A stretch of 64,000 nt of DNA from Candidatus Hydrogenedentota bacterium (GTDB lineage: Bacteria > Hydrogenedentota > Hydrogenedentia > Hydrogenedentales > SLHB01). Made by a program: the position numbers and the translations under genes. The notes beneath the pieces are model-generated. The model made no database searches and was not told where the DNA came from. It saw nothing but the letters and a program-made list of their open reading frames with translations. Positions 1 through 64,000 of the stretch are shown here, piece by piece. The first letter of the stretch is position 1; every line of letters starts with the position of its first letter. The stretch spans positions 1,184,001-1,248,000 of the forward strand of contig CAXXTH010000017.1 of the NCBI GenBank assembly GCA_963668025.2, read 5' to 3'.

Positions 1-2
1 GT

Positions 3-182
3 GGAACCGAAGGAGATGTGCGCCGGGAAGTGCGCGAGGTGATGGAGGCCTTCAAGGGCAATCCCCGCGTGATTTTAGGTACGGGTGATCAAGTGGGGTA
101 TGAAACGCCTGAAGAGAATATATACGCCCTAATCGACGAGGCCCGCCGACTGTCGCCGGAATGGCGCGGCGCGGGAAGCTAG
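3..182 (+). CDS. 3' end of a uroporphyrinogen decarboxylase/MtaA-CmuA family protein (partial, starts before window)
   Basis: Manual translation GTEGDVRREVREVMEAFKGNPRVILGTGDQVGYETPEENIYALIDEARR...* fits the URO-D family C-terminus (GT..V...V...ILG.G..V..TP.ENI.A). Stop TAG at 180-182. Confidence 0.7.
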   Translation, partial: GTEGDVRREVREVMEAFKGNPRVILGTGDQVGYETPEENIYALIDEARRLSPEWRGAGS

Positions 183-192
183 CGATATCTTC

Positions 193-726
193 CTAGAGCC
201 TGCCGGTTTCTTGATAGGCGTCATTGAGAGATTGCAAGGCGGAGAGAACGCCTTGCTTGTGCGCATGATATTCTTCTTTGAAAATTTTGCCAGCGGTTTT
301 CCAATCAATGCTGGAGCCTTGGGTATGGTAGTCTGTATTCTCATCCACGGTGCTACCGGTAAGATGAAGCCCCCAAGTCTCGACATGCCACTTGGGAATC
401 CAGTAAACAATGCGTTCACTTGGTTCTCGATGCGGATTTGCTTGCGAATCTAGCATCTGCCTGCGCTGGGCCACCGTTTGTTCATCGGCTTCCGTGCCTA
501 GAAGCAACGCTCTGTTTCCGCCATATCTACGTAATATGACAATTTCACTTTGGCACTTCCTGTCTACATATTGTTTTCCAGATCCTTTGCCTTGTCTGGG
601 ATAATCCGGTTCTACACGTATTTTATTTCGGTCAAACCCTAAAGCCTTCAGCGCTTGCCTGGCAAACTGCTCGAGCCGTTGGTCTTCGACAATTACCACG
701 ATTTGTACGCCACTCTTTTTCCCCAT
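193..726 (-). CDS. Hypothetical TOPRIM-like protein (DUF4276/OLD C-terminal-like), partner of the upstream ATPase
   Basis: Start MGKKSG overlaps the ATPase stop (TAATG). Acidic motifs IVVIVED, GTEAD and IPKWHVETW. Confidence 0.6.
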   Translation of the reverse strand: MGKKSGVQIVVIVEDQRLEQFARQALKALGFDRNKIRVEPDYPRQGKGSGKQYVDRKCQSEIVILRRYGGNRALLLGTEADEQTVAQRRQMLDSQANPHREPSERIVYWIPKWHVETWGLHLTGSTVDENTDYHTQGSSIDWKTAGKIFKEEYHAHKQGVLSALQSLNDAYQETGRL

Positions 727-1832
727 TAATCTTCCCATCCCCTGGCGACGATTTCCGCGGGAGATATTCCGTCCGCTTCCCATTGAAAAGGCTTGATCCG
801 GGCGTGGCCGTTCTCGCCGCGATACATACGCATGCCATTTTCGGCAGCCAAGGTGTTGATGAGTTCCGGGTGATGAGATATCAGGATGCATTGGCGTCCT
901 TGTTCTTCAACCAAATCTCGAACGGCGGTCAGCCAAGGCTGGATTTCCCGCAAAGAGACATAATTATCCGGTTCGTCCCACAACAAACTGCACTCCTCAT
1001 TTTCTGCAAGAACAAGACTTGTGTAGAGAACCGTTAGGCAGCGCTGGCCATCGCTCAGACCATTGAATGGCACATCGAACGGCCTCTTGGACCCATTTTC
1101 TCCAAAATCAAACGTAAAAACGAGCTCCTTTGTCGAGCCTCCAATATCCTTAAGCCGCATCCCTTCAAAACCATCAAGCACGGGCTGCAATAACTCTTTG
1201 AGACGGACGGCGTATTCTGGCGTATTAAATAAATAGCGCAACCAGGAGACATAATGAGCAAGCCTGCAGTCTGGTTCCGCCTTTTCACTCTCCGAAATGC
1301 CACGCATATCCTGTGGAATGGGCGAGAATAGGTGGACATGCCGCAGCCGTTTGCGAAACCACGTCAAGCGTGTATTATCCTTGCGCTCGGGTATTGACTC
1401 AATGAGTGATTTGGACCAATCAATCGGGAAGTAGGAGCCTGCGGAACCGTCGTCTCGGAACAAGTGGGCCTCACTACCATCGAACTGATACAATAGAACA
1501 TCATTGTATTTAAGCTGTTCCTGTTTAATACGGTTGCGCCGATTGTCTTCGTGGTGTTCAATGATCAAGCCATAGGTATAACGCCCTTCGTTTCCGAGGA
1601 TGCCTAACTCGAATGTTTGTTCCGTGCGATTTCCTGTTGCGGTGCGGGTGTTCGAGGGAAACGCGGTTTCCGTCTTCATTGGTTCGGTGAGAAACGCCTG
1701 CAATGTTTTTATGACATCGAAAAGGCTGCTCTTGCCGGAGCCATTGTCGCCAAGAAGCAATGTCAAGACGCCTGGCTTCCATTCAAAATTCGTGAAGCAG
1801 CGGTAATTATCTATGTACAGATGGTCAATCAT
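726..1832 (-). CDS. ABC/SMC-type AAA ATPase (AAA_21/AAA_15-like)
   Basis: MIDHLYIDNYRCF start, Walker A GDNGSGKS, signature LSDGQR, Walker B LLWDEPDN, H-loop ISHHP. Confidence 0.9.
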   Translation of the reverse strand: MIDHLYIDNYRCFTNFEWKPGVLTLLLGDNGSGKSSLFDVIKTLQAFLTEPMKTETAFPSNTRTATGNRTEQTFELGILGNEGRYTYGLIIEHHEDNRRNRIKQEQLKYNDVLLYQFDGSEAHLFRDDGSAGSYFPIDWSKSLIESIPERKDNTRLTWFRKRLRHVHLFSPIPQDMRGISESEKAEPDCRLAHYVSWLRYLFNTPEYAVRLKELLQPVLDGFEGMRLKDIGGSTKELVFTFDFGENGSKRPFDVPFNGLSDGQRCLTVLYTSLVLAENEECSLLWDEPDNYVSLREIQPWLTAVRDLVEEQGRQCILISHHPELINTLAAENGMRMYRGENGHARIKPFQWEADGISPAEIVARGWED

Positions 1833-2083
1833 GCCGATATCCTTCTCTGCGACGCAAGCCTGTAAGCTCAATGCCGTATATAGCTTGTGCGAAGTATTAT
1901 GCCAATGCCATGGAATATGTGCAAAGCTATAGACAGATAGTTTTTTTACTGTTGTTTTCCCCTTTTGCCGTTGCTGTCATGCACTCGGTTCTCGGGTATC
2001 CGCCAGATCGACAATACGTTTCCGGCAGTATAAGATGGAGGCGTAACGACATCACGCCATACCAGGCTAAACAGGAGCGTGGC

Positions 2084-2587
2084 ATGCAAAAACCGAATCT
2101 GGTTCCCTTACAAGTGCTTGGCGTAAGCAGCGATGGCCGTTTTTCGCCGCTCGTGCTGCTGCATCATGAAGACCGTGTGCTGCCTATTCTGGTGGGCACG
2201 GCGGAGATGGACGCCATTCTGGCCGCTCTTACAGGCCGGGATCTGGGCCGTCCCATGACCCATGACCTTATCTGTAATCTTCTGGCCGGCCTGCGGGGCG
2301 AGCTCAAGAGTGTGGTGATCTACAAGCTCGAAGAGGAAACCTTCTACGCCCATCTCAACATCGAACAAAAAAACGCGGATGGCCAGGTCGAGCAAGTGCT
2401 GCGCATCGATTCGCGGCCCAGCGACGGCATCGCCATCGCGTGCCGGGTGCATTGTCCGATCTTCGCTTCCGAGCGCGTCATGGAGCAAGCCTCCGTGGAC
2501 CGTTCCATCATCAGCAATGCGGATGAAGAGGAGGAAGAAGGCCCCGAGGACGAGGGTGAAGATACTTCCGAGTTCGAGGAAGGCTGA
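2084..2587 (+). CDS. Bifunctional nuclease domain protein (DUF151)
   Basis: LPILVG, RPMTHDL, FYAHL and IDSRPSDGIAIA motifs; acidic tail; AGGAG RBS upstream. Confidence 0.9.
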   Translation: MQKPNLVPLQVLGVSSDGRFSPLVLLHHEDRVLPILVGTAEMDAILAALTGRDLGRPMTHDLICNLLAGLRGELKSVVIYKLEEETFYAHLNIEQKNADGQVEQVLRIDSRPSDGIAIACRVHCPIFASERVMEQASVDRSIISNADEEEEEGPEDEGEDTSEFEEG

Positions 2588-2670
2588 TGTTCCGAAGGTG
2601 CGGATTTTGAGACCACTAAATACGCTCAATACATACAGCAGCATAGCTGCAACCAAAGATCCGGATTTTG

Positions 2671-2928
2671 CACCACGAATAAACGAAGGACACGAAGAAT
2701 TTCCACAGATGGCGCAGATGACACAGATGAAATCTAGAATTGATATCGTTTTACTTCGTGCTCTTCATGGTGGAAATCTGGTCTCTAACGAGTTGATGTA
2801 TATTGATTTACACAGAAAATCCATGCAAGGAAACATGATTTCGACAAATAGTAGCACCAAAATATTAAGAGGGATACTTTGTGACTCTGGTAACTCCGTT
2901 ATTAATTGCTCATCAGTGTCATCAGTGG
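2671..2928. repeat. Interleaved 9-bp-periodic inverted repeat pairs
   Basis: caccacgaataaacgaaggacacgaag (2671-2697) pairs with cttcgtgctcttcatggtg (2754-2772). ccacagatggcgcagatgacacagatg (2703-2729) pairs with catcagtgtcatcagtgg (2911-2928). Confidence 0.6.
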
Positions 2929-2958
2929 ATCAGAATAGCTTCAAATTCTGAAGTGGTT

Positions 2959-2981
2959 GTAAGGTGGGGCTTGCCCCTCCG
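2959..2981 (+). repeat. REP-like palindrome (family B)
   Basis: gtaaggtggggcttgcccctccg, near-identical to 4708-4730. Confidence 0.6.
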
Positions 2982-3006
2982 TTCAAACAAGATCTGACAA
3001 TTTCTC

Positions 3007-3681
3007 ATGTTGAAAGAATCACTGGCCTCCAAGCGTTCGCGCGCCGCGCATATCTACGAACGATTGCGTGCGGCGTATCCTGATGCCTGTTGCAGTTTAG
3101 ACCATGGCAGCCCGCTCGAACTCCTGGTGGCCACCATTCTTGCCGCGCAATGCACGGACGAACGGGTCAACCAAGTCACCAAATCGCTTTTCCTCAAATA
3201 TCCGGACGCCCTGGCGTATGCCAGCGCACCCCAGGAAGCGCTTGAACAGGATATCCACTCTTGCGGTTTTTACCGAAACAAAGCCAAGAACATCCAGCAC
3301 ATGTGCCGGGCGCTTCTCGAACGCCACGGCGGGCAAGCGCCCGGAACGATGGAGGAATTGCTGAAACTCGGCGGCGTGGGCCGGAAGACGGCCAATGTGC
3401 TCTTGGGCGAATGCTTCGGCGTGCCCGGCATCATTGTGGACACCCATTGCGGGCGCATCGCCCGGCGGCTCGGGCTCACCATGGCGGAGGAGCCGGTAAA
3501 GGTCGAGCAGGATTTAATGAACCTTTTGCCCCGGGAAACGTGGACGGCTTTTTCCCATGGCATGGTGTTCCACGGCCGCGCCACGTGCCAGGCCCGCGCA
3601 CCTCGCTGCCCGCAATGCCCCGTCCGCGAATGGTGCCCTTTTCCCCACACGCCGGAGGGACGCACATTTGCCTCGGGATGA
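3007..3681 (+). CDS. nth: Endonuclease III
   Basis: LLVATILAAQCTD, HhH LGGVGRKTAN, VDTH, and 4Fe-4S motif CQARAPRCPQCPVREWC. Confidence 0.95.
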   Translation: MLKESLASKRSRAAHIYERLRAAYPDACCSLDHGSPLELLVATILAAQCTDERVNQVTKSLFLKYPDALAYASAPQEALEQDIHSCGFYRNKAKNIQHMCRALLERHGGQAPGTMEELLKLGGVGRKTANVLLGECFGVPGIIVDTHCGRIARRLGLTMAEEPVKVEQDLMNLLPRETWTAFSHGMVFHGRATCQARAPRCPQCPVREWCPFPHTPEGRTFASG

Positions 3682-3982
3682 CTCATTTCGCGATTTTGTG
3701 CTTGATCAGCTTGCATCCGTGCCCGGCGTACGTGCAAAGGCCATGTTTGGTGGGCATGGGGTGTATGCGGGCCCTTACTTTTTTGCGATCATCGCGGATG
3801 GGCGGTTGTTCTTCAAAGTGAGCGCGGAGTCGAAGAAAACATACGAGGTGTGGGGCATGGAGACATTCCGCACCGGAAAGTCCTATTATGAGGTGCCTTC
3901 CGATATTTTAGAAGATTCGGAGCAACTGGCGGAGTGGGCCGAAACCGCCATTCAAGCCGCACGCAAGGCTGTTGAAAAATGA
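3668..3982 (+). CDS. TfoX/Sxy N-terminal domain protein
   Basis: FRDFVLDQL...AKAMFGGHGVY...LFFK...SYYEVP...LAEWA. The TTG start overlapping the nth end is inferred. Confidence 0.85.
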   Translation: MPRDDSFRDFVLDQLASVPGVRAKAMFGGHGVYAGPYFFAIIADGRLFFKVSAESKKTYEVWGMETFRTGKSYYEVPSDILEDSEQLAEWAETAIQAARKAVEK

Positions 3983-4698
3983 ACAGAAAACGCCCGCCGA
4001 TATGGCCGCTCATCGCCTTGCTGGCCTATGTGGCCGCCGTGCATGCGGTGGACACGATGGCCACGCTGGGCTTCCGCGAGCCCATTGCATGGCGGATGTT
4101 TCATTGGACCGCCTGGCCGGGCAGCGCCTTTTTGGCCGCCACCAATGGCGGGCGTGTCTATATGCAGCCTCCGCCCGTTGATCTGTTCAAGTTCGCGGCA
4201 TGGTTTATCTTGCCGTTTTGTTTCTGCCTGCCGTGCATGGATTGGGGCGCTCTCGGCGTCACACGGTGGCGGCGGATGGATTGGGGGCTGCTGGCGGGCC
4301 TGGCGGCCTTAGGGGCCTTGGCTGTCCTCGTGATCCTCGCCGTACCCGGATTGCGCGGATTTTATCCCTCGCTCGAAGGCGCGGCGGCGGGCGACAAAGC
4401 CTCCTACGCGCTTCATACGACGGCCTACACCTTGTCATGGCTCATGGGGTGGGAGTTCATCCACCGCTACGCGCTGCTGCGCGTCCTTGACGCCCGCTGG
4501 CCGCGCTACGGCTGGCTGCTCATCCCCGTCTATGAAGGGGCCTACCACCTCGTGAAACACCCCCTCGAAATGGCGGCCATGGTGGCGTTTTCACTGCTTC
4601 TTACGTATTGGGCCAAACGGCGGCGCAACGTACTCCTGCCTTTTCTCGCGCACCTGGCCGTGGAACTCGAACTGCTCGCCTTCATGGTGTTGGTGTGA
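3979..4698 (+). CDS. CPBP (Abi/CAAX) family intramembrane metalloprotease-like protein
   Basis: Multiple TM segments; WEFIHR, YHLVKHPLE and FLAH motifs. Confidence 0.75.
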   Translation: MNRKRPPIWPLIALLAYVAAVHAVDTMATLGFREPIAWRMFHWTAWPGSAFLAATNGGRVYMQPPPVDLFKFAAWFILPFCFCLPCMDWGALGVTRWRRMDWGLLAGLAALGALAVLVILAVPGLRGFYPSLEGAAAGDKASYALHTTAYTLSWLMGWEFIHRYALLRVLDARWPRYGWLLIPVYEGAYHLVKHPLEMAAMVAFSLLLTYWAKRRRNVLLPFLAHLAVELELLAFMVLV

Positions 4699-4707
4699 CG
4701 AGTTGGC

Positions 4708-4730
4708 GTAGGGTGGGGCTTGCCCCACCG
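4708..4730 (+). repeat. REP-like palindrome (GTAG-type, family B)
   Basis: gtagggtggggcttgccccaccg, 10 bp after a stop codon. Confidence 0.7.
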
Positions 4731-4833
4731 CTGACTCTGGAAGCGTTTCAAGATTGCATGGCGCACGGATTGTAAATGATGCGTGGAGATATGAAGGCCG
4801 CCTCTACAAAAGATCCTCAAGACAAATAGAGTC

Positions 4834-4916
4834 ATCGCAGAGGCGCTGAGGACGCGGAGTTTCGCGGAGAGAATGCCTACTCCGCGCATCTCCGCGTCCT
4901 TAGCGTTCTCCGCGAT
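4834..4916. repeat. Long hairpin made of 9-bp-periodic units
   Basis: atcgcagaggcgctgaggacgcggagtttcgcggag / 10-nt loop / ctccgcgcatctccgcgtccttagcgttctccgcgat. Confidence 0.75.
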
Positions 4917-5082
4917 TAAAAAGCTTTTTTCCCGATTCCAGCCTGGCCGCTGCTGCCCGAGCCTGATGCTACTGCAGAAAGAAACCTTGTTGCAGCTTGC
5001 AAATCATGTCCAAGAAAACAACTTTTACATCACCAAATAACTCGTCTCATTGTATCCAATCCTGAACCACGCAAGCCCCGCG

Positions 5083-5406
5083 TTACGCTTCTTCGCTGGG
5101 CGTAAGCGAAATGAAGATATCTTCGCCTTCGACTTTCACGCTATATTTGCGCAGGCGCAGGGAGTCGTGGGTGAGGCATTCGCCGGTGCGGATGTTGTAG
5201 GACCATTGGTGGCGGGGGCAGGTGGCGATGTCGCCCTCGATGCGGCCCGTGGTGAGGTCCCAGTTCTGGTGTTTGCAGGCGCATTCGATGCCGTAGAACG
5301 AGCCGTCCGCCTCGCGGAAAATAGCGACTTTTCTTGCGAGCAGCGTATAGCGGTTAAACCGCTTGCCCTCGAAATCCTTCACTTTGGCGATGCGGACGAA
5401 TTGCAT
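5083..5406 (-). CDS. Rieske [2Fe-2S] ferredoxin
   Basis: CKH and CPRH Rieske ligand motifs. Confidence 0.9.
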   Translation of the reverse strand: MQFVRIAKVKDFEGKRFNRYTLLARKVAIFREADGSFYGIECACKHQNWDLTTGRIEGDIATCPRHQWSYNIRTGECLTHDSLRLRKYSVKVEGEDIFISLTPSEEA

Positions 5407-5422
5407 CGGGTTTCCCTGCGTG

Positions 5423-6970
5423 CTATTCCCACTCGATGGTGCCGGGGGGCTTCGAGGTGATGTCGTAGAGCACGCGGTTGATATGTTTCACTTCATTGCA
5501 GATGCGGTTAGCGGTGCGCTGGAGCACTTCGGGCGGAAAGCGGAACCAGTCGGCCGTCATGGCGTCCTCGCTCGTCACGGCGCGTAGCGAACAGACTTCC
5601 TCGTAGGTCCGTTCGTCGCCTTGGACGCCCACGCTGCGCACGGGCAGCAGGTCCACCAAGGCCTGCCAGATGTCATCGTAGAGCCCCGCGTTTTTGATCT
5701 CGTCGATGAAGATGGCGTCGGCCTCGCGCAGCGTGTCGAGCCGTTCCTTGAGCACCTCGCCGATGCAGCGCACGCCCAATCCCGGACCGGGGAAAGGGTG
5801 CCGTCCGACGATTTCCTCGGGCAGGCCTAGTTCACGGCCCAGCGCACGGACTTCATCTTTAAACAGTTCGCGCAATGGTTCGAGGAGCTGGAGATTCATC
5901 TGCTCGGGCAAGCCGCCCACATTGTGGTGGCTCTTGATGGTGGCGGATGGGCCGCCCGTGGCCGAGATGCTCTCGATGACATCCGGATACAGTGTGCCCT
6001 GTGCGAGAAAGTCCATATGCCCAAGGCGCTGGGCTTCTTCCTCGAATACCTCGATGAACACCTTTCCGATGGCCTTGCGCTTCAACTCGGGGTCCGTGAG
6101 GCCGCGCAAGGCGCTGAGGAAACGTTCTTCAGCATCCACATAGCGCAAGTCGATGTGGAAGTTATCGCGGAACACCTGTTGCACGAGTTCTTGTTCGCCC
6201 TTGCGCAGCAGGCCGTTATTAACGAAAACACAGGTAAGGCGGCTGCCGATAGCGCGGTGGATAAGGACCGCCGCGACGCTTGAATCCACGCCGCCGCTCA
6301 ATCCGCATACGACGCGCCCTTCGCCCACGGTGGCCTGAATACTCTGTATGGCCGTATCGACAAAAGAGCCCATATTCCAGTCCGCGCCGCAGCCGCAGAT
6401 GGTGTGAACGAAGTTCGAGAGGATATGGGCGCCTTGGGGCGTATGGACCACCTCGGGGTGGAATTGCACGCCGAAGAAGCGGAGCGGCGCATTCACGATG
6501 GCGGCATACGGGCAATTTTCCGTGCGCGCGATGGACTGGAATCCGGGCGGCATCTGCGAGATGGCGTCGCCATGGCTCATCCAGACTTGGGTGTTTTCAT
6601 CGACGCTGTCGAAAAATCCCGTCGAATCCTCATGGACAAGATGGGCGATGCCGTATTCGCGCTTCGTAGAGCGCTCGACCTTGCCTCCGAGCATGTGGGC
6701 GAACACTTGTACGCCGTAGCAGATGCCGAGTATCGGCACGCCCAGCTCAAAGACTTTGGGATCGGGCAGGGGGGAGCCGGGGGCATGGACGCTTGCCGGG
6801 CCTCCGCTGAAGATCAAGCCAGCGGGATTGTGTTTCTGGAGCGTGTCGATGGGCGTATTATACGGCAGAATGAGGCTGAAAACATTCGCCTCCCGCACCC
6901 GCCGGGCGATGAGCTTGCTGTATTGCGCCCCGAAATCGAGCACAATCACCGGCCTTGAAGAATGGTCCAT
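5423..6970 (-). CDS. guaA: GMP synthase (glutamine-hydrolysing)
   Basis: [36 protein letters not shown] and KPPGTIEWE. Confidence 0.98.
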
Positions 6971-7021
6971 TTATTACCTCACGTCCATCGGCGTAAGATG
7001 AGGCCTGCCCCACCCACAGCA

Positions 7022-7656
7022 CGAAGCAAGCCCACCTCTGCTACTATGCGAAGCGAAATCAATCCAATTCTCATACATGGGCGGGACGCCCATGCTACGC
7101 TAAACCCTACTGCTGCTCCGTGCCTTGAGCAGCACATCATGGGCGAAGCAAGCCCACCTCTGCTACTATGCGAAGCGAAATCAATCCAACTCTCATACAT
7201 GGGCGGGACGCCCATGCTACTCTAAACCCTGCTACTGCTCCGCTCCTTGAGCAGCACATCATGGGCGAAGCAAGCCCACCTCTGCTACTATGCGAAGCGA
7301 AATCAATCCAACTCTCATACATGGGCGGGACGCCCATGCTACTCTAAACCCTGCTACTGCTCCGCTCCTTGAGCAGCACATCATGGGCGAAGCAAGCCCA
7401 GCCCTGTTACTATGCGAAGCGAAATCAATCCAATTCTCATACATGGGCGGGACGCCCATGCTACTCTAAACCCTGCTACTGCTCCGCTCCTTGAGCAGCA
7501 CATCATGGGCGAAGCAAGCCCACCTCTGCTACTATGCGAAGCGAAATCAATCCAACTCTCATACATGGGCGGGACGCCCATGCTACTCTAAACCCTAGAC
7601 CCTAGACCCTACTACTGCTCCGTGCCCGCGTCACGTTCCTTGAGCAGCACATCATG
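7022..7656. repeat. Tandem array of five 122-bp units, each with a GTAG-type REP hairpin and a copy of the guaB 3' end
   Basis: Units start at 7022, 7144, 7266, 7388 and 7510 and differ by a few SNPs. The fifth runs into the real guaB 3' end. Confidence 0.95.
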
Positions 7657-9117
7657 CGCGCCGCCTTCGCGGATGCTTGTGGAGGACACTAAGGTGAGCC
7701 GTGCGTTTTGTTGTAATTCACGAATGTTGAGAGCGCCGCAATTGCACATGGTGGATTTGATCTTCACGACCGACAACGCCACGCTGTCCTTGAGGCGGCC
7801 CGCATAGGGGACGTAAGCGTCCACGCCTTCCTCGAACGACAAATCGTTCTTGCCGCCCATGTCATACCGCTGCCAATTGCGGGCGCGGTTCGAGCCTTCA
7901 CCCCAATACTCTTTCATGATGCGCCCGCCCACCCAGAGCTTGCGGCCTGGGCTTTCATCGAACCGGGCGAAATAGCGGCCCTGCATGACGAAATCCGCGC
8001 CCATGGCGAGCGCCAGCACGACGTGGTAGTCATGCAAGATGCCGCCATCCGAGCAAATCGGCACATATTCGCCGGTTTCTTGCAGGTATTGATCGCGGGC
8101 CTTGGCTACTTCGATGACCGCCGTGGCCTGGCCGCGCCCGATGCCTTTTTGCTCGCGGGTGATGCAAATCGAGCCGGGGCCGATGCCTACCTTGACGAAA
8201 TCCGCGCCCGCGTTGGCGAGGTAGCGGAAGCCTTGGTCATCTACTACGTTTCCCGCGCCTACTTTTGCCCTCGGGCCGAAGATTTCTTTGATGTAGCGGA
8301 TGGTATCGGCTTGCCATTCGGAAAAACCGTCCGAAGAGTCGATGCATAAAATATCCACGCCTGCTTCGAGCAAGGCGGGCACACGTTCTTTATAATCGCG
8401 TGAGTTGATGCCCGCGCCCACCATGAGCCGCTTTTCCACGTCCACGAGCTCTTCGGGATTTTGCCGGTGCTCCTCGTAATCTTTGCGGAAAACCAGATAG
8501 AGCAGTTTTTGGTCGTTGCTGATGATGGGAAGGCAGTTCAGTTTGTGCTCCCAGATCAGCTCATTCGCTTCCGTGAGGCTTTGGCCTTCTTTGCCGTAAA
8601 AGAGTTTTGAGAAGGGCGTCATAATCTCGCGCACGGGCGTGCTCAAATCCGATTTGTGGGGCCGGAAATCGCGCCCGGTGAGAATGCCCAGCAGCGTGCC
8701 GTTGGGCGTGCCATCGTCCGTGATGGGAATGGTCGAATGCCCCGTGCGCTCGATGGTGGCCACCACATCCTCGAGCGTGCTATCGGGCCGGAGATTCGCG
8801 TTGCTGATGACGAAGCCCGCCTTGAATTTTTTCACGCGCCGCACCATCTCCGCTTGGCTCTCGATGGGCTGGGAGGAATAGATAAAGGAAATACCGCCGC
8901 TACGCGCCAGCTCGATGGCCATGACATCATTGGATACCGCCTGCATGATGGACGATGCGAACGGGATATTCAGGCGCAACGGCTCTTCGTTTTCCCGGTA
9001 GCGGGTGAAGGGGCTGCGCAAATCCACATTCCCGGGCGTATGTTCTTTGCGGGTCTCATTCGGAATTAACAGGTATTCCGAAAATGTGCGCGAAGGCTCG
9101 TCGTAGATAAATGCCAT
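7612..9117 (-). CDS. guaB: IMP dehydrogenase with CBS domains
   Basis: Catalytic loop [20 protein letters not shown]. Start MAFIYDEP. Confidence 0.97.
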
Positions 9118-9474
9118 CCGATGCTCCCTTGCAAGTGCATGCCATGGGGCCATTGTTCCCATTTACGGAGGATATGCGCCTCCCGCTGGGGCGGAATGGG
9201 CTTTTCCCGCGTAAATGATTCCGTCTTGTAATCAACCAGAATATGGGATTTCGGAGTGTGCTGTCAAATTTATTTGGAAATTATCCTGAAAACGGTGATT
9301 TTCGGCCTATATTTCAGTACAGTATGGGCGTTGCGCGTGTATCCGGCGCTATCGGATTCCGGGCCAATCCTATGGATAGAGATATTCATGCGCGGTTTGG
9401 CTTTGATCATGATGTGAATATCATTGGGCGGTTCCGTTACAGTGGCGGCTTCCCATCGGAAAGAAGGAAATGAA

Positions 9475-10428
9475 ATGAGCGAATATCGCTATGTATTTGG
9501 CCCCGTATTATCCAGGCGGCTGGGCCGCTCGCTGGGGATCGATTTGATCCCATTTAAAACGTGTACGTTTGATTGCATCTATTGCCAATTGGGTTGCACG
9601 ACGGTTCATACGGCGGAACGGCGGGAGTATGCGCCGCTCGATGAGGTGTTCGCTGAACTCGAACGCAAGCTGGCGGAGGGCCCGCGTCCGGATTACATCA
9701 CCCTTGCGGGCTCGGGCGAACCTACGCTGCATGTTGGGCTGGGACGCTTCATTGAAGGGGCCAAACAGCGCGCGGATATCCCTGTTGCGGTCATTACCAA
9801 CGCTTCGCTCGTGGGCGGCGTGGTGGTGCGCCGCGAGTTGCTCGAGGCGGATCTATTGATTCCCTCACTGGATGCGGGCACTCCGGAAACTTTTGCGCGG
9901 CTCAACCGTCCTCATGCGGATGTGGCGTATGAAAGCATCGTGGATGGTTTGGAGGCGTTGCGCGCGGAATACCAAGGGCTGATTTGGCTCGAGGTCTTGC
10001 TGGTGCGTGGGATAAACGATTCGGAGGAGGAAGTGCGCCAGATCGCCGGGCATGCTCGGCGCATTCGGCCTGACCGCATCCAGCTCACGACGGTCGTCCG
10101 GCCCGCAATGGCCTCGGAAGTCCTGCCGGTCGAGGCTGCCGAACTCGAACGCCTGGGCGCAATACTGCGGGAAGCAGCGGAATCGTATGGCGGCATCGCC
10201 GAAGTCGTGGCGGCATATTCCGGCGGCGGGAGTGAACAAGCTGGTGATTCCAGCCCCGAGGATGTATATGCCTTGCTGCTCCGCCACCCCTGCTCGATGG
10301 ATGGCGTGGCCCAAGGTTTGGGCTTGCATCCCAACGTGGCGCTCAAGCATATTGCCCGCCTGCTCGAGGCCGGGCGCATCACCGCCGAGCGCCTCGCAGG
10401 CGAAGTGATGTATAGGGCGATGAAATGA
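9475..10428 (+). CDS. Radical SAM protein (COG0731/TYW1-like) with C-terminal HTH
   Basis: FGPVLSRRLGRSLG, CTFDCIYC, GSGEPTL. Confidence 0.9.
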   Translation: MSEYRYVFGPVLSRRLGRSLGIDLIPFKTCTFDCIYCQLGCTTVHTAERREYAPLDEVFAELERKLAEGPRPDYITLAGSGEPTLHVGLGRFIEGAKQRADIPVAVITNASLVGGVVVRRELLEADLLIPSLDAGTPETFARLNRPHADVAYESIVDGLEALRAEYQGLIWLEVLLVRGINDSEEEVRQIAGHARRIRPDRIQLTTVVRPAMASEVLPVEAAELERLGAILREAAESYGGIAEVVAAYSGGGSEQAGDSSPEDVYALLLRHPCSMDGVAQGLGLHPNVALKHIARLLEAGRITAERLAGEVMYRAMK

Positions 10429-10486
10429 AGATCTGACGGATCCGTCGGATCCGACGGATCATGATTATAAGGGAAGCGAGTAAAGC

Positions 10487-12343
10487 ATGAACGAAGTAGA
10501 AGTGTTGTTTGAGCCCGAGGGGATCCGGGTGCGTGTGCCAGCGGGTACGCTTCTTAGCAAAGCGGCAGTGCTGGCGGGCATCGCCATTGACATGCCCTGC
10601 GGCGGAAAAGGCGGATGCGGCAAATGCCGGGTGCAAATCATTGGCCATGCGCCGGACGCCTCGGCGGAAGACTTGAAATCATTTGGCGCCAAAGATATCG
10701 AGCAAGGCATGCGCCTGGCCTGCCAGACGCCTGTTCATATGCCCATGACGGTCGTGGTTCCCCATAATTCCCGTCTTACGGAGACGAGCCAAATCCTGGG
10801 CAGCGCGGGCGGCATCCATGACGTGTCGGAAGCGCAAGATCCGCCCATATGGAAGCGGTATGTCCGCCTGAATGCGCCCACGCTCGAGGATGACCGCGCG
10901 GATATCGAGCGCCTGCTCGATGCGATTGGCCCTTGTGAGGTTCGCCTGGAAATGGCGCGTTTATTGCCTGGTAAGCTGCGAAAACAAGGCTTCCGTGGCA
11001 CGGCGGTGCTCTCGGAACGTTATCTGCTCGATTTCGAGGAGGATAACACCGAGCCGGAATGCTATGGCGTGGCGTTTGACTTGGGCACGACGACGCTGGT
11101 GGGCGTGTTGCTCGATCTCGCCACGGGCCGGGAGATCGCCTCCGCTTCGCGCATGAATCCACAGACGCAATACGGCGATGACGTGTTGTCGCGGATCCAG
11201 CGGGCGCGCGATGAATCGGGCGGGCTCGAGGAGCTCCACGGCATCATGCGCGACGCCTTGAACGCGATGATCGCGGAATTGTCGGAGAAAGCATCCATTC
11301 GCACGGAACGCATCTACGAGGCCACCTTCGCGGGCAACACGACCATGCAGCATTTCCTGGCGTGCATCCCGCCCAATGCGCTGGGCGAGATCCCCTTTGC
11401 GCCCGCCTTCCGCCGTTCGCTTCTGTTTCCCGCCAGCAAGATCGGCATGGAAATCCATCCGCGCGGCTGTGTCGTGGTGTTTCCGGTCATTGGCGGATTC
11501 GTGGGCGGCGACACCGTGGCGGGCATACTCGTCACGGGGATCGCGGAGGCGGCCAAGCCTACGCTGTTCGTCGATATCGGCACGAACGGCGAGTTGGTGG
11601 TGAAACACGGGGATATCCTGCTGAGCGCTTCGACGGCGGCGGGGCCTGCTTTCGAGGGGGCCAACATCAAGCACGGCATGCGCGCCATGAGTGGGGCTAT
11701 CGAGCAAATCGTGCTTGATGGCGATGTGCATTACAAAGTGATCGGCGGCGCGAAACCCGTGGGGCTGTGCGGCTCGGCCCTGATCGACATCACCGCCGAA
11801 TTGCTCCGCAAGGGGATTTTGTCGTATCACGGCCTCTTGTTGTCGGGAGATGAACTTCCTGCGGATTTACCGCCTCGACTGCTCGATCGGGTGATAATGG
11901 GCGAAGACGGCCCCGAATTCGTGGTGGCGCTGGAATCCGAAAGCGGCACAGGCGCGCCCGTTACCGTGACGCACCGCGATTTCCGTTCACTCCAACTGGG
12001 CACGGGTGCGATCCGCACCGGCATCGCGATCTTGCTCAAGCAGGCCGGGCTTACTCCCGCCGAACTCGACCGGGTTTATGTGGCGGGCGCATTCGGAAAC
12101 TACATCCGCCCGCACAACGCCCAGCGCATGGGGCTGCTGCCCTTCAACGTCGAGCTGCCGCGCGTCTCGTTCGTGGGCAACACGTCGCTGGCGGGGGCGC
12201 GCCGTGTGGCGACTTCACGGACAGCGCGCCAGCGTGCGGAGGAACTGGCGTTCCTGGCCAAGCACGTCGAGCTTTCCCGCGATCCCAACTTCCAGATGGA
12301 ATACATGGAGGCGATGTTTTTTCCTATGGAAGAGCCGGTATAA
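10487..12343 (+). CDS. ASKHA-domain reductive activator of corrinoid proteins (RACo/DUF4445) with N-terminal 2Fe-2S domain
   Basis: CGGKGGCGKC...RLAC, DLGTTT, DIGTNGE, AAGPAFEG, AGAFG. Confidence 0.93.
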   Translation: MNEVEVLFEPEGIRVRVPAGTLLSKAAVLAGIAIDMPCGGKGGCGKCRVQIIGHAPDASAEDLKSFGAKDIEQGMRLACQTPVHMPMTVVVPHNSRLTETSQILGSAGGIHDVSEAQDPPIWKRYVRLNAPTLEDDRADIERLLDAIGPCEVRLEMARLLPGKLRKQGFRGTAVLSERYLLDFEEDNTEPECYGVAFDLGTTTLVGVLLDLATGREIASASRMNPQTQYGDDVLSRIQRARDESGGLEELHGIMRDALNAMIAELSEKASIRTERIYEATFAGNTTMQHFLACIPPNALGEIPFAPAFRRSLLFPASKIGMEIHPRGCVVVFPVIGGFVGGDTVAGILVTGIAEAAKPTLFVDIGTNGELVVKHGDILLSASTAAGPAFEGANIKHGMRAMSGAIEQIVLDGDVHYKVIGGAKPVGLCGSALIDITAELLRKGILSYHGLLLSGDELPADLPPRLLDRVIMGEDGPEFVVALESESGTGAPVTVTHRDFRSLQLGTGAIRTGIAILLKQAGLTPAELDRVYVAGAFGNYIRPHNAQRMGLLPFNVELPRVSFVGNTSLAGARRVATSRTARQRAEELAFLAKHVELSRDPNFQMEYMEAMFFPMEEPV

Positions 12344-12361
12344 CCGGGAGGCGGATGCCAA

Positions 12362-13579
12362 TTACTCGTGCGGAGCAGTGGGCTGGGATTCGAGGCAGAG
12401 CCAGGAATCACCGTGCTTAAATATGATGGATTCGGGCCAATCGAGCAGCGCCTCGAGTTCCGGCTCGGAGGCCAGGAGGGCTTTCCACTCGCTGGAATCG
12501 CGCCGTAACGCCGTACAGGTTTCACCGGCATACCCTGCTTGCCGCCATACGCCGCCATGCCACTCAAAGAGCCGCGAGCCTGCCGTGCGCGGGCTTGCGA
12601 TGGAAGATGCATCATCTTTAGAGCTACCGCCGAGGTTTTGAGGCAGATCTTTTATCTCTGATGCGGCGGACATGGATTCCATGCGTTTGCGCGTGTTCTC
12701 GTCTTCCGCGCCGACGCCTGCCGCTTTGCTTGCCTTCTCGCCTACAACCACGGTGTTTTGGACTTCATACAGATAGTCGCGCGGTTTGGCTGTGGCCTGC
12801 GGTACGGCTTCCATGGATTCTGGTTTCAACTCAGCGGCGGATGGCGCTGGACTGGCTGCTGCTACAGGCGGGCTGGCGGGAGGTGCGGCAGCGGATTCTT
12901 TTTCATTTTCAAGATATGCCTGCCCAGCATGCACCTTATATGATTTCAAATCCAGCTCGGATTGGGGAATTCTCTGTAGCGGCTGGGCAGGCTCCAATTC
13001 TGCTTGAGGTTCGCCGCGAGAGGTGAGAGCACCGCCAGCGCAGGATATGTTTTCGTTAGTCTTTGCCACTCGTCTGTCTGCATCAACAGTTGTAACGGCA
13101 TCCGCGGCGACGGCCTCGTCTGGCGCTGGCTCACTAAGGGGCATGCCGGGTTTATTTTCCTCCGTTTTTTCGCAGATAACGGAGTATCTTCCTAATGCTT
13201 CCTGCGGTTTCCCACTCGCCGCCATTTCCCGCTTCGCTGCTTGCCTGCCGCCCATCGAGGAGGGGAGCATTATGATTCCCGCTACGATAAGCAGCGCCGC
13301 CGCCGCGGCTATTGGAAGCGCTATGCGCCACACACGCCGATGGAGCGCCGCTGGGCGCTGGGCCGCTTCGATGCGCGCCCGCACGTCATCGGCGAAGCCT
13401 TCCGGGGCGGCCATCGGGGAAAGGGAGCGGTAGAGTTGATCCACCCGGCGCAGGGCGTCCAGTTCCGCACGCGCCTCCGGGTCCGCCTCGATACGCTCCT
13501 CCAGGATGCGGCGCTGCTCCGGCTCGAGTTCATCATCGAGCAGCGGGGATAGCTCTTCTCGAATGTCATCCGTATCCAT
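12362..13579 (-). CDS. Membrane-anchored anti-sigma factor
   Basis: LSPLLDDEL N-terminal anti-sigma motif, single TM, immediately downstream of an ECF sigma. Confidence 0.8.
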   Translation of the reverse strand: MDTDDIREELSPLLDDELEPEQRRILEERIEADPEARAELDALRRVDQLYRSLSPMAAPEGFADDVRARIEAAQRPAALHRRVWRIALPIAAAAALLIVAGIIMLPSSMGGRQAAKREMAASGKPQEALGRYSVICEKTEENKPGMPLSEPAPDEAVAADAVTTVDADRRVAKTNENISCAGGALTSRGEPQAELEPAQPLQRIPQSELDLKSYKVHAGQAYLENEKESAAAPPASPPVAAASPAPSAAELKPESMEAVPQATAKPRDYLYEVQNTVVVGEKASKAAGVGAEDENTRKRMESMSAASEIKDLPQNLGGSSKDDASSIASPRTAGSRLFEWHGGVWRQAGYAGETCTALRRDSSEWKALLASEPELEALLDWPESIIFKHGDSWLCLESQPTAPHE

Positions 13580-13582
13580 GGC

Positions 13583-14230
13583 TCACAAAACCGCCAGGGC
13601 CTCCAATCGCTCACGCAGCAGGCGACGGGCCTGGTTGAGGCGCGATTTCACCGTACCCGCCGGACATTCCATCACGGCGGCGATTTCTTCATAACTCAAA
13701 TTCTCGAATATGCGCAACACAAACGCTTCGCGGCACGCCTCGGGCAAGTGCATCAACGCGCCATGCAATATATCGCTCAATTCGCCTGCGGAGGCCGTAT
13801 CAGCGGGAGAAGGCAGCGGCGATGCGGCCATTGCGGCCACGGCAGGCGCATCCGTTGAAATGGCGTCTAAAGGAACGCCCATGTTTCGCCCTTTGCGCGA
13901 ACGGTTGCGCAAGTGGTTCCGGGCCATGTTCACGGCGATGCGGTACAGCCACGTCGAGAACTGGGCGTCGCCCCGGAAGCCATTCAGGCTTTGATAGGCG
14001 CGCACAAACACCTCCTGTGCCACGTCCAGGGCGTCCTCGCGGTTTCCCACGAGCCGGTAGGCGGCGTGGCAGATGCGGTCCTGGTGCCGCCGCACCAGGA
14101 TATCGAATGCGTGCGACTCTCCTTCACGGCATTGTTCCACCAATGCCGCGTCAGAGATGGCGTTTGTATCTGGTGCGGCTGCCACCGGCTGCTGTTGCCC
14201 GGCCTCTCTATGTAGTGGGGCTTGTCCCAC
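13583..14230 (-). CDS. ECF sigma-70 factor (RpoE-like)
   Basis: DALDVAQEVF, FSTWLYRIAVN, SYEEIA...GTVKSRLNQAR. Confidence 0.95.
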   Translation of the reverse strand: MGQAPLHREAGQQQPVAAAPDTNAISDAALVEQCREGESHAFDILVRRHQDRICHAAYRLVGNREDALDVAQEVFVRAYQSLNGFRGDAQFSTWLYRIAVNMARNHLRNRSRKGRNMGVPLDAISTDAPAVAAMAASPLPSPADTASAGELSDILHGALMHLPEACREAFVLRIFENLSYEEIAAVMECPAGTVKSRLNQARRLLRERLEALAVL

Positions 14231-14284
14231 TGGCTACTTCCACCTTGTTAGACCCCATCGCCTCACTTGAGTTCGGACTGTCTT

Positions 14285-15193
14285 TCACCGCGAAGCGCGG
14301 GCGGCTATCTGCGTGACGAGCGGCATGCCCGCGTCAGGCTCGGCCAATCCGGCGATTCCCACCAGGCATGCCCCGGCTTGCTGCACCACCAGGCCCTTAT
14401 AGAGCGGATCGCGCGTGACGGCGCGGCCTTCGGCTTGATCGGCGTCTGTACCTAGCGGCAGTTTTTTCTCCCGCAGGTAGGCGCGGTAGGCGTCCAGCCC
14501 TGCTTTCGCCGCCGCCGCATCCGCGTACAATACGACAAACACCCGCGCATCCGCCTCGCCAACCCGAGCATCCGCCGTCATGCCGCGCGGGAAAAAGGCG
14601 TATCCCAACACGCTCTTGGCGAGATAGCGTTCCGTGCCGGGCGTTACGCCGTCTACTTGGAGCATATCCAATTCGGGTGGGCGCGCCGCTTTTGGGAGGC
14701 GCATGCTAATGGCCTTGGCGCATTGTTGTAAAGCGTCTTGGGCGCTTGCATCCGCCGTGGCAGCGTATAGCCGGACAAAGTATTCGCCCTGATAGAACAT
14801 GAGTTGCTGTTCCGAAGCGAAGCCTTCCGCGCCTACCGCCACCGGCTGTTGTGTGGATGAGCGGTAATTCGAGTAGACGCCGAACGCATCCAATGCCGAA
14901 CCCATCTGGTACACATCGGCGTTTATCCGCATGGACGGTTCAGCGGCGCGTTCATACGCCGCAACGCGCGCCTCTTTGAATCCATACGGCATGTACAGAT
15001 CCGCTTCCCCGTCAATGTAGTTGAAGAGATTCTCGGGCGTGTATGTCTTGATGCCTTCGGGTGCGGCCCAGCCCTCCGCGAATCCCGGCAACGGCAGCCA
15101 TTGGCCATCGGATACAGCGGCTGGGTTTGTTGCGCAGCCAGCTAGGGCTGTGGCGCACGCCACGGCTGTGCATAATAAAATCAGGTGTTTCAT
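14285..15193 (-). CDS. DUF6599-like lipoprotein
   Basis: Lipobox LAGC; NLFNYIDGEADLY and AFGVYS motifs. Confidence 0.75.
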   Translation of the reverse strand: MKHLILLCTAVACATALAGCATNPAAVSDGQWLPLPGFAEGWAAPEGIKTYTPENLFNYIDGEADLYMPYGFKEARVAAYERAAEPSMRINADVYQMGSALDAFGVYSNYRSSTQQPVAVGAEGFASEQQLMFYQGEYFVRLYAATADASAQDALQQCAKAISMRLPKAARPPELDMLQVDGVTPGTERYLAKSVLGYAFFPRGMTADARVGEADARVFVVLYADAAAAKAGLDAYRAYLREKKLPLGTDADQAEGRAVTRDPLYKGLVVQQAGACLVGIAGLAEPDAGMPLVTQIAARASR

Positions 15194-15214
15194 AACACTC
15201 CTTAGAGGCCGGGA

Positions 15215-16399
15215 TTATGCAAACAGCGCCCGAGCCGTGTTCATCCGTTCCCCGATGCAAAGCCCATGGATACACTGGGCCACACAGGTGTCGCACTCCC
15301 CGCATATAACCGGGCTGGCGTTCAGCGGAATCCCGTGGTATGTGGCGCTCGCCAGGCGCATATCGCCATACCCTTCCGCATACATCAAGCTGCGGTGGGC
15401 CGTCTTGATATCCACGCCAAGGGGGCACGTGCCGTTACACCCGCCGCAGCGTTTACAGTAGACCGAACTAATGGCCTGGGCGTATTGCATCAGCACTTGC
15501 GATTCGATGCGCGTCAGTTTCAAATCATCCATCATGACCGCCACATCTTCTTCAACCTGCTTGAGGTCCACCATGGACGGGATGGCGCAAGCCACATTTG
15601 TATTCTGAAGCACCCATTTCAACGCCGCCTGATGCGGGCTGATAGCGCCCAATTCCGTTGTCTTATATCCTCCGGCCTGCGTCTTCATTGCGACGATGCC
15701 GATGCCCGCTTTCGCGGCGCGTTCGATGGCTGCGGTATGCTCGGGCGGACTCTCGAAGTTATAGCCCACGAGTACGACATCGTATATTTTGTCCGGATCC
15801 GCCGCCACTGCGTCGAGCACTTCCACATGCCCCTCGTGAGTCGTCACGCCCGCGAAGCGGATCTTGCCTTGTTCCTTGAGTTTGGCCAAGGCTTCCTTCG
15901 CCCTCGGTTCCGCGACGTTGTCTTTGGAGGATATGCCGTGCATTTGCAGGACATCGATATAATCCACCTCAAGGGCTTTCAAGCTTTCTTCGGCGGACTT
16001 GATGGTGGCTTCATATGCATCTGCGCCATTCGAATGCCCGAATTTGGTCGCCACGTAGACCTTGTCCCGGTAGCCTTTCAAGGCCTTGCCTACGATCACT
16101 TCATTTTGCCCGCCCATATAGCCTCGGGCCGTATCCACATAGTTCACCCCTTTCTCGAAGGTGGCTTGTAAAATCGCGGGTTCACTCGTGCCCATTGCGC
16201 CCACGCTGACGATGCTCACCTCGAGCTTGGTGCGGCCTAGCGTGCGGTGTTTAGCTTTGCTGGGCGCGGCGGGTGTGGAGGCTTCTTGCGCCCAAGCGCC
16301 GCCCGCCAAGCCTGAAGCCGCCGTGGCCAGTCCGGCAGCGGAACCGAGTTTGAGAAAGGCTCTTCTGCAGAGTTCATTTGGGTGGGAGGGATCGCTCAT
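15215..16399 (-). CDS. Tat-exported aldo/keto reductase with C-terminal 4Fe-4S cluster motifs
   Basis: CRRAFLK twin-arginine signal; RTLGRT, DTARGY, VATK; CKRCGGCNGTCP and CGECDTC. Confidence 0.9.
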   Translation of the reverse strand: MSDPSHPNELCRRAFLKLGSAAGLATAASGLAGGAWAQEASTPAAPSKAKHRTLGRTKLEVSIVSVGAMGTSEPAILQATFEKGVNYVDTARGYMGGQNEVIVGKALKGYRDKVYVATKFGHSNGADAYEATIKSAEESLKALEVDYIDVLQMHGISSKDNVAEPRAKEALAKLKEQGKIRFAGVTTHEGHVEVLDAVAADPDKIYDVVLVGYNFESPPEHTAAIERAAKAGIGIVAMKTQAGGYKTTELGAISPHQAALKWVLQNTNVACAIPSMVDLKQVEEDVAVMMDDLKLTRIESQVLMQYAQAISSVYCKRCGGCNGTCPLGVDIKTAHRSLMYAEGYGDMRLASATYHGIPLNASPVICGECDTCVAQCIHGLCIGERMNTARALFA

Positions 16400-16641
16400 A
16401 ACCGGTCTCCATCTAATAAGGATAGTGAATTCAGATTGCTGTATGCGCATGCACAGGACATCTCATGCATCTCAAGTCTACGCCCTCACGCCAGCGTGGT
16501 CAATTTGTCTCCAGCCTGGACGCGCCGGAATCAATGGGCATGAAATGAAAAGCGCATGGTAATCCTGCCGGGGGTATTTATGCCGGGTTATTTTCTGTGT
16601 TATCATGAAAGCTATGGGTTGTCGCCACTATGGAGGGAGTA

Positions 16642-17283
16642 ATGTTGCTAGAACTAATCCAAAAAGCTGCTGATGAACTGCGAAACACGGAATCGGGCTG
16701 GGTCACACGGCGAGACGCCGCTGAATTGTTGGGGAAGGCTGCGGCATCGGCGTTGGTGGTGCTGCATGAATGCCGTGATGAAATGGATGTGGATGTGCGC
16801 CGTTCCGTGGATAAAGCCCTTGCCCAGGCCGAAACCATTTTGCGGAGTGCGCCTAAGGAAAGCAGCAAGCATGGGGGGCCCTGCACGCTTGAGGCGCTTG
16901 CCAAAGTGTGCGCCAAACCCGGAGAGCGGGAAGTTAAGCAGAACGGCGAGGGATATGCCATCCAAGTAACGCTCAAGATGGGCCGCAAGCAGACGGTTTT
17001 TCTGGAGCAATTCCGCCGCAGGGATGACTTGGTTTTGATCCGTATTTATACGTATTGCGGCGCATTTTCCGAAGATTCGGCCAAATGGGCCTTGAAAGCC
17101 AACACGAAATTGGCCCAAGGGGCTATCGCTATCGCGGAAAAAGACGGCGAAGAACATTTTGTCATCATGAATTGCTTTTTAGCCAAGGAAGTGTCGCCAG
17201 CCGAAGTCAAGGCTTCCGTAAAAGAGATCGCTTTTTATGGTGATTGGCTGGAGCATAAGCTGAGCGGGATGGATGATTTCTAA
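16642..17283 (+). CDS. HEAT-like N-terminus fused to a YbjN/CesT-like domain
   Basis: RRDAAELLGK and DVDVRRSVDKAL HEAT-like helices; C-terminal GRKQTV...AL.AN...GAIAI...D.LE..LSG.D pattern. Confidence 0.55.
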   Translation: MLLELIQKAADELRNTESGWVTRRDAAELLGKAAASALVVLHECRDEMDVDVRRSVDKALAQAETILRSAPKESSKHGGPCTLEALAKVCAKPGEREVKQNGEGYAIQVTLKMGRKQTVFLEQFRRRDDLVLIRIYTYCGAFSEDSAKWALKANTKLAQGAIAIAEKDGEEHFVIMNCFLAKEVSPAEVKASVKEIAFYGDWLEHKLSGMDDF

Positions 17284-17786
17284 TGCCCGATACCCCCCAA
17301 TCGGACGCCGCTCGCGCCGTATTGCTCGCTGCATTGCTGGAAGGCAAGGGCGAAGGGGCATGCCTTGAGGGGGTGGATCTGTCGGGCATGCGTCTTTCCG
17401 GCGTATGCCTGGCCCACGCGAATTTGCGCCATGCGCATCTTCGCGGCGTGCTGCTGGATTTTGCGAATTTGCGCCAAGCGGATTTATGTGGCGCGGACCT
17501 CGAATTCGCCGTGTTGGGCGGGGCCGATTTGACCCAGGCCAATCTGGCGGATGCGAATATGAAACGATGCAATCTGGTGGGCGTAAAAGCTTCCGAAGCG
17601 GATTTTCGCGGTGCGGACCTTTACTATGCGCGCACCGGCAATGGCGATTTCCACAAAGCGGATTTTCGGAACGCGCATATCGAGCGGACGATATTCCGCC
17701 GCGCCAATTTGTCAGGAGCTGATATGCGGGGGGCGACAGGCTCGCCCATTCTCGATCGGGCGAATCTGGATGGAGCGCTGCGATGA
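17283..17786 (+). CDS. Pentapeptide repeat protein
   Basis: Continuous A(D/N)(L/F)xx repeats. Confidence 0.95.
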   Translation: MPDTPQSDAARAVLLAALLEGKGEGACLEGVDLSGMRLSGVCLAHANLRHAHLRGVLLDFANLRQADLCGADLEFAVLGGADLTQANLADANMKRCNLVGVKASEADFRGADLYYARTGNGDFHKADFRNAHIERTIFRRANLSGADMRGATGSPILDRANLDGALR

Positions 17787-18361
17787 TCGAACCGGCCGCA
17801 TTGGGATTCCGCCATTTCCTGACCTCGTCGAATGAGAGCAACGCCTATATTGTTTGGTGCGGCGAAGAGGGCGAGGCTTTGCTGGTGGATGCAGGCGCTT
17901 TCGCGCCCGCCATGGCGGATTTTCTCGAACAGACTGGCCTGCGCTTGCGCCAGGTGTTCATTACGCATGATCATTATGACCATACAGGCGATTTGAACAT
18001 GGCCGTGGCGCGTTATGGCGCGGAAGTGCTTGCTGCGCGCAATCCTTGCGGCGGCTGCCCCACGAAGATGGTGCGCCATGGCGATACGGTGCGCGTGGGA
18101 CGCCGTGAGGGCCATGTCCTGGCGACGCCAGGGCACACGCCCGATTCGTTGAGCCTCGCCTTGCCGGGCATGGTGTTTACCGGCGACGCCCTATTCGCCG
18201 GGTCCGTAGGCGGCACGGGTTCAAGCGCCGACGCCGCTCGGCAAATCCAGGGCATCCGCACGCACCTTTTCTCGCTGCCTGCTGAAACCATCATCTATCC
18301 CGGCCATGGCCCGGCAAGCACCGTCGAGATCGAAAGCCGTTTTAATCCGTTCTTTGTTTAA
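17783..18361 (+). CDS. MBL-fold hydrolase (glyoxalase II-like)
   Basis: THDHYDH, TPGHT, FTGD, PGHG. Confidence 0.93.
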   Translation: MIEPAALGFRHFLTSSNESNAYIVWCGEEGEALLVDAGAFAPAMADFLEQTGLRLRQVFITHDHYDHTGDLNMAVARYGAEVLAARNPCGGCPTKMVRHGDTVRVGRREGHVLATPGHTPDSLSLALPGMVFTGDALFAGSVGGTGSSADAARQIQGIRTHLFSLPAETIIYPGHGPASTVEIESRFNPFFV

Positions 18362-18411
18362 GGGCGGCTGGAGAGAAAAATCTCCAGCCAGCCCATGTGT
18401 TTCGCCGTTAT

Positions 18412-19650
18412 TTATACGGCCTGCCAGAGCGTACTGATCGGCAGCGCATGCAACGCCGGGCCAAACGACACCGCTTCCCGTCCGGTGTAGAGCACGATGC
18501 CGCATTTGAAGCGTTCGCCTAGCTCCTGCTGTAAGAACCGGAGCTGCTTGAAATCGTGGCTGCTGGCCGAAGCGGCGGCTTTCACTTCGATGGCTACGAT
18601 GCCGCCGCCGGGGCTTTCCAGTATCAAATCCACTTCCTGCCCCGTGAGCGCACGGAAATGGTACAGGCTCGGCTGCGTAGCGCTCCAGGAGGCTTGCTTC
18701 CGCAGTTCCACGGCCACGAAGCTCTCGAGCAACTGCCCCGCCAGTTCCCGGTCCTGGGTAAGCCGGGCGGGGTCCGCCCCGAGCAGATGAATGGCCAGGC
18801 CTGTATCACAAAGCATGGCTTTGGGCGATTTAGCCAGCCGCTTGCTCAGGTTAACAGACCATGCGGGCAGGAGCTGGACGAGGAATGTCGCCTCGAGCAG
18901 CGCCATGTAACGCTTGAGGGTCGTTTGCGGCATGCTGAGGCTGCGCGACAAGTCCGAGTAGTTCAGAAGTGTTGCGGTGCGCATCGCCAGTATCGCCAAC
19001 AGCCGGGGCATCTCGGCCATATGATCAATTTGGGCCAGATCGCGCACATCCCGCTGGAGAATGGCGGTGACGTAAGAGCTAAACCATGCCCGGCGGCGGG
19101 ACTGGTCCTTGCGCATATACGCCTCTGGATAACCGCCGCCCACCATCATGCCAATAAGATCCTGCATCGCGCACGGCTGCGCCGTTGGCCAGGATGCCTG
19201 CCCGGCAAACGCGCGGTCGATGAAGGTTTCACGCACCCCGTTGATTTCGCCTTGCGAAAAAGGCCATAGGGTGATGATTTCCATCCGCCCCGCCAGCGAT
19301 TCCGAAACCGTCGGCAGCATCATGATATCCGCGGAGCCGGTCAGCAAAAAACGGCCCGGCTGGCGGTTGCGGTCCACCTGGCTTTTGATGGCCACCAGCA
19401 AATCCGGCGCGCGTTGAATTTCATCCAACACCACGGGGCCTTGAAGGCCGTCAATGAATCCGGCGGGGTCACTGGCCACGGCGGATAGCACCGTATTGTC
19501 ATCCAAGGTGACGTACCGCATGCCCGGCGTATTCCCGGCCAATTCGCGCATGAGGGTGCTCTTCCCCGTTTGCCGTGCTCCGTGGAGGAGGATGACTGGG
19601 GTGTCCGCAAGGGCCGCCTGAATGGCGCTCTGGATATTACGCTGGATCAT
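18412..19650 (-). CDS. AAA_14 ATPase with DUF4143 and C-terminal PD-(D/E)XK-like domain
   Basis: GARQTGKST, LDEIQ, LTGS, ESLAGR, GGYP, DTGL, EVDL...AIEVK. Confidence 0.93.
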   Translation of the reverse strand: MIQRNIQSAIQAALADTPVILLHGARQTGKSTLMRELAGNTPGMRYVTLDDNTVLSAVASDPAGFIDGLQGPVVLDEIQRAPDLLVAIKSQVDRNRQPGRFLLTGSADIMMLPTVSESLAGRMEIITLWPFSQGEINGVRETFIDRAFAGQASWPTAQPCAMQDLIGMMVGGGYPEAYMRKDQSRRRAWFSSYVTAILQRDVRDLAQIDHMAEMPRLLAILAMRTATLLNYSDLSRSLSMPQTTLKRYMALLEATFLVQLLPAWSVNLSKRLAKSPKAMLCDTGLAIHLLGADPARLTQDRELAGQLLESFVAVELRKQASWSATQPSLYHFRALTGQEVDLILESPGGGIVAIEVKAAASASSHDFKQLRFLQQELGERFKCGIVLYTGREAVSFGPALHALPISTLWQAV

Positions 19651-19709
19651 GGTTGAATTTTAACCGTTTAGTGGTTAAATTTCAACCACTAAATGGTTAA
19701 ATTTCAGCT
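19651..19709 (-). promoter_or_regulatory. Leaderless sigma70 promoter overlapped by three palindromic boxes at 22-bp spacing
   Basis: Minus strand TTGAAA(19685-19680)-17-TAAAAT(19662-19657)-6-ATG. Boxes ggttgaattttaacc, ggttaaatttcaacc and ggttaaatttcagct at 19651, 19673 and 19695. Confidence 0.8.
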
Positions 19710-19841
19710 TTTTAAGATGGGCCTGCTTCAAAGAGAAGGAACAGCGGTGAAGAACCGCTTTTTTTTCGCGTAGAAGCAGTTGAATGAGTTGAGGATGCGC
19801 CGGTGCGGGGAGTTTTTTCTTCGCATCGGCGCTTTTTTTTG

Positions 19842-19877
19842 TTGACTTCTGGTACGGAAGTATATATACTTCCGTAC
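19842..19877 (+). promoter_or_regulatory. IS promoter with a perfect 26-bp palindrome over the -10 box
   Basis: TTGACT(19842)-17-TATACT(19865), ATG at 19878; palindrome gtacggaagtata|tatacttccgtac at 19852-19877. Confidence 0.8.
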
Positions 19878-20225
19878 ATGGAAGGGAAACCTGTCACGAA
19901 CTCGGCGGGACGCAAGGTCCAGGCGCGCCTGGCGCGTCTGGGGCCCTTTCTTCCCGCCACGCTCACCATCACCCGCAGCCGCTGCGGGAACCCGCGCTGC
20001 CGGTGCGTCCAGGAAGGGCCGATCCATGAAACGGCCCTGCTGACGTGGAAGGAGGGCGGGAAGACCCGCACCCTCCACGTGCCCCGTGAATTGCGCCGCG
20101 AAGTGGCGCAATGGATTGAGGAATGGAAAAAGCTCAAGAAGCTCGTCGAGGCCATGGGCGCGGCCCAACGGCAGTTCCTGCAAACCCGCAAGAAGAGCAT
20201 CCGGAAATCATCCGGGCCTTCTTGA
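19878..20225 (+). CDS. DUF6788-like IS accessory protein
   Basis: CGNPRCRC...H motif, LTWKEGGKTRTLHVP, basic C-terminal helix. Confidence 0.8.
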   Translation: MEGKPVTNSAGRKVQARLARLGPFLPATLTITRSRCGNPRCRCVQEGPIHETALLTWKEGGKTRTLHVPRELRREVAQWIEEWKKLKKLVEAMGAAQRQFLQTRKKSIRKSSGPS

Positions 20226-21559
20226 GGACGTTCACCCACTTCTTTGGCCCGGTGCGCAAGCGCTTTGCGGGCTTGCCCGATCCCCGCAAACCCGAGCAAG
20301 CCGGCGACGTGGACTACAGTGTCGCGTCGCTGGTGTTCTTGGGAGTGCTGATGTTCGCATGCCGGCTCGGGGCGCGCCGGCAAGTCCGCCTGCAGTTGTA
20401 CACGACGTTCATGGTCCATCTGTACAAGGTCTTGTTTGACGTGGACAGCGTGCCGCATGGCGATACGATGAACGGGGTATTTCGCGGTTTGCCGTTCGAG
20501 GCGGTCCAGGAACTCGTTTCCGGCATGACGCAGACGCTCATCGACAAGAAGGTGTTGTACCCCCACCGCCTGTTCGGGCGCTACTACGTGGCGGCCATCG
20601 ACGCCACGGGGACACGCAGTTATGATCATCGCCACTGCGCCCATTGCCTCACGCGCAAGCACAAGAGCGGCAAGATCACCTACTACCATCCCGTGCTGGA
20701 GTCCAAGATCGTCACGCCAAACGGGTGGGTCTTTTCGCTCATGACGGAGTTCATTGAGAATCCAGAGAAAGACCTGGCGAAAAGCGAGCAACAACGCAAG
20801 CAGGATTGCGAGACCAAAGCCTTCTACCGGCTGGCCCCACGCCTGCATGCCCGATTCCCCCGCTTGCCGCTGCTGTTGGCGATGGACGGCCTGTACGCCA
20901 CGGGACCGGTGTTTCGGCTGTGCCAGCAATATGGCTGGAAGTTCATGATTACGCTCACGGACGGCCAATTGGCCACCGTGAACGAAGAATTCGAGAGCCT
21001 CGCGGCCGCGACGCCCGAAAACCAGCTTACGTGGCGTTGCGGCAACAAGAAGGAAATCCACCAGCAGTTTCGCTGGGTCAACGACATCCCCTACCGCGAT
21101 TCCGAGCGGCGTGAACACATCCTGTCCGTGCTCGAATGCGTGGACACCCGCCCGGACGCGGAAGGCATGATAAAGAAAACCAAGTTCAAATGGGTGACCA
21201 ACGTATCCGTATCCGCGCACAATGCGGCCGCCTTGGCCAATGAAGGAGGACGCTTACGCTGGAAGATTGAAAATGAAGCATTCAACGTGCAGAAAAACGG
21301 CGGCTACAACCTCGAACACGCCTATACCCAAAACGAACAGGCCAGTAAGATCTACTACCTCTTGATGCAGATAGCCCATCTGCTCATGCAACTCCTGGAG
21401 GATGGCAGCCTTCTGGCCGCCCACTTTCCAAAAGGCTTTGGCTCCGCCAGAAACCTTGCCCATCGCCTCCTCGAAGCCCTGCGCAACGCCACCCTGTCCC
21501 GCGAACAATATGACGCCCTCTGCACCGAGGCCATCCAGATCCGCTTCAGTTCCGCGTAG
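20123..21559 (+). CDS. DDE transposase (ISAs1/IS4-like); start uncertain
   Basis: LPDPR, AIDATG, MDGLY, RWKIENEAFN.QK. Confidence 0.9.
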   Translation: MEKAQEARRGHGRGPTAVPANPQEEHPEIIRAFLRTFTHFFGPVRKRFAGLPDPRKPEQAGDVDYSVASLVFLGVLMFACRLGARRQVRLQLYTTFMVHLYKVLFDVDSVPHGDTMNGVFRGLPFEAVQELVSGMTQTLIDKKVLYPHRLFGRYYVAAIDATGTRSYDHRHCAHCLTRKHKSGKITYYHPVLESKIVTPNGWVFSLMTEFIENPEKDLAKSEQQRKQDCETKAFYRLAPRLHARFPRLPLLLAMDGLYATGPVFRLCQQYGWKFMITLTDGQLATVNEEFESLAAATPENQLTWRCGNKKEIHQQFRWVNDIPYRDSERREHILSVLECVDTRPDAEGMIKKTKFKWVTNVSVSAHNAAALANEGGRLRWKIENEAFNVQKNGGYNLEHAYTQNEQASKIYYLLMQIAHLLMQLLEDGSLLAAHFPKGFGSARNLAHRLLEALRNATLSREQYDALCTEAIQIRFSSA

Positions 21560-21911
21560 AGAGCCCGCGAGTTCCCGGTTGCGCCGCCGCCCTGCACGTC
21601 ACGCCCCCCGTTCACCGGCTTTACGCACAGCCGCTGCCCCTCCTGTCGCCTGTCGGCCTCGCCACCCCCCGTCTAACCCGCATCACCTCAACGCCTGACC
21701 CTGGGGCGCCGCTATTCTTCACCGCTGGAGAAGGAATGGGAAGGTGGAAAATTCAGGTGAAGATATGCAAGAATATACATGAGGCTACGCCTGATCTTTA
21801 AAATCGACAAATTATACTATATCCAAGATGGAAGAAAATGGTAAAACGTTATAATATAAGTGGATAAGCTTTCTATGCTAATCGAAACGACATATATTAT
21901 CAGACACAAAA

Positions 21912-21966
21912 GTATGAATATCATCCACCAAGTGGATGATATTCAACCACTTGGTGGTTAATTTTC
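21912..21966 (-). promoter_or_regulatory. Second, diverged copy of the three-box palindrome array
   Basis: Colinear with 19651-19705 over 55 bp; contains a perfect 14-bp stem tgaatatcatccac/gtggatgatattca (21915-21945). Confidence 0.65.
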
Positions 21967-22212
21967 GTCTATTTCTGGCGGGCGGGCCTCCATGGGATGA
22001 TAAAATTCCGCCTCATGATCCGATAATATGCCGGACTTTATCCTCTGGCGTATTTCATCCATATAAGCGCCCTCCTGCTGTGGGCTTCCTTCAACACTTT
22101 GGATGCTGGGGGGCGCTTCTTCGCTTAAAAAAGCATGGGACAAGGAGAGGCCCACAAAGGCGGCAACGGACAAGGCCAATCCGATGAAGTATGCGGTATC
22201 ACGTATTCTCAT
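21958..22212 (-). CDS. Small membrane-anchored hypothetical protein, last gene of the amr operon
   Basis: MRIRDTAYFIG start overlaps the upstream stop; N-terminal TM; conserved-looking LSDHEAEFYHP tail. Confidence 0.65.
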   Translation of the reverse strand: MRIRDTAYFIGLALSVAAFVGLSLSHAFLSEEAPPSIQSVEGSPQQEGAYMDEIRQRIKSGILSDHEAEFYHPMEARPPEIDEN

Positions 22213-25200
22213 GGCGGCACCTATCGCAGCACAGGCAATCCAAGTCTGTGCCCTTCTCCACGCCGAGGTCGCAGGCGGGCGGCCGCACGGCGGGCCTCCA
22301 TACCCGCAGCATGCGTATGCCATTCAGAAACGCCAGAAAAGCCCCCGCTGGACAGAGATTGCGGCACCAAAAGCGCCGGTAAAAAAACGACAGCGCCACG
22401 GCTCCGCCCGCGAGCAGCCCTATTCCGTGCTCCCAGACGCCAGCGAATACGGTCAACAACGGGTCAGCGGCAAGCGCTGCGTAGTCTCGGGTAAAGGCGA
22501 ACAAGGCAATGACAAAGAGCAGCACCAGATACTTGACCGCGCGGCCGTAACGCCAGAGGCGTTTGGGCGGATCTGTTTGCAGGACGGCGGGACGCAACTC
22601 TCCCACTAATTCCTGCAAGGCCCCAAAGGGGCAGGCATAGCCGCAATAGACATTCCCGAAAAGCAGCACAAGCGCGGGCACGCCGATGGCCAGGAGGCAA
22701 GGGCCATCTAGATGGAATCCAGGCCATTCCAGCGCAAGCAACTGGAGCACTTGCTGCGTCGAATACTGCATATTCAGCCAGAGCCCGCCGAGTAGCAGGC
22801 TCGATAGGAGCACCACACGGCGCAGCCAAGGCCGGGGTTTGATGCGCGCCACAATACTGGCCAGCAGGAGCAGCGCCAGCAAGATAAAATCTTTGCCCGG
22901 CCGCCAGGTTCCCTTGTCCTCTTTTGTTTCGAGCGTGCGCCCCAATGCTGCCGCGAACAGGCGGCCTGCGCTTTCGATGCTATCCCGGATGGCGTTCGAT
23001 GAAAGGGTGGCGCCGCTTGCGGCGTCCACGCCAATGAAGGGATCCGGCGCAAAGATGTTGCGGCCCAGCAACTGTGTTTGCCACGATTCCGTCCTTTCGA
23101 GATAGGCGGGGGATTCGCGGGATTTCATGACGCGGCAGGCGTGCAGGACGCCTTCGGTGTCGGTAAAGACGGCGAGCTCGATGGGGCCAGCGTAGCCGGA
23201 AACACCCGGCGCAAGAGGAGCCGTGCTGAATACATAGCCTTCAAGCTGGCCTGCCGGGCCCAGCACGCGGAGATAGGGAAGGGTTTCTCCATTGGGCATG
23301 CGGGCTTGGGCGGTTTCCGGGGTGCGTTCTTTTCCCGCCAGCATAGGCACGATGCCAGGCGGCAGTGCGGGTGTGGTTGCGGCGCGCGCTTGCTCGACAA
23401 AATAGGAAGCCGTTAAGAGCATAACCGCCAATCCGGCTAATACATATTTCGTGGGCCGGGCGAGCCGTTCGAACGCGCCTTCTGCGGATGCGGGCCGGCG
23501 CCGTTCCATGAACCACGCCGCATTCGCGGCTAGGAGAAGCGCGATGGCTCCCGCAGTGGCATTCGCGCCAGCGGCCGGGAGCAGCAACAGGCTGGCGGCA
23601 GCGCCTCCCGCCGCGCCGCCCAAGGCGTCGAGGGCTTCGAGAAGCCCTCCCGCCATGGCGGCGGATTGCCCGGCTGTTTCCAGACGGTGCGCCGCGACGG
23701 GGAAATAAACGCCCGTGAATATCCCCCCCGCCAAAAAGAAAACCACGAAGAGGATATGCGGGGCTTGCATGGGCAGATAAAGGACGGATAAGAGCATCGC
23801 CGCGTGAAGGGGAAGGCAGATGGCTAGGAAAAGGCGGGGGCTAAGCCCGTGCTCCAGCAGGCGGCGCGCCAATAGGCTTCCAATAAAAATGCCACACATG
23901 AAAAGCGCGGAGATGAGTCCAATGTATAAAAATAAGGAGCCATGCTGGATTTGATAGAGAAACATCAGGAGTATGGAAAACGCCATGCCTGCAAAGCCTG
24001 TGGTGAATACCAGCATGCCATTGTCGAATGTTGCTACCCCGGGATTCTTGCCGGTTCGGAATCGATATCCGGCTCGTAGGACGCCATAGATGCATATGGC
24101 GGCCAAAAGGATTTTCATCGAGCATGCCCGCGCCACATCCGCCCATGCGCTGGGATTGGAAACACCCGCTTGGCGCAACACGAGGAGCATGGCGTCAAAC
24201 AAACAGGCGGGCTTCCGGTCCGTGTTTATAAGGGTTTCGCGCGCGCCTCGGGCTTCATAACTCGCAAGGACTGCGCGGTACGCGCCCAGTTGAAAATCTA
24301 TACGATCCCGGCGAAACAATGAAGGAATCCCCTGGACGGGATACAGGGCATTCGCGCCGGGAATGCGGGCGTAGTTGCGCCGCAAGCGGCCCGGCCTGTC
24401 CGCGAAATCTTGTCTGGACGCCATGAGCCATGTCTCGCCGCCAGGCTTGAGCGTGACATATGGAAATACGGATTCGAGCGTGGCCAAGGCCGACGCGCCG
24501 ATCACCTCCAGTTCGCCGCCTAGGTAATTCTCGCCTCCGGGAATGCGTAAAGACACTATTCCATTGGGCGTGAGGCGCGATAGGAGCAATGAAAAGCATT
24601 CCCGCGTGGCGTAGCGGTTGAGGGCGAGGGAAGCGGCATTGGGCAAATTCAACAGGATGAGATCGTAGGCCGGGCCATCTTGCGCCAAAAACGCGCGCAA
24701 ATCGCTGCTCTGTATATCCACGCGTGAAGCCCCGGCTTGAAAACGGGGCGGCAACGCTTGCATTAGCGCTTGCGGGTATTCCGGATCGGGGCATAGCCAC
24801 GTGGCGTGTTCGAGCTGCGGTATATCCAGCAGGCGCATGCATATGGACATCGAGCCTGCGCCAAAAACCAAGGCGTTCCGAATGCCGGGGCGCTGGGCTA
24901 GGTGGGCCGCCGCGATCGCTGAGGCGTGTTCTTCATCCGGCAGGGCCTCGGCCACGCTTCCATTGGCTACGACGACAAATTGCCCGTTTCGCTCGCCGTA
25001 GGCATATGCGGCTTGGGCGGTCGAAAATGTCCCGGCATATGCCGCGCCGGGGAGCATGCGCTCCCAGGCCAGGCGGTTCGACGCGTCCGCCCAGCGGCCT
25101 CCAACTCCCATGGCTAATAGCAGCAACAATAGCGCCGCCGGGAGTCCGTGCGCCCATCGCCTGCGCCACATGGAAGCCAAGCCGCTGGCTGCGGCTACGA

Positions 25201-25735
25201 CAAACATTCCCGCAAGCGCGATGGCCTCCGGGGCAGTGTGGTGCGCCAAAAGCAGCGTCACAACAACACCGGCAACCGCTCCGCCCAGGCTTTCAGCGAT
25301 ATACACCAGCGGAACCGCGCCTTTTTTCCCAGGAAGCCATTCGCATGCCGCAGTGAATAATGCGCCGGTGGCGAGGCTTACCGGAGCGCTGGCCAGCCAG
25401 GCGAGCAGCGCCATGCGGGTGAACGGGAAAACCTCGTAGGCTGCTGCGCCCGCGATTGCGCGGGCATGCATGAATAGATAGTACTGCGCGAGAAATGCGG
25501 GGATGTAGAGCAGCGAGGCCCATTCCAATTCCGCCGCCGCATACCGCCGCAAAGCAGCGATATGCCGCACCGCCATGGCCCCTGCCGACACCCAAAACAG
25601 CCACGCGCCAAAGTAGCAGCCAATGGCCAGCTCGTTTCCCTCGAACACCGGCAGAAATTGCCGGAACAGCAGCGTCTGCGCCAGTAATGCGAATAAGCCC
25701 AGGGCGAATACAAGGCTTAGCCGCGCATAATTCAT
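22199..25735 (-). CDS. Fusion: membrane spermidine-synthase-like region + FMN-binding domain + NosR/NirI-type 4Fe-4S membrane domain
   Basis: AQTLLFRQF..FEGNEL, YIAESLGG, YDLILLNLP; GYAGPI and DAASGATLSS; YCGYACPFGALQE, WCRNLCPAG, CLCCDRC. Confidence 0.85.
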   Translation of the reverse strand: MNYARLSLVFALGLFALLAQTLLFRQFLPVFEGNELAIGCYFGAWLFWVSAGAMAVRHIAALRRYAAAELEWASLLYIPAFLAQYYLFMHARAIAGAAAYEVFPFTRMALLAWLASAPVSLATGALFTAACEWLPGKKGAVPLVYIAESLGGAVAGVVVTLLLAHHTAPEAIALAGMFVVAAASGLASMWRRRWAHGLPAALLLLLLAMGVGGRWADASNRLAWERMLPGAAYAGTFSTAQAAYAYGERNGQFVVVANGSVAEALPDEEHASAIAAAHLAQRPGIRNALVFGAGSMSICMRLLDIPQLEHATWLCPDPEYPQALMQALPPRFQAGASRVDIQSSDLRAFLAQDGPAYDLILLNLPNAASLALNRYATRECFSLLLSRLTPNGIVSLRIPGGENYLGGELEVIGASALATLESVFPYVTLKPGGETWLMASRQDFADRPGRLRRNYARIPGANALYPVQGIPSLFRRDRIDFQLGAYRAVLASYEARGARETLINTDRKPACLFDAMLLVLRQAGVSNPSAWADVARACSMKILLAAICIYGVLRAGYRFRTGKNPGVATFDNGMLVFTTGFAGMAFSILLMFLYQIQHGSLFLYIGLISALFMCGIFIGSLLARRLLEHGLSPRLFLAICLPLHAAMLLSVLYLPMQAPHILFVVFFLAGGIFTGVYFPVAAHRLETAGQSAAMAGGLLEALDALGGAAGGAAASLLLLPAAGANATAGAIALLLAANAAWFMERRRPASAEGAFERLARPTKYVLAGLAVMLLTASYFVEQARAATTPALPPGIVPMLAGKERTPETAQARMPNGETLPYLRVLGPAGQLEGYVFSTAPLAPGVSGYAGPIELAVFTDTEGVLHACRVMKSRESPAYLERTESWQTQLLGRNIFAPDPFIGVDAASGATLSSNAIRDSIESAGRLFAAALGRTLETKEDKGTWRPGKDFILLALLLLASIVARIKPRPWLRRVVLLSSLLLGGLWLNMQYSTQQVLQLLALEWPGFHLDGPCLLAIGVPALVLLFGNVYCGYACPFGALQELVGELRPAVLQTDPPKRLWRYGRAVKYLVLLFVIALFAFTRDYAALAADPLLTVFAGVWEHGIGLLAGGAVALSFFYRRFWCRNLCPAGAFLAFLNGIRMLRVWRPAVRPPACDLGVEKGTDLDCLCCDRCRHENT

Positions 25736-27330
25736 GCGCCATGCTCTCCGAACACGATAGCTTCAAACACGGTGTACGATGCGCCTTCTTTCCAGGCATC
25801 GGAAGACAATCCCGCTTTCATCGAGAGATGGCTAAGGGTTTGCTCCAGCGTCCAGCCTTGCTCGGGGGCCACTTGGGGCAGAAACACGGCGCGGCGTCCA
25901 TCTTTGCTCAAGACCATGCCATGTTTCCCGATGATGATGTCTTGGTAAGACCCCACCGGACGCGGAGGAGTAAGGGCCGAAATCTCGATGTCCACCTTGG
26001 GCAATTCTTCCGTGGTAAGGGGCGAGAATCGCGGGTCGCTGAATGCGGCGTTGATGGCGTTGCCGATCACGGCCTCGAAGAGCGGCCGCCGTGGCTCGAT
26101 CTCGCCGATGCATCCCCGAAGCTGGCCGCGTTCGTGCAGGGTGACAAAGGCCCCCATGACTTGCCGCATGCCGGAGGCCACCGTCACGCCGAGTTCTTCC
26201 GCCGTGGGCTGTCCGTGATGCGTAAAGGCCCAATCAATGGTTTTCCGGGCCAGTTCGAGCAGGCTGCGTTTTTCATCCTCGGTTAATGCTGGCGTGTCAT
26301 GTGGTTCCACGGAATCGCCCCCTTTCTTGCTCCATTTCCCAGTTGCGGCTGCGCTGACATAACTGACCGAAAGAGTGTAATCGTTCGTAAGCTCTCCTGA
26401 CTTGCTATAGTGCAGTAAATGGACGGACGCATCGGCAGGCAGCATCTCCAGCAACACGCCAATGGGATTGCGCCCGCAAATCGTAGCCTCTTTCTCTTCC
26501 ACATACGACTGGAAACCGGCGGGGTCTTTTTTCTCGATAAACGCGAACGCGCCCATGTCCAGCGCTGTAATGTTTTCCGGGATATTCTCCGTGAACGGAG
26601 TATAGCCGTAGTTTGCGCCATAGTGTGTAAAATCGCTGCTGGCGATGACAAGCGTGCGTTCATCGATAAGGCCGGCGAGGGTTTCCGCCATGGCCTGGCT
26701 GGTTTTCGCATTCAGTTCGCCTACGATAACCGGCACGAGCTTGAAAGCGCCCAGCGTACGCTGTAACAACGGCAATTCGATCTGCACGCTATGCTCGCCG
26801 CGGCAAGCCGCTGGTTCGCTGATGAATTCGGGATGCTGTTTGAGCGCCACGATGAATTCCACATCCAGGGGAATTTCACCCAAAGGCGTTTCGTATGCGG
26901 TGGCGTCTGGCACGCCAGCCTGGTTGGTGAGGGCCGCGTGGTGCGATGGCCCCATGACGACGACGCGCGCATACGATTTGCCAGCGATTTGCTTGACGCC
27001 ATACGCCGCTGTTTGGCCCGAATAGGCATATCCGGCATGGGGCAAAATCAGGGCGATCACATCCGGATACGTTTCATCAGGAGTCTTCGCCAGAAAGCCA
27101 TCTATCTGTTCTTTCAGCGCTTCTGGCTCCTTTGGATACCATTTGCCCGCCAGCGTGGACGCCGCCACGCACGGTGCTGGCGCGGCTGGCTTTTCAACGG
27201 CTTCATCCTGGCCTGCCTGCGCCGTTTTCCCATGGGCTCGCAGCAAGGGGATGGCCGCCACGGAGGCCGCCAGCAGTAAAATCAAGAATCCTAGGGTTAA
27301 CGCCGGGGCCAGCCACTGTTTCTTGCTCAT
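25732..27330 (-). CDS. amrB: AmmeMemoRadiSam protein B (MEMO1) - protein A (AMMECR1) fusion with N-terminal signal/TM
   Basis: AGKWYP, PHAGYAYSG, GPSH, EHS, SSDFTHYG, TICG; then GAFVTL...LRGCIG, DPRF, FLPQV. Confidence 0.93.
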   Translation of the reverse strand: MSKKQWLAPALTLGFLILLLAASVAAIPLLRAHGKTAQAGQDEAVEKPAAPAPCVAASTLAGKWYPKEPEALKEQIDGFLAKTPDETYPDVIALILPHAGYAYSGQTAAYGVKQIAGKSYARVVVMGPSHHAALTNQAGVPDATAYETPLGEIPLDVEFIVALKQHPEFISEPAACRGEHSVQIELPLLQRTLGAFKLVPVIVGELNAKTSQAMAETLAGLIDERTLVIASSDFTHYGANYGYTPFTENIPENITALDMGAFAFIEKKDPAGFQSYVEEKEATICGRNPIGVLLEMLPADASVHLLHYSKSGELTNDYTLSVSYVSAAATGKWSKKGGDSVEPHDTPALTEDEKRSLLELARKTIDWAFTHHGQPTAEELGVTVASGMRQVMGAFVTLHERGQLRGCIGEIEPRRPLFEAVIGNAINAAFSDPRFSPLTTEELPKVDIEISALTPPRPVGSYQDIIIGKHGMVLSKDGRRAVFLPQVAPEQGWTLEQTLSHLSMKAGLSSDAWKEGASYTVFEAIVFGEHGA

Positions 27331-27334
27331 CGCA

Positions 27335-27544
27335 TCACCCTTTCCATGGGCCGGGCGTGTTTATCTTTTCACGGTCGAGACGCGCCACGCGCCCGGGATA
27401 TGGTTTTCCACGCACGGCCTCTATCCAGTGCATTCGGGCCGTGTTTGCATATACCGCCAGCGGCGCAGATAGCGCCGCTGCCGCGCATGCGCCAAGCGCC
27501 GTGCGCAGGAAACAGCGCCGGGGCATATCCCATTTTATGTCCAT
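27335..27544 (-). CDS. Small twin-arginine-signal hypothetical protein (69 aa)
   Basis: MDIKWDMPRRCFLRTALGACAAAALSAPLA; fills the gap between amrS and amrB exactly. Confidence 0.6.
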   Translation of the reverse strand: MDIKWDMPRRCFLRTALGACAAAALSAPLAVYANTARMHWIEAVRGKPYPGRVARLDREKINTPGPWKG

Positions 27545-28515
27545 ATGCCGTGGATCTCCGCATTGCAGCCCGGGCAGCGCCCGTTCCGCACTTCGTTGCG
27601 CAAAATCGAGAAGCCTTTCCGTTCGATGAGCAGCATGCCACATGCGGGGCAATGGGTGTTCTCCCCGCTGGGACTCAGCACGTTGCCGATATAAACATAC
27701 TGCATCCCTTCACCGCGTGCGATATTTCGGGCGCGTTCGAGGGTCTCGGTGGGCGTGGGTGGCAGATGTTGCATCTGGTACTGGGGGAAAAACCGGGAAA
27801 AATGCAGGGGGGTGTCCACCCCAAGGTTCCGTGCGTGCCACCGGCACAAATCGCGCAAATCCGCATCGCTGTCATTGAGCGTGGGAATGACAAGGTTCGT
27901 CACCTCCACCCAAATGCCCAATTCCTTCGATTGCACCAAAGCGTCCTGCACGGGCTTCAACGTCGCGCCGCATATCGTGCGGTAGAAATCGTCGCGTATG
28001 CTCTTCAGGTCAATGTTCGCCGCATCCGTAACCCGCCCGATGCGCGCCAATGGCTCGGGATTGATATAGCCCGCCGTCACCAGCACATTTTTTAGTCCTG
28101 CTTTGCGGGCTGCCAGCGAGCAATCATATGCGTATTCGTAATACGCAATAGGGTCCGTATATGTATAGGCAATGGACAGGCAGCCATTCTCTACTGCAAG
28201 CTGCGCGGCCTCCACTGGCGAAAGGGCTTTGGCTTCCAAATCTTCCGGATTCGCCTGGGATATCTCCCAGTTTTGGCAGTTCTTGCAATGCAGATTGCAG
28301 CCCACGGTAGCCAGCGAAAAAATGGAGGTGCCCGGCAGGAAATGGAATAGCGGTTTTTTCTCGACGGGATCTACATGAACGGCGCACGGGTGGCCATAGG
28401 TGGCCGCCACGAGCCGCCCATCCATATTGAAACGAATCCGGCACTCGCCTCGCTGTCCGGGCCCAATGACGCAGCCTTTTGGGCATAAATCACATTGCAA
28501 GTCCATGATGCACAC
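27535..28515 (-). CDS. amrS: AmmeMemoRadiSam radical SAM enzyme
   Basis: CDLCP..C, DPVEKKPLFHF.PG, GCNLHCKNCQNWEISQ, PLHFSRFFP, YVYIGN, CPAC. Confidence 0.95.
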   Translation of the reverse strand: MCIMDLQCDLCPKGCVIGPGQRGECRIRFNMDGRLVAATYGHPCAVHVDPVEKKPLFHFLPGTSIFSLATVGCNLHCKNCQNWEISQANPEDLEAKALSPVEAAQLAVENGCLSIAYTYTDPIAYYEYAYDCSLAARKAGLKNVLVTAGYINPEPLARIGRVTDAANIDLKSIRDDFYRTICGATLKPVQDALVQSKELGIWVEVTNLVIPTLNDSDADLRDLCRWHARNLGVDTPLHFSRFFPQYQMQHLPPTPTETLERARNIARGEGMQYVYIGNVLSPSGENTHCPACGMLLIERKGFSILRNEVRNGRCPGCNAEIHGIWT

Positions 28516-28684
28516 TCACTTCACGCCATCATCATAGCATAAAACGCTTGTTTGCCGGATTAACGATGGGTGTGCTAGAGTGGCCTTTTATTTGGAATTC
28601 ACCATGCGCGCGGATATGCCTCAAGCATATGAGTATCAGCGGGCCCGCGTTTGAAGTGCTTCTCGAACATAAGGGGATGGGGAA

Positions 28685-29599
28685 TTGTCTTCAATCGATA
28701 CAGTGGATCTGGCGCAATACGATTTCCTGGATTTCGGCTCATCGAAGGGGGCTTCGACGGATTTCGCCCAGCATCATCTCGGGGGCAAGCGCGGCCTTGG
28801 CCTCGATTTTGATCCGCGCAAGGTCGAAGAAGCCACGCAAGAAGGCTATGAATGCGTCTGCACCAATCTGATCGAGGTGGATTTGCCCGAAAAATGCGTG
28901 GACTTCGTGATAGTGAACCACCTCCTCGAGCATTTACACAGCATCCCGCAAATCCGCAAAGTGATCGAAAACGCGCTGCGCTCCGCCCGAAATTTCGTGT
29001 TTATCGGCGGGCCATGGTTCGACGCGGACGAGTATCTGAGCAGCCTGGGCTTCAAATTCTACTGGTCCGACTGGCATCACCACCGCGTGCATGTGACGTG
29101 CGAACTGCTAACACGCCTGTTTCGGCAATTGGGCGTGAAGGACTACGCCTTTCTCGGAAGCGAGCGCATTTACGATTCCATGCATTCGACCATCCACCCG
29201 TTTGAAGCCCCGCCGAACCAGCATCATTACAAAGAAGCGCATGGATTCAAACCCTACATGCGGTTTTCGAAGCCATTGTTTCGCGAGATGATGTGCCTGG
29301 TGTATTTGCAGGATTTTCCAGGCAGGGAAGGGCTGTTGACCATGGCGGATGGCGTGTGTCCGATTCAGCCGCTGTTCGAGGAGCGCCTCAACCATGAGCA
29401 CCTCTATACAAAGGATGACATCATCAATGATCAAATTGTTCTTTCTTGGATGCTCCGCGAGCGTCTCGAAAAAGAACGCTTAAAAAATGAATTGCTCGCC
29501 AAAGGGATTCCCGTACAAGAAGAGGATGTGGCGAATACGCCTACGCGGCTCACTCGGTTTTTGGATTTCTTCCGCAAACAGGCCCGCAACGGCGGATAG
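28685..29599 (+). CDS. Class I SAM-dependent methyltransferase
   Basis: FLDFGSSKG, GLDFD, HLLEHL; TTG start. Confidence 0.8.
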   Translation: MSSIDTVDLAQYDFLDFGSSKGASTDFAQHHLGGKRGLGLDFDPRKVEEATQEGYECVCTNLIEVDLPEKCVDFVIVNHLLEHLHSIPQIRKVIENALRSARNFVFIGGPWFDADEYLSSLGFKFYWSDWHHHRVHVTCELLTRLFRQLGVKDYAFLGSERIYDSMHSTIHPFEAPPNQHHYKEAHGFKPYMRFSKPLFREMMCLVYLQDFPGREGLLTMADGVCPIQPLFEERLNHEHLYTKDDIINDQIVLSWMLRERLEKERLKNELLAKGIPVQEEDVANTPTRLTRFLDFFRKQARNGG

Positions 29600-29614
29600 G
29601 AGCTTGGCGGCCAT

Positions 29615-30499
29615 ATGCCGAACCTCGGAAACGAAGCGGATATGCGCCCTTGTCCCGAAAACGCCCCTCTCGTCTCGGTCATTCTCACCAGTTACAATCA
29701 TGAGCCTTATATCGCGGAAGCTATCCGGAGCGTTTTTGCACAGAGCTACCGGCCCATGGAGCTTGTCGTCGTGGATGATGGCTCGAAAGACGGCTCGCGC
29801 GGCGTAATCGAAGAGGTGTTGCGCGATGCGCCCATTCCCGCCACGCCAGTATTCAAAGAAAACGGCGGGCAGGCCAGCGCCTACAACGCCGCCTGGCCCC
29901 ATGCCAGGGGAAGCCTGGTCTGTTTTATTGACAGTGATGATGTGTGGCTGCCGGACAAGGTGGAACGCATGGTTTCCTTCTGGCGGGAACACCCGGGCGG
30001 GGCGCTCTATCAACACCAGGTGCTCGTGGGCGGCGGGGTGAGCCGGCATGAATTGGTTTCCGGCGATATGCTCGCCTATTGGAGCCAATATGGCGGCGTG
30101 CTCAACATCGCTACACACGGCAGCCTCATGAAGCGGTTCGTGCCGTCGGTAGGGCTCATGTTCCCAAAGGCTATATTGGAGCGCCTGTTCCCCATGCCCG
30201 AAACGCTGGTGGTCTGCCCCGATGGCTACCTCACGCGCACGGCCTGCGCCTTGGGGCCGCTCTATTCGCTCGACACGCCATTGGCGCGCTGGCGCGATCA
30301 TGAGCGGAACTCGGGAAAGGCTTCCTGCTTCAGCTTCTACCGGTACTGGCTGCCGGTGGTCATGCCCGCCGTCAATGCGTTCTACGAAGCCCATGATGTG
30401 CCGCTGCGCTTTGTATACGACACATCCTCGTGGCATGCCAAACTATGCGATTGGGCCACCCGCTGGCGGCAATGGAAACGACAATGGCTGCGAAAATAA
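29615..30499 (+). CDS. Glycosyltransferase family 2
   Basis: VSVILTSYN, VVDDGSKD, NGGQASAYN, FIDSDD. Confidence 0.93.
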   Translation: MPNLGNEADMRPCPENAPLVSVILTSYNHEPYIAEAIRSVFAQSYRPMELVVVDDGSKDGSRGVIEEVLRDAPIPATPVFKENGGQASAYNAAWPHARGSLVCFIDSDDVWLPDKVERMVSFWREHPGGALYQHQVLVGGGVSRHELVSGDMLAYWSQYGGVLNIATHGSLMKRFVPSVGLMFPKAILERLFPMPETLVVCPDGYLTRTACALGPLYSLDTPLARWRDHERNSGKASCFSFYRYWLPVVMPAVNAFYEAHDVPLRFVYDTSSWHAKLCDWATRWRQWKRQWLRK

Positions 30500-30567
30500 G
30501 AAACCGGGTAACAAAACCGGGTAACACTTTAGCCAACTGAAGCAAAAGCACTGGGCCGTTTATCAAA

Positions 30568-30780
30568 CCGCGAATAGATACGAATATACGCAAATACCTG
30601 GTAAACTTCCGCTAATGAGAGATTTTTTGGACAGGATTTACAAGATGGACAAGATTTTTATAATGGCAATTCCGCTACATGAAAAATACACGCTTTTTCA
30701 TGGTTTAGCTTTATAAAGAATCGTTGTGATCTTGTTCAATGTGATCTTGTTCAATCTTGTCCATCTTGTTAATCATGTCT
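30568..30780. repeat. 9-bp-periodic inverted repeat pair plus a short tandem duplication
   Basis: gacaggatttacaagatggacaagatt (~30630-30656) pairs with aatcttgtccatcttgttaatcatgtc (30753-30779); tgtgatcttgttcaa occurs twice. Confidence 0.65.
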
Positions 30781-30938
30781 AAAGAACTGCTCTTGCTTCA
30801 GTCGACTAAAGTATTACGAAACCGGAGAGCTTCCGGATGCGGAACAATCCGTGGAATCCGGGCAAACCGCTTCGTGGCGAATCCTCACGGCTCTTTCTCT
30901 ACAAAGCCACGTTTTCCATATATCCGAGCTGTCCCGCG

Positions 30939-31943
30939 CTATTGGTTCTTTTGTAGCTTTTCCTTGAAGTTGTAATGCGCGGCATATTGGCCCGCTTTGT
31001 AGAGCGCGCACGCTACGAGGGCATATCCAACAAGAAAGGCGAAAGAAAAGGCGATGCTTGTCGCGATGCCGTGTAATTGCGCGGTAGACGAAAGAGAAAA
31101 AACGACCTTTGTCGCGCTGCTGCTTATTAATTGCGTGGCGGACGAAGAGGACTCCAGCTTCGTCAGATGGTCAATATTCGCCACCGTCGATGAAAAAAAC
31201 ATCCATATAACCCACCAGCCTGCCGCGGTTCCCATCGCCCGGGCTTGTCGAGGCGGCCGGTCACACCACCAGAGCCATGTCATGCATATGAACACGGGAG
31301 ATGCGGTTATACTTATCATGATAAGCATCAAAAGGCCCTGTGGCCACATCGATCCTGATCCTGATACAGGTGTTGTGTTGAACAAGTTCAAGGAAATTCG
31401 TACGAGCGATTGAATTGCTAAAAGAGCCGTTATGGAACCAGCCAAGTATGCGGGATGCCACGTGAGGAACCATGGCGTATGTCCCGCATCCAATCGCCGC
31501 TGGTAGCGCCACAGAAGCAGCCACGAGAAAATAACTGTTAGGACAGAACCAACAGCAAGTAACGCCATTAATACGCCCATATTCCAAGTGGTTGGCCATA
31601 ATCGCCTGACTGCGATTCCCAAGGAGAGGCAGATGATTTCAACTCCCGCAGTAACAATCATCGCCGCCGCCAGCCGCCGGAAAAGGCTCACATTTGTTTC
31701 ATGGCTATGCACTTCTTGAAATAACGCTTTTACTTGCGACGGATCTCCGAAGTGCTCGCGGACAAGGATGAGTGCGTCTTCCTCGGCAAGCGTTTCCTCG
31801 CCATTCAGATACGCGAGCAGCTTATCCTCCATGTGGGCGTACAGCTCCTCCTGGATTTCCGCATCCAAGTTATGAGCCACGGAGATCTTCTTGCACAACG
31901 CCCGCATCTTCTCAGACGTATACGGCTTCAGTTGCTCACCCAT
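30939..31943 (-). CDS. Permease-prefix-domain-1 membrane protein, paralogue B
   Basis: EIQEELYAHMEDK...EEDALILVREHFGDP followed by multiple TMs; start overlaps the padR-remnant stop. Confidence 0.8.
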   Translation of the reverse strand: MGEQLKPYTSEKMRALCKKISVAHNLDAEIQEELYAHMEDKLLAYLNGEETLAEEDALILVREHFGDPSQVKALFQEVHSHETNVSLFRRLAAAMIVTAGVEIICLSLGIAVRRLWPTTWNMGVLMALLAVGSVLTVIFSWLLLWRYQRRLDAGHTPWFLTWHPAYLAGSITALLAIQSLVRISLNLFNTTPVSGSGSMWPQGLLMLIMISITASPVFICMTWLWWCDRPPRQARAMGTAAGWWVIWMFFSSTVANIDHLTKLESSSSATQLISSSATKVVFSLSSTAQLHGIATSIAFSFAFLVGYALVACALYKAGQYAAHYNFKEKLQKNQ

Positions 31944-31999
31944 TGCGCGCCTCCCCAATCTGTAGAACCATCGGATTGAATGCGTTCCACTCCTTTGTA

Positions 32000-33690
32000 C
32001 CTAAAAAAGGCAGTAAGAGCTTGCTTTGGGATTTTTCCGGCCCAATTTTGTAAAGAAATAACTGTCCTGGCCCGCTCTTTACGTTGGCGCCGACAGCAGG
32101 TTGGGGGTGGCCAGCGGCCTTCCCTCGAGTATTTTGGCGAAGATCCGGCTGAGGATCGTCCGCCATCGTTCGTTCCAGTTCAACTGCCGCGCAGTTGCTT
32201 TCACCTCCAATAAAAAGGCGTTTACGGATTTCAGAACTTGTTCCATAGCATGTCCTTGCGCATGCACGGGGGTGATGGTGAGCGTGGTTTGGCCTCCGTG
32301 GCGGGTCTGCTGTCCCACACCATACAGCAGCAGAGGGCGGCTTGTGATCGCTTCGGCGTGGCGCTCCGGAATGGCCAAGCGCACGTACAAAGACCACCAA
32401 TTGTAAATCAGGGCTATGATTCGCGCCATGATTTGGCAGCGCTTCATATCGTGGGTGGTATACCCGCCCCACCCCCACTGGTTTTTCTGTTCATCGTAGA
32501 TGTTTTCCGCATCGCCCCGGTCGCGATAATGCTGGGCCAAGGCCGATAGGGGGTCTGTCAGCGAAGTGGCCAGCAGCGCGTATTCATACTGCTGCACGGC
32601 TCCCGCTTGGATCTCAATGAGCTGTAGTTGGGGGGAGGGGTCAGGCAATAGCGGCTCCGTTTCCAGAACGATACTCCCTTTGAGCTTGCGCCGCAGAACG
32701 ATTATCCGGCGTTTGCTCGTCCATCCCATAAGCTCCAGACGGTCTTCCAAACCTTCCCAGCCTTGGCCTGCTGGCGTCCAGTCCTTAGAACAAAAGGCCT
32801 GCTGGATAAGCCGTTTCACGTTGCTGGTCTGCCGCAATTTGAACAGATAGGGCACTCCGCGCGCTTCGGCTTCGCTCATGTCGCGTTCGTTGCCGAAGGC
32901 GCAGTCGCCGCGAATCATGCCCGGCCAGGCCGCGCGCGGCAAGCCATCGAGAAAATGCCACAATCCAGGCATGGTGTATTTCGCCGCCGTCTCGTTGCCC
33001 GGCCGGACTTCCACGTCCAGCACCAAGCGCGTGTTCGCCATAAAATAGGTATGCAGCACATGAGAAGGACGGCCCTGTTTCGCCGGATTGTAGCCCAGCA
33101 CGGCCCCTTCTTGATGGCCGAACAGGGGCTTCACGCTTGTATCCACGTCCAAAATCCAAGGCTCATAAAGCAACGGCTCATAACAGCGGCGCAGGTGCTT
33201 CTGTAGCCAGCCCGCGCAGGCTTCCCCGTCCGCCAGTATAAATGCCCGCCGCGCCGAGGAGGCGCTCATGATCTTGCTCATACCCAGCAAGCCCGGGTTC
33301 ACCGCGTCGTAACGGACCGCGTCAATGTGCGCATAGCGGGTGTGGCCCGCCAGCACTGATAAAAATAGCGTGCCCAGCACATCCCTCTTGCGCGGCGCAT
33401 TATTGCTGGCGTACGCCAGCGGACAGTCCTCCACCCACGCTTCAAAAAGCTCCGCCGTCTTGAGGAAATCGATAAAGAACGCCAACTGGCCAAACGGCGT
33501 CGTTGCCGCCTCCCGGTCCCATTCCACATGCACCCGGCCCCCGTAGCTATCTACGAAAATCGGCGCCTCCAAAGACAACCATTCCTCCTCTCCCAATGGG
33601 GGAGCATCTTGCTGTTGCGATTCTGTTTCCATGTTCTTTATCTTGAACTACTTCCTGCTCGACACTCAAGATTCAACTGGCGTTTTTAGG
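32000..33690 (-). mobile_element. IS1380-family element, copy 1 (1691 bp)
   Basis: Ends CCTAAAAAAGGCAGT / ACTGGCGTTTTTAGG; 5-bp TSD TTGTA (31995-31999, 33691-33695). Confidence 0.93.
32079..33632 (-). CDS. IS1380-family transposase
   Basis: ILDVDTS..PLFGHQEGA..GYNP, IRGDCAFG, YRDRGDAEN.YDE.KN. Confidence 0.92.
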   Translation of the reverse strand: METESQQQDAPPLGEEEWLSLEAPIFVDSYGGRVHVEWDREAATTPFGQLAFFIDFLKTAELFEAWVEDCPLAYASNNAPRKRDVLGTLFLSVLAGHTRYAHIDAVRYDAVNPGLLGMSKIMSASSARRAFILADGEACAGWLQKHLRRCYEPLLYEPWILDVDTSVKPLFGHQEGAVLGYNPAKQGRPSHVLHTYFMANTRLVLDVEVRPGNETAAKYTMPGLWHFLDGLPRAAWPGMIRGDCAFGNERDMSEAEARGVPYLFKLRQTSNVKRLIQQAFCSKDWTPAGQGWEGLEDRLELMGWTSKRRIIVLRRKLKGSIVLETEPLLPDPSPQLQLIEIQAGAVQQYEYALLATSLTDPLSALAQHYRDRGDAENIYDEQKNQWGWGGYTTHDMKRCQIMARIIALIYNWWSLYVRLAIPERHAEAITSRPLLLYGVGQQTRHGGQTTLTITPVHAQGHAMEQVLKSVNAFLLEVKATARQLNWNERWRTILSRIFAKILEGRPLATPNLLSAPT

Positions 33691-33772
33691 TTGTACGTTC
33701 CTCTAGGGCCTCCCTGCCCTCGGCGGTTATGTAGTAATATTTGCGCCGGGCTCACGCCACTTGCTAAGACCG

Positions 33773-34714
33773 CTAGCCCAACTTATGAAACAGCGTGTAT
33801 TGCCCCGCTTTGTAGAGCGCGCACGCTACGAGGGCATAGGCCACGAAGGAAGTAAAAGAAAGGGTGATGCTTGTCACGACGTCGGATAATGGCATGAAGG
33901 GCCACAAGGACACCCGCTTTACCAAAGTGTCGATATAGGCGGGCGAAAATGAAAATAAAAAACTCCAAACAACCCAACAGCCTGCCGCGGCTCTCATCGC
34001 CCGGGCTTGTCGAGGCGGCCGGTCACACCACCAGAGCCATACCATACATATAAACACGGGATGCATCGTTATAGGGATTATTATAAGAATAGAGTTCCAG
34101 GACCACGCCACAAATGATCTTTGTGCCGCGTTGGCATATAAGTCGGCATATAATAAGTTGAAAAACGTATCCGTGCGTGATTCTAGAAAAAATAAGGCTG
34201 CAATAACGCACGCTAAATATAGGGGACGCCAAGTGAGGAACCATGGCGTATGGCCCATATCGAGGCGGCGTTGCCAGCGCCATAGAAACAACCACGAAAA
34301 AACGATTGTAAGAGCATACACACAAGCTAATACTGCCTGGGGAGGGGCAAATGCTAGTGTCTCTGGCGGCAACCTCAGGAGGGTGATTCCTAGGGAATCG
34401 AAAATGACGCTAACGGCCATCGTGACAACCATCGCCGCCGCAAGCCGCCGGTAAAGTCTTACATTTGTGTCATACCCATGAACCTTCTGAAATAATGCCT
34501 TGACTTGTGACGGATCTCCGAAGTGCTCGCGGACAAGGATGAGTGCGTCTTCCTCGGCAAACGTTTCATCGCCATTCATATATGCGATTAGCTTGTCCTC
34601 CATGTGAGCATATAGCTCCTCCTGGATTTCCGCATCCAAGTTATGGGCCACGGAGATCTTCTTGCACAACGCCCGCATTTTTTCAGATGTGTCCGGCTTC
34701 AGTTGGTCACCCAT
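33773..34714 (-). CDS. Permease-prefix-domain-1 membrane protein, paralogue A
   Basis: Same N-terminal domain as 30939-31943; overlaps the padR stop. Confidence 0.8.
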   Translation of the reverse strand: MGDQLKPDTSEKMRALCKKISVAHNLDAEIQEELYAHMEDKLIAYMNGDETFAEEDALILVREHFGDPSQVKALFQKVHGYDTNVRLYRRLAAAMVVTMAVSVIFDSLGITLLRLPPETLAFAPPQAVLACVYALTIVFSWLFLWRWQRRLDMGHTPWFLTWRPLYLACVIAALFFLESRTDTFFNLLYADLYANAAQRSFVAWSWNSILIIIPITMHPVFICMVWLWWCDRPPRQARAMRAAAGCWVVWSFLFSFSPAYIDTLVKRVSLWPFMPLSDVVTSITLSFTSFVAYALVACALYKAGQYTLFHKLG

Positions 34715-35039
34715 TGCGCACCTCCCCAAGACGTAGAACCATCTGGTTGAATGCGTTCCATTCTTTTGTACGTTCCTCAAGGGCTTCCCGGCCCTCGGCG
34801 CTTATGTAATAGTATTTGCGGCGGCGGCCCGTGTCGGCCTCCTGCCATTGCGTGCGCACGAGTTTGGCTTTCTCCAGCTTGTGCAACACGGGATACAGCG
34901 TGCCCTCTTGCCAGAGAAACACGCCCTCGGCCTCTTTGTTGAGGCGCTTGACGATCTCGTAGCCGTAACTTGCGTGTTCCGCCAACACGCCCAGCACGAG
35001 AAGAGCGGTCGATGCACCCACCAATTCTTTGTTTGTCAT
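34707..35039 (-). CDS. PadR family transcriptional regulator
   Basis: YGYEI, [23 protein letters not shown]; GGAGG RBS. Confidence 0.95.
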   Translation of the reverse strand: [110 protein letters not shown]

Positions 35040-35052
35040 GACGGCCTCCATA

Positions 35053-35099
35053 CATAGAAGTTCTAAGGCTATGATACCAAGAACTTCTTGGCGTGTCAA
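35053..35099 (-). promoter_or_regulatory. padR promoter with two palindromic operators
   Basis: TTGACA(35099-35094)-17-TATCAT(35076-35071) with extended TG; palindromes ccaagaacttcttgg (35077-35091) and catagaagttctaag (35053-35067). Confidence 0.8.
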
Positions 35100-35162
35100 G
35101 CCCCTTTGTGGCTCCAAATCACCAGGGGGACGAAAAAGACTTCTCAAGCGAGTTCCAGACGT

Positions 35163-35250
35163 CCAAAGCGGCAGCAAGCTGCCGCACTCCAAATACTTTC
35201 GCAAAAAATACTTAGGGCGTGTATGGAGTGCGGTAGCTTGCTACCGCTTT
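35163..35250. repeat. Inverted pair of REP-like palindromes (family C)
   Basis: aaagcggcagcaagctgccgcactcca and tggagtgcggtagcttgctaccgcttt. Confidence 0.75.
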
Positions 35251-35468
35251 CATGTTCTCTTACGCGCATCTTGGCAGCATTTCCTTGCTTTGGCTTGCCG
35301 ACGCCATTTTTTGGGTAATTCCCTTTCGTGGATATGACTCAGTAATAGTACATTACATTCGCCATCATATTTTTACCCGGCGACTAAAGAGATTTTCCCG
35401 TGTCTTGTTTGTGGTGTATCATGGCTATCAACCAATCCAGGCGGTGAACTTCGTGAAGGAGAATATAC

Positions 35469-37253
35469 ATGGACATCCCGCGTGCTGAATATCCGCGCCC
35501 CCAATTGGTCCGGGAGCGCTGGCTGTGCCTGAATGGCGAATGGCAATTCGAGATGGATTGCGGTGATTCGGGCCTTGAACGGGGCCTGCTGGGGCGTGAA
35601 CTCAAGAGCCGCATCATCGTTCCTTTTTGCCCGGAATCCTCGTTGTCTGGAATAGGAAACATCGATTTCATGCCTGCGGTATGGTACCGGCGGACCATCA
35701 CGATACCGGATGATTGGGCAGGCTCGCGGGTGTTGCTGCATTTCCAAGCGGTGGATGAAGACGCTACGGTATGGGTGAATGGGATCGAAGTGGGCCGCCA
35801 TCGTGGCGGATTCGCGCCGTTCACGTGCGATGTCACCCGTGCGGCGCATCCTGGAATGGAAGCGGTGATCGTGGTGCGCGCGCGCGACGACGCCCGCGAG
35901 TGGAAGCCCATGGGCAAGCAGTCGCGGGCCTATGCCAACGCCGCATGCCACTACACGCGCACCACCGGCATCTGGCAAACGGTGTGGCTCGAGCCCGCGC
36001 CCCGCACGGCGCTCGAGCGGCCCCGCATCACGCCGGATATCACCAACGGCTGTTTCTATATCGAGCAGCGGCTCGATGGCGCGCGCGAACCGGGGCTGCA
36101 TATTCGCGTGCGTTTGTGTACGGAAGCCGGGGAAATCGCCCGCGTGGATTGCCCAGCCGACCAGGACTTCCAGCCGAAGGCCATGCTGCTCGTGCCCAGC
36201 GAGCACCGGCGGTTCTGGTCGCCCAGCGATCCATTCCTGTATACGCTTTATATTGAACTGCGTGATAGCCACGGCAATCTGCTCGATCAAGCGGAGAGTT
36301 ATGCGGGCCTGCGGGGCATATGCCTTGACGGGAAAACCATCCGCATCAATGGGCAAACCATCTTCCAACGCCTGGTGCTCGACCAGGGCTATTATCCAGA
36401 TGGCATCATGACCGCGCCAACCGAGGAAGCATTGGTGGACGATATCCGCCTGTCGCTCGAGGCGGGATTCAACGGGGCGCGCCTGCACCAGAAAGTGTTC
36501 GAGGAGCGTTTTCTGTACCATGCCGACCGCATGGGATATTTGGTATGGGCCGAATTCCCCAATTGGGGCAGCCGGGAAGAGCCAGGGAAGGAACACACCC
36601 GCGCCACCTACATCACCCAGTGGCTCGAAGCCATCGAGCGCGATTACTCGCATCCCAGCATTATCGGGTGGTGCCCGTTGAATGAAACCGTCGAATACCT
36701 TGGCGACCGTATCACTGAACTCGATGATGTCACCTGGGGCATGTTTCTCGCCACAAAGGCCTTGGATGGCACACGGCCCGTGCTGGATACTTCCGGATAT
36801 GCCCACCGGATTCCCCAGAACGATGTGTACGACTCGCATGATTACGACCAGAATCCGGAAACCTTCGCGGCGCGGCATGCGGCGTTAGCCGATGGCAAGC
36901 CTTACCTGAACGAAGCCAATGGACGCGCCATCTCGATTCCCTATGGCGGCCAGCCCTATTTCGTGAGCGAGTTCGGCGGCATCTGGTGGAATCCAGAAGC
37001 GCGCGAGGGCGAGAACTCGTGGGGGTATGGCGACCGGCCCACGAGCATTGAAGAGTTTTATACCCGGTTCGAGGGCCTATGCGCGGCGCTGCTCGATAAC
37101 TCGGATATGTTCGGCTATTGCTACACGCAATTAACGGACGTTTTCCAGGAGCAAAACGGCATCTACACCTTCGACCGCCGGACCAAGTTCGACATGAAGC
37201 GCATCCGCGCCGCCCAGGAACGGCCCGCGGCCATCGAGCCAATGTCGTTTTAA
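35469..37253 (+). CDS. Glycoside hydrolase family 2
   Basis: PRAEYPRPQ, LHFQAVD, GIWQTVWLE, LDQGYYP, GFNGARLHQK, W..LNE (acid/base) and SEFGG (nucleophile). Confidence 0.93.
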   Translation: MDIPRAEYPRPQLVRERWLCLNGEWQFEMDCGDSGLERGLLGRELKSRIIVPFCPESSLSGIGNIDFMPAVWYRRTITIPDDWAGSRVLLHFQAVDEDATVWVNGIEVGRHRGGFAPFTCDVTRAAHPGMEAVIVVRARDDAREWKPMGKQSRAYANAACHYTRTTGIWQTVWLEPAPRTALERPRITPDITNGCFYIEQRLDGAREPGLHIRVRLCTEAGEIARVDCPADQDFQPKAMLLVPSEHRRFWSPSDPFLYTLYIELRDSHGNLLDQAESYAGLRGICLDGKTIRINGQTIFQRLVLDQGYYPDGIMTAPTEEALVDDIRLSLEAGFNGARLHQKVFEERFLYHADRMGYLVWAEFPNWGSREEPGKEHTRATYITQWLEAIERDYSHPSIIGWCPLNETVEYLGDRITELDDVTWGMFLATKALDGTRPVLDTSGYAHRIPQNDVYDSHDYDQNPETFAARHAALADGKPYLNEANGRAISIPYGGQPYFVSEFGGIWWNPEAREGENSWGYGDRPTSIEEFYTRFEGLCAALLDNSDMFGYCYTQLTDVFQEQNGIYTFDRRTKFDMKRIRAAQERPAAIEPMSF

Positions 37254-37317
37254 AAGACTAGTATGGCAATTGCCCACTATCCAATGGAACGGCGTTATGC
37301 CGTATATGCTTATTTAC

Positions 37318-37496
37318 CTTTGTGTTCTTAGCGGCTTTGCGTGAGATTGAATGGATATCCTTCATCGAAGGCGTTTCTCCGGTTAGCTTTTGCATCCGTT
37401 GATAGCTTTTGCGAGCGTATCCAATCTTGTTCATCATGTAAATCATGTCAAAAAAAAGCTTTTGTTTTTTCACGCAAAGCCGCGAAGCCGCAAAGG
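37318..37496. repeat. 9-bp-periodic inverted repeat pair
   Basis: ctttgtgttcttagcggctttgcgtga pairs with tcacgcaaagccgcgaagccgcaaag; internal aatcttgttcatcatgtaaatcatgtc resembles 30753-30779. Confidence 0.6.
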
Positions 37497-37605
37497 ATTC
37501 AATGCGCGGCATAACCGTAATTAAAACACGGGATTGTAGTTACGGGTGGCTGTAGGCGAAAACGTTTTGTATTTTCTTGTAGAAGTTGGAGCGTAAGGTA
37601 TTTAG

Positions 37606-38553
37606 TCATTTTGCTAGACGGCGCTGTGTAGCGACGTGGGCGAGCCCTTGCGCGTCGAGGGCGAGTTCGTCCTCGAACCATGCCGCGTTATTCGGGGCAT
37701 ATGCCATACCGTGCCGCTGGAAATGCACCGCCATGGCCTGTTGCAATCGTTCGTAGCAGAACGCCCCGAGGGCCTCATCCGGCGCATCGGAGGCCGCTGC
37801 TTCGACAAGGATAGCCGCCATGTCTTCAATGGACGCGCGAAGCGACGCCGCACACGTTTGGATATCCTCGACAGGGCCGTAGTGGCTTAAATACACCCGT
37901 TGCGCGCCCGTGGCGAACAGGCGTTCCATGGTTTCGAGAGTGGCGTTGGGATCAAATTCCGTGGGTGTGGCCGCGCACAGGAATAAGGGCTTTGCGCCCT
38001 GCCGAAACTCGGGATAACACGAACCAAACACATCGCCCGTGAATACGCCCGCCGAGGCCGAATCATATATGCAGATATGGTGCCGCGCATGGCCCAGCGT
38101 GTGCATCATCACGAGCGGGCGTTTACCCAGCCAGATGGTTTCGCCGTCCTCGACGGCCCGCAAACGCGCCTCGGGCAAGGGCAGTATTTCGCCGAATAGC
38201 GATGCGAACCGTTCCGGCCCATATACCACGCGCGTGGCTTCGATGAGCCGTTCTGGATGGGCCAGATGGCGCACACCGCGCGGATGCACCAGCACCGTGG
38301 CGTTGGGGCACACTGCCGCCAGCGCCGATGCGCCCGCCGCATGGTCGAGATGGATATGGGTTAGGATGATATAGCGCACCTGCCCGGGGGCGAGCCCGTT
38401 CGCTTGAAGCGCATCAAGGAAGAGAGGCAGGGCATGAGGCGTTCCCGCCTCCACGAACGCCGCTTCGCCGCCATCTTCGAGCAGATAAGCGCTGAACCGC
38501 CCCGGATGAATATAGTGGCAATCAAAAGGGATGACATGAGTATTCACTTGCAT
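37606..38553 (-). CDS. MBL-fold metallo-hydrolase
   Basis: THIHLDHAAG, GHARHH, FTGD, SHYG. Confidence 0.92.
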   Translation of the reverse strand: MQVNTHVIPFDCHYIHPGRFSAYLLEDGGEAAFVEAGTPHALPLFLDALQANGLAPGQVRYIILTHIHLDHAAGASALAAVCPNATVLVHPRGVRHLAHPERLIEATRVVYGPERFASLFGEILPLPEARLRAVEDGETIWLGKRPLVMMHTLGHARHHICIYDSASAGVFTGDVFGSCYPEFRQGAKPLFLCAATPTEFDPNATLETMERLFATGAQRVYLSHYGPVEDIQTCAASLRASIEDMAAILVEAAASDAPDEALGAFCYERLQQAMAVHFQRHGMAYAPNNAAWFEDELALDAQGLAHVATQRRLAK

Positions 38554-39158
38554 GATATGTTCTCTTCACAGTTCTTATATACGCACAGCCAGACAATATC
38601 CGCACATGATATAGAAATTGGCCGCCTGTTTCGATTCGTTATGAGAGCTTGCTTTCATCCGCACAAAAAAGCATCCCTAAAACGTGGTATAGGTAGTTGT
38701 AACTAGGAAAGAGCATGCGGGATACCTATGCAGACAGCATAAAAGCGGCCTACCACGAAAATAGCGCTGCTTTATTGGCATATGCCACGGCGTTGCATCC
38801 ATGCCGGGAAGCCGCTGAAGACGCCGTACATGACGTTTTCGCGCGAATTCTAAAAAACCGGCCCCGCGTGGACGAGTGGCGGCCGTACCTCTTTCGAGCC
38901 GTACGAAATGCGTGTATGGATGGCCGCAGAAACCAGCAGCGCGAAGAACGCAGCCAGGCGCGGCTTCACTTACTTGATGCGGATCCAGCGGATATGCAAG
39001 AGCGTCTGGCCATCGAGGATGCGCTGGGACAGCTTTCCGCCAATCACCGGGAATGTATTGTGCTGAAGATATATATGGGCTTCACGTTTAGCGAGCTCGG
39101 CTCCATCTGCGGTGTTCCGGCCAATACCGCGGCTTCGTGGCACCGCCGGGGCCTTCAA

Positions 39159-40849
39159 CCTAAAAAAGGCAGTAGGAACTTGCTTTGGGATTTTTCCAGC
39201 CCAATTTTGTAAAGAAATAACTGTCCTGTCCCGCTCTTTACGTTGGCGCCGGCAGCAGGTTGGGGGTGGCCAGCGGCCTTCCCTCGAGTATTTTGGCGAA
39301 GATCCGGCTGAGGATCGTCCGCCATCGTTCGTTCCAGTTCAACTGCCGCGCAGTTGCTTTCATCTCCAATAAAAAGGCGTTTACGGATTTCAGAACTTGT
39401 TCCATAGCATGTCCTTGCGCATGCACGGGGGTGATGGTGAGCGTGGTTTGGCCTCCGTGGCGGGTCTGCTGTCCCACGCCGTAGAGCAGCAGAGGGCGGC
39501 TCGTGATCGCTTCGGCGTGGCGCTCCGGAATCGCCAAGCGCACGTACAAAGACCACCAATTGTAAATCAGGGCTATGATTCGCGCCATGATTTGGCAGCG
39601 CTTCATATCGTGGGTGGTATACCCGCCCCACCCCCACTGGTTTTTCTGTTCATCGTAGATGTTTTCCGCATCGCCCCGGTCGCGATAATGCTGGGCCAAG
39701 GCCGATAGGGGGTCTGTCAGCGAAGTGGCCAGCAGCGCGTATTCATACTGCTGCACGGCTCCCGCTTGGATCTCGATGAGCTGTAGTTGGGGGGAGGGGT
39801 CAGGCAATAGCGGCTCCGTTTCCAGAACGATACTCCCTTTGAGCTTGCGCCGCAGAACGATTACCCGGCGTTTGCTCGTCCATCCCATAAGCTCCAGACG
39901 GTCTTCCAAACCTTCCCAGCCTTGGCCTGCTGGCGTCCAGTCCTTAGAACAAAAGGCCTGCTGGATAAGCCGTTTCACGTTGCTGGTCTGCCGCAATTTG
40001 AACAGATAGGGCACTCCGCGCGCTTCGGCTTCGCTCATGTCGCGTTCGTTGCCGAAGGCGCAGTCGCCGCGAATCATGCCCGGCCAGGCCGCGCGCGGCA
40101 AGCCATCGAGAAAATGCCACAATCCAGGCATGGTGTATTTCGCCGCCGTCTCGTTGCCCGGCCGGACTTCCACGTCCAGCACCAAGCGCGTGTTCGCCAT
40201 AAAATAGGTATGCAGCACATGAGAAGGACGGCCCTGTTTCGCCGGATTGTAGCCCAGCACGGCCCCTTCTTGATGGCCGAACAGGGGCTTCACGCTTGTA
40301 TCCACGTCCAAAATCCAAGGCTCATAAAGCAACGGCTCATAACAGCGGCGCAGGTGCTTCTGTAGCCAGCCCGCGCAGGCTTCCCCGTCCGCCAGTATAA
40401 ATGCCCGCCGCGCCGAGGAGGCGCTCATGATCTTGCTCATACCCAGCAAGCCCGGGTTCACCGCGTCGTAACGGACCGCGTCAATGTGCGCATAGCGGGT
40501 GTGGCCCGCCAGCACTGATAAAAATAGCGTGCCCAGCACATCCCTCTTGCGCGGCGCATTATTGCTGGCGTACGCCAGCGGACAGTCCTCCACCCACGCT
40601 TCAAAAAGCTCCGCCGTCTTGAGAAAATCGATAAAGAACGCCAACTGGCCAAACGGCGTCGTTGCCGCCTCCCGGTCCCATTCCACATGCACCCGGCCCC
40701 CGTAGCTATCTACGAAAATCGGCGCCTCCAAAGACAACCATTCCTCCTCTCCCAATGGGGGAGCATCTTGCTGTTGCGATTCTGTTTCCATGTTCTTTAT
40801 CTTGAACTACTTCCAGCTCGACACTCAAGATTCAACTGGCGTTTTTAGG
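39159..40849 (-). mobile_element. IS1380-family element, copy 2 (1691 bp)
   Basis: Same ends as copy 1; 5-bp TSD TTCAA (39154-39158, 40850-40854). Confidence 0.93.
39238..40791 (-). CDS. IS1380-family transposase
   Basis: 517 aa; differs from copy 1 at three visible residues (I/V, V/M, S/P). Confidence 0.92.
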   Translation of the reverse strand: METESQQQDAPPLGEEEWLSLEAPIFVDSYGGRVHVEWDREAATTPFGQLAFFIDFLKTAELFEAWVEDCPLAYASNNAPRKRDVLGTLFLSVLAGHTRYAHIDAVRYDAVNPGLLGMSKIMSASSARRAFILADGEACAGWLQKHLRRCYEPLLYEPWILDVDTSVKPLFGHQEGAVLGYNPAKQGRPSHVLHTYFMANTRLVLDVEVRPGNETAAKYTMPGLWHFLDGLPRAAWPGMIRGDCAFGNERDMSEAEARGVPYLFKLRQTSNVKRLIQQAFCSKDWTPAGQGWEGLEDRLELMGWTSKRRVIVLRRKLKGSIVLETEPLLPDPSPQLQLIEIQAGAVQQYEYALLATSLTDPLSALAQHYRDRGDAENIYDEQKNQWGWGGYTTHDMKRCQIMARIIALIYNWWSLYVRLAIPERHAEAITSRPLLLYGVGQQTRHGGQTTLTITPVHAQGHAMEQVLKSVNAFLLEMKATARQLNWNERWRTILSRIFAKILEGRPLATPNLLPAPT

Positions 40850-40885
40850 TTCAACGGCTCCACGAGATTCTGGATGGGCAAGACA

Positions 40886-41260
40886 ATGGATGAATGGGAA
40901 TCGCCACTAGAAGAGAGGCTGGCGCGGCATTCGTTGCAGACGCCGCGACCCGAGTTCGACGCGCGCATGGAATCGCTCTTCAATCGGCGGCGCTTCCGCT
41001 TCGCGGGCTGGTCCCGGCCCGTGAAACTCTGGCAATGCCTGGCGGCATGCGCTGCCTGCCTGCTGCTCGGGCTGGCCATCCAAACACTTCGCACGCCAGC
41101 CGCACCATCCATGCAGCCGCCGATCCAGCGTACGGTCGTGTATGTCATGCCACAAGAAGAACAGCAACTATTCGATGCAACTACCCGCGCCTGCCGCCCC
41201 TGGCGGGGCGATGCCACCGTCACGGTGGAGGCTGTGTCCGGGAAGAACAATAGAATCTAG
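40886..41260 (+). CDS. Probable small anti-sigma factor (single TM)
   Basis: MDEWESPLEERL..P.PEFD.R, TM segment; overlaps the reconstructed sigma stop. Confidence 0.65.
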   Translation: MDEWESPLEERLARHSLQTPRPEFDARMESLFNRRRFRFAGWSRPVKLWQCLAACAACLLLGLAIQTLRTPAAPSMQPPIQRTVVYVMPQEEQQLFDATTRACRPWRGDATVTVEAVSGKNNRI

Positions 41261-41546
41261 AGTGGTTTGAGTCGGTATTCACGGAATCCAATAGAGCATG
41301 CGCCAATTTTGATGCTGGATGAATAGGAGGCCAGGCGCGTAATGCCAAAAAAACTATGCGCCATTTGCCGTAGGAGGATGTGGTTAATTATCCAGTCCAG
41401 AAGCCCTTGCGCCCTGCCTGCTGCTCGGGCTGGCTATCCAAACACTTCGCATCCGATCAGCCCGCTTTGAGCGGGCTAAAAAGAGGCACCAGATAACCTG
41501 TGGCTTATTGCATGTAAACTTGAACTGCTCTCGGGAGACTAACGCC

Positions 41547-43238
41547 ATGAAAACCATGCTGGCAATAGTATTTTTAGTGCTTGCTTCCGCCGGACTCGCT
41601 GCCGGTGAAGAGCCCGCATATCTCCAAATCGAAACCTGGGTGTTAGGCTTCGACCGGCTTGTTGGCCCGATCACGGGCGTTGACAACGCCGCAGTGGTCC
41701 CGGAACAGGCTTCAGAGAATAATGGCCTCGTGACTGTCGAAACCATGGGGCCATCTCTTACCCTTTCCGGAATAGGCCTCAAATTTCTCAACACACCAGA
41801 AGGAATCCGTTGGAAAGCCGCTACCGCCTCCGACGCAAAGACCTTCGAGGAACTGCAAGAGGCAGACTTGAAGGGCTACGCTCTGGTCCTCAAAAGGCAA
41901 TTATCCGTCACGATGGCGGAGAATCAGCAGACCGACATGCGGATCAATCAGGAAGCCGGACAGTATTTCGAGCCCGCTTCGGATAAGGATGAAACGCTAT
42001 TTCGATTGGTGAACATTTCGGAGTCGCCGGGGGCGGTGACATCACCAGGGATGACCTTTCGGGTGCGCGCCGAGCGTATAGGCGAGGAAACATGCCAGCT
42101 ACAGACTCATCTGACCCTCACTGAATTAGTGGAACGAGAAAACATGGACGGCGTGGCGCTCGATGTGGGCAAGCCCAGCGTGCGCAAGACGGAACTGCCG
42201 GACACCGACGCCTATTACCATCCATACACCCTTCGGTATGAAGACCTGCTGGCGACCTATGTCGAGACAGCTCCGGCGAATTCCTATCTGCTCCTCACGC
42301 GCGTTCAGAAAGCAGCCAATGAGCCGCCTGCGCCTGCAACGCCGTCCAGCACGAAACAGGCGTCCTTCTCGTTTCCCTGTTACTTGATAAAGGGCGGCAA
42401 AGACGATGCCCGGTCTTTTCGACATGCCTTTCTCAACGCGCTCATGCCCGCCAGCGACATCCCGGTGAACCAGCCGGACACGATCCCTTTCCGCACGTTG
42501 AAGTGGGATGCCCTGGCGCGATGGATGCCGGAAAATGCCTCCGCAGCTCCACCGGATTCCGAGGGATGGGCGCGTTTGAAGCAGTTACTAGACGCGAATT
42601 CGAGTTCTTGTGAACTCTTGCCTTGCCTCCGTTTGACGATAGGCGCAAAGCCAACTCCGGGATCCGGCGACTACATATTCGTGAGATCTGCTAGTCCCAA
42701 TCAGGCGCCCGTGGCTAGATTGGAAGGAAAGAACGAACAAAGCGCGTCAACCTACTACATTGACCATATGTCCGAATACTCGGATGCGTTCGATTGGCTT
42801 TTGAAAGGGATAAACCAAGCAAAGTCAGATACCTTGGGGCCCAGCATTGTTGCTGATTTTTCTACCCGTATGTTTGAACGGGATGGGCTGATACAACCAG
42901 TAGACGCAGGTATTGCCTGCGGCATCCTGGCCAAATGGCCCCAATCCGGTGATGTATCGCCGGTCCGGTTCTCCTTTCGAAGAAACACACTCACCAAGTC
43001 CGCGCGGGGCGGCAATGGGTTTCTGGCGGATATAAAGCGCCATCTGTTCGGCGAGATCAAAGGAGAGCTCATTGATAAACAGAGTTTCGATTCAACATTT
43101 ACCCTGCCGGATGGCGGGATTGTTTGTTTCGTTGGCGACGCGCTCGACACGGATGCGACGGTATTGGTGATCGCCACCATGAAGATCAGTGACCCCAATC
43201 GGCAGGGATCTTCTGAAGCGGATGAACCAGGATGGTAA
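41547..43238 (+). CDS. Secreted hypothetical protein, paralogue 1 (secretin-like motifs)
   Basis: Sec signal MKTMLAIVFLVLASAGLAAG; strongly similar to the next gene. Confidence 0.75.
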   Translation: MKTMLAIVFLVLASAGLAAGEEPAYLQIETWVLGFDRLVGPITGVDNAAVVPEQASENNGLVTVETMGPSLTLSGIGLKFLNTPEGIRWKAATASDAKTFEELQEADLKGYALVLKRQLSVTMAENQQTDMRINQEAGQYFEPASDKDETLFRLVNISESPGAVTSPGMTFRVRAERIGEETCQLQTHLTLTELVERENMDGVALDVGKPSVRKTELPDTDAYYHPYTLRYEDLLATYVETAPANSYLLLTRVQKAANEPPAPATPSSTKQASFSFPCYLIKGGKDDARSFRHAFLNALMPASDIPVNQPDTIPFRTLKWDALARWMPENASAAPPDSEGWARLKQLLDANSSSCELLPCLRLTIGAKPTPGSGDYIFVRSASPNQAPVARLEGKNEQSASTYYIDHMSEYSDAFDWLLKGINQAKSDTLGPSIVADFSTRMFERDGLIQPVDAGIACGILAKWPQSGDVSPVRFSFRRNTLTKSARGGNGFLADIKRHLFGEIKGELIDKQSFDSTFTLPDGGIVCFVGDALDTDATVLVIATMKISDPNRQGSSEADEPGW

Positions 43239-43288
43239 TGGTTTGTCCACTCGACCAGGATTCAATCCATTTTTAGGAGTCTAGCACC

Positions 43289-44941
43289 ATGAAGACCATG
43301 CCGGCGCTAATAATATGGGCGCTTGTTTTCACGGGAATCGCCGTTGGTGAAGAGCCCGTGAGCTTCGAAATCGAAACCTGGGTGCTGGGATTCGACCGGA
43401 CTGTTGGCCCCATTGCCCTTGTTGGCCAAAACGCGCCTCAGGGACAGATTTCGGGAGATAAAAGCCTGCCAAGCCTCATGAAAGCCGTAACCGAAGGATC
43501 GCCTCTTCTCGTATCTGGTATAGGCCTAGCGTTTTTCAGTACGCCGGAAGGAATTCGTTGGACCGCCTCTGCGGACGGCCACGGCAACACAAAGACCTTC
43601 GATGAATTGGAGGGAGCGGATTTAAAGGGATGCTCTTTTGTTTTCAAGAAGCAGCTATGGGCCGTAACAACGGAGAATCAGCTTGTCTCGATGCGGATCT
43701 TGCAGGAAAGCGGGCAGTATTTTGAGCCCGCCTCGGATACGGATGAGACGCTCTTCAACCTGGTGAACATGATGGAATCACCAGGGATGGAGCTGCGGAT
43801 GTTTGCCGAGGACATTGGGGAGGAAATCTGCCAGCTACACACCCAAGTGGCGCTCACTGAATTGGTGGAACGGGAGAAGATGGATGGCGTGGCGCTCGAT
43901 GTGGGCAAGCCCTGCGTACGAAAAACGGAACTGCCAGACGCAGGCGACTTTGGCAAGAGCGCCCTTCGATACGGCTCCCTGCTGGCGACCTACTTTGAAA
44001 CCGCCGCGACCAATTCCTATTTGCTCCTTACGCGCGTCCAGAAACCATCTGGGCCGGGCCAACACACCGTATCGCCCTACAGAGGGCAGGCTTCTTTCAG
44101 TATGCCTGTTATTGTGATAAAGGGCGACAAGAACGATCCTCATTCCTTTCGCCGTGCTTTTCTAGACGCGATCGTACCAGCCAGTGACATCACGGTGAAT
44201 CAAACTGGGGTCGTTCCTTTCCGTACCATGAAATGGGATGCGCTGGCGCGATGGACGCCCCAAGACATATCGGCAGCCACGGAACCGGAACGTCTCCGGC
44301 AAATACTATGCGGCTCAACATGCTGTGAGCTTATCTCAAGTCCCCGGCTGACAACGGGAACACGCCCTATTTCTGAATTGGATGGCAGCATAGTAAAAGT
44401 GGTGTCCTCCAAACCCGATCCTTTTCCTGCGGACACAGGGGAGAAAGCAGCGGAGCAACGCGACGCCATCCGGGAATACGCCCCTCTCACGATTGACGGC
44501 ATACTGGAACAGCTTTCAAAAGGGAAAAATCGGGCGAAATCGGACGTTATGAAGCCGGGCATCCTCACGGATGTATCGATATTCAAATATGAGCAGGATG
44601 GCGTGGAATACCACGCGAATGTAGGACTTGTATTCGGCGTCATGGCTAGATGGCCCAAGTCCGGCGGGCCATTGCCCGTCCGATATTTGTTCCGAAACTT
44701 CACACGGAACGAGTCCGCATTTGACGAAAGCACGCTCATCAAGGGAATGAAGCATCTGAAAAACAGCGCCGGTGAGCCCGTGAATACGCAGGCAATTGAC
44801 GCGGATTTCACGCTGGCGGAGAACGCCTTTGCAGCCTTCGCCATGGATGCGGCCGATATGGACGCGACTCTTTTGGCCATTGTCACCGTTAAAACACCCG
44901 ACGCAAATGGACAATGGAATTTTAAATCGGGTGAATGGTAG
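43289..44941 (+). CDS. Secreted hypothetical protein, paralogue 2 (secretin-like motifs)
   Basis: Sec signal; shared blocks IETWVLGFDR, GQYFEPASD, DGVALDVGKP.VRKTELPD, NSYLLLTRVQK. Confidence 0.75.
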   Translation: MKTMPALIIWALVFTGIAVGEEPVSFEIETWVLGFDRTVGPIALVGQNAPQGQISGDKSLPSLMKAVTEGSPLLVSGIGLAFFSTPEGIRWTASADGHGNTKTFDELEGADLKGCSFVFKKQLWAVTTENQLVSMRILQESGQYFEPASDTDETLFNLVNMMESPGMELRMFAEDIGEEICQLHTQVALTELVEREKMDGVALDVGKPCVRKTELPDAGDFGKSALRYGSLLATYFETAATNSYLLLTRVQKPSGPGQHTVSPYRGQASFSMPVIVIKGDKNDPHSFRRAFLDAIVPASDITVNQTGVVPFRTMKWDALARWTPQDISAATEPERLRQILCGSTCCELISSPRLTTGTRPISELDGSIVKVVSSKPDPFPADTGEKAAEQRDAIREYAPLTIDGILEQLSKGKNRAKSDVMKPGILTDVSIFKYEQDGVEYHANVGLVFGVMARWPKSGGPLPVRYLFRNFTRNESAFDESTLIKGMKHLKNSAGEPVNTQAIDADFTLAENAFAAFAMDAADMDATLLAIVTVKTPDANGQWNFKSGEW

Positions 44942-45294
44942 TGATTTAACCAATTGGCGCTAGATGCCCACTGGGGGGCGCCGGTCCCACACCTTGATTA
45001 TGACAAAAGTGTGGGGCCGCCGCCCCTGGTGGTTGTTAGTGGAATGTGGTGCGTCATCGATGCCATGATGCAGCCATAAAGGCCAAATAGCCCGCCATGG
45101 CGTTATTCGATAACGCCATTCCATATTGCTTCAGCCTGCGCGGTTGCAGCGCACCGAGGCTCTTGGTACACTTCATGTTCACCGGGCGCGTGTTTGCCAG
45201 GAGAATGACAGCTCATGCGCCGCTTCGTAACGCCAGGCCGGCGGACGGCAAGGGCGGCGCTTTGAACCCATTTTGCAAAGGGAGTTACAACGAG

Positions 45295-45861
45295 ATGATG
45301 GTAATGAGATGGATTGCAGGCAGCATGATGGCGGCATTTGTGTGTGTATTGGCGGCCTCGGCGCCGGTTTCGGCGCAGGAGAACACGGCAGCCGCCGCGC
45401 CGCGTGCTCAGAAAATTGGAGTCGTGGACCGTTCTAAAGTAATGGCGGGCTACACCAAATTCCAAACCGCGCGCACAACCCTCGAAGCGGAGATGAAGGC
45501 GAATAATGCGCAACTCGATCAGCGCGAGGCGGACCTGAAGAAACTTAAAGAGGAATATGAAAAGAGTGGCAATACATGGTCCGCGGATGTACGGTCGCAA
45601 AAACAGCAGGACGCCGAATCAAAGGTCATCACCTTCCGCGCGGAACTCAACCGGCTTCAGGCGGAATTGAACAGCAAATCCAATTCGCTCACCAAGACCA
45701 CTAAAGACGAGATCGAAACGGCCATACGCGAGATCGGCCAGGCGGGAAGCTATGACTTGATTCTCGAAGGGAATCCGGAGAGCGCATCCGGCGTGTTGTA
45801 TTTTGCGGCGGGGATCGACATTACCCAGGCGGTAATAGACAAGCTCAATAATAAAAAATAA
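45295..45861 (+). CDS. OmpH/Skp periplasmic chaperone
   Basis: Signal peptide, KIGVVD, coiled coil, YDLILE...VLYF...DITQAVIDKLN. Confidence 0.9.
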   Translation: MMVMRWIAGSMMAAFVCVLAASAPVSAQENTAAAAPRAQKIGVVDRSKVMAGYTKFQTARTTLEAEMKANNAQLDQREADLKKLKEEYEKSGNTWSADVRSQKQQDAESKVITFRAELNRLQAELNSKSNSLTKTTKDEIETAIREIGQAGSYDLILEGNPESASGVLYFAAGIDITQAVIDKLNNKK

Positions 45862-45998
45862 ACCGCTCGTATAAATGGATTTAGGTTTATGCGCGCCTTG
45901 GGCGGCGGAATCGCCCAGCGGATACGAATGGAAACCAGCTCGTCCGGTTGCGGCGTTGTGGTATTTCCACCGCTCACACCATATGGGGATAATGGCGG

Positions 45999-48032
45999 AT
46001 GTTTGATATTGTAGTGCCAGTGTTTAATGCCATGCACCATGTTCGCGCTTGCATCGAGAGCGTATTCCGCTACTCCGCGCTGCCATTTCACTTGTATATC
46101 GTGGATGACGCCAGCAAATCGTACACCGCCCAAGCCATGGCGGAACAGCTTGCCCAGTATGATCCAAGCTTGTACACGATCGTCACGAATGAAGAAAACA
46201 TGGGCTATCTGAAGTCTTGCAATGCGGGCATCGCGGCGGGCTCGAACCCCTATGTGGTCGCCCTCAACTCAGACGCCATGGCGACCCCAGGCTATTTGGA
46301 GAAAGTGCGGGACGCCTTCGAGTCCGATCCGTCTATCGCTATCCTCAATCCGGTCTCGAATTGGGCGAATTGGACTCGAATCTCCTTCCCGGAAGGATAT
46401 AACGTCATTGAACTTACCGAGGAAGTGGCGAATCTGTCCTATGGAGAAATCCCGGATATCTACAATGCCTCCGGCTTTTTTTTCGCCATGCGGCGCGACG
46501 CCTTGGACAAGATAGGCGTGTTCGACGAGGCGTATGGAGCGGGATATTGGGAGGAAACGGATCTTTGCATGCGCGCCTTGCAGGCAGGCTACCGCGTGGT
46601 AGTGGATGACAGTCTCTATATTTTCCACCACGGATGGGGCACTTTTGCCGATGATGGGCGCAACGAGAACATGTCGAAGAATGAGGCCGTTTTCATGAAG
46701 CGGTGGGGCGCGCAGTACGAGCCGCTCAAAAACGATTGGAAAAAACGCAATCCGATCGCCTATTTGCAGCGCCGCCTCGAAAAACCGGCGTTATGGGAAC
46801 GCAAAGGCCTGCTTTCCTCGACGGGCCGGGGCCTGTCGGTGGCCCAGGTCCAGCGCAGGCTGGATACGTTGATGGACCTCGACGCCAGCCTGGAACAGAT
46901 CATGGCGGATATCAAGAAGCATACGCCTGAAACGGAAGCTCCGTCGGAACGCCGTAAAGTGATCTATATCCTGCCCGCCGTCGTGTTGTATGGGGGCATT
47001 ATTTCGGCCTTGCAAGTCGTGAACCAGCTTGTCATGCGCGGCTACGACGCTAATGTGGCCACGTACGGGAAAGTGGACGAAAGCGTATTCAAGCTGTTTC
47101 CCACGTATTTCCGCCCGTATAGCTTCCCCGACATGGCTACCATGGTGGCGGAATTCCCCGATTGCGACTTGGTCGTGGCGACGAAATGGGAGACCGTGTA
47201 CGCCGCGCAGGTGCTTAAAGAAATCAAGCCCGAATTGGAATTGGCTTATTACGTGCAAGATTTCGAGCCGGATTTCTACCTCCCCGAGCATCCCAATCTC
47301 GCCGCCCAGGCGGAGCGGACGTATTCGCTTGTCCGCCACCAGATCGTGAAAACGCGCTGGCTCCAGGAGCTAATCGAACAATATGGCGGCCAGGTGCGCC
47401 GGATTCCGCTCGGCTTGAATCTGGATTATTTCCACCACACCGAGCGCAAGCGCGTGCTGCAAATCATCTCCCTGGCGCGGCCTTCCTCGCTGCGCCGCAA
47501 CTTCGATATGCTGAAAGCCGTGTATGCGGAGCTGCATAAGCGCCGCCCGGATATCCAGCTCGCATTATATGGCGAAGGCTATACGCGCGCCGATTTGCCG
47601 TTCCCGGTGAAATCCTACGGCAAGCTCACGAAGCTTGAAGATGTGGCCCATGTGCTGAATACATCCACTATTCTGTTGGATTGCTCGACATTCCAGGGAT
47701 TTGGCCGTCCTGGCCTCGAGGCCATGGCGTGTGGCGCGGCTGCCGTTCTTACGCGCGAAGGCGGCATCACGCAATACGCCAAGCACGACTACAACTGCCT
47801 CCTCATCGATCCAAATGACAAGATGGATATCGTGACCGAGATTCTCGAATTGATCGATAACCCCCCAAAACGGGCTTATCTGGTCCACAACGGTTATAAA
47901 ACAGCGAAAGAATATTCCCTCGACCTCGAGGGCGGGCGCACGGCGGCTTTCCTCGAAGAGCTTGGCCTGCGAACCTCCATGCCGAGTTGCGCCGCCAATG
48001 CGGTTGGCCACGAACCAAACGGAATAGCGTAA
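45999..48032 (+). CDS. Bifunctional glycosyltransferase (GT2 + GT4/WsaF-like)
   Basis: DIVVPVFN, VDDAS, LNSD, YWEETDLC; then VVATKWET, YYVQDFEPDFY, QGFGRPGLEAMACG. Confidence 0.9.
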   Translation: MFDIVVPVFNAMHHVRACIESVFRYSALPFHLYIVDDASKSYTAQAMAEQLAQYDPSLYTIVTNEENMGYLKSCNAGIAAGSNPYVVALNSDAMATPGYLEKVRDAFESDPSIAILNPVSNWANWTRISFPEGYNVIELTEEVANLSYGEIPDIYNASGFFFAMRRDALDKIGVFDEAYGAGYWEETDLCMRALQAGYRVVVDDSLYIFHHGWGTFADDGRNENMSKNEAVFMKRWGAQYEPLKNDWKKRNPIAYLQRRLEKPALWERKGLLSSTGRGLSVAQVQRRLDTLMDLDASLEQIMADIKKHTPETEAPSERRKVIYILPAVVLYGGIISALQVVNQLVMRGYDANVATYGKVDESVFKLFPTYFRPYSFPDMATMVAEFPDCDLVVATKWETVYAAQVLKEIKPELELAYYVQDFEPDFYLPEHPNLAAQAERTYSLVRHQIVKTRWLQELIEQYGGQVRRIPLGLNLDYFHHTERKRVLQIISLARPSSLRRNFDMLKAVYAELHKRRPDIQLALYGEGYTRADLPFPVKSYGKLTKLEDVAHVLNTSTILLDCSTFQGFGRPGLEAMACGAAAVLTREGGITQYAKHDYNCLLIDPNDKMDIVTEILELIDNPPKRAYLVHNGYKTAKEYSLDLEGGRTAAFLEELGLRTSMPSCAANAVGHEPNGIA

Positions 48033-48111
48033 CCGCAACCAATATCCTTCACTACACCACGAATGGACGCGAATGAACGCCAATAAATATTTCTCCGTGT
48101 TTTTAACTCCC

Positions 48112-48134
48112 GTAGCATGGGCGTCTCGCCCATG
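48112..48134 (+). repeat. REP-like palindrome (family A)
   Basis: gtagcatgggcgtctcgcccatg, same element as in the 122-bp units. Confidence 0.8.
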
Positions 48135-48509
48135 TGATGAGTAAGATTCAAACAAAACGCATGCAAAGAGCCGGGATATGTGGCTCCAAAATCTTCGCGC
48201 TCTTCACGAAAGCAGATTCTAGTTCTTTATAATGTGGGGCCAGCGCCCCCGCTGGCCATCGGTTTTTATGCAATCAAAGTGTACCAATTAAACACATACA
48301 TGCCTATTGTGTATGCAACCGCGTTCCTTTTTGTTTTTTTATGTTCGTATAGGTAGAATATACGCAGATTCAAAATTGGCGGCTTTCGTACGGTTTCAAT
48401 ATTCCGAGGCCCTCCGGAACTAGGTCCGGGAGGGCATCGTGGCAGGTATCCGGTAACGCACACGAAATGCCGCATGACTAGGCGCTGCAAGCAACTAAAG
48501 GAGCAAAAC

Positions 48510-49883
48510 ATGGCTACGACACCGTTTTCGACGTTGGAATGGGGCAAAGTGGATCTCACCCGCTACCCGAACATGGTGGCGCCCCCGCCAGGGCCAAAAT
48601 CCAAGGACCTCCATGGCCGCTGCACGAAGTACTTCAAAGGTCTCAGCAGCCAGGTGAAGCTTTTCCCGGTGGCCTTCGAGTCGGGTGAGGGCTGCGTCCT
48701 GCGCGACGTGGACGGCAACGAGTATATCGACTTTTCGTCGGGCATCTACGTCACCACGTTGGGCCATTGCCATCCGAAAATCAGCGAGGCCGTGGCGAAA
48801 TACGCCCATACGCTCATGAACGCCCATGACTTCACGACACCCATCAAGACGGCGCTCGTCGAGAAATTGGCCGAGATTTTGCCGGGCGATTTGAATGGAT
48901 TCCAGTTCTACGACTCGGGCACGACGGCGGTCGAAGCGGGCCAGCGCGTCCTGCGCGCCGCCACGAAGCACAACGAGATGCTTTCGTGCTTCAATGATTA
49001 CCATGGCAAGACTTATGGCGCGGTATCCATGGGGCAGATCCGTGGGGCCGTATATGGAGCCGTGCGTGCGCCCGGCATGCACATGGTGCCGCGTCCAGAT
49101 GCCTACCACCCCCTGTGGACCAAAGCCGACGGAACCATTGACACCGATCAGTATCTGAAGTTTTACGCGGAATATCTCGACAAAGCGACCGTGCATGACG
49201 TGGCGGGATTCGTACTCGAACCCATCCAAGGATGGGGCGGCTCGGTCATGCCTCCCGACGATTTTTTCCCGAAGCTGCGCGCTTTCTGCGACGCCCGCGG
49301 CCTGCTGCTCATGGCCGACGAGGTGCTCACGAGCTGGGGCCGCACAGGCAAATGGCTCTGCATGGAAAACTGGGGCGTCCTGCCCGATGTCGTCACGATC
49401 GGCAAAGGCTTCGGCAACGGCTTCCCGGTCACCTGCGTGGCCGTGCGCGAGCCGTATAAAGAGAGCTTCGAGTCTATCTCGGCGTCGAGCAGTTACGGCG
49501 GCAATCCAATGGCCTGCGCGGCGGCGCTGGCGTCCATCGAGGTCATCGAGGAGGAGAATCTGCTCGAGCATTCGGCGCACCTGGGTGAAATCGCCCTCAA
49601 GCGCATGGAGAAGATGAAAGACGAGCACCCCATCGTGGGCGATGTGCGCGCCAAGGGCTGCCTGATGGGCATCGAGCTCGTGAAAGACAAAGCCACGAAG
49701 GAGCCTTTCGACGAGGCCGGCAAGCGCGTTTACCAAAAGGCCTTCGCGAAAGGCCTCGCCTGGATCCCCGCAGGCCATATCCTCCGCATGAGCCCGCCCA
49801 TTGTCATGGACGATGCTACGCTCCTGAAAGCGCTCGATATGATCGACGAAGCCATCGGCGAGACCGAGAAAGAATTGATGTAA
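48510..49883 (+). CDS. Class III PLP aminotransferase (GabT-like)
   Basis: DVDGNEYIDF, LGHCHP, YHGKT, EPIQG, ADEV..WGRTG, TIGKG, YGGNP. Confidence 0.93.
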   Translation: MATTPFSTLEWGKVDLTRYPNMVAPPPGPKSKDLHGRCTKYFKGLSSQVKLFPVAFESGEGCVLRDVDGNEYIDFSSGIYVTTLGHCHPKISEAVAKYAHTLMNAHDFTTPIKTALVEKLAEILPGDLNGFQFYDSGTTAVEAGQRVLRAATKHNEMLSCFNDYHGKTYGAVSMGQIRGAVYGAVRAPGMHMVPRPDAYHPLWTKADGTIDTDQYLKFYAEYLDKATVHDVAGFVLEPIQGWGGSVMPPDDFFPKLRAFCDARGLLLMADEVLTSWGRTGKWLCMENWGVLPDVVTIGKGFGNGFPVTCVAVREPYKESFESISASSSYGGNPMACAAALASIEVIEEENLLEHSAHLGEIALKRMEKMKDEHPIVGDVRAKGCLMGIELVKDKATKEPFDEAGKRVYQKAFAKGLAWIPAGHILRMSPPIVMDDATLLKALDMIDEAIGETEKELM

Positions 49884-50101
49884 CCAATAGCGCTTGGCGC
49901 ATAGGCGTCTAATCAGGAAAAACGCGCGGAACACGTTGGAAGTGATTCCGCGCTTTTTTGTAGGCCTAAGCAAGCGCTTACTTTTTTAAGGACAGTAATA
50001 CTATTTCCGGGAAGTGCTTAAAAATAACGGATTTACAGCATAATCCCTTGGAAAGCAATACACCCGGAATCACCTATTACCGGCTTAATCGAACCTTTCC
50101 C

Positions 50102-50130
50102 TTGACAAAACGCTGGTTTGGGTCTATGCT
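50102..50130 (+). promoter_or_regulatory. Sigma70-like promoter
   Basis: TTGACA-17-TATGCT, about 180 bp upstream of the 50308 start. Confidence 0.6.
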
Positions 50131-50307
50131 GGCGTTGGTCAGTGTTTTAAAAGTGCAAATATTGCGTATCTCTTTAGGTATGCGTTTACCTATTCGGAGA
50201 GAGGCGCATCCAGAGCGGCATGGAATACCGGCCATTCCTCATACGGCCAAACGGCGGGGTATGAGTGAAGAATAGGGCGAGAATGCAACAAAAACGGAGG
50301 ATGAGCA

Positions 50308-51774
50308 ATGAGTAGGAGACTTGGTATTTTTCTGATGCTGCTGGCGATATGCTGCCTGTATGCAACATCCAGCCAGGCGGTGATTATCCACGTCGCTAAG
50401 AGCTATGCGGAAATCGAACGGTTGAATGAGTCGGGAGGAGTCTGGACGGATGGCGTCGATAACGCCGACTATTATGAATTTCGCGTGAACAATATCGGCC
50501 GTCTGAAAAGTGCGTGGACCTGGAATGGGGGCGAGGCGCTCCGGCATACGGTCCAAGACTACACCGACCCGGCCACGAGCACGGTCTATCCCAACATGAG
50601 CATCATCTATTTTGAGGACAGCAGCACTTATAATGTGCGTGATGATGTGACAACGTATACTCCCGATGCCGGTATTGAAAACCTCTTCTTTGACTGGTGG
50701 GGCATGTTTTTTGATGCGACGAACGGATTTGGCTCCGACGGCCACGGTGGTATTGCGATGATCGCTGCCGATGGACAAGCGCCGGTCATCGACTATTCCA
50801 CGGTTTCAACCAGCCAATGGGGTGCTGGACGTAATTTTGTGTTAACCGCCAACCACAAAGCGGGCCAAATCTATTACTTTTTTGAGGGACTACATTTTAC
50901 CGACACCGCGACAGGATATGGCGATCCTTGGGGCAGCGGCGCTTTTGCCAACGGCGGCGATGGTTCGGTTCCTGGTTTCCGGGACTGTGAGTTTAACATT
51001 ATTCACCAAACCTTTGGGTCCGGTGGTGGCCAGACACATACCATGCTCAATGGCCCGGAATATTATCATTGCGCATTCCGTCTCCTGGGCGATTCTTCGG
51101 TAGCGGATCGTGTGTTTGATCCCTACGGCAGCCTTACCGGCGGCGATGGCAGCGTCGATTTCGTCGATTGCACGTTTATTGCCGCGGACGCCAATTCCAT
51201 TTGGTCCCCTGGCACGAACCAAATCACCACGGGCAATGCTTATACGTTCACGCGCTGTATTTTCAACAACATCGACCATCTGCAACAAGATGACGCGGAT
51301 GTGGTGACGGGTTATACGGACAACTGCGAGTGGCCGGCATTCGCGGGAACGGTGCTCAAGCCTGCGGGTGAAACCGGCACGCTCACCGAAGATCCCCAAT
51401 TGGTGGACATCACCGCGGACGATTTCTGGCGCATCGCCGATACATCGCCGTGCGTGGTTCCTAGCGGCTCCAATATCGGCTACGACAAAGATGCGGGCGG
51501 AGCCGTGGATACCGATGGCGACGGCTTGGCGGACACCGTCGAGACCGATACCGGCGTGTATGTCAGCCCGACGGATACCGGCACGGACCCGGCCGTAGCG
51601 GACACCGACGGCGATACCTATAACGACGGCGATGAAGTGGATGCGGGAACGGATCCGACGGATCCGGCGTCATTCCCGGGCAGCGGTTCGGAATTGCCTG
51701 CCGCGTCCCTGTTGGGTCTTGCGGCGCTCATTAGCGCGACAATTAGCGCTGCCGCGCGCCGCCTTCGCGCATAG
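50308..51774 (+). CDS. Secreted/surface protein with beta-helix-like region, TSP3-like Ca-binding repeats and C-terminal membrane anchor
   Basis: Signal peptide; DTDGDGLAD.VE...TGTDP..ADTDGD.YNDGDEV..GTDP; LPAASLLGLAAL...RRLRA tail. Confidence 0.8.
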   Translation: MSRRLGIFLMLLAICCLYATSSQAVIIHVAKSYAEIERLNESGGVWTDGVDNADYYEFRVNNIGRLKSAWTWNGGEALRHTVQDYTDPATSTVYPNMSIIYFEDSSTYNVRDDVTTYTPDAGIENLFFDWWGMFFDATNGFGSDGHGGIAMIAADGQAPVIDYSTVSTSQWGAGRNFVLTANHKAGQIYYFFEGLHFTDTATGYGDPWGSGAFANGGDGSVPGFRDCEFNIIHQTFGSGGGQTHTMLNGPEYYHCAFRLLGDSSVADRVFDPYGSLTGGDGSVDFVDCTFIAADANSIWSPGTNQITTGNAYTFTRCIFNNIDHLQQDDADVVTGYTDNCEWPAFAGTVLKPAGETGTLTEDPQLVDITADDFWRIADTSPCVVPSGSNIGYDKDAGGAVDTDGDGLADTVETDTGVYVSPTDTGTDPAVADTDGDTYNDGDEVDAGTDPTDPASFPGSGSELPAASLLGLAALISATISAAARRLRA

Positions 51775-51796
51775 CCACTTGGGCTTTGCTCCAATA

Positions 51797-51845
51797 GCCG
51801 GGGCCGCTTCCACGCTCAACAGGGAAGCGGCCCCGGCGCTTTTTA
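51797..51845 (+). terminator. Intrinsic terminator between convergent genes
   Basis: Stem gccggggccgcttcc / ggaagcggccccggc followed by a T-run. Confidence 0.75.
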
Positions 51846-51850
51846 TGGAT

Positions 51851-52369
51851 TCAACAGGTGTGAAGGGCGTCGTACAACGCGGTGAGTTCGCGGTGCGCCT
51901 TGAAAGCCAGCGGCGGCCGCGCTTCCTTGGTGAAGAAACCCAAGTCCAATGCGTCCGACATCGCGGCGGCCTCGCCTCCCCATTCCTCGATGAGATACCC
52001 CAGTACGACCACGGAGCCAGACAATGGGCTGGGCTGGGTGCTTACGCCCAGGAGGCGCACGCCATGGGCGCGCAAACCGGTTTCCTCGAGTAATTCCCGT
52101 ATGGCAGCCTCTTCGGTGGTCTCGCCCATTTCCACGAAACCGCCCGGCAGCGACCATTGGCCGTAGCACGGTTCAATGGCGCGCTGGACCAGCAGAAGTT
52201 CGCTGCCGCGCGTAACGAAACAGCAACATGCCGGAACGGGGTTCGAGTAAAAGAACCGCTGGCAGCCGGCGCAATGCGGCCGTTCGCTCTCGCCATCATG
52301 GCGAAGCGCCAGCGGTTTCCCGCAAGTAGGGCAGAAGTTCCAAGCGAAAGGGCGTGCATTCATCGTCAA
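51851..52369 (-). CDS. NUDIX hydrolase with N-terminal zinc ribbon
   Basis: FCPTCG...CAGC; GGFVEMGETTEEAAIRELLEETG. Confidence 0.93.
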   Translation of the reverse strand: MTMNARPFAWNFCPTCGKPLALRHDGESERPHCAGCQRFFYSNPVPACCCFVTRGSELLLVQRAIEPCYGQWSLPGGFVEMGETTEEAAIRELLEETGLRAHGVRLLGVSTQPSPLSGSVVVLGYLIEEWGGEAAAMSDALDLGFFTKEARPPLAFKAHRELTALYDALHTC

Positions 52370-52432
52370 TACCTTAACTAAGCAACAAGGCGGCTCTTTA
52401 GGAGCGGCATGCCGCCGCCTTGTTGTTTCCGA

Positions 52433-52738
52433 TTAACCGCGAGGGAGTTCGATCCGCCGCTTTTCCTCATTCGGCTGCCACCGGTAGAGGATGGCCACAT
52501 GGCCTAGCAAGCTGACTTGCTGGCTGTTGGTCCGTGCGGTGATCTCGGCAAGAATCGATTCTTTCTCTTCTTTTTTATCCACGAACTTCAGCTTGATCAA
52601 TTCATGGGCTTCGAGCACCTCATTCACGGCGTGGATGAGCGTATCCGTGACGCCCAGCTTGCCCACCTGCACGACGGGCTCGAGATGATGCGCCAGGCTG
52701 CGCAGATGCCGCACTTGCGCTCCAGTTAATTCGGCCAT
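52433..52738 (-). CDS. yhbY: YhbY/CRM RNA-binding protein
   Basis: LRSLAHHLEPVVQVGKLG, HELIKLK, GHVAILYR. Confidence 0.93.
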   Translation of the reverse strand: MAELTGAQVRHLRSLAHHLEPVVQVGKLGVTDTLIHAVNEVLEAHELIKLKFVDKKEEKESILAEITARTNSQQVSLLGHVAILYRWQPNEEKRRIELPRG

Positions 52739-52759
52739 GTGATGAACTCCTCGAGCCGG

Positions 52760-53455
52760 TTATTGTCCGGCCTGCTGAAAATACACTTCCTCTTTGGGCT
52801 GGATCACCACGAATCCGCTGCCTCGAAAGAGCATCTGAATCGATTCGCCGCTGCCGCGCCCTAGAAACGTCTTGAATGAGATATCCGTCTTGAACTCGGG
52901 ATTCAAGGTTCCCGACCAAGCCACCGTGGCGTTGGGGTCCGTACATACCGGCGATTGGGGCGTCACCAGCAAGGTAAGGGGATCATAATGCGTCGAGATA
53001 GCCGCCATGCCTGTGCCGGACAATTTCACATTAAACAGGCCGCCCGCCATCATGCCCGCGATTTTGCGCATCATCTTGATATCCCACTCGATGGTTTCCT
53101 CGAACGCAAGAATGTCATTGCCATTTACATAGAGCGTTTCATTCGCGAGATTCAAAATCGAAATCTTCTTGCCTTCATCGGCCAGATAGACCCGCCCAAC
53201 GCCTTCCGCTTTCGTGAGGCGCGTGCCCTCGCCACTCACGGCGCGTTTCAGCAGTGTGCCCACGCCATGATCGAGAACGCCTTCGCGGGTGAACTTGACG
53301 TCTCCCCGATAGGCCACCATGGAGCCCATCTTTGTCCAAACACGGCCATCAAGGTTGATTTCGAGAAGGCGCTCATTCTCCATCTCGAAAAGCCCCTGCC
53401 CTTGATCTTTTTGGCCCGTCTTGGCGATAAACTCGTTTAGCGTATATCTCGGCAT
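52760..53455 (-). CDS. AIM24 family protein
   Basis: KMGSMVAY.G, AVSGEG, GGLFN, TDP.ATVAWS, GSGES.QM.F.G.GFVVIQP. Confidence 0.9.
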   Translation of the reverse strand: MPRYTLNEFIAKTGQKDQGQGLFEMENERLLEINLDGRVWTKMGSMVAYRGDVKFTREGVLDHGVGTLLKRAVSGEGTRLTKAEGVGRVYLADEGKKISILNLANETLYVNGNDILAFEETIEWDIKMMRKIAGMMAGGLFNVKLSGTGMAAISTHYDPLTLLVTPQSPVCTDPNATVAWSGTLNPEFKTDISFKTFLGRGSGESIQMLFRGSGFVVIQPKEEVYFQQAGQ

Positions 53456-53621
53456 GCTTTATCCTCCACGTGCTGGTTTCCCTGAACCCATGGCCCAGCC
53501 ACGTACACGATGTCAGAGCCTTGGCGCATAGTCAAGCCATATCTTGGCACAAGCCGGATATAACAAATTTTTTCTTCTGCTCCAGCATGGCCTCACCTAT
53601 CTGGAAAGAGAACCGCTTTCC

Positions 53622-53666
53622 GTAGCATGGCCGTCCCGGCCATGTGTATGGGTGGGACGCCCATAC
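53622..53666. repeat. Inverted REP doublet (family A)
   Basis: gtagcatggccgtcccggccatg followed by tatgggtgggacgcccatac, just downstream of glmS. Confidence 0.75.
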
Positions 53667-53680
53667 GAGGGATTCCATGT

Positions 53681-55516
53681 TTATTCCACCGTGACGCTCT
53701 TGGCGAGATTGCGGGGCTGGTCCACATCGCAGCCCCGGTTTATGGCGACATAATACGCAAAGAGCTGGAGCGGAATGGCCGAGACGATTGGGCTGAATGG
53801 CTCGAAGCATTCCGGCACGTAAATGACATCCGCACAATATTGCTTGATCCCCTCGTCGCCTTCCGTGGCGATGGCCAGAACGATTCCTTGCCGCGCGAGG
53901 ATCTCTTGCACATTGGACACCATTTTCTCGTAGGTTCCACCTTGGAGGCACAGGCATATCGCTGGCAATTCATTGGTCACCAGGGCGATGGGGCCATGTT
54001 TCATCTCGCCCGCCGCGTAGCCTTCGGCATGGATATAGCTGATCTCTTTTAGCTTGAGCGCTCCCTCGAGGGCGTTCGGGAAATTGTAGCTGCGCCCGAT
54101 ATAAAAGGCGTCTTTGGCGTTCATATATTTCGGTTCTTTGGCGAGCCGGATAATTGTATCTTTGTGATCGAGCACCCACTGGACTTTTTCCGGAATGGCG
54201 CGCAAATGGGCGATCATCTCCCGCGCGTGCGCCTTGTCCATGACGCCGCGCACTTCCGCGAGCCAGATGGTGAACAGGGCGAAGCAGGTGACTTGCGAAG
54301 TGTAGGCTTTTGTCGATGCCACGCCAATCTCGGGCCCGGCTTGTTGATACACCACGCCATGCGATTCCCTCGCGACGCTCGAGCCGACCGTGTTGACGAT
54401 GCTGGCCACTTTCGCGCCCCGGCTCTTCGCGACGCGGATGGCTTCGAGGGTGTCGGCGGTTTCACCAGATTGCGATACGGGAATCATGATGGTGTGCGGC
54501 GGCACGATGGGATCCCGATAGCGGTATTCGGACGACAGATCGAGATCAACGGGCACTTTGGCGAATTTCTCAATCAAGAATTTTCCCACCATTCCCGCAT
54601 GCCATGCCGTGCCGCAAGCGACGATAGTGATCTTTTGGCACGCCCGCAACTCTTCCGGCGAAATGTTCATATCCGAAAGGCGCACCGCATCGGAACCTTC
54701 CTCGACGCGTCCCCGCAAGGTGTTGCGAATCACTTCCGGCTGCTGGTGGATCTCCTTCAACATGAAGTGCGGATAGCCATCTTTCTCGGCCGCGGAGTCA
54801 TCCCAATTGATCTGCTCGATTTTAGGCGTTACGGATATCCCCTCCACGCTTTCGATTTTATACCCGACGCGCCGGATTTCACACACCTGGTTATTATCGA
54901 GGTAAATTACTTTTCGGGTGTATTTCATGATGGCGGGCACATCGGAGGCGATAAATGCTTCCCCATCGCCTAAGCCCACGATGAGGGGGCTGCCATGGCG
55001 CGCCGCCACAAGCACATCGGGATTGTCCTTGCATATGACGCCGATGGCGTATGCGCCCGCCACGTCTTTCAAGGCGCGCTGGACCGCTTGAAAGAGATTG
55101 CCTTGATAATACTTGCGCACCAAATGGGCGAGCGTTTCCGTATCGGTTTGGCTGCGGAACGTTACGCCCTCGGATTCGAGCATATGGCGCAATTCCTGGA
55201 AATTCTCGATGATGCCGTTGTGGACCACGGCGATCTCCATGGGCATGTCATAATGCGGATGCGAATTCACTTCACTGGGCGCGCCATGGGTGGCCCAGCG
55301 GGTATGGCCAATGCCTAAGGGGCCTTGGATGGCGCTTTCTGCGATTCGTTGATCTAGGGCTTGTAGTTTGCCCAGGCTCTTGACGCTCTCCAGGCCGCCA
55401 TCTCGGATGACCGCCACCCCCGCGCTGTCATATCCCCGGTATTCGAGGCGGTGCAAGCCAGCCATGATGATGTCAACGGCGTTTTTATCTCCAATGTAGC
55501 CTACGATACCGCACAT
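53681..55516 (-). CDS. glmS: Glutamine--fructose-6-phosphate aminotransferase
   Basis: MCGIVG, LEYRGYDSAG, GHTRWATHG, SQSGETADT, PRNLAKSVTVE. Confidence 0.98.
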   Translation of the reverse strand: MCGIVGYIGDKNAVDIIMAGLHRLEYRGYDSAGVAVIRDGGLESVKSLGKLQALDQRIAESAIQGPLGIGHTRWATHGAPSEVNSHPHYDMPMEIAVVHNGIIENFQELRHMLESEGVTFRSQTDTETLAHLVRKYYQGNLFQAVQRALKDVAGAYAIGVICKDNPDVLVAARHGSPLIVGLGDGEAFIASDVPAIMKYTRKVIYLDNNQVCEIRRVGYKIESVEGISVTPKIEQINWDDSAAEKDGYPHFMLKEIHQQPEVIRNTLRGRVEEGSDAVRLSDMNISPEELRACQKITIVACGTAWHAGMVGKFLIEKFAKVPVDLDLSSEYRYRDPIVPPHTIMIPVSQSGETADTLEAIRVAKSRGAKVASIVNTVGSSVARESHGVVYQQAGPEIGVASTKAYTSQVTCFALFTIWLAEVRGVMDKAHAREMIAHLRAIPEKVQWVLDHKDTIIRLAKEPKYMNAKDAFYIGRSYNFPNALEGALKLKEISYIHAEGYAAGEMKHGPIALVTNELPAICLCLQGGTYEKMVSNVQEILARQGIVLAIATEGDEGIKQYCADVIYVPECFEPFSPIVSAIPLQLFAYYVAINRGCDVDQPRNLAKSVTVE

Positions 55517-55700
55517 AATCCGTTGCTCCTTTTTGACGACATGCACCTGCTGTTGCAAGCGGTTTTTAAGGATTTACAAAATGAGTGTACAGGCTTTTTA
55601 CCAGCGTTCGCCTCGATATATGCCATCTAGGCACATACCCGGCATCATACCCATTCCTTCATCATGCCGCAAACAGCGGTGAAGGCAGGCAATGGCGGTA

Positions 55701-56231
55701 TTATGGGGCGGCAGGAGGCGGCGCGCTGCCGAAGAGTTGGATAAAGGTCTCCCGGGCGGCAATCGAGAGCACGGACATGATCACGCCTGCGATGCAGACG
55801 CCTAGAAAACATGCCCAGAGGTTTTTGTACCATTTTAGCCCAAAAATATAGCCCGCCATGGCCCCTGTCCAAGCCCCCGTCATCGGAAGCGGGATAGCCA
55901 CGAAAATGAGAAGGCCCCACATTTCGTATTTCTCGATTTGCGCTCCTTTGCGGCGGGTTCGGGCGAATAGCCATTCGACGAAGCGATCTCCCATTTTCCA
56001 CCGGCGCAAGAACCGGGTGATGGGATCGAGCAGGAAAATAATGAACGGAATGGGAATCATATTTCCAAACACCGCCAGCGGATAGGCCAGCCATAGCGGC
56101 AGCGTGGGCGGCCAGAGCAGGGCGACGGGTAATGCGCCGCGCAATTCGAGAATCGGCAAGGTGGCGAGAATGACCGTCGCGGCAGGAAGTGTAAAATGGG
56201 CCATTATGAATGCTACTAATTGTTCTTTCAC
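55701..56231 (-). CDS. COG2426 small multidrug-export-like membrane protein
   Basis: LPILELRGALP, FVAIPLPMTGAWTG; GTG start overlapping the surE TGA is inferred (alternative ATG at 56246). Confidence 0.85.
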   Translation of the reverse strand: MKEQLVAFIMAHFTLPAATVILATLPILELRGALPVALLWPPTLPLWLAYPLAVFGNMIPIPFIIFLLDPITRFLRRWKMGDRFVEWLFARTRRKGAQIEKYEMWGLLIFVAIPLPMTGAWTGAMAGYIFGLKWYKNLWACFLGVCIAGVIMSVLSIAARETFIQLFGSAPPPAAP

Positions 56232-56983
56232 CCGGTGAATCCCCATTTTCGGATAGTGTTGATGGCGTCATGGTTGGTCAAATCGCGGTGGAGCGGCGTG
56301 ATGCTGGCCATTTGGTTTCCGATGGCTTCGAAATCGGTGCCCTCTTCGATGTGATGGGAAGGCATCGAGCCGCCGATCCAGTAGTAACTGCGCCCCCGAG
56401 GATCCTCGCGGCGCACGATTTCATCTTCATACCGCCGCCTGCCCATGCGGGTGATCGCGGCGCCCTTTAACTCTTCAACTGGAATATCCGGCACGTTCAT
56501 GTTCAACATGGTGCCTGGCGGAAGGCCATGCTCCAATACTTCCCGCGCCAAGCGCACCGCCAGCGCGGCGGCGGTTTCATAATGCGCGGGGGAATAGCTT
56601 ATATCGGAAACGGCGATGGCATTGACGCCCAGGAGCATGCCCTCGAACGCGCCCGCCACGGTGCCGGAGTAGGTCACATCATCGCCCAGATTCGCGCCCG
56701 CGTTAATGCCGGATACCACGATATCGGGCTTGCGAGGCAGTAAATCGCGCACGGCGAGCATGACGCAATCGGTGGGGGTGCCATCAACGGAAAACCATTG
56801 CTTACGCACTTCCGTGACGCGTAGCGGCCGCTCGAGGCTGACGCCATGGCCCACGGCGCTTTGCTGCCGGTCGGGCGCATACACCCATACATCGCCGATG
56901 GAATACAGCGCCTCCGCCAGCGCCTCGAGGCCCGGCGCGCGGATGCCATCATCATTTGTGGCCAATATCAACGGATTCGCCAT
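56228..56983 (-). CDS. surE: 5'/3'-nucleotidase SurE
   Basis: TNDDG, DGTPTDCV, SGINAGANLG, YSGTV. Confidence 0.97.
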   Translation of the reverse strand: MANPLILATNDDGIRAPGLEALAEALYSIGDVWVYAPDRQQSAVGHGVSLERPLRVTEVRKQWFSVDGTPTDCVMLAVRDLLPRKPDIVVSGINAGANLGDDVTYSGTVAGAFEGMLLGVNAIAVSDISYSPAHYETAAALAVRLAREVLEHGLPPGTMLNMNVPDIPVEELKGAAITRMGRRRYEDEIVRREDPRGRSYYWIGGSMPSHHIEEGTDFEAIGNQMASITPLHRDLTNHDAINTIRKWGFTG

Positions 56984-57186
56984 AGCGCCGATGCACCTAG
57001 AATTATTCTGGACACACAACCTTTTCCGCCTCGGCACGAAAATGCCCCGGCGAACACAAGAAGGACTTATAACATAGGCTTCCGCAAGGATTCAATGGAC
57101 GCGCGCGCTTGTACGGCAAGCCGTTTCTTGCTTATAGTCTCATTGCCAAGCCTATTTCCAGCTTTCACTTATAGAAGGAGTTTTTT

Positions 57187-57735
57187 ATGCGTTCTTTTAC
57201 GGTGGACACGAATATCGTGTTAATTGGTATGCCCGGCGTGGGCAAGAGCACGGTTGGAGTACTCGTGGCCAAAGCGTTGACGCGGGATTTTTTGGATACG
57301 GATGTCTACTTGCAGGCGGAAGAAGGCCGCCTGCTTCACGAGATCATCGCGGCGGAAGGCAGGGAAGGTTTTTGCGCCATCGAGGAACACTATCTGCTCT
57401 CCATTGATTGCACTGCCTGCATCATCGCCACGGGCGGCAGCGCGGTGTATAGCGAGAAAGCCATGGAGCATTTGCGTGCTGGCGGCATCGTTGTATTTCT
57501 CGATATGTCTTTCGATGAATTGGCGCGTCGGGTCGAGGATTTAGGGGGGCGGGGCGTTGTGATGGCGCCGGGCCAGACTTTTTTGGATTTGTATTCGATG
57601 CGCACTCCTCTATACCGGCGCTATGCGGATATAACCGTATCGCTCGATGGATTGGACCATACCGAGGCGGTTGCGGAAATTGAACGGGCGTTGCAGGATG
57701 CGGGAATACCGCTTTCAGGGAGAAAATCAGTCTGA
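57187..57735 (+). CDS. aroK: Shikimate kinase
   Basis: IGMPGVGKSTVG, DTD, IATGGS, R..LYRRYAD. Confidence 0.93.
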   Translation: MRSFTVDTNIVLIGMPGVGKSTVGVLVAKALTRDFLDTDVYLQAEEGRLLHEIIAAEGREGFCAIEEHYLLSIDCTACIIATGGSAVYSEKAMEHLRAGGIVVFLDMSFDELARRVEDLGGRGVVMAPGQTFLDLYSMRTPLYRRYADITVSLDGLDHTEAVAEIERALQDAGIPLSGRKSV

Positions 57736-58949
57736 TGGCGCTGCTTTCAAAAATAGTGCTCGGAGCCTCCTTGGCGGTTCTTTTGGCCCAATGCGCATGG
57801 GCGGATACGTTTTGGCGCGAAAAAGTGGAGCTTGGCCCGGCTCCTCAATCCAAAGTGGCATCCATTCCCTTCGAGGTGGGCAATCCCGCCACGCGCATGG
57901 GCTTATCCTTCGTCGCGGATCTGAAACGGGGCCGCGGGCTGCTCGAAATCCTGGATCCGGAAGAGAACGTGCTGATTCAAGTTAAAATCGGAGCGGGCCA
58001 GGGCCAATTTGATCGCATATTGGGTCCATTTGATGTAACAGGAACGTTTCAAATTCGCACTAAGGTGGAGAACGCCTTAGGCGAATACCGAATTATGCTG
58101 GCGCAGGAACCTGCGCGGGGAGTGGGAACCACGCTGTTCACGCGGGGCGCTTTAATGGCGCTGGCGGGTGCATGTTTGCTGGTTGCGGGCCTGCTTTACT
58201 TCGGCGTACGGGTGTCTTGGTTTTCTGCAGGCGCAGGGGTGTGGCTGCTTGGGATGATGCTCAAGCTTATATTTGCATTCAAGGTGACGCCGCTTATTCT
58301 GTTTGTGCTGGATGCGAAGCTGAGCCGCCCGCTGTTCCTATTGCTGGGCAGCGCATACACAGGCCTTACGACCGCCATATTCGAGATAGGCGCTGTGGCG
58401 GCGGCGGCCCTGATGTGGCCTTGGCTGGCGCGGGAACGGAATCGCGGCCTGGGAGTCGCCCTGGGCGGCGCTGCCGTGGAGCCTTTGTTATTTGGCGTGC
58501 GCGCCATGCTGGTAGGCATGGCGGTTTGGTTCGGGTTGAACCGGGCGCCTGAGCTGTTGGGGCTGGGAACATATGACTATGTGGTGGTCTCCACCGCCAA
58601 TGAGATGACCACTGTCTCGATGGCCTGGCTGCTCGTGCCCGTTCAAAGCATGCTGGTCATGCTGGCCCAAGCGAGCGCCCGCGTGTTGGCGTTGATGTCC
58701 GCCGCCACGGGGCGGTGGCGGTATTTTACGGCGGCGTTTATATACATTGCGTTGTTTGACGCCGTGGTAAGCTGGCCCCGGCTGGCGGAACGGCTGGTGT
58801 TTACGCCGATGTGGAGTGTGACGCTGGCGCTCGCACCGATTTCTGTTTTGGGGCTCTACATGCTCTATAAAACATTGGCCGCCTGGCTTGAATCCTCCGC
58901 CGGGATGGTGGAGGCAAAGGCTTTCAAGCGAGGCCGGGTGGAAGCATAA
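57735..58949 (+). CDS. Membrane protein: exported N-terminal domain + YhfC-like multi-TM domain
   Basis: Signal peptide; GAGVW, GLTTAIFE, GLGVALGGAAVE resemble YhfC-family motifs. Confidence 0.55.
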   Translation: MALLSKIVLGASLAVLLAQCAWADTFWREKVELGPAPQSKVASIPFEVGNPATRMGLSFVADLKRGRGLLEILDPEENVLIQVKIGAGQGQFDRILGPFDVTGTFQIRTKVENALGEYRIMLAQEPARGVGTTLFTRGALMALAGACLLVAGLLYFGVRVSWFSAGAGVWLLGMMLKLIFAFKVTPLILFVLDAKLSRPLFLLLGSAYTGLTTAIFEIGAVAAAALMWPWLARERNRGLGVALGGAAVEPLLFGVRAMLVGMAVWFGLNRAPELLGLGTYDYVVVSTANEMTTVSMAWLLVPVQSMLVMLAQASARVLALMSAATGRWRYFTAAFIYIALFDAVVSWPRLAERLVFTPMWSVTLALAPISVLGLYMLYKTLAAWLESSAGMVEAKAFKRGRVEA

Positions 58950-59087
58950 CGCATGGCGTTATGGAGAAGAATAAAAAAGGAAGGAACTTCCCAATATAAA
59001 TGGGGTTTTACCTGTTGCCAGGAATAAATCAGGAAAACCGGTCCGAAAAACCCACAAACAAAAGCCAACGGACAAAGAGGTGAACGC

Positions 59088-59873
59088 ATGAGAATGGCCT
59101 TGGTGATCATCGTGTCGCTCGCCGCAGGCGCGGCAGGCACAGCGGCGGTAATGTCTTTGCTGAACCAACAGAGCCAAAGCAGTCTGAGAGCCGAATTACA
59201 AACCGCACAGAACACCCTCCAAGACGCACTGAAGCAAGCCCAAGAACAACAGGAACGCGCGGATTATTTGCAACAGCAAAACACCGCCTTGACGGAACAG
59301 ATCGCGGGCATTTCCAAACAGGCGCAAAACACCCCCATGCCGGAAGATGCGAGTATGGAGCCTCCCGCCGTGCCGGAAGAACAAGCCCCGCCTGATGCGG
59401 AAAACCAAGATCCAAACCGCGAAGAACGCAATCAACGAAGACAGATGCGCATGGCCGACTTTCGGAACCGCATGAATGATTATTTTACCAATGCCATTTC
59501 GAGCGCCACCAACAAAGAATCGCAGCAGCGCCTTGCAAATATGCAGCAATACATGGCGTATATGGAAGAATTGCGGACGGAGATGCGTGATGCGCAAACG
59601 GAAGAACAGCGGGAACAATTGCGGCAAAACATGCGCGACACCATGGACTCAATGATGCAGACGCGCGCGGAAGAACAAAGCTCCCGGCTACGCAGCGTCG
59701 CGGAGCAATACGGCATTACAGATGAAGCGGCGCAACAATCGTTTGCGGATGCCATCCAGCAGCTTCAATCCGACCCCATTATGATGGGCGGCGGCGGGCC
59801 TGGGATGGGTGGTCCTGGGATGGGCGGCGGCGGCCCTGGCGGTGGTCCTGGCGGCGGCCCCGGTGGGCCATGA
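59088..59873 (+). CDS. Membrane-anchored coiled-coil hypothetical protein with Gly/Pro-rich tail
   Basis: N-terminal TM, Q/E/R-rich helices, GGPG repeats; GAGGTG RBS. Confidence 0.75.
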   Translation: MRMALVIIVSLAAGAAGTAAVMSLLNQQSQSSLRAELQTAQNTLQDALKQAQEQQERADYLQQQNTALTEQIAGISKQAQNTPMPEDASMEPPAVPEEQAPPDAENQDPNREERNQRRQMRMADFRNRMNDYFTNAISSATNKESQQRLANMQQYMAYMEELRTEMRDAQTEEQREQLRQNMRDTMDSMMQTRAEEQSSRLRSVAEQYGITDEAAQQSFADAIQQLQSDPIMMGGGGPGMGGPGMGGGGPGGGPGGGPGGP

Positions 59874-59899
59874 CGCAAAACGCCCATAGTGAAATCTAG

Positions 59900-61916
59900 C
59901 CCATTTTCCGCAGTAAGGCCGTCTTTTTTCTGGTTTTGAGCGTCTTTTCGGCTGTAAGTCCTTTGTTGGTCTTGCGTGCTGGTAGGATTTCCGTGTAGTG
60001 GCGAAAACCCCCTTGTTACGCGGGCCAGCGCGTGAGATCATGAGTGCCAGTTGGGAGGCTCTGGCATCGTGTTTCTCAAGCCGAATCGGAAGACCTTCGA
60101 TGGCGTGACCTACGAGTATTGGTCGCTCGTGGAGTCGGTGCGCACGGCGAATGGGCCGCGCCAGCGGACGGTGGCCACCATCGGGAAGCTGCCGGGCCTG
60201 GATGAGGAAGCGCGGGTGGGCTGGGAGCACATCGGGGAGATCCTCGATGGCCGGGTGCATCAGCGGGACTTGCTCGAAGTGGAGCCGGAACCGCCGGCGT
60301 GGGCGACGGTGGACACGTCTCGGGTGCGGGTGGAACGGTTGCGCCGTTTCGGCGAGGTCTACTTGGGGCTGGCGTTGTGGCGGCGGCTTAAGCTGGATGC
60401 GTTTTTCGACGAAGCCATGGCGCCGGGCCGCGAGGAGATCCCGTGGGGCGTAATGGCTTGTATCCTCACGTTGGCGCGGTTCTGCGCGCCGTCGTCGGAG
60501 TTGCACATCGCCGAGTCGTGGTATGGCAAGACGGCCTTGGAGGATATCCTCGGCGTGGCGCCGGAGAAGGTGAATGAGGACCGTCTGTACCGGGCTCTCG
60601 ACGCGCTGCTGCCCCACAAGGACGCGCTCTTCGGTCACTTCCAGAAGGTCTATGGTGAGCTGTTTGGCGCCACCTTCGACATCCTGCTCTACGACATCAC
60701 GTCGACGTACTTCGAGGGGCAGGCGGAGGGCAACCCCCAAGCGAAACGAGGCTACTCCCGGGACAAGCGGCCCGATTGCGTGCAGGTCTGCATTGCGTTG
60801 GTGGCCACGCCGGAGGGACTTCCCCTGGCCTACGAGGTCTTCGACGGCAACCGCAGGGACGTGACCACGGTGGAGGAGATGGTGGAGGCCATGCGCACGA
60901 AGTACGGTCACGAGCGCCGCACGTGGGTCATGGACCGCGGCATGGTGAGCGAGGACAACCTCGACATGCTGCGCGAGGCCAAGGCGAGCTATCTCGTGGG
61001 CACGCCCAAAAGCATGCTCAAACAGTTCGAGCGTGACCTCTTGGAACAGGGTTGGGAGCAAGTGGAGCCCGAGGTGGAGGTGAAACTCCGCCCCTCGCCC
61101 GAGGACGAAGACGAGACCTTCGTGCTCTGTCGCTCGCGCGGCCGCATCGAAAAAGAACGGGCCATACGCGAGAAACAGCGCGTGAAGCTCGAGGCTGAAC
61201 TCAACCGGCTCAAAGCGCGCATCGACGCCGGCACACGCGCCCTGCGCGACCGCGGCGCCGCTGAACGCCGCGTGGGCCGGTGCTTCCAGAAGTACTCCCG
61301 CGCCGCCCGCTTCTTCCAAGTGGCCATCCGCGAACAAGACGACCCCAAACACAAAAGCGGCAAGCGCCTCGCCATCGCCATCACCCAAGACCCCGCCCAT
61401 CGCGAATGGGCCGAACTTACCGACGGCTGCTACCTGCTGCGCACCAACCTCCAGAACCACGACCCAAAGCAACTCTGGAAAGCCTACATCGGCCTCACGC
61501 AGATCGAGGACAGCTTTCGCATCAGCAAGCACGACCTCGGCCTCAGGCCTATCTTCCATCACAGAGAACGCCGGACCCAAGCACACATCCTCGTGTGCTT
61601 CCTTGCCCTCGTGATGTGGCGGACCCTCCAGCAATGGATGGACGGCGCCGGTCTCGGCGCCGCGCCCCGAAAACTCCTCGAAGAGATGGCCGAAGTCCGT
61701 TCCTTGGACGTGGTCTTGCCTACCGGCCAAGGCACAGAGTTGCGCCTGCGCACCGTCAGCAAGCCCGAGCAGCGCCTCGCGATCCTACTCCAGAAACTCG
61801 ACCTTCCCCTGCCCAATAAACCAAAGTCGATCCCAAATGTAGTGGCGAAAACCCGCCGAAATCTCCAATTTTCCTAGAAAACGCCAACCTCCTTTGCCTC
61901 AACTGCGGAAAATGGG
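59900..61916 (+). mobile_element. IS1634-family element (about 2017 bp)
   Basis: Perfect IR CCCATTTTCCGCAGT / ACTGCGGAAAATGGG, flanked by CTAG on both sides (59896-59899, 61917-61920). Confidence 0.9.
60069..61877 (+). CDS. IS1634-family transposase
   Basis: LVESVR..GPRQR, LYDITSTYFEG, GYSRDKRPD, VMDRGM, IEDSFR..K.DL.LRPIFH; GTG start. Confidence 0.93.
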   Translation: MFLKPNRKTFDGVTYEYWSLVESVRTANGPRQRTVATIGKLPGLDEEARVGWEHIGEILDGRVHQRDLLEVEPEPPAWATVDTSRVRVERLRRFGEVYLGLALWRRLKLDAFFDEAMAPGREEIPWGVMACILTLARFCAPSSELHIAESWYGKTALEDILGVAPEKVNEDRLYRALDALLPHKDALFGHFQKVYGELFGATFDILLYDITSTYFEGQAEGNPQAKRGYSRDKRPDCVQVCIALVATPEGLPLAYEVFDGNRRDVTTVEEMVEAMRTKYGHERRTWVMDRGMVSEDNLDMLREAKASYLVGTPKSMLKQFERDLLEQGWEQVEPEVEVKLRPSPEDEDETFVLCRSRGRIEKERAIREKQRVKLEAELNRLKARIDAGTRALRDRGAAERRVGRCFQKYSRAARFFQVAIREQDDPKHKSGKRLAIAITQDPAHREWAELTDGCYLLRTNLQNHDPKQLWKAYIGLTQIEDSFRISKHDLGLRPIFHHRERRTQAHILVCFLALVMWRTLQQWMDGAGLGAAPRKLLEEMAEVRSLDVVLPTGQGTELRLRTVSKPEQRLAILLQKLDLPLPNKPKSIPNVVAKTRRNLQFS

Positions 61917-61930
61917 CTAGGCACTCTCGA

Positions 61931-61976
61931 TAATAGGGCTTATCCCGCCACGCTAACGGAGGGATAGGCCCTATTA
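61931..61976 (+). terminator. Hairpin, probably the original terminator of the 59088 gene, displaced by the IS
   Basis: taatagggcttatccc / gggataggccctatta stem. Confidence 0.5.
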
Positions 61977-62024
61977 ATCGCTACTGGCCGCATATCGGTT
62001 GAATGGCCTTGGCCAAATGCGTGA

Positions 62025-64000
<1,976 letters not shown>

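Follow-up and report, generated by a model that had tools for sequence, protein, structure and literature searches.

In a 64,000-nucleotide stretch of a Candidatus Hydrogenedentota genome (hereafter the window), five coupled minus-strand genes at 21958–28515 appear, on balance, to encode an AmmeMemoRadiSam system of an extracytoplasmic kind, built on a membrane fusion protein of 20 helices. We lean towards a reading in which the radical SAM enzyme AmrS is piloted through the Tat pathway by a small twin-arginine (RR) peptide, then attaches to the membrane fusion and takes electrons from its FMN, the localisation being predicted. The AMMECR1/MEMO/radical SAM trio is reportedly most often assumed to have nucleic acids as its target. 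A preliminary description of this DNA had proposed an envelope-located amr system wired to a flavinylated membrane electron-transfer fusion, and the linkage, leader sequences and flavinylation threonine that we computed support it. We found no published description of such an exported amr/conduit system in the literature.

All five minus-strand genes were recovered with the features described earlier (Table 1). The extent given for them stood apart from the amrS end at 28515, a GTG, as we favour the ATG further downstream at 28506. The ATG of the RR protein overlaps the amrS stop, the large-fusion gene shares 4 bases with amrBA, and all five genes belong to a single conserved unit with translational coupling. 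The nature of the two small genes, coding for the RR peptide and an 84-aa protein, had not been recognised before.

Table 1. Features of the operon and of the large fusion protein (positions in the window)
Feature	Position	Strand	Basis
amrS, AmmeMemoRadiSam radical SAM enzyme, 323 aa	27535..28506	-	TIGR04337, 389.5 bits (cut-off 220)
Small twin-arginine (RR) protein, 69 aa	27335..27541	-	RR-bearing ORF between amrS and amrBA
AmrB-AmrA (Memo-AMMECR1) fusion, 532 aa	25732..27330	-	Pfam and NCBIfam matches
Large fusion protein, 1178 aa	22199..25735	-	Fer4_5 and FMN_bind matches
Residues 1-211: region of seven TM helices (N-terminus inside)	25103..25735	-	Family-averaged hydropathy, K+R counts, AF2
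Residues 212-533: spermidine-synthase (aminopropyltransferase) fold, predicted extracytoplasmic	24137..25102	-	PDB, Foldseek, topology parity
Residues 534-785: eight TM helices	23381..24136	-	AF2 helices
Residues 786-947: extracytoplasmic FMN_bind domain	22895..23380	-	PF04205, 33.2 bits
Residues 948-1178: NapH/NosR-like five-TM module	22199..22894	-	PF12801 (Fer4_5), 55 bits
84-aa anchored protein, one TM helix	21958..22212	-	Family alignment, 13 sequences
Terminator-like hairpin at end of operon, 14 pairs and T-rich tail	21915..21945	-	

Homologues of the large protein numbered 272 at E ≤ 0.001, and the 120 matches listed were mostly full-length, with 39–48% identity. The linkage to amr genes claimed earlier proved to be conserved: 33 of 39 full-length loci, from several phyla, had at least one amr gene within 8 kb, and 27 had all three. 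No amr gene was present in the flanking DNA examined at the other 6, which for 4 of them includes 8 kb upstream. Within the source phylum, Hydrogenedentota, the large protein was found in 43 of 135 genomes with a patchy distribution (21 of 66 genera), and 31 of the 43 carried a window-type amrS a few kb from its gene on a shared contig. The gene order and the overlapping stop and start codons are kept in records from Planctomycetota, Hydrogenedentota, Nitrospirota, Kiritimatiellia, Desulfobacterota and Gammaproteobacteria; since the same order recurs across dozens of genomes from different phyla, the gene set is far beyond chance. In the homologous loci compared, no further conserved neighbours were seen beside the five-gene set, and one locus (L024) lacks amrBA but retains amrS together with the genes for the RR peptide and the large protein. 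Membrane spermidine-synthase genes were also found to overlap Tat-signal amrS genes, as two-gene units. Transposase genes stand at both sides of the region in the window, at 20123–21559 and 32079–33632.

The window genes beat the cut-offs of all three canonical AmmeMemoRadiSam models (TIGR04335 AmrA, TIGR04336 AmrB and TIGR04337 AmrS), are adjacent and keep the catalytic motifs. Canonical systems (e.g., P0160, and L121–L126 in Hydrogenedentota) carry no signals, whereas in the window AmrB and AmrA are fused and have an export signal, AmrS lacks the N-terminal "EA.FY" segment of its family, and three conserved genes are added (RR peptide, 20-TM redox fusion and anchored tail). The AmrB–AmrA fusion matches Memo with 208 bits and AMMECR1 with 175 bits in Pfam, and TIGR04336 with 213.9 bits and TIGR04335 with 171.1 bits in NCBIfam. 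It retains PHAGY, GPSH, EHS, SDFTHY, CG and LRGCIG, and H98, H130, E179, D233, H236 and C407 are invariant in the homologue alignment. Its N-terminal signal or signal-anchor (residues 1–34, hydrophobic leader 5–34), noted previously, turned out to be family-wide: a hydrophobic leader occurs in 30 of 31 homologues, a lipobox-like motif in 10, and the lipoprotein signal is often unambiguous. AmrB–AmrA is thus predicted to be exported via a Sec or lipoprotein-type leader, and the family-wide export signals on it are new.

The large protein is predicted to expose two domains outside, a spermidine-synthase fold and an FMN domain with an ApbE-type flavinylation site, followed by a NapH-like iron–sulfur TM module with its cysteine motifs predicted to face the cytoplasm. 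In the AF2 model (pLDDT 86.8, pTM 0.84), the helices of the N-terminal part run from H2–30 to H194–208, and eight helices (528–560, 565–598, 604–628, 633–653, 660–687, 692–722, 724–742 and 754–785) separate the spermidine-synthase fold from FMN_bind, so that both would face outward. Every K+R-rich loop lies inside in the 7+8+5 helix model, which is based on helix parity, such that one miscounted helix would place the spermidine-synthase fold inside. The fold is complete, matching 3anx/1uir among PDB sequences (E 0.0026) and 1uir, 3anx, 7xif and others in Foldseek (target-normalised TM-score, TMt, 0.61–0.69); GxG and D317 are retained, and the catalytic DxxD is N-L-P-N in the window and N-L-P-D in the consensus. 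The eight-helix module is MFS-like or akin to the membrane part of membrane-bound spermidine synthases, its matches to MFS_1 and PRK03612 being weak and under the cut-offs. Membrane-bound or "fused MFS/spermidine synthase" proteins (NF037959, PRK03612) likewise have multi-helix membrane domains flanking the fold, but the window protein scores only 27.5 against a cut-off of 40 and 28.7 against 472, respectively, has N-L-P-N in place of DxxD, and carries a fold predicted to face outward and fused to a redox conduit. A relative without the NapH part, at locus L127, retains the complete GGG ... VDGPDP catalytic motifs.

The DAASGATLSS sequence highlighted earlier lies at 22997–23026 and contains the flavinylation motif DAASGAT, in which G908, A909 and T910 (the last at 23006–23008) are invariant in 23 homologues. 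Two ApbE proteins, one of them a lipoprotein, are encoded in the genome, and the five-gene operon contains no ApbE gene; the domain is predicted to be flavinylated, in keeping with the invariant threonine. Both NosR/NirI-type CxxxCP motifs (C1031/C1035/P1036 and C1124/C1128/P1129) were located, at cytoplasmic helix ends and invariant in 23 homologues, and an invariant C-terminal Cys4 motif (C1155, C1167, C1170 and C1173) is on the cytoplasmic side in the predicted topology. The NosR, NapH and MauN models matched far under their cut-offs (NosR 68 bits against 1000). NosR has a C-terminal double-ferredoxin domain, in place of which the window protein has one Cys4 motif. As the main text of Meheust et al. 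2021 (PMC8238504) describes them, NosR, PceC/RdhC and "NapH-like systems" share with the window protein an extracytoplasmic FMN_bind domain with [S/T]GA[S/T], followed by a PF12801 module with two CxxxCP, and the NapH-like module is proposed there to act as a transmembrane electron carrier that serves modular partners. Compared with the conduits of that account, the partner in the window is a radical SAM/Memo/AMMECR1 set rather than a respiratory reductase or oxidase, and the module sits behind 15 more helices and a spermidine-synthase fold; AMMECR1, Memo, radical SAM and spermidine have no occurrence in the paper's main text.

AmrS of the window opens directly at the Cys-rich "QCDLCP" core and matches TIGR04337 from model position 12. 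Its CX3CX2C cluster motif (C70/C74/C77) is invariant in 21 sequences, and the nearest other families are glycyl-radical activases, all well under the cut-offs. Among 114 AmrS representatives with a recognisable core, just 3 start there in the same way and 54 have an EA.[FY]Y-like motif immediately upstream; the first 10 residues of a canonical AmrS model form strands (mean pLDDT 95). No signal peptide was seen on the window AmrS or on AmrS of 33 homologous loci. In 28 of 30 loci, by contrast, an RR-bearing ORF separates amrS from amrBA, and its start overlaps the amrS stop as ATGA in 13 of 21. The RR protein begins MDIKWDMPRRCFL and consists of an MPRRCFLR signal and a mature part of ~36 aa with an invariant YPG and a C-terminal W-x-G; G22, W38 and the terminal G40 are invariant in 21 sequences. 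Predicted complexes of the RR peptide with AmrS scored 0.75, 0.73 and 0.75 in three runs, the best control scoring 0.00, with a partner pLDDT of 72–74 and at least 95% of contacts agreeing between runs. Among solved complexes 116 of 157 reach the mark for such scores, as do 2 of 215 mismatched pairs; these counts are approximate because the analysis used its own alignments. In the model, nearly the full mature peptide (residues 9–40) contacts AmrS at residues flanking the cluster motif and at barrel-strand ends (64, 66, 78–79, 113–116, 143 and 164). A substrate would be expected at this same place, and a prediction of this kind does not distinguish a substrate from a pilot or subunit.

Relatives of AmrS bear on this choice. 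An N-terminal extension of 35–110 aa occurs in 29 of the best 150 AmrS representatives, and 22 of the 29 have an RR-type motif within the first 35 residues. Three Hydrogenedentota loci (L127, L129 and L131) carry K-R Tat-like signals directly on AmrS. Since other lineages place the Tat signal on AmrS itself, the enzyme would be the cargo. For the AmrS of the window, which has no signal, we take the RR peptide to be most likely a Tat pilot and propose that the peptide may also be a small subunit. A new element is this conserved peptide, ATGA-coupled to amrS and predicted to bind its product. In known Tat "hitchhiker" pairs, such as the hydrogenase small and large subunits or DmsA/DmsB, a folded partner that lacks a signal leaves the cytoplasm together with a subunit that has one. 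The window has the same elements, an RR-signal protein translationally coupled to a signal-less Fe–S enzyme that it is predicted to bind, and TatC is encoded in the genome. It differs in that the signal-bearing partner has just ~36 residues past its signal and no cofactor of its own, the proposed cargo is a radical SAM enzyme, and the pair is known from prediction. One fusion (P0139) has a Sec-like, not Tat-like, leader on a Memo–AMMECR1–AmrS chain, and such a leader is difficult to reconcile with export of an Fe–S domain in its folded state.

The 84-aa protein is predicted to have its N-terminus inside and, after the TM helix, an acidic outward tail closing in "G.LSDHEAEFY", of which the family keeps "LSDHEA.FY". 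The motif corresponds to the N-terminal segment of canonical AmrS, and hhalign aligned it on the AmrS N-terminus in the expected register, as a short and weak match (E 0.0064–0.093, probability 0.6–6%). We propose that the tail carries the segment missing from the window AmrS and is a candidate AmrS docking strand. In other lineages the 84-aa protein is joined to the C-terminus of the large protein. Natural fusions go further: P0137 joins DsbD_2, FMN_bind, a NapH-like module, a Cys motif, a TM helix, "LSMREALYW" and AmrS in one chain, and P0132 and P0135 join FMN_bind, a NapH-like module, an additional TM helix and AmrS. Six hydrophobic segments lie between FMN_bind and AmrS in P0135 and P0137, which therefore places the two on one membrane side; P0132 has five at the threshold and one sub-threshold CxxxCP helix.

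In the model that we favour, AmrS, which has no signal and needs cytoplasmic Fe–S assembly, would fold in the cytoplasm, bind the co-translated RR peptide and cross the membrane piggy-back via Tat. Once outside, it would dock on the 84-aa protein at its outward tail, which would supply the missing "EA.FY" segment in trans and so seat AmrS beside the FMN domain. Electrons may pass from the cytoplasm or the quinol pool through the Fe–S cysteines and the covalent FMN to the [4Fe–4S] cluster of AmrS, the FMN thereby taking the role held by flavodoxin in the cytoplasm, and AmrS, AmrB and AmrA would act jointly on an envelope substrate. We know of no SAM available outside the cytoplasm; SAM might enter pre-bound via Tat and serve as a cofactor that is regenerated. 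Alternatively, the two transporter-like membrane domains, acting with the outward domain of SAM/dcSAM fold, might supply or handle it. The preliminary description had held that cytoplasmic AmrB–AmrA catalytic domains, an unflavinylated FMN domain or an unconserved linkage would speak against its proposal, and computationally we saw none of these.

It is unlikely, in our judgement, that AmrS stays in the cytoplasm with the RR peptide as its substrate or product carrier. AmrS would then modify the peptide at the invariant Gly of YPG or at the C-terminal W-x-G, and the product would be Tat-exported and work with, or be processed by, periplasmic AmrB–AmrA using electrons of the FMN domain, as a peptide-derived cofactor or in a RiPP-like route. 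QhpD/QhpC of quinohemoprotein amine dehydrogenase is a precedent for modification inside followed by export. The predicted binding at the cluster-motif face (0.75 against 0.00) and the glycyl-radical activases as closest other families, albeit far under cut-offs, fit such a role; G22, W38 and terminal G40 recall cofactor-precursor peptides, and no extracellular SAM problem arises. The Tat signals in cis (22 of 29 extended representatives and the three Hydrogenedentota loci) nevertheless mark the enzyme as cargo, the extra TM helix past the NapH-like module in single-chain fusions puts AmrS on the FMN side, the segment absent from AmrS is on an outward-facing tail, and in the model AmrS contacts nearly the whole length of the mature peptide, a pattern that suits a subunit better than a leader-plus-core substrate.

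Apart from the contact pattern, the same observations tell against a cytoplasmic AmrS docked on the Fe–S end of the large protein, which we regard as quite improbable. The conduit would here join a periplasmic AmrB–AmrA redox reaction to the radical SAM cluster, in either electron direction, on a membrane lipid, quinone or isoprenoid accessible from both faces, with the RR peptide as a small periplasmic subunit in its own right. A cytoplasmic Fe–S partner is geometrically possible, since the CxxxCP and Cys4 motifs are predicted to lie on that side; a very large membrane protein hosts the system, and Memo contexts are said to be tied to isoprenoid modification, which would suit such a substrate. 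A separate subunit is, on the other hand, at odds with an RR peptide predicted to bind AmrS and translationally coupled to it. We give very little credence to the large fusion being an independent envelope redox or polyamine module, next to amr genes through shared regulation or a mobile cassette and with no physical or functional complex. The 6 of 39 loci without an amr gene in the flanking DNA examined, the flanking transposase genes and the patchy distribution in the phylum point that way; the gene order with overlapping codons shared from Planctomycetota to Gammaproteobacteria, the natural fusions of AmrS to FMN_bind/NapH-like modules, and the two-gene units of membrane spermidine-synthase and Tat-signal amrS genes point away from it.

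To our knowledge, no radical SAM enzyme works outside the cytoplasm. If AmrS is exported as the favoured model proposes, this would be the first known radical-SAM chemistry outside the cytoplasm.

The preliminary description of five minus-strand genes with overlapping or abutting ends at 21958–28515 was correct, apart from the start of amrS, for which the ATG at 28506 is more likely. The gene for AmrB–AmrA, the Memo–AMMECR1 fusion (amrBA), lies one gene away from that for AmrS, the radical SAM enzyme, and a terminator-like hairpin of 14 pairs lies 3′ of the last gene, encoding the 84-aa protein. Just upstream of amrS (28685–30499, plus strand), a divergent pair of genes encodes a class I methyltransferase and a family-2 glycosyltransferase; by neighbour clustering, the pair is not conserved beside the operon elsewhere. 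The operon region is also flanked by two DDE-type transposase genes (20123–21559, plus; 32079–33632, minus) and a DUF4143/AAA_14 ATPase gene (18412–19650, minus), and the closest relative of the large, 1178-aa protein within the same taxonomic family is only 49% identical. The locus may have been acquired or rearranged.

Genes and motif of the operon, with the matches found for each
Feature	Position	Strand	Matches and remarks
amrS	27535–28506	minus	TIGR04337 389.5 bits (cut-off 220)
69-aa twin-arginine (RR) protein	27335–27541	minus	ATG overlaps amrS stop; reads MDIKWDMPRRCFLRTALGACAAAALSAPLAVYA...
Memo–AMMECR1 fusion, 532 aa	25732–27330	minus	TIGR04336 213.9 bits (vs 26), TIGR04335 171.1 bits (vs 99); hydrophobic leader
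1178-aa protein	22199–25735	minus	FMN_bind 33.2 bits, Fer4_5 55 bits; weak NosR, NapH and spermidine-synthase matches
Flavinylation motif DAASGATLSS	22997–23026	minus	within 1178-aa protein
84-aa protein	21958–22212	minus	one predicted membrane helix

The large protein belongs to a populous but unnamed family: a sequence search gave 272 homologues at E ≤ 0.001, and among the matches listed (120 of the 272) these were mostly full-length and 39–48% identical. We scanned one genome per species for its locus, kept 80 loci and found a full-length relative in 39. At least one amr gene was present within the DNA available (up to 8 kb on each side) in 33 of these 39 loci and all three in 27, usually in the order amrS, small ORF, amrBA, large gene, so that the linkage assumed earlier is conserved. 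The remaining six loci (L035, L042, L043, L045, L062 and L071) had no amr gene in the available flanks of up to 8 kb, which in the first four covered 8 kb of upstream DNA. Titles of the scanned records name Planctomycetota, Hydrogenedentota, Nitrospirota, Kiritimatiellia, Desulfomonilaceae, Sedimenticola and a tubeworm endosymbiont. Within the phylum of the window, AmrS was found in 111 and the large protein in 43 of 135 genomes; as read from the two tables, 31 of the 43 have both genes within a few kb of each other on a single contig. When all ORFs of 60 aa or more from 41 loci were clustered, no further conserved partner emerged; the sole recurring neighbour cluster (8 of the 41 loci) consisted of generic histidine kinase and response regulator proteins. 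Computation thus shows the operon to be a conserved, coupled unit.

A hydrophobic 12-mer precedes the Memo core in 30 of the 31 evaluable AmrB–AmrA homologues, that of the window included. The single miss (locus L033) is due to the anchor pattern, and its leader is visible on inspection. A lipobox-like motif ending in Cys is present in 10 of the 31 (e.g., LTISGC, LPAC, IQGC and AVSGC), and others are Sec-like (e.g., SLA/GE and SFA/QE). In the window, MSKKQW is followed by some 24 hydrophobic residues, a leader that resembles a signal or a signal-anchor; both would place the catalytic domains outside. The extracytoplasmic location proposed for AmrB–AmrA from its N-terminal segment is therefore borne out as a prediction, and the family-wide computation shows the protein to be a predicted export substrate. 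Motifs of both domains are invariant (PHAG, H130, E179/S181, S231/D233/H236 and G406/C407). The same genome contains three further Memo-family genes (C14:136176–136958, C4:6187–7017 and C23:53230–54087), while its only AMMECR1 gene is the one in the operon.

For the large protein, we inferred the topology from family-averaged hydropathy and K+R counts. One model fits, with 7+8+5 helices: from a cytoplasmic N-terminus, seven helices lead to a 320-residue domain outside, and eight more are followed by FMN_bind outside and by five NapH-like helices, with the CxxxCP pair and a four-cysteine tail inside. This arrangement leaves all K+R-rich loops in the cytoplasm and, as eight helices lie between the two, puts the soluble domain and FMN_bind on one side of the membrane. 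An AlphaFold2 model (mean pLDDT 86.8, pTM 0.84) has exactly the same helices, splitting residues 692–722 and 724–742 into two. Computation thereby shows a predicted arrangement with the FMN and spermidine-synthase-fold domains facing outward and the Fe–S cysteines inward. Among 23 aligned members, G908-A909-T910, both CxxxCP motifs and C1155 are invariant, and C1167, C1170 and C1173 are conserved in at least 90%.

The soluble domain is, in its modelled structure, a complete aminopropyltransferase fold, matching 1uir, 3anx, 7xif, 6bq2 and others in Foldseek with TMt of 0.61–0.69 over 263–306 columns; sequence matches to aminopropyltransferases were weak (E 0.0026). It keeps the GxG motif and D317, and N-L-P-N replaces the D-x-x-D-P of spermidine synthases, "LLNLPNA" aligning with their "IIDLTDP". 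With the catalytic motif lost and scores of 28.7 against 472 for PRK03612 and 27.5 against 40 for NF037959, we rejected its assignment as a spermidine synthase. Assignment of the whole protein as NosR was likewise rejected (NF046105, 68.3 bits against 1000, covering residues 951–1143 only). The operon can instead be classed operationally as a NapH-like flavinylated system, which Meheust et al. 2021 (PMC8238504) define as a PF12801 protein with or beside FMN_bind in a flavinylation-associated cluster: Fer4_5 and an N-terminal FMN_bind both match, the latter with DAASGAT and its threonine invariant. According to that study, FMN_bind domains with such a motif are flavinylated outside the cytoplasm by ApbE, and the site noted in the preliminary description is indeed present. 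The genome has two ApbE matches (297.8 and 137 bits), neither in the operon. One is a lipoprotein with the leader LLVLTAGC, directly after an NqrF-like gene (L003 76–2433), and probably belongs to an Nqr operon.

The operon passes all family models of AmmeMemoRadiSam, but its AmrS is without the N-terminal "EA.FY" segment (TIGR04337 positions 1–11), the match beginning at model position 12. Of the 114 representatives whose core could be recognised, 54 (38 under a strict pattern) have "[RKH]EA.[FYW][YW]..L" just before the Cys-rich core, and it is found both in canonical AmrS and in proteins with Tat signals; only three, 58–68% identical to the window AmrS, start directly at the core as it does. 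When a canonical AmrS was modelled with AlphaFold2 (pLDDT 95.4), residues 1–10 had a mean pLDDT of 95 and formed strands at 3–4 and 8–10, and we therefore consider the segment to be part of the fold. No solved structure was related to AmrS by sequence at E ≤ 1e-5. Assignment as a glycyl-radical enzyme activase (PflA and relatives) was rejected, since TIGR02493 gave 41.7 bits against 231.75 and other such models scored lower. A second AmrS gene in the genome (C10:1184921–1185907; L005 7916–8995, minus; 264 bits) is an orphan of cytoplasmic type that adjoins genes for a small Rieske protein and NAD synthase. We rejected it as a part of the operon. The lower-scoring class to which it belongs (about 250–290 bits) occurs in most genomes of the phylum.

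No signal was seen on AmrS in any of 33 homologous loci. A full HMMER search with the window AmrS gave 7765 proteins at E ≤ 0.001, and among the best 150 of these, 29 have an N-terminal extension of 35–110 residues, 22 of them with an RR-type motif within the first 35. The 23 N-termini that we read include textbook Tat signals (MSTTRRRFLAAAAG, SRRDFIKKLL, NRREFLGNLAFG and MTRRDFLGAV). Such signals in cis argue that in related systems the radical SAM enzyme is itself the predicted exported entity. Three loci from the phylum of the window (L127, L129 and L131) carry the K–R variants TKRGFLK, TKRSFLK and SKRDFLK, and their amrS lies directly downstream of the gene for an 818-aa membrane spermidine synthase, which corresponds to residues 9–734 of the large protein; in L127 (4375–7993) the genes of this pair overlap, and the synthase has VDGPDP, the catalytic motif in full. 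Neither AmrB–AmrA nor a NapH module was found near these two-gene units. Judged from sequence, the link between AmrS and the membrane spermidine-synthase module persists where these other parts are absent.

In the window, the twin-arginine consensus and hydrophobic region are on the 69-aa protein (MPRRCFLRTALGACAAAALSAPLAVYA), and a TatC match of 212 bits indicates that the genome has Tat machinery. In 28 of 30 loci, amrS and amrBA are separated by an ORF with an RR motif, and in 13 of 21 its ATG overlaps the amrS stop as ATGA. The C-terminal region is marked by an invariant G22 (in YPG), W38 and terminal G40 (21 sequences). In three complex predictions for AmrS with the last 40 residues of this RR peptide, the scores were 0.75, 0.73 and 0.75, against 0.00 for the best of three controls, with a partner pLDDT of 72–74 and agreement between runs in at least 95% of contacts. 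Of 157 solved complexes, 116 reached the score mark, as did 2 of 215 mismatched pairs; both figures are only rough because we used our own alignments. The predicted interface joins RR-peptide residues 9–40 to the N-terminal sheet of AmrS (25–52) and residues around its cluster motif, which supports binding of the two. At two loci (L046 and L051) READFY or READYY forms the end of the RR protein itself, which, by its sequence, amounts to a Tat signal plus the first strand of AmrS, supplied in trans. The RR protein was also considered as a member of the "formate dehydrogenase region TAT target" family, and this was rejected as NCBIfam and Pfam gave no match at E ≤ 0.01.

The missing AmrS segment has a counterpart in the 84-aa protein, whose relatives share one helix and, after it, the conserved pattern "G.PR.VD...IR..I..G.LSDHEA.FY". 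Many Planctomycetota, and also locus L024, have this piece joined to the C-terminal end of the large protein. With hhalign, the motif aligned in the right register, although with weak statistics, both to the AmrS N-terminus (E 0.0064, 12 columns) and to residues 701–731 of the AmrS relative P0137 (E 0.015, 31 columns); we count these alignments as supporting evidence only. P0137 itself consists of DsbD_2, FMN_bind, a NapH-like part, a Cys motif, one more helix, "LSMREALYW" and AmrS, and P0132 and P0135 of FMN_bind, a NapH-like part, one more helix and AmrS. P0135 and P0137 have six hydrophobic segments between FMN_bind and AmrS, and in P0132 we detected five plus a sub-threshold CxxxCP helix; by this parity AmrS would lie on the FMN side. 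These natural fusions are the decisive pieces for the predicted docking, and their architectures suggest that the large protein, the 84-aa protein and AmrS are the same fusions cut into three genes. In two other relatives, P0121 and P0129, as in P0137, AmrS follows a membrane domain of the DsbD_2 (CcdA-like) type, which attaches a second kind of reductant conduit across the membrane to this radical SAM enzyme. In P0126 and P0144 AmrS follows a CBM_11-like carbohydrate-binding domain and beta-propeller (Reg_prop/PorZ-like) domains, respectively, both typical of secreted or surface proteins.

We propose that AmrS folds and receives its clusters in the cytoplasm and then binds the RR peptide; the pair would cross by Tat, and AmrS would dock on the anchored tail of the 84-aa protein adjoining the FMN domain, be reduced through the Fe–S/FMN conduit and work with AmrB–AmrA on an envelope substrate. 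If AmrS, like lysine 2,3-aminomutase, regenerates SAM as a cofactor, the molecule could be carried across already bound; more speculatively, the outward SAM-fold domain and the transporter-like helices might supply or handle it. The RR peptide could, conversely, be the substrate of AmrS, modified inside and then exported, and the predicted interface does lie near the active-site face; the cis Tat signals on AmrS relatives, the natural fusions and the outward tail of the 84-aa protein speak against this. AmrS might also dock on the cytoplasmic Fe–S end of the conduit, or its adjacency to the large protein might be only regulatory.

Some observations do not fit export and docking of AmrS: the six amr-free loci, L024, where amrBA is absent, and P0139, an AmrS-containing chain with a Sec-like leader. 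We also know of no source of SAM outside the cell. The fullest form of the proposal is a complete radical SAM system on the outer face of the membrane, in which a Tat pilot of ~36 residues acts in trans, the tail supplies the N-terminal strand, a covalently flavinylated domain replaces flavodoxin, and SAM or dcSAM is delivered or held by the outward spermidine-synthase fold, fed by paired transporter-like domains. We consider it a serious possibility, though one with somewhat less than an even chance of being right.

Our literature search found no description of an exported AmmeMemoRadiSam system or periplasmic radical SAM enzyme (Burroughs et al. 2019, JBC, may list related Memo contexts), and the phrase "periplasmic radical SAM" was not found. 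"AmmeMemoRadiSam" returned only studies that, from titles and the starts of abstracts, seem unrelated; AMMECR1 with radical SAM and Memo gave a one-line mention only, and AMMECR1 with Memo and isoprenoid no joint treatment. The matches listed included no prokaryotic AMMECR1 biochemistry since 2018, and AMMECR1 and Memo terms were absent from the portion of the supplement of Meheust et al. 2021 (PMC8238504) considered here.

The radical SAM superfamily is among the largest groups of enzymes. To our knowledge, its members are regarded as strictly cytoplasmic, since they depend on SAM, a low-potential reductant and Fe–S assembly. Export of one member, served by an electron conduit of its own, would, if true, break this rule and show how cells provision radical SAM chemistry outside the cytoplasm. 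The "split" design, with a pilot peptide carrying the Tat signal and a membrane anchor carrying the first strand of the enzyme, would be a new piece of Tat biology. Memo and AMMECR1 have human homologues linked to disease and, as far as we know, neither has a known substrate. Their chemistry would here be relocated to an envelope substrate, and the tie to the envelope, a flavin/Fe–S conduit and a SAM-fold domain would narrow the search for what they act on.
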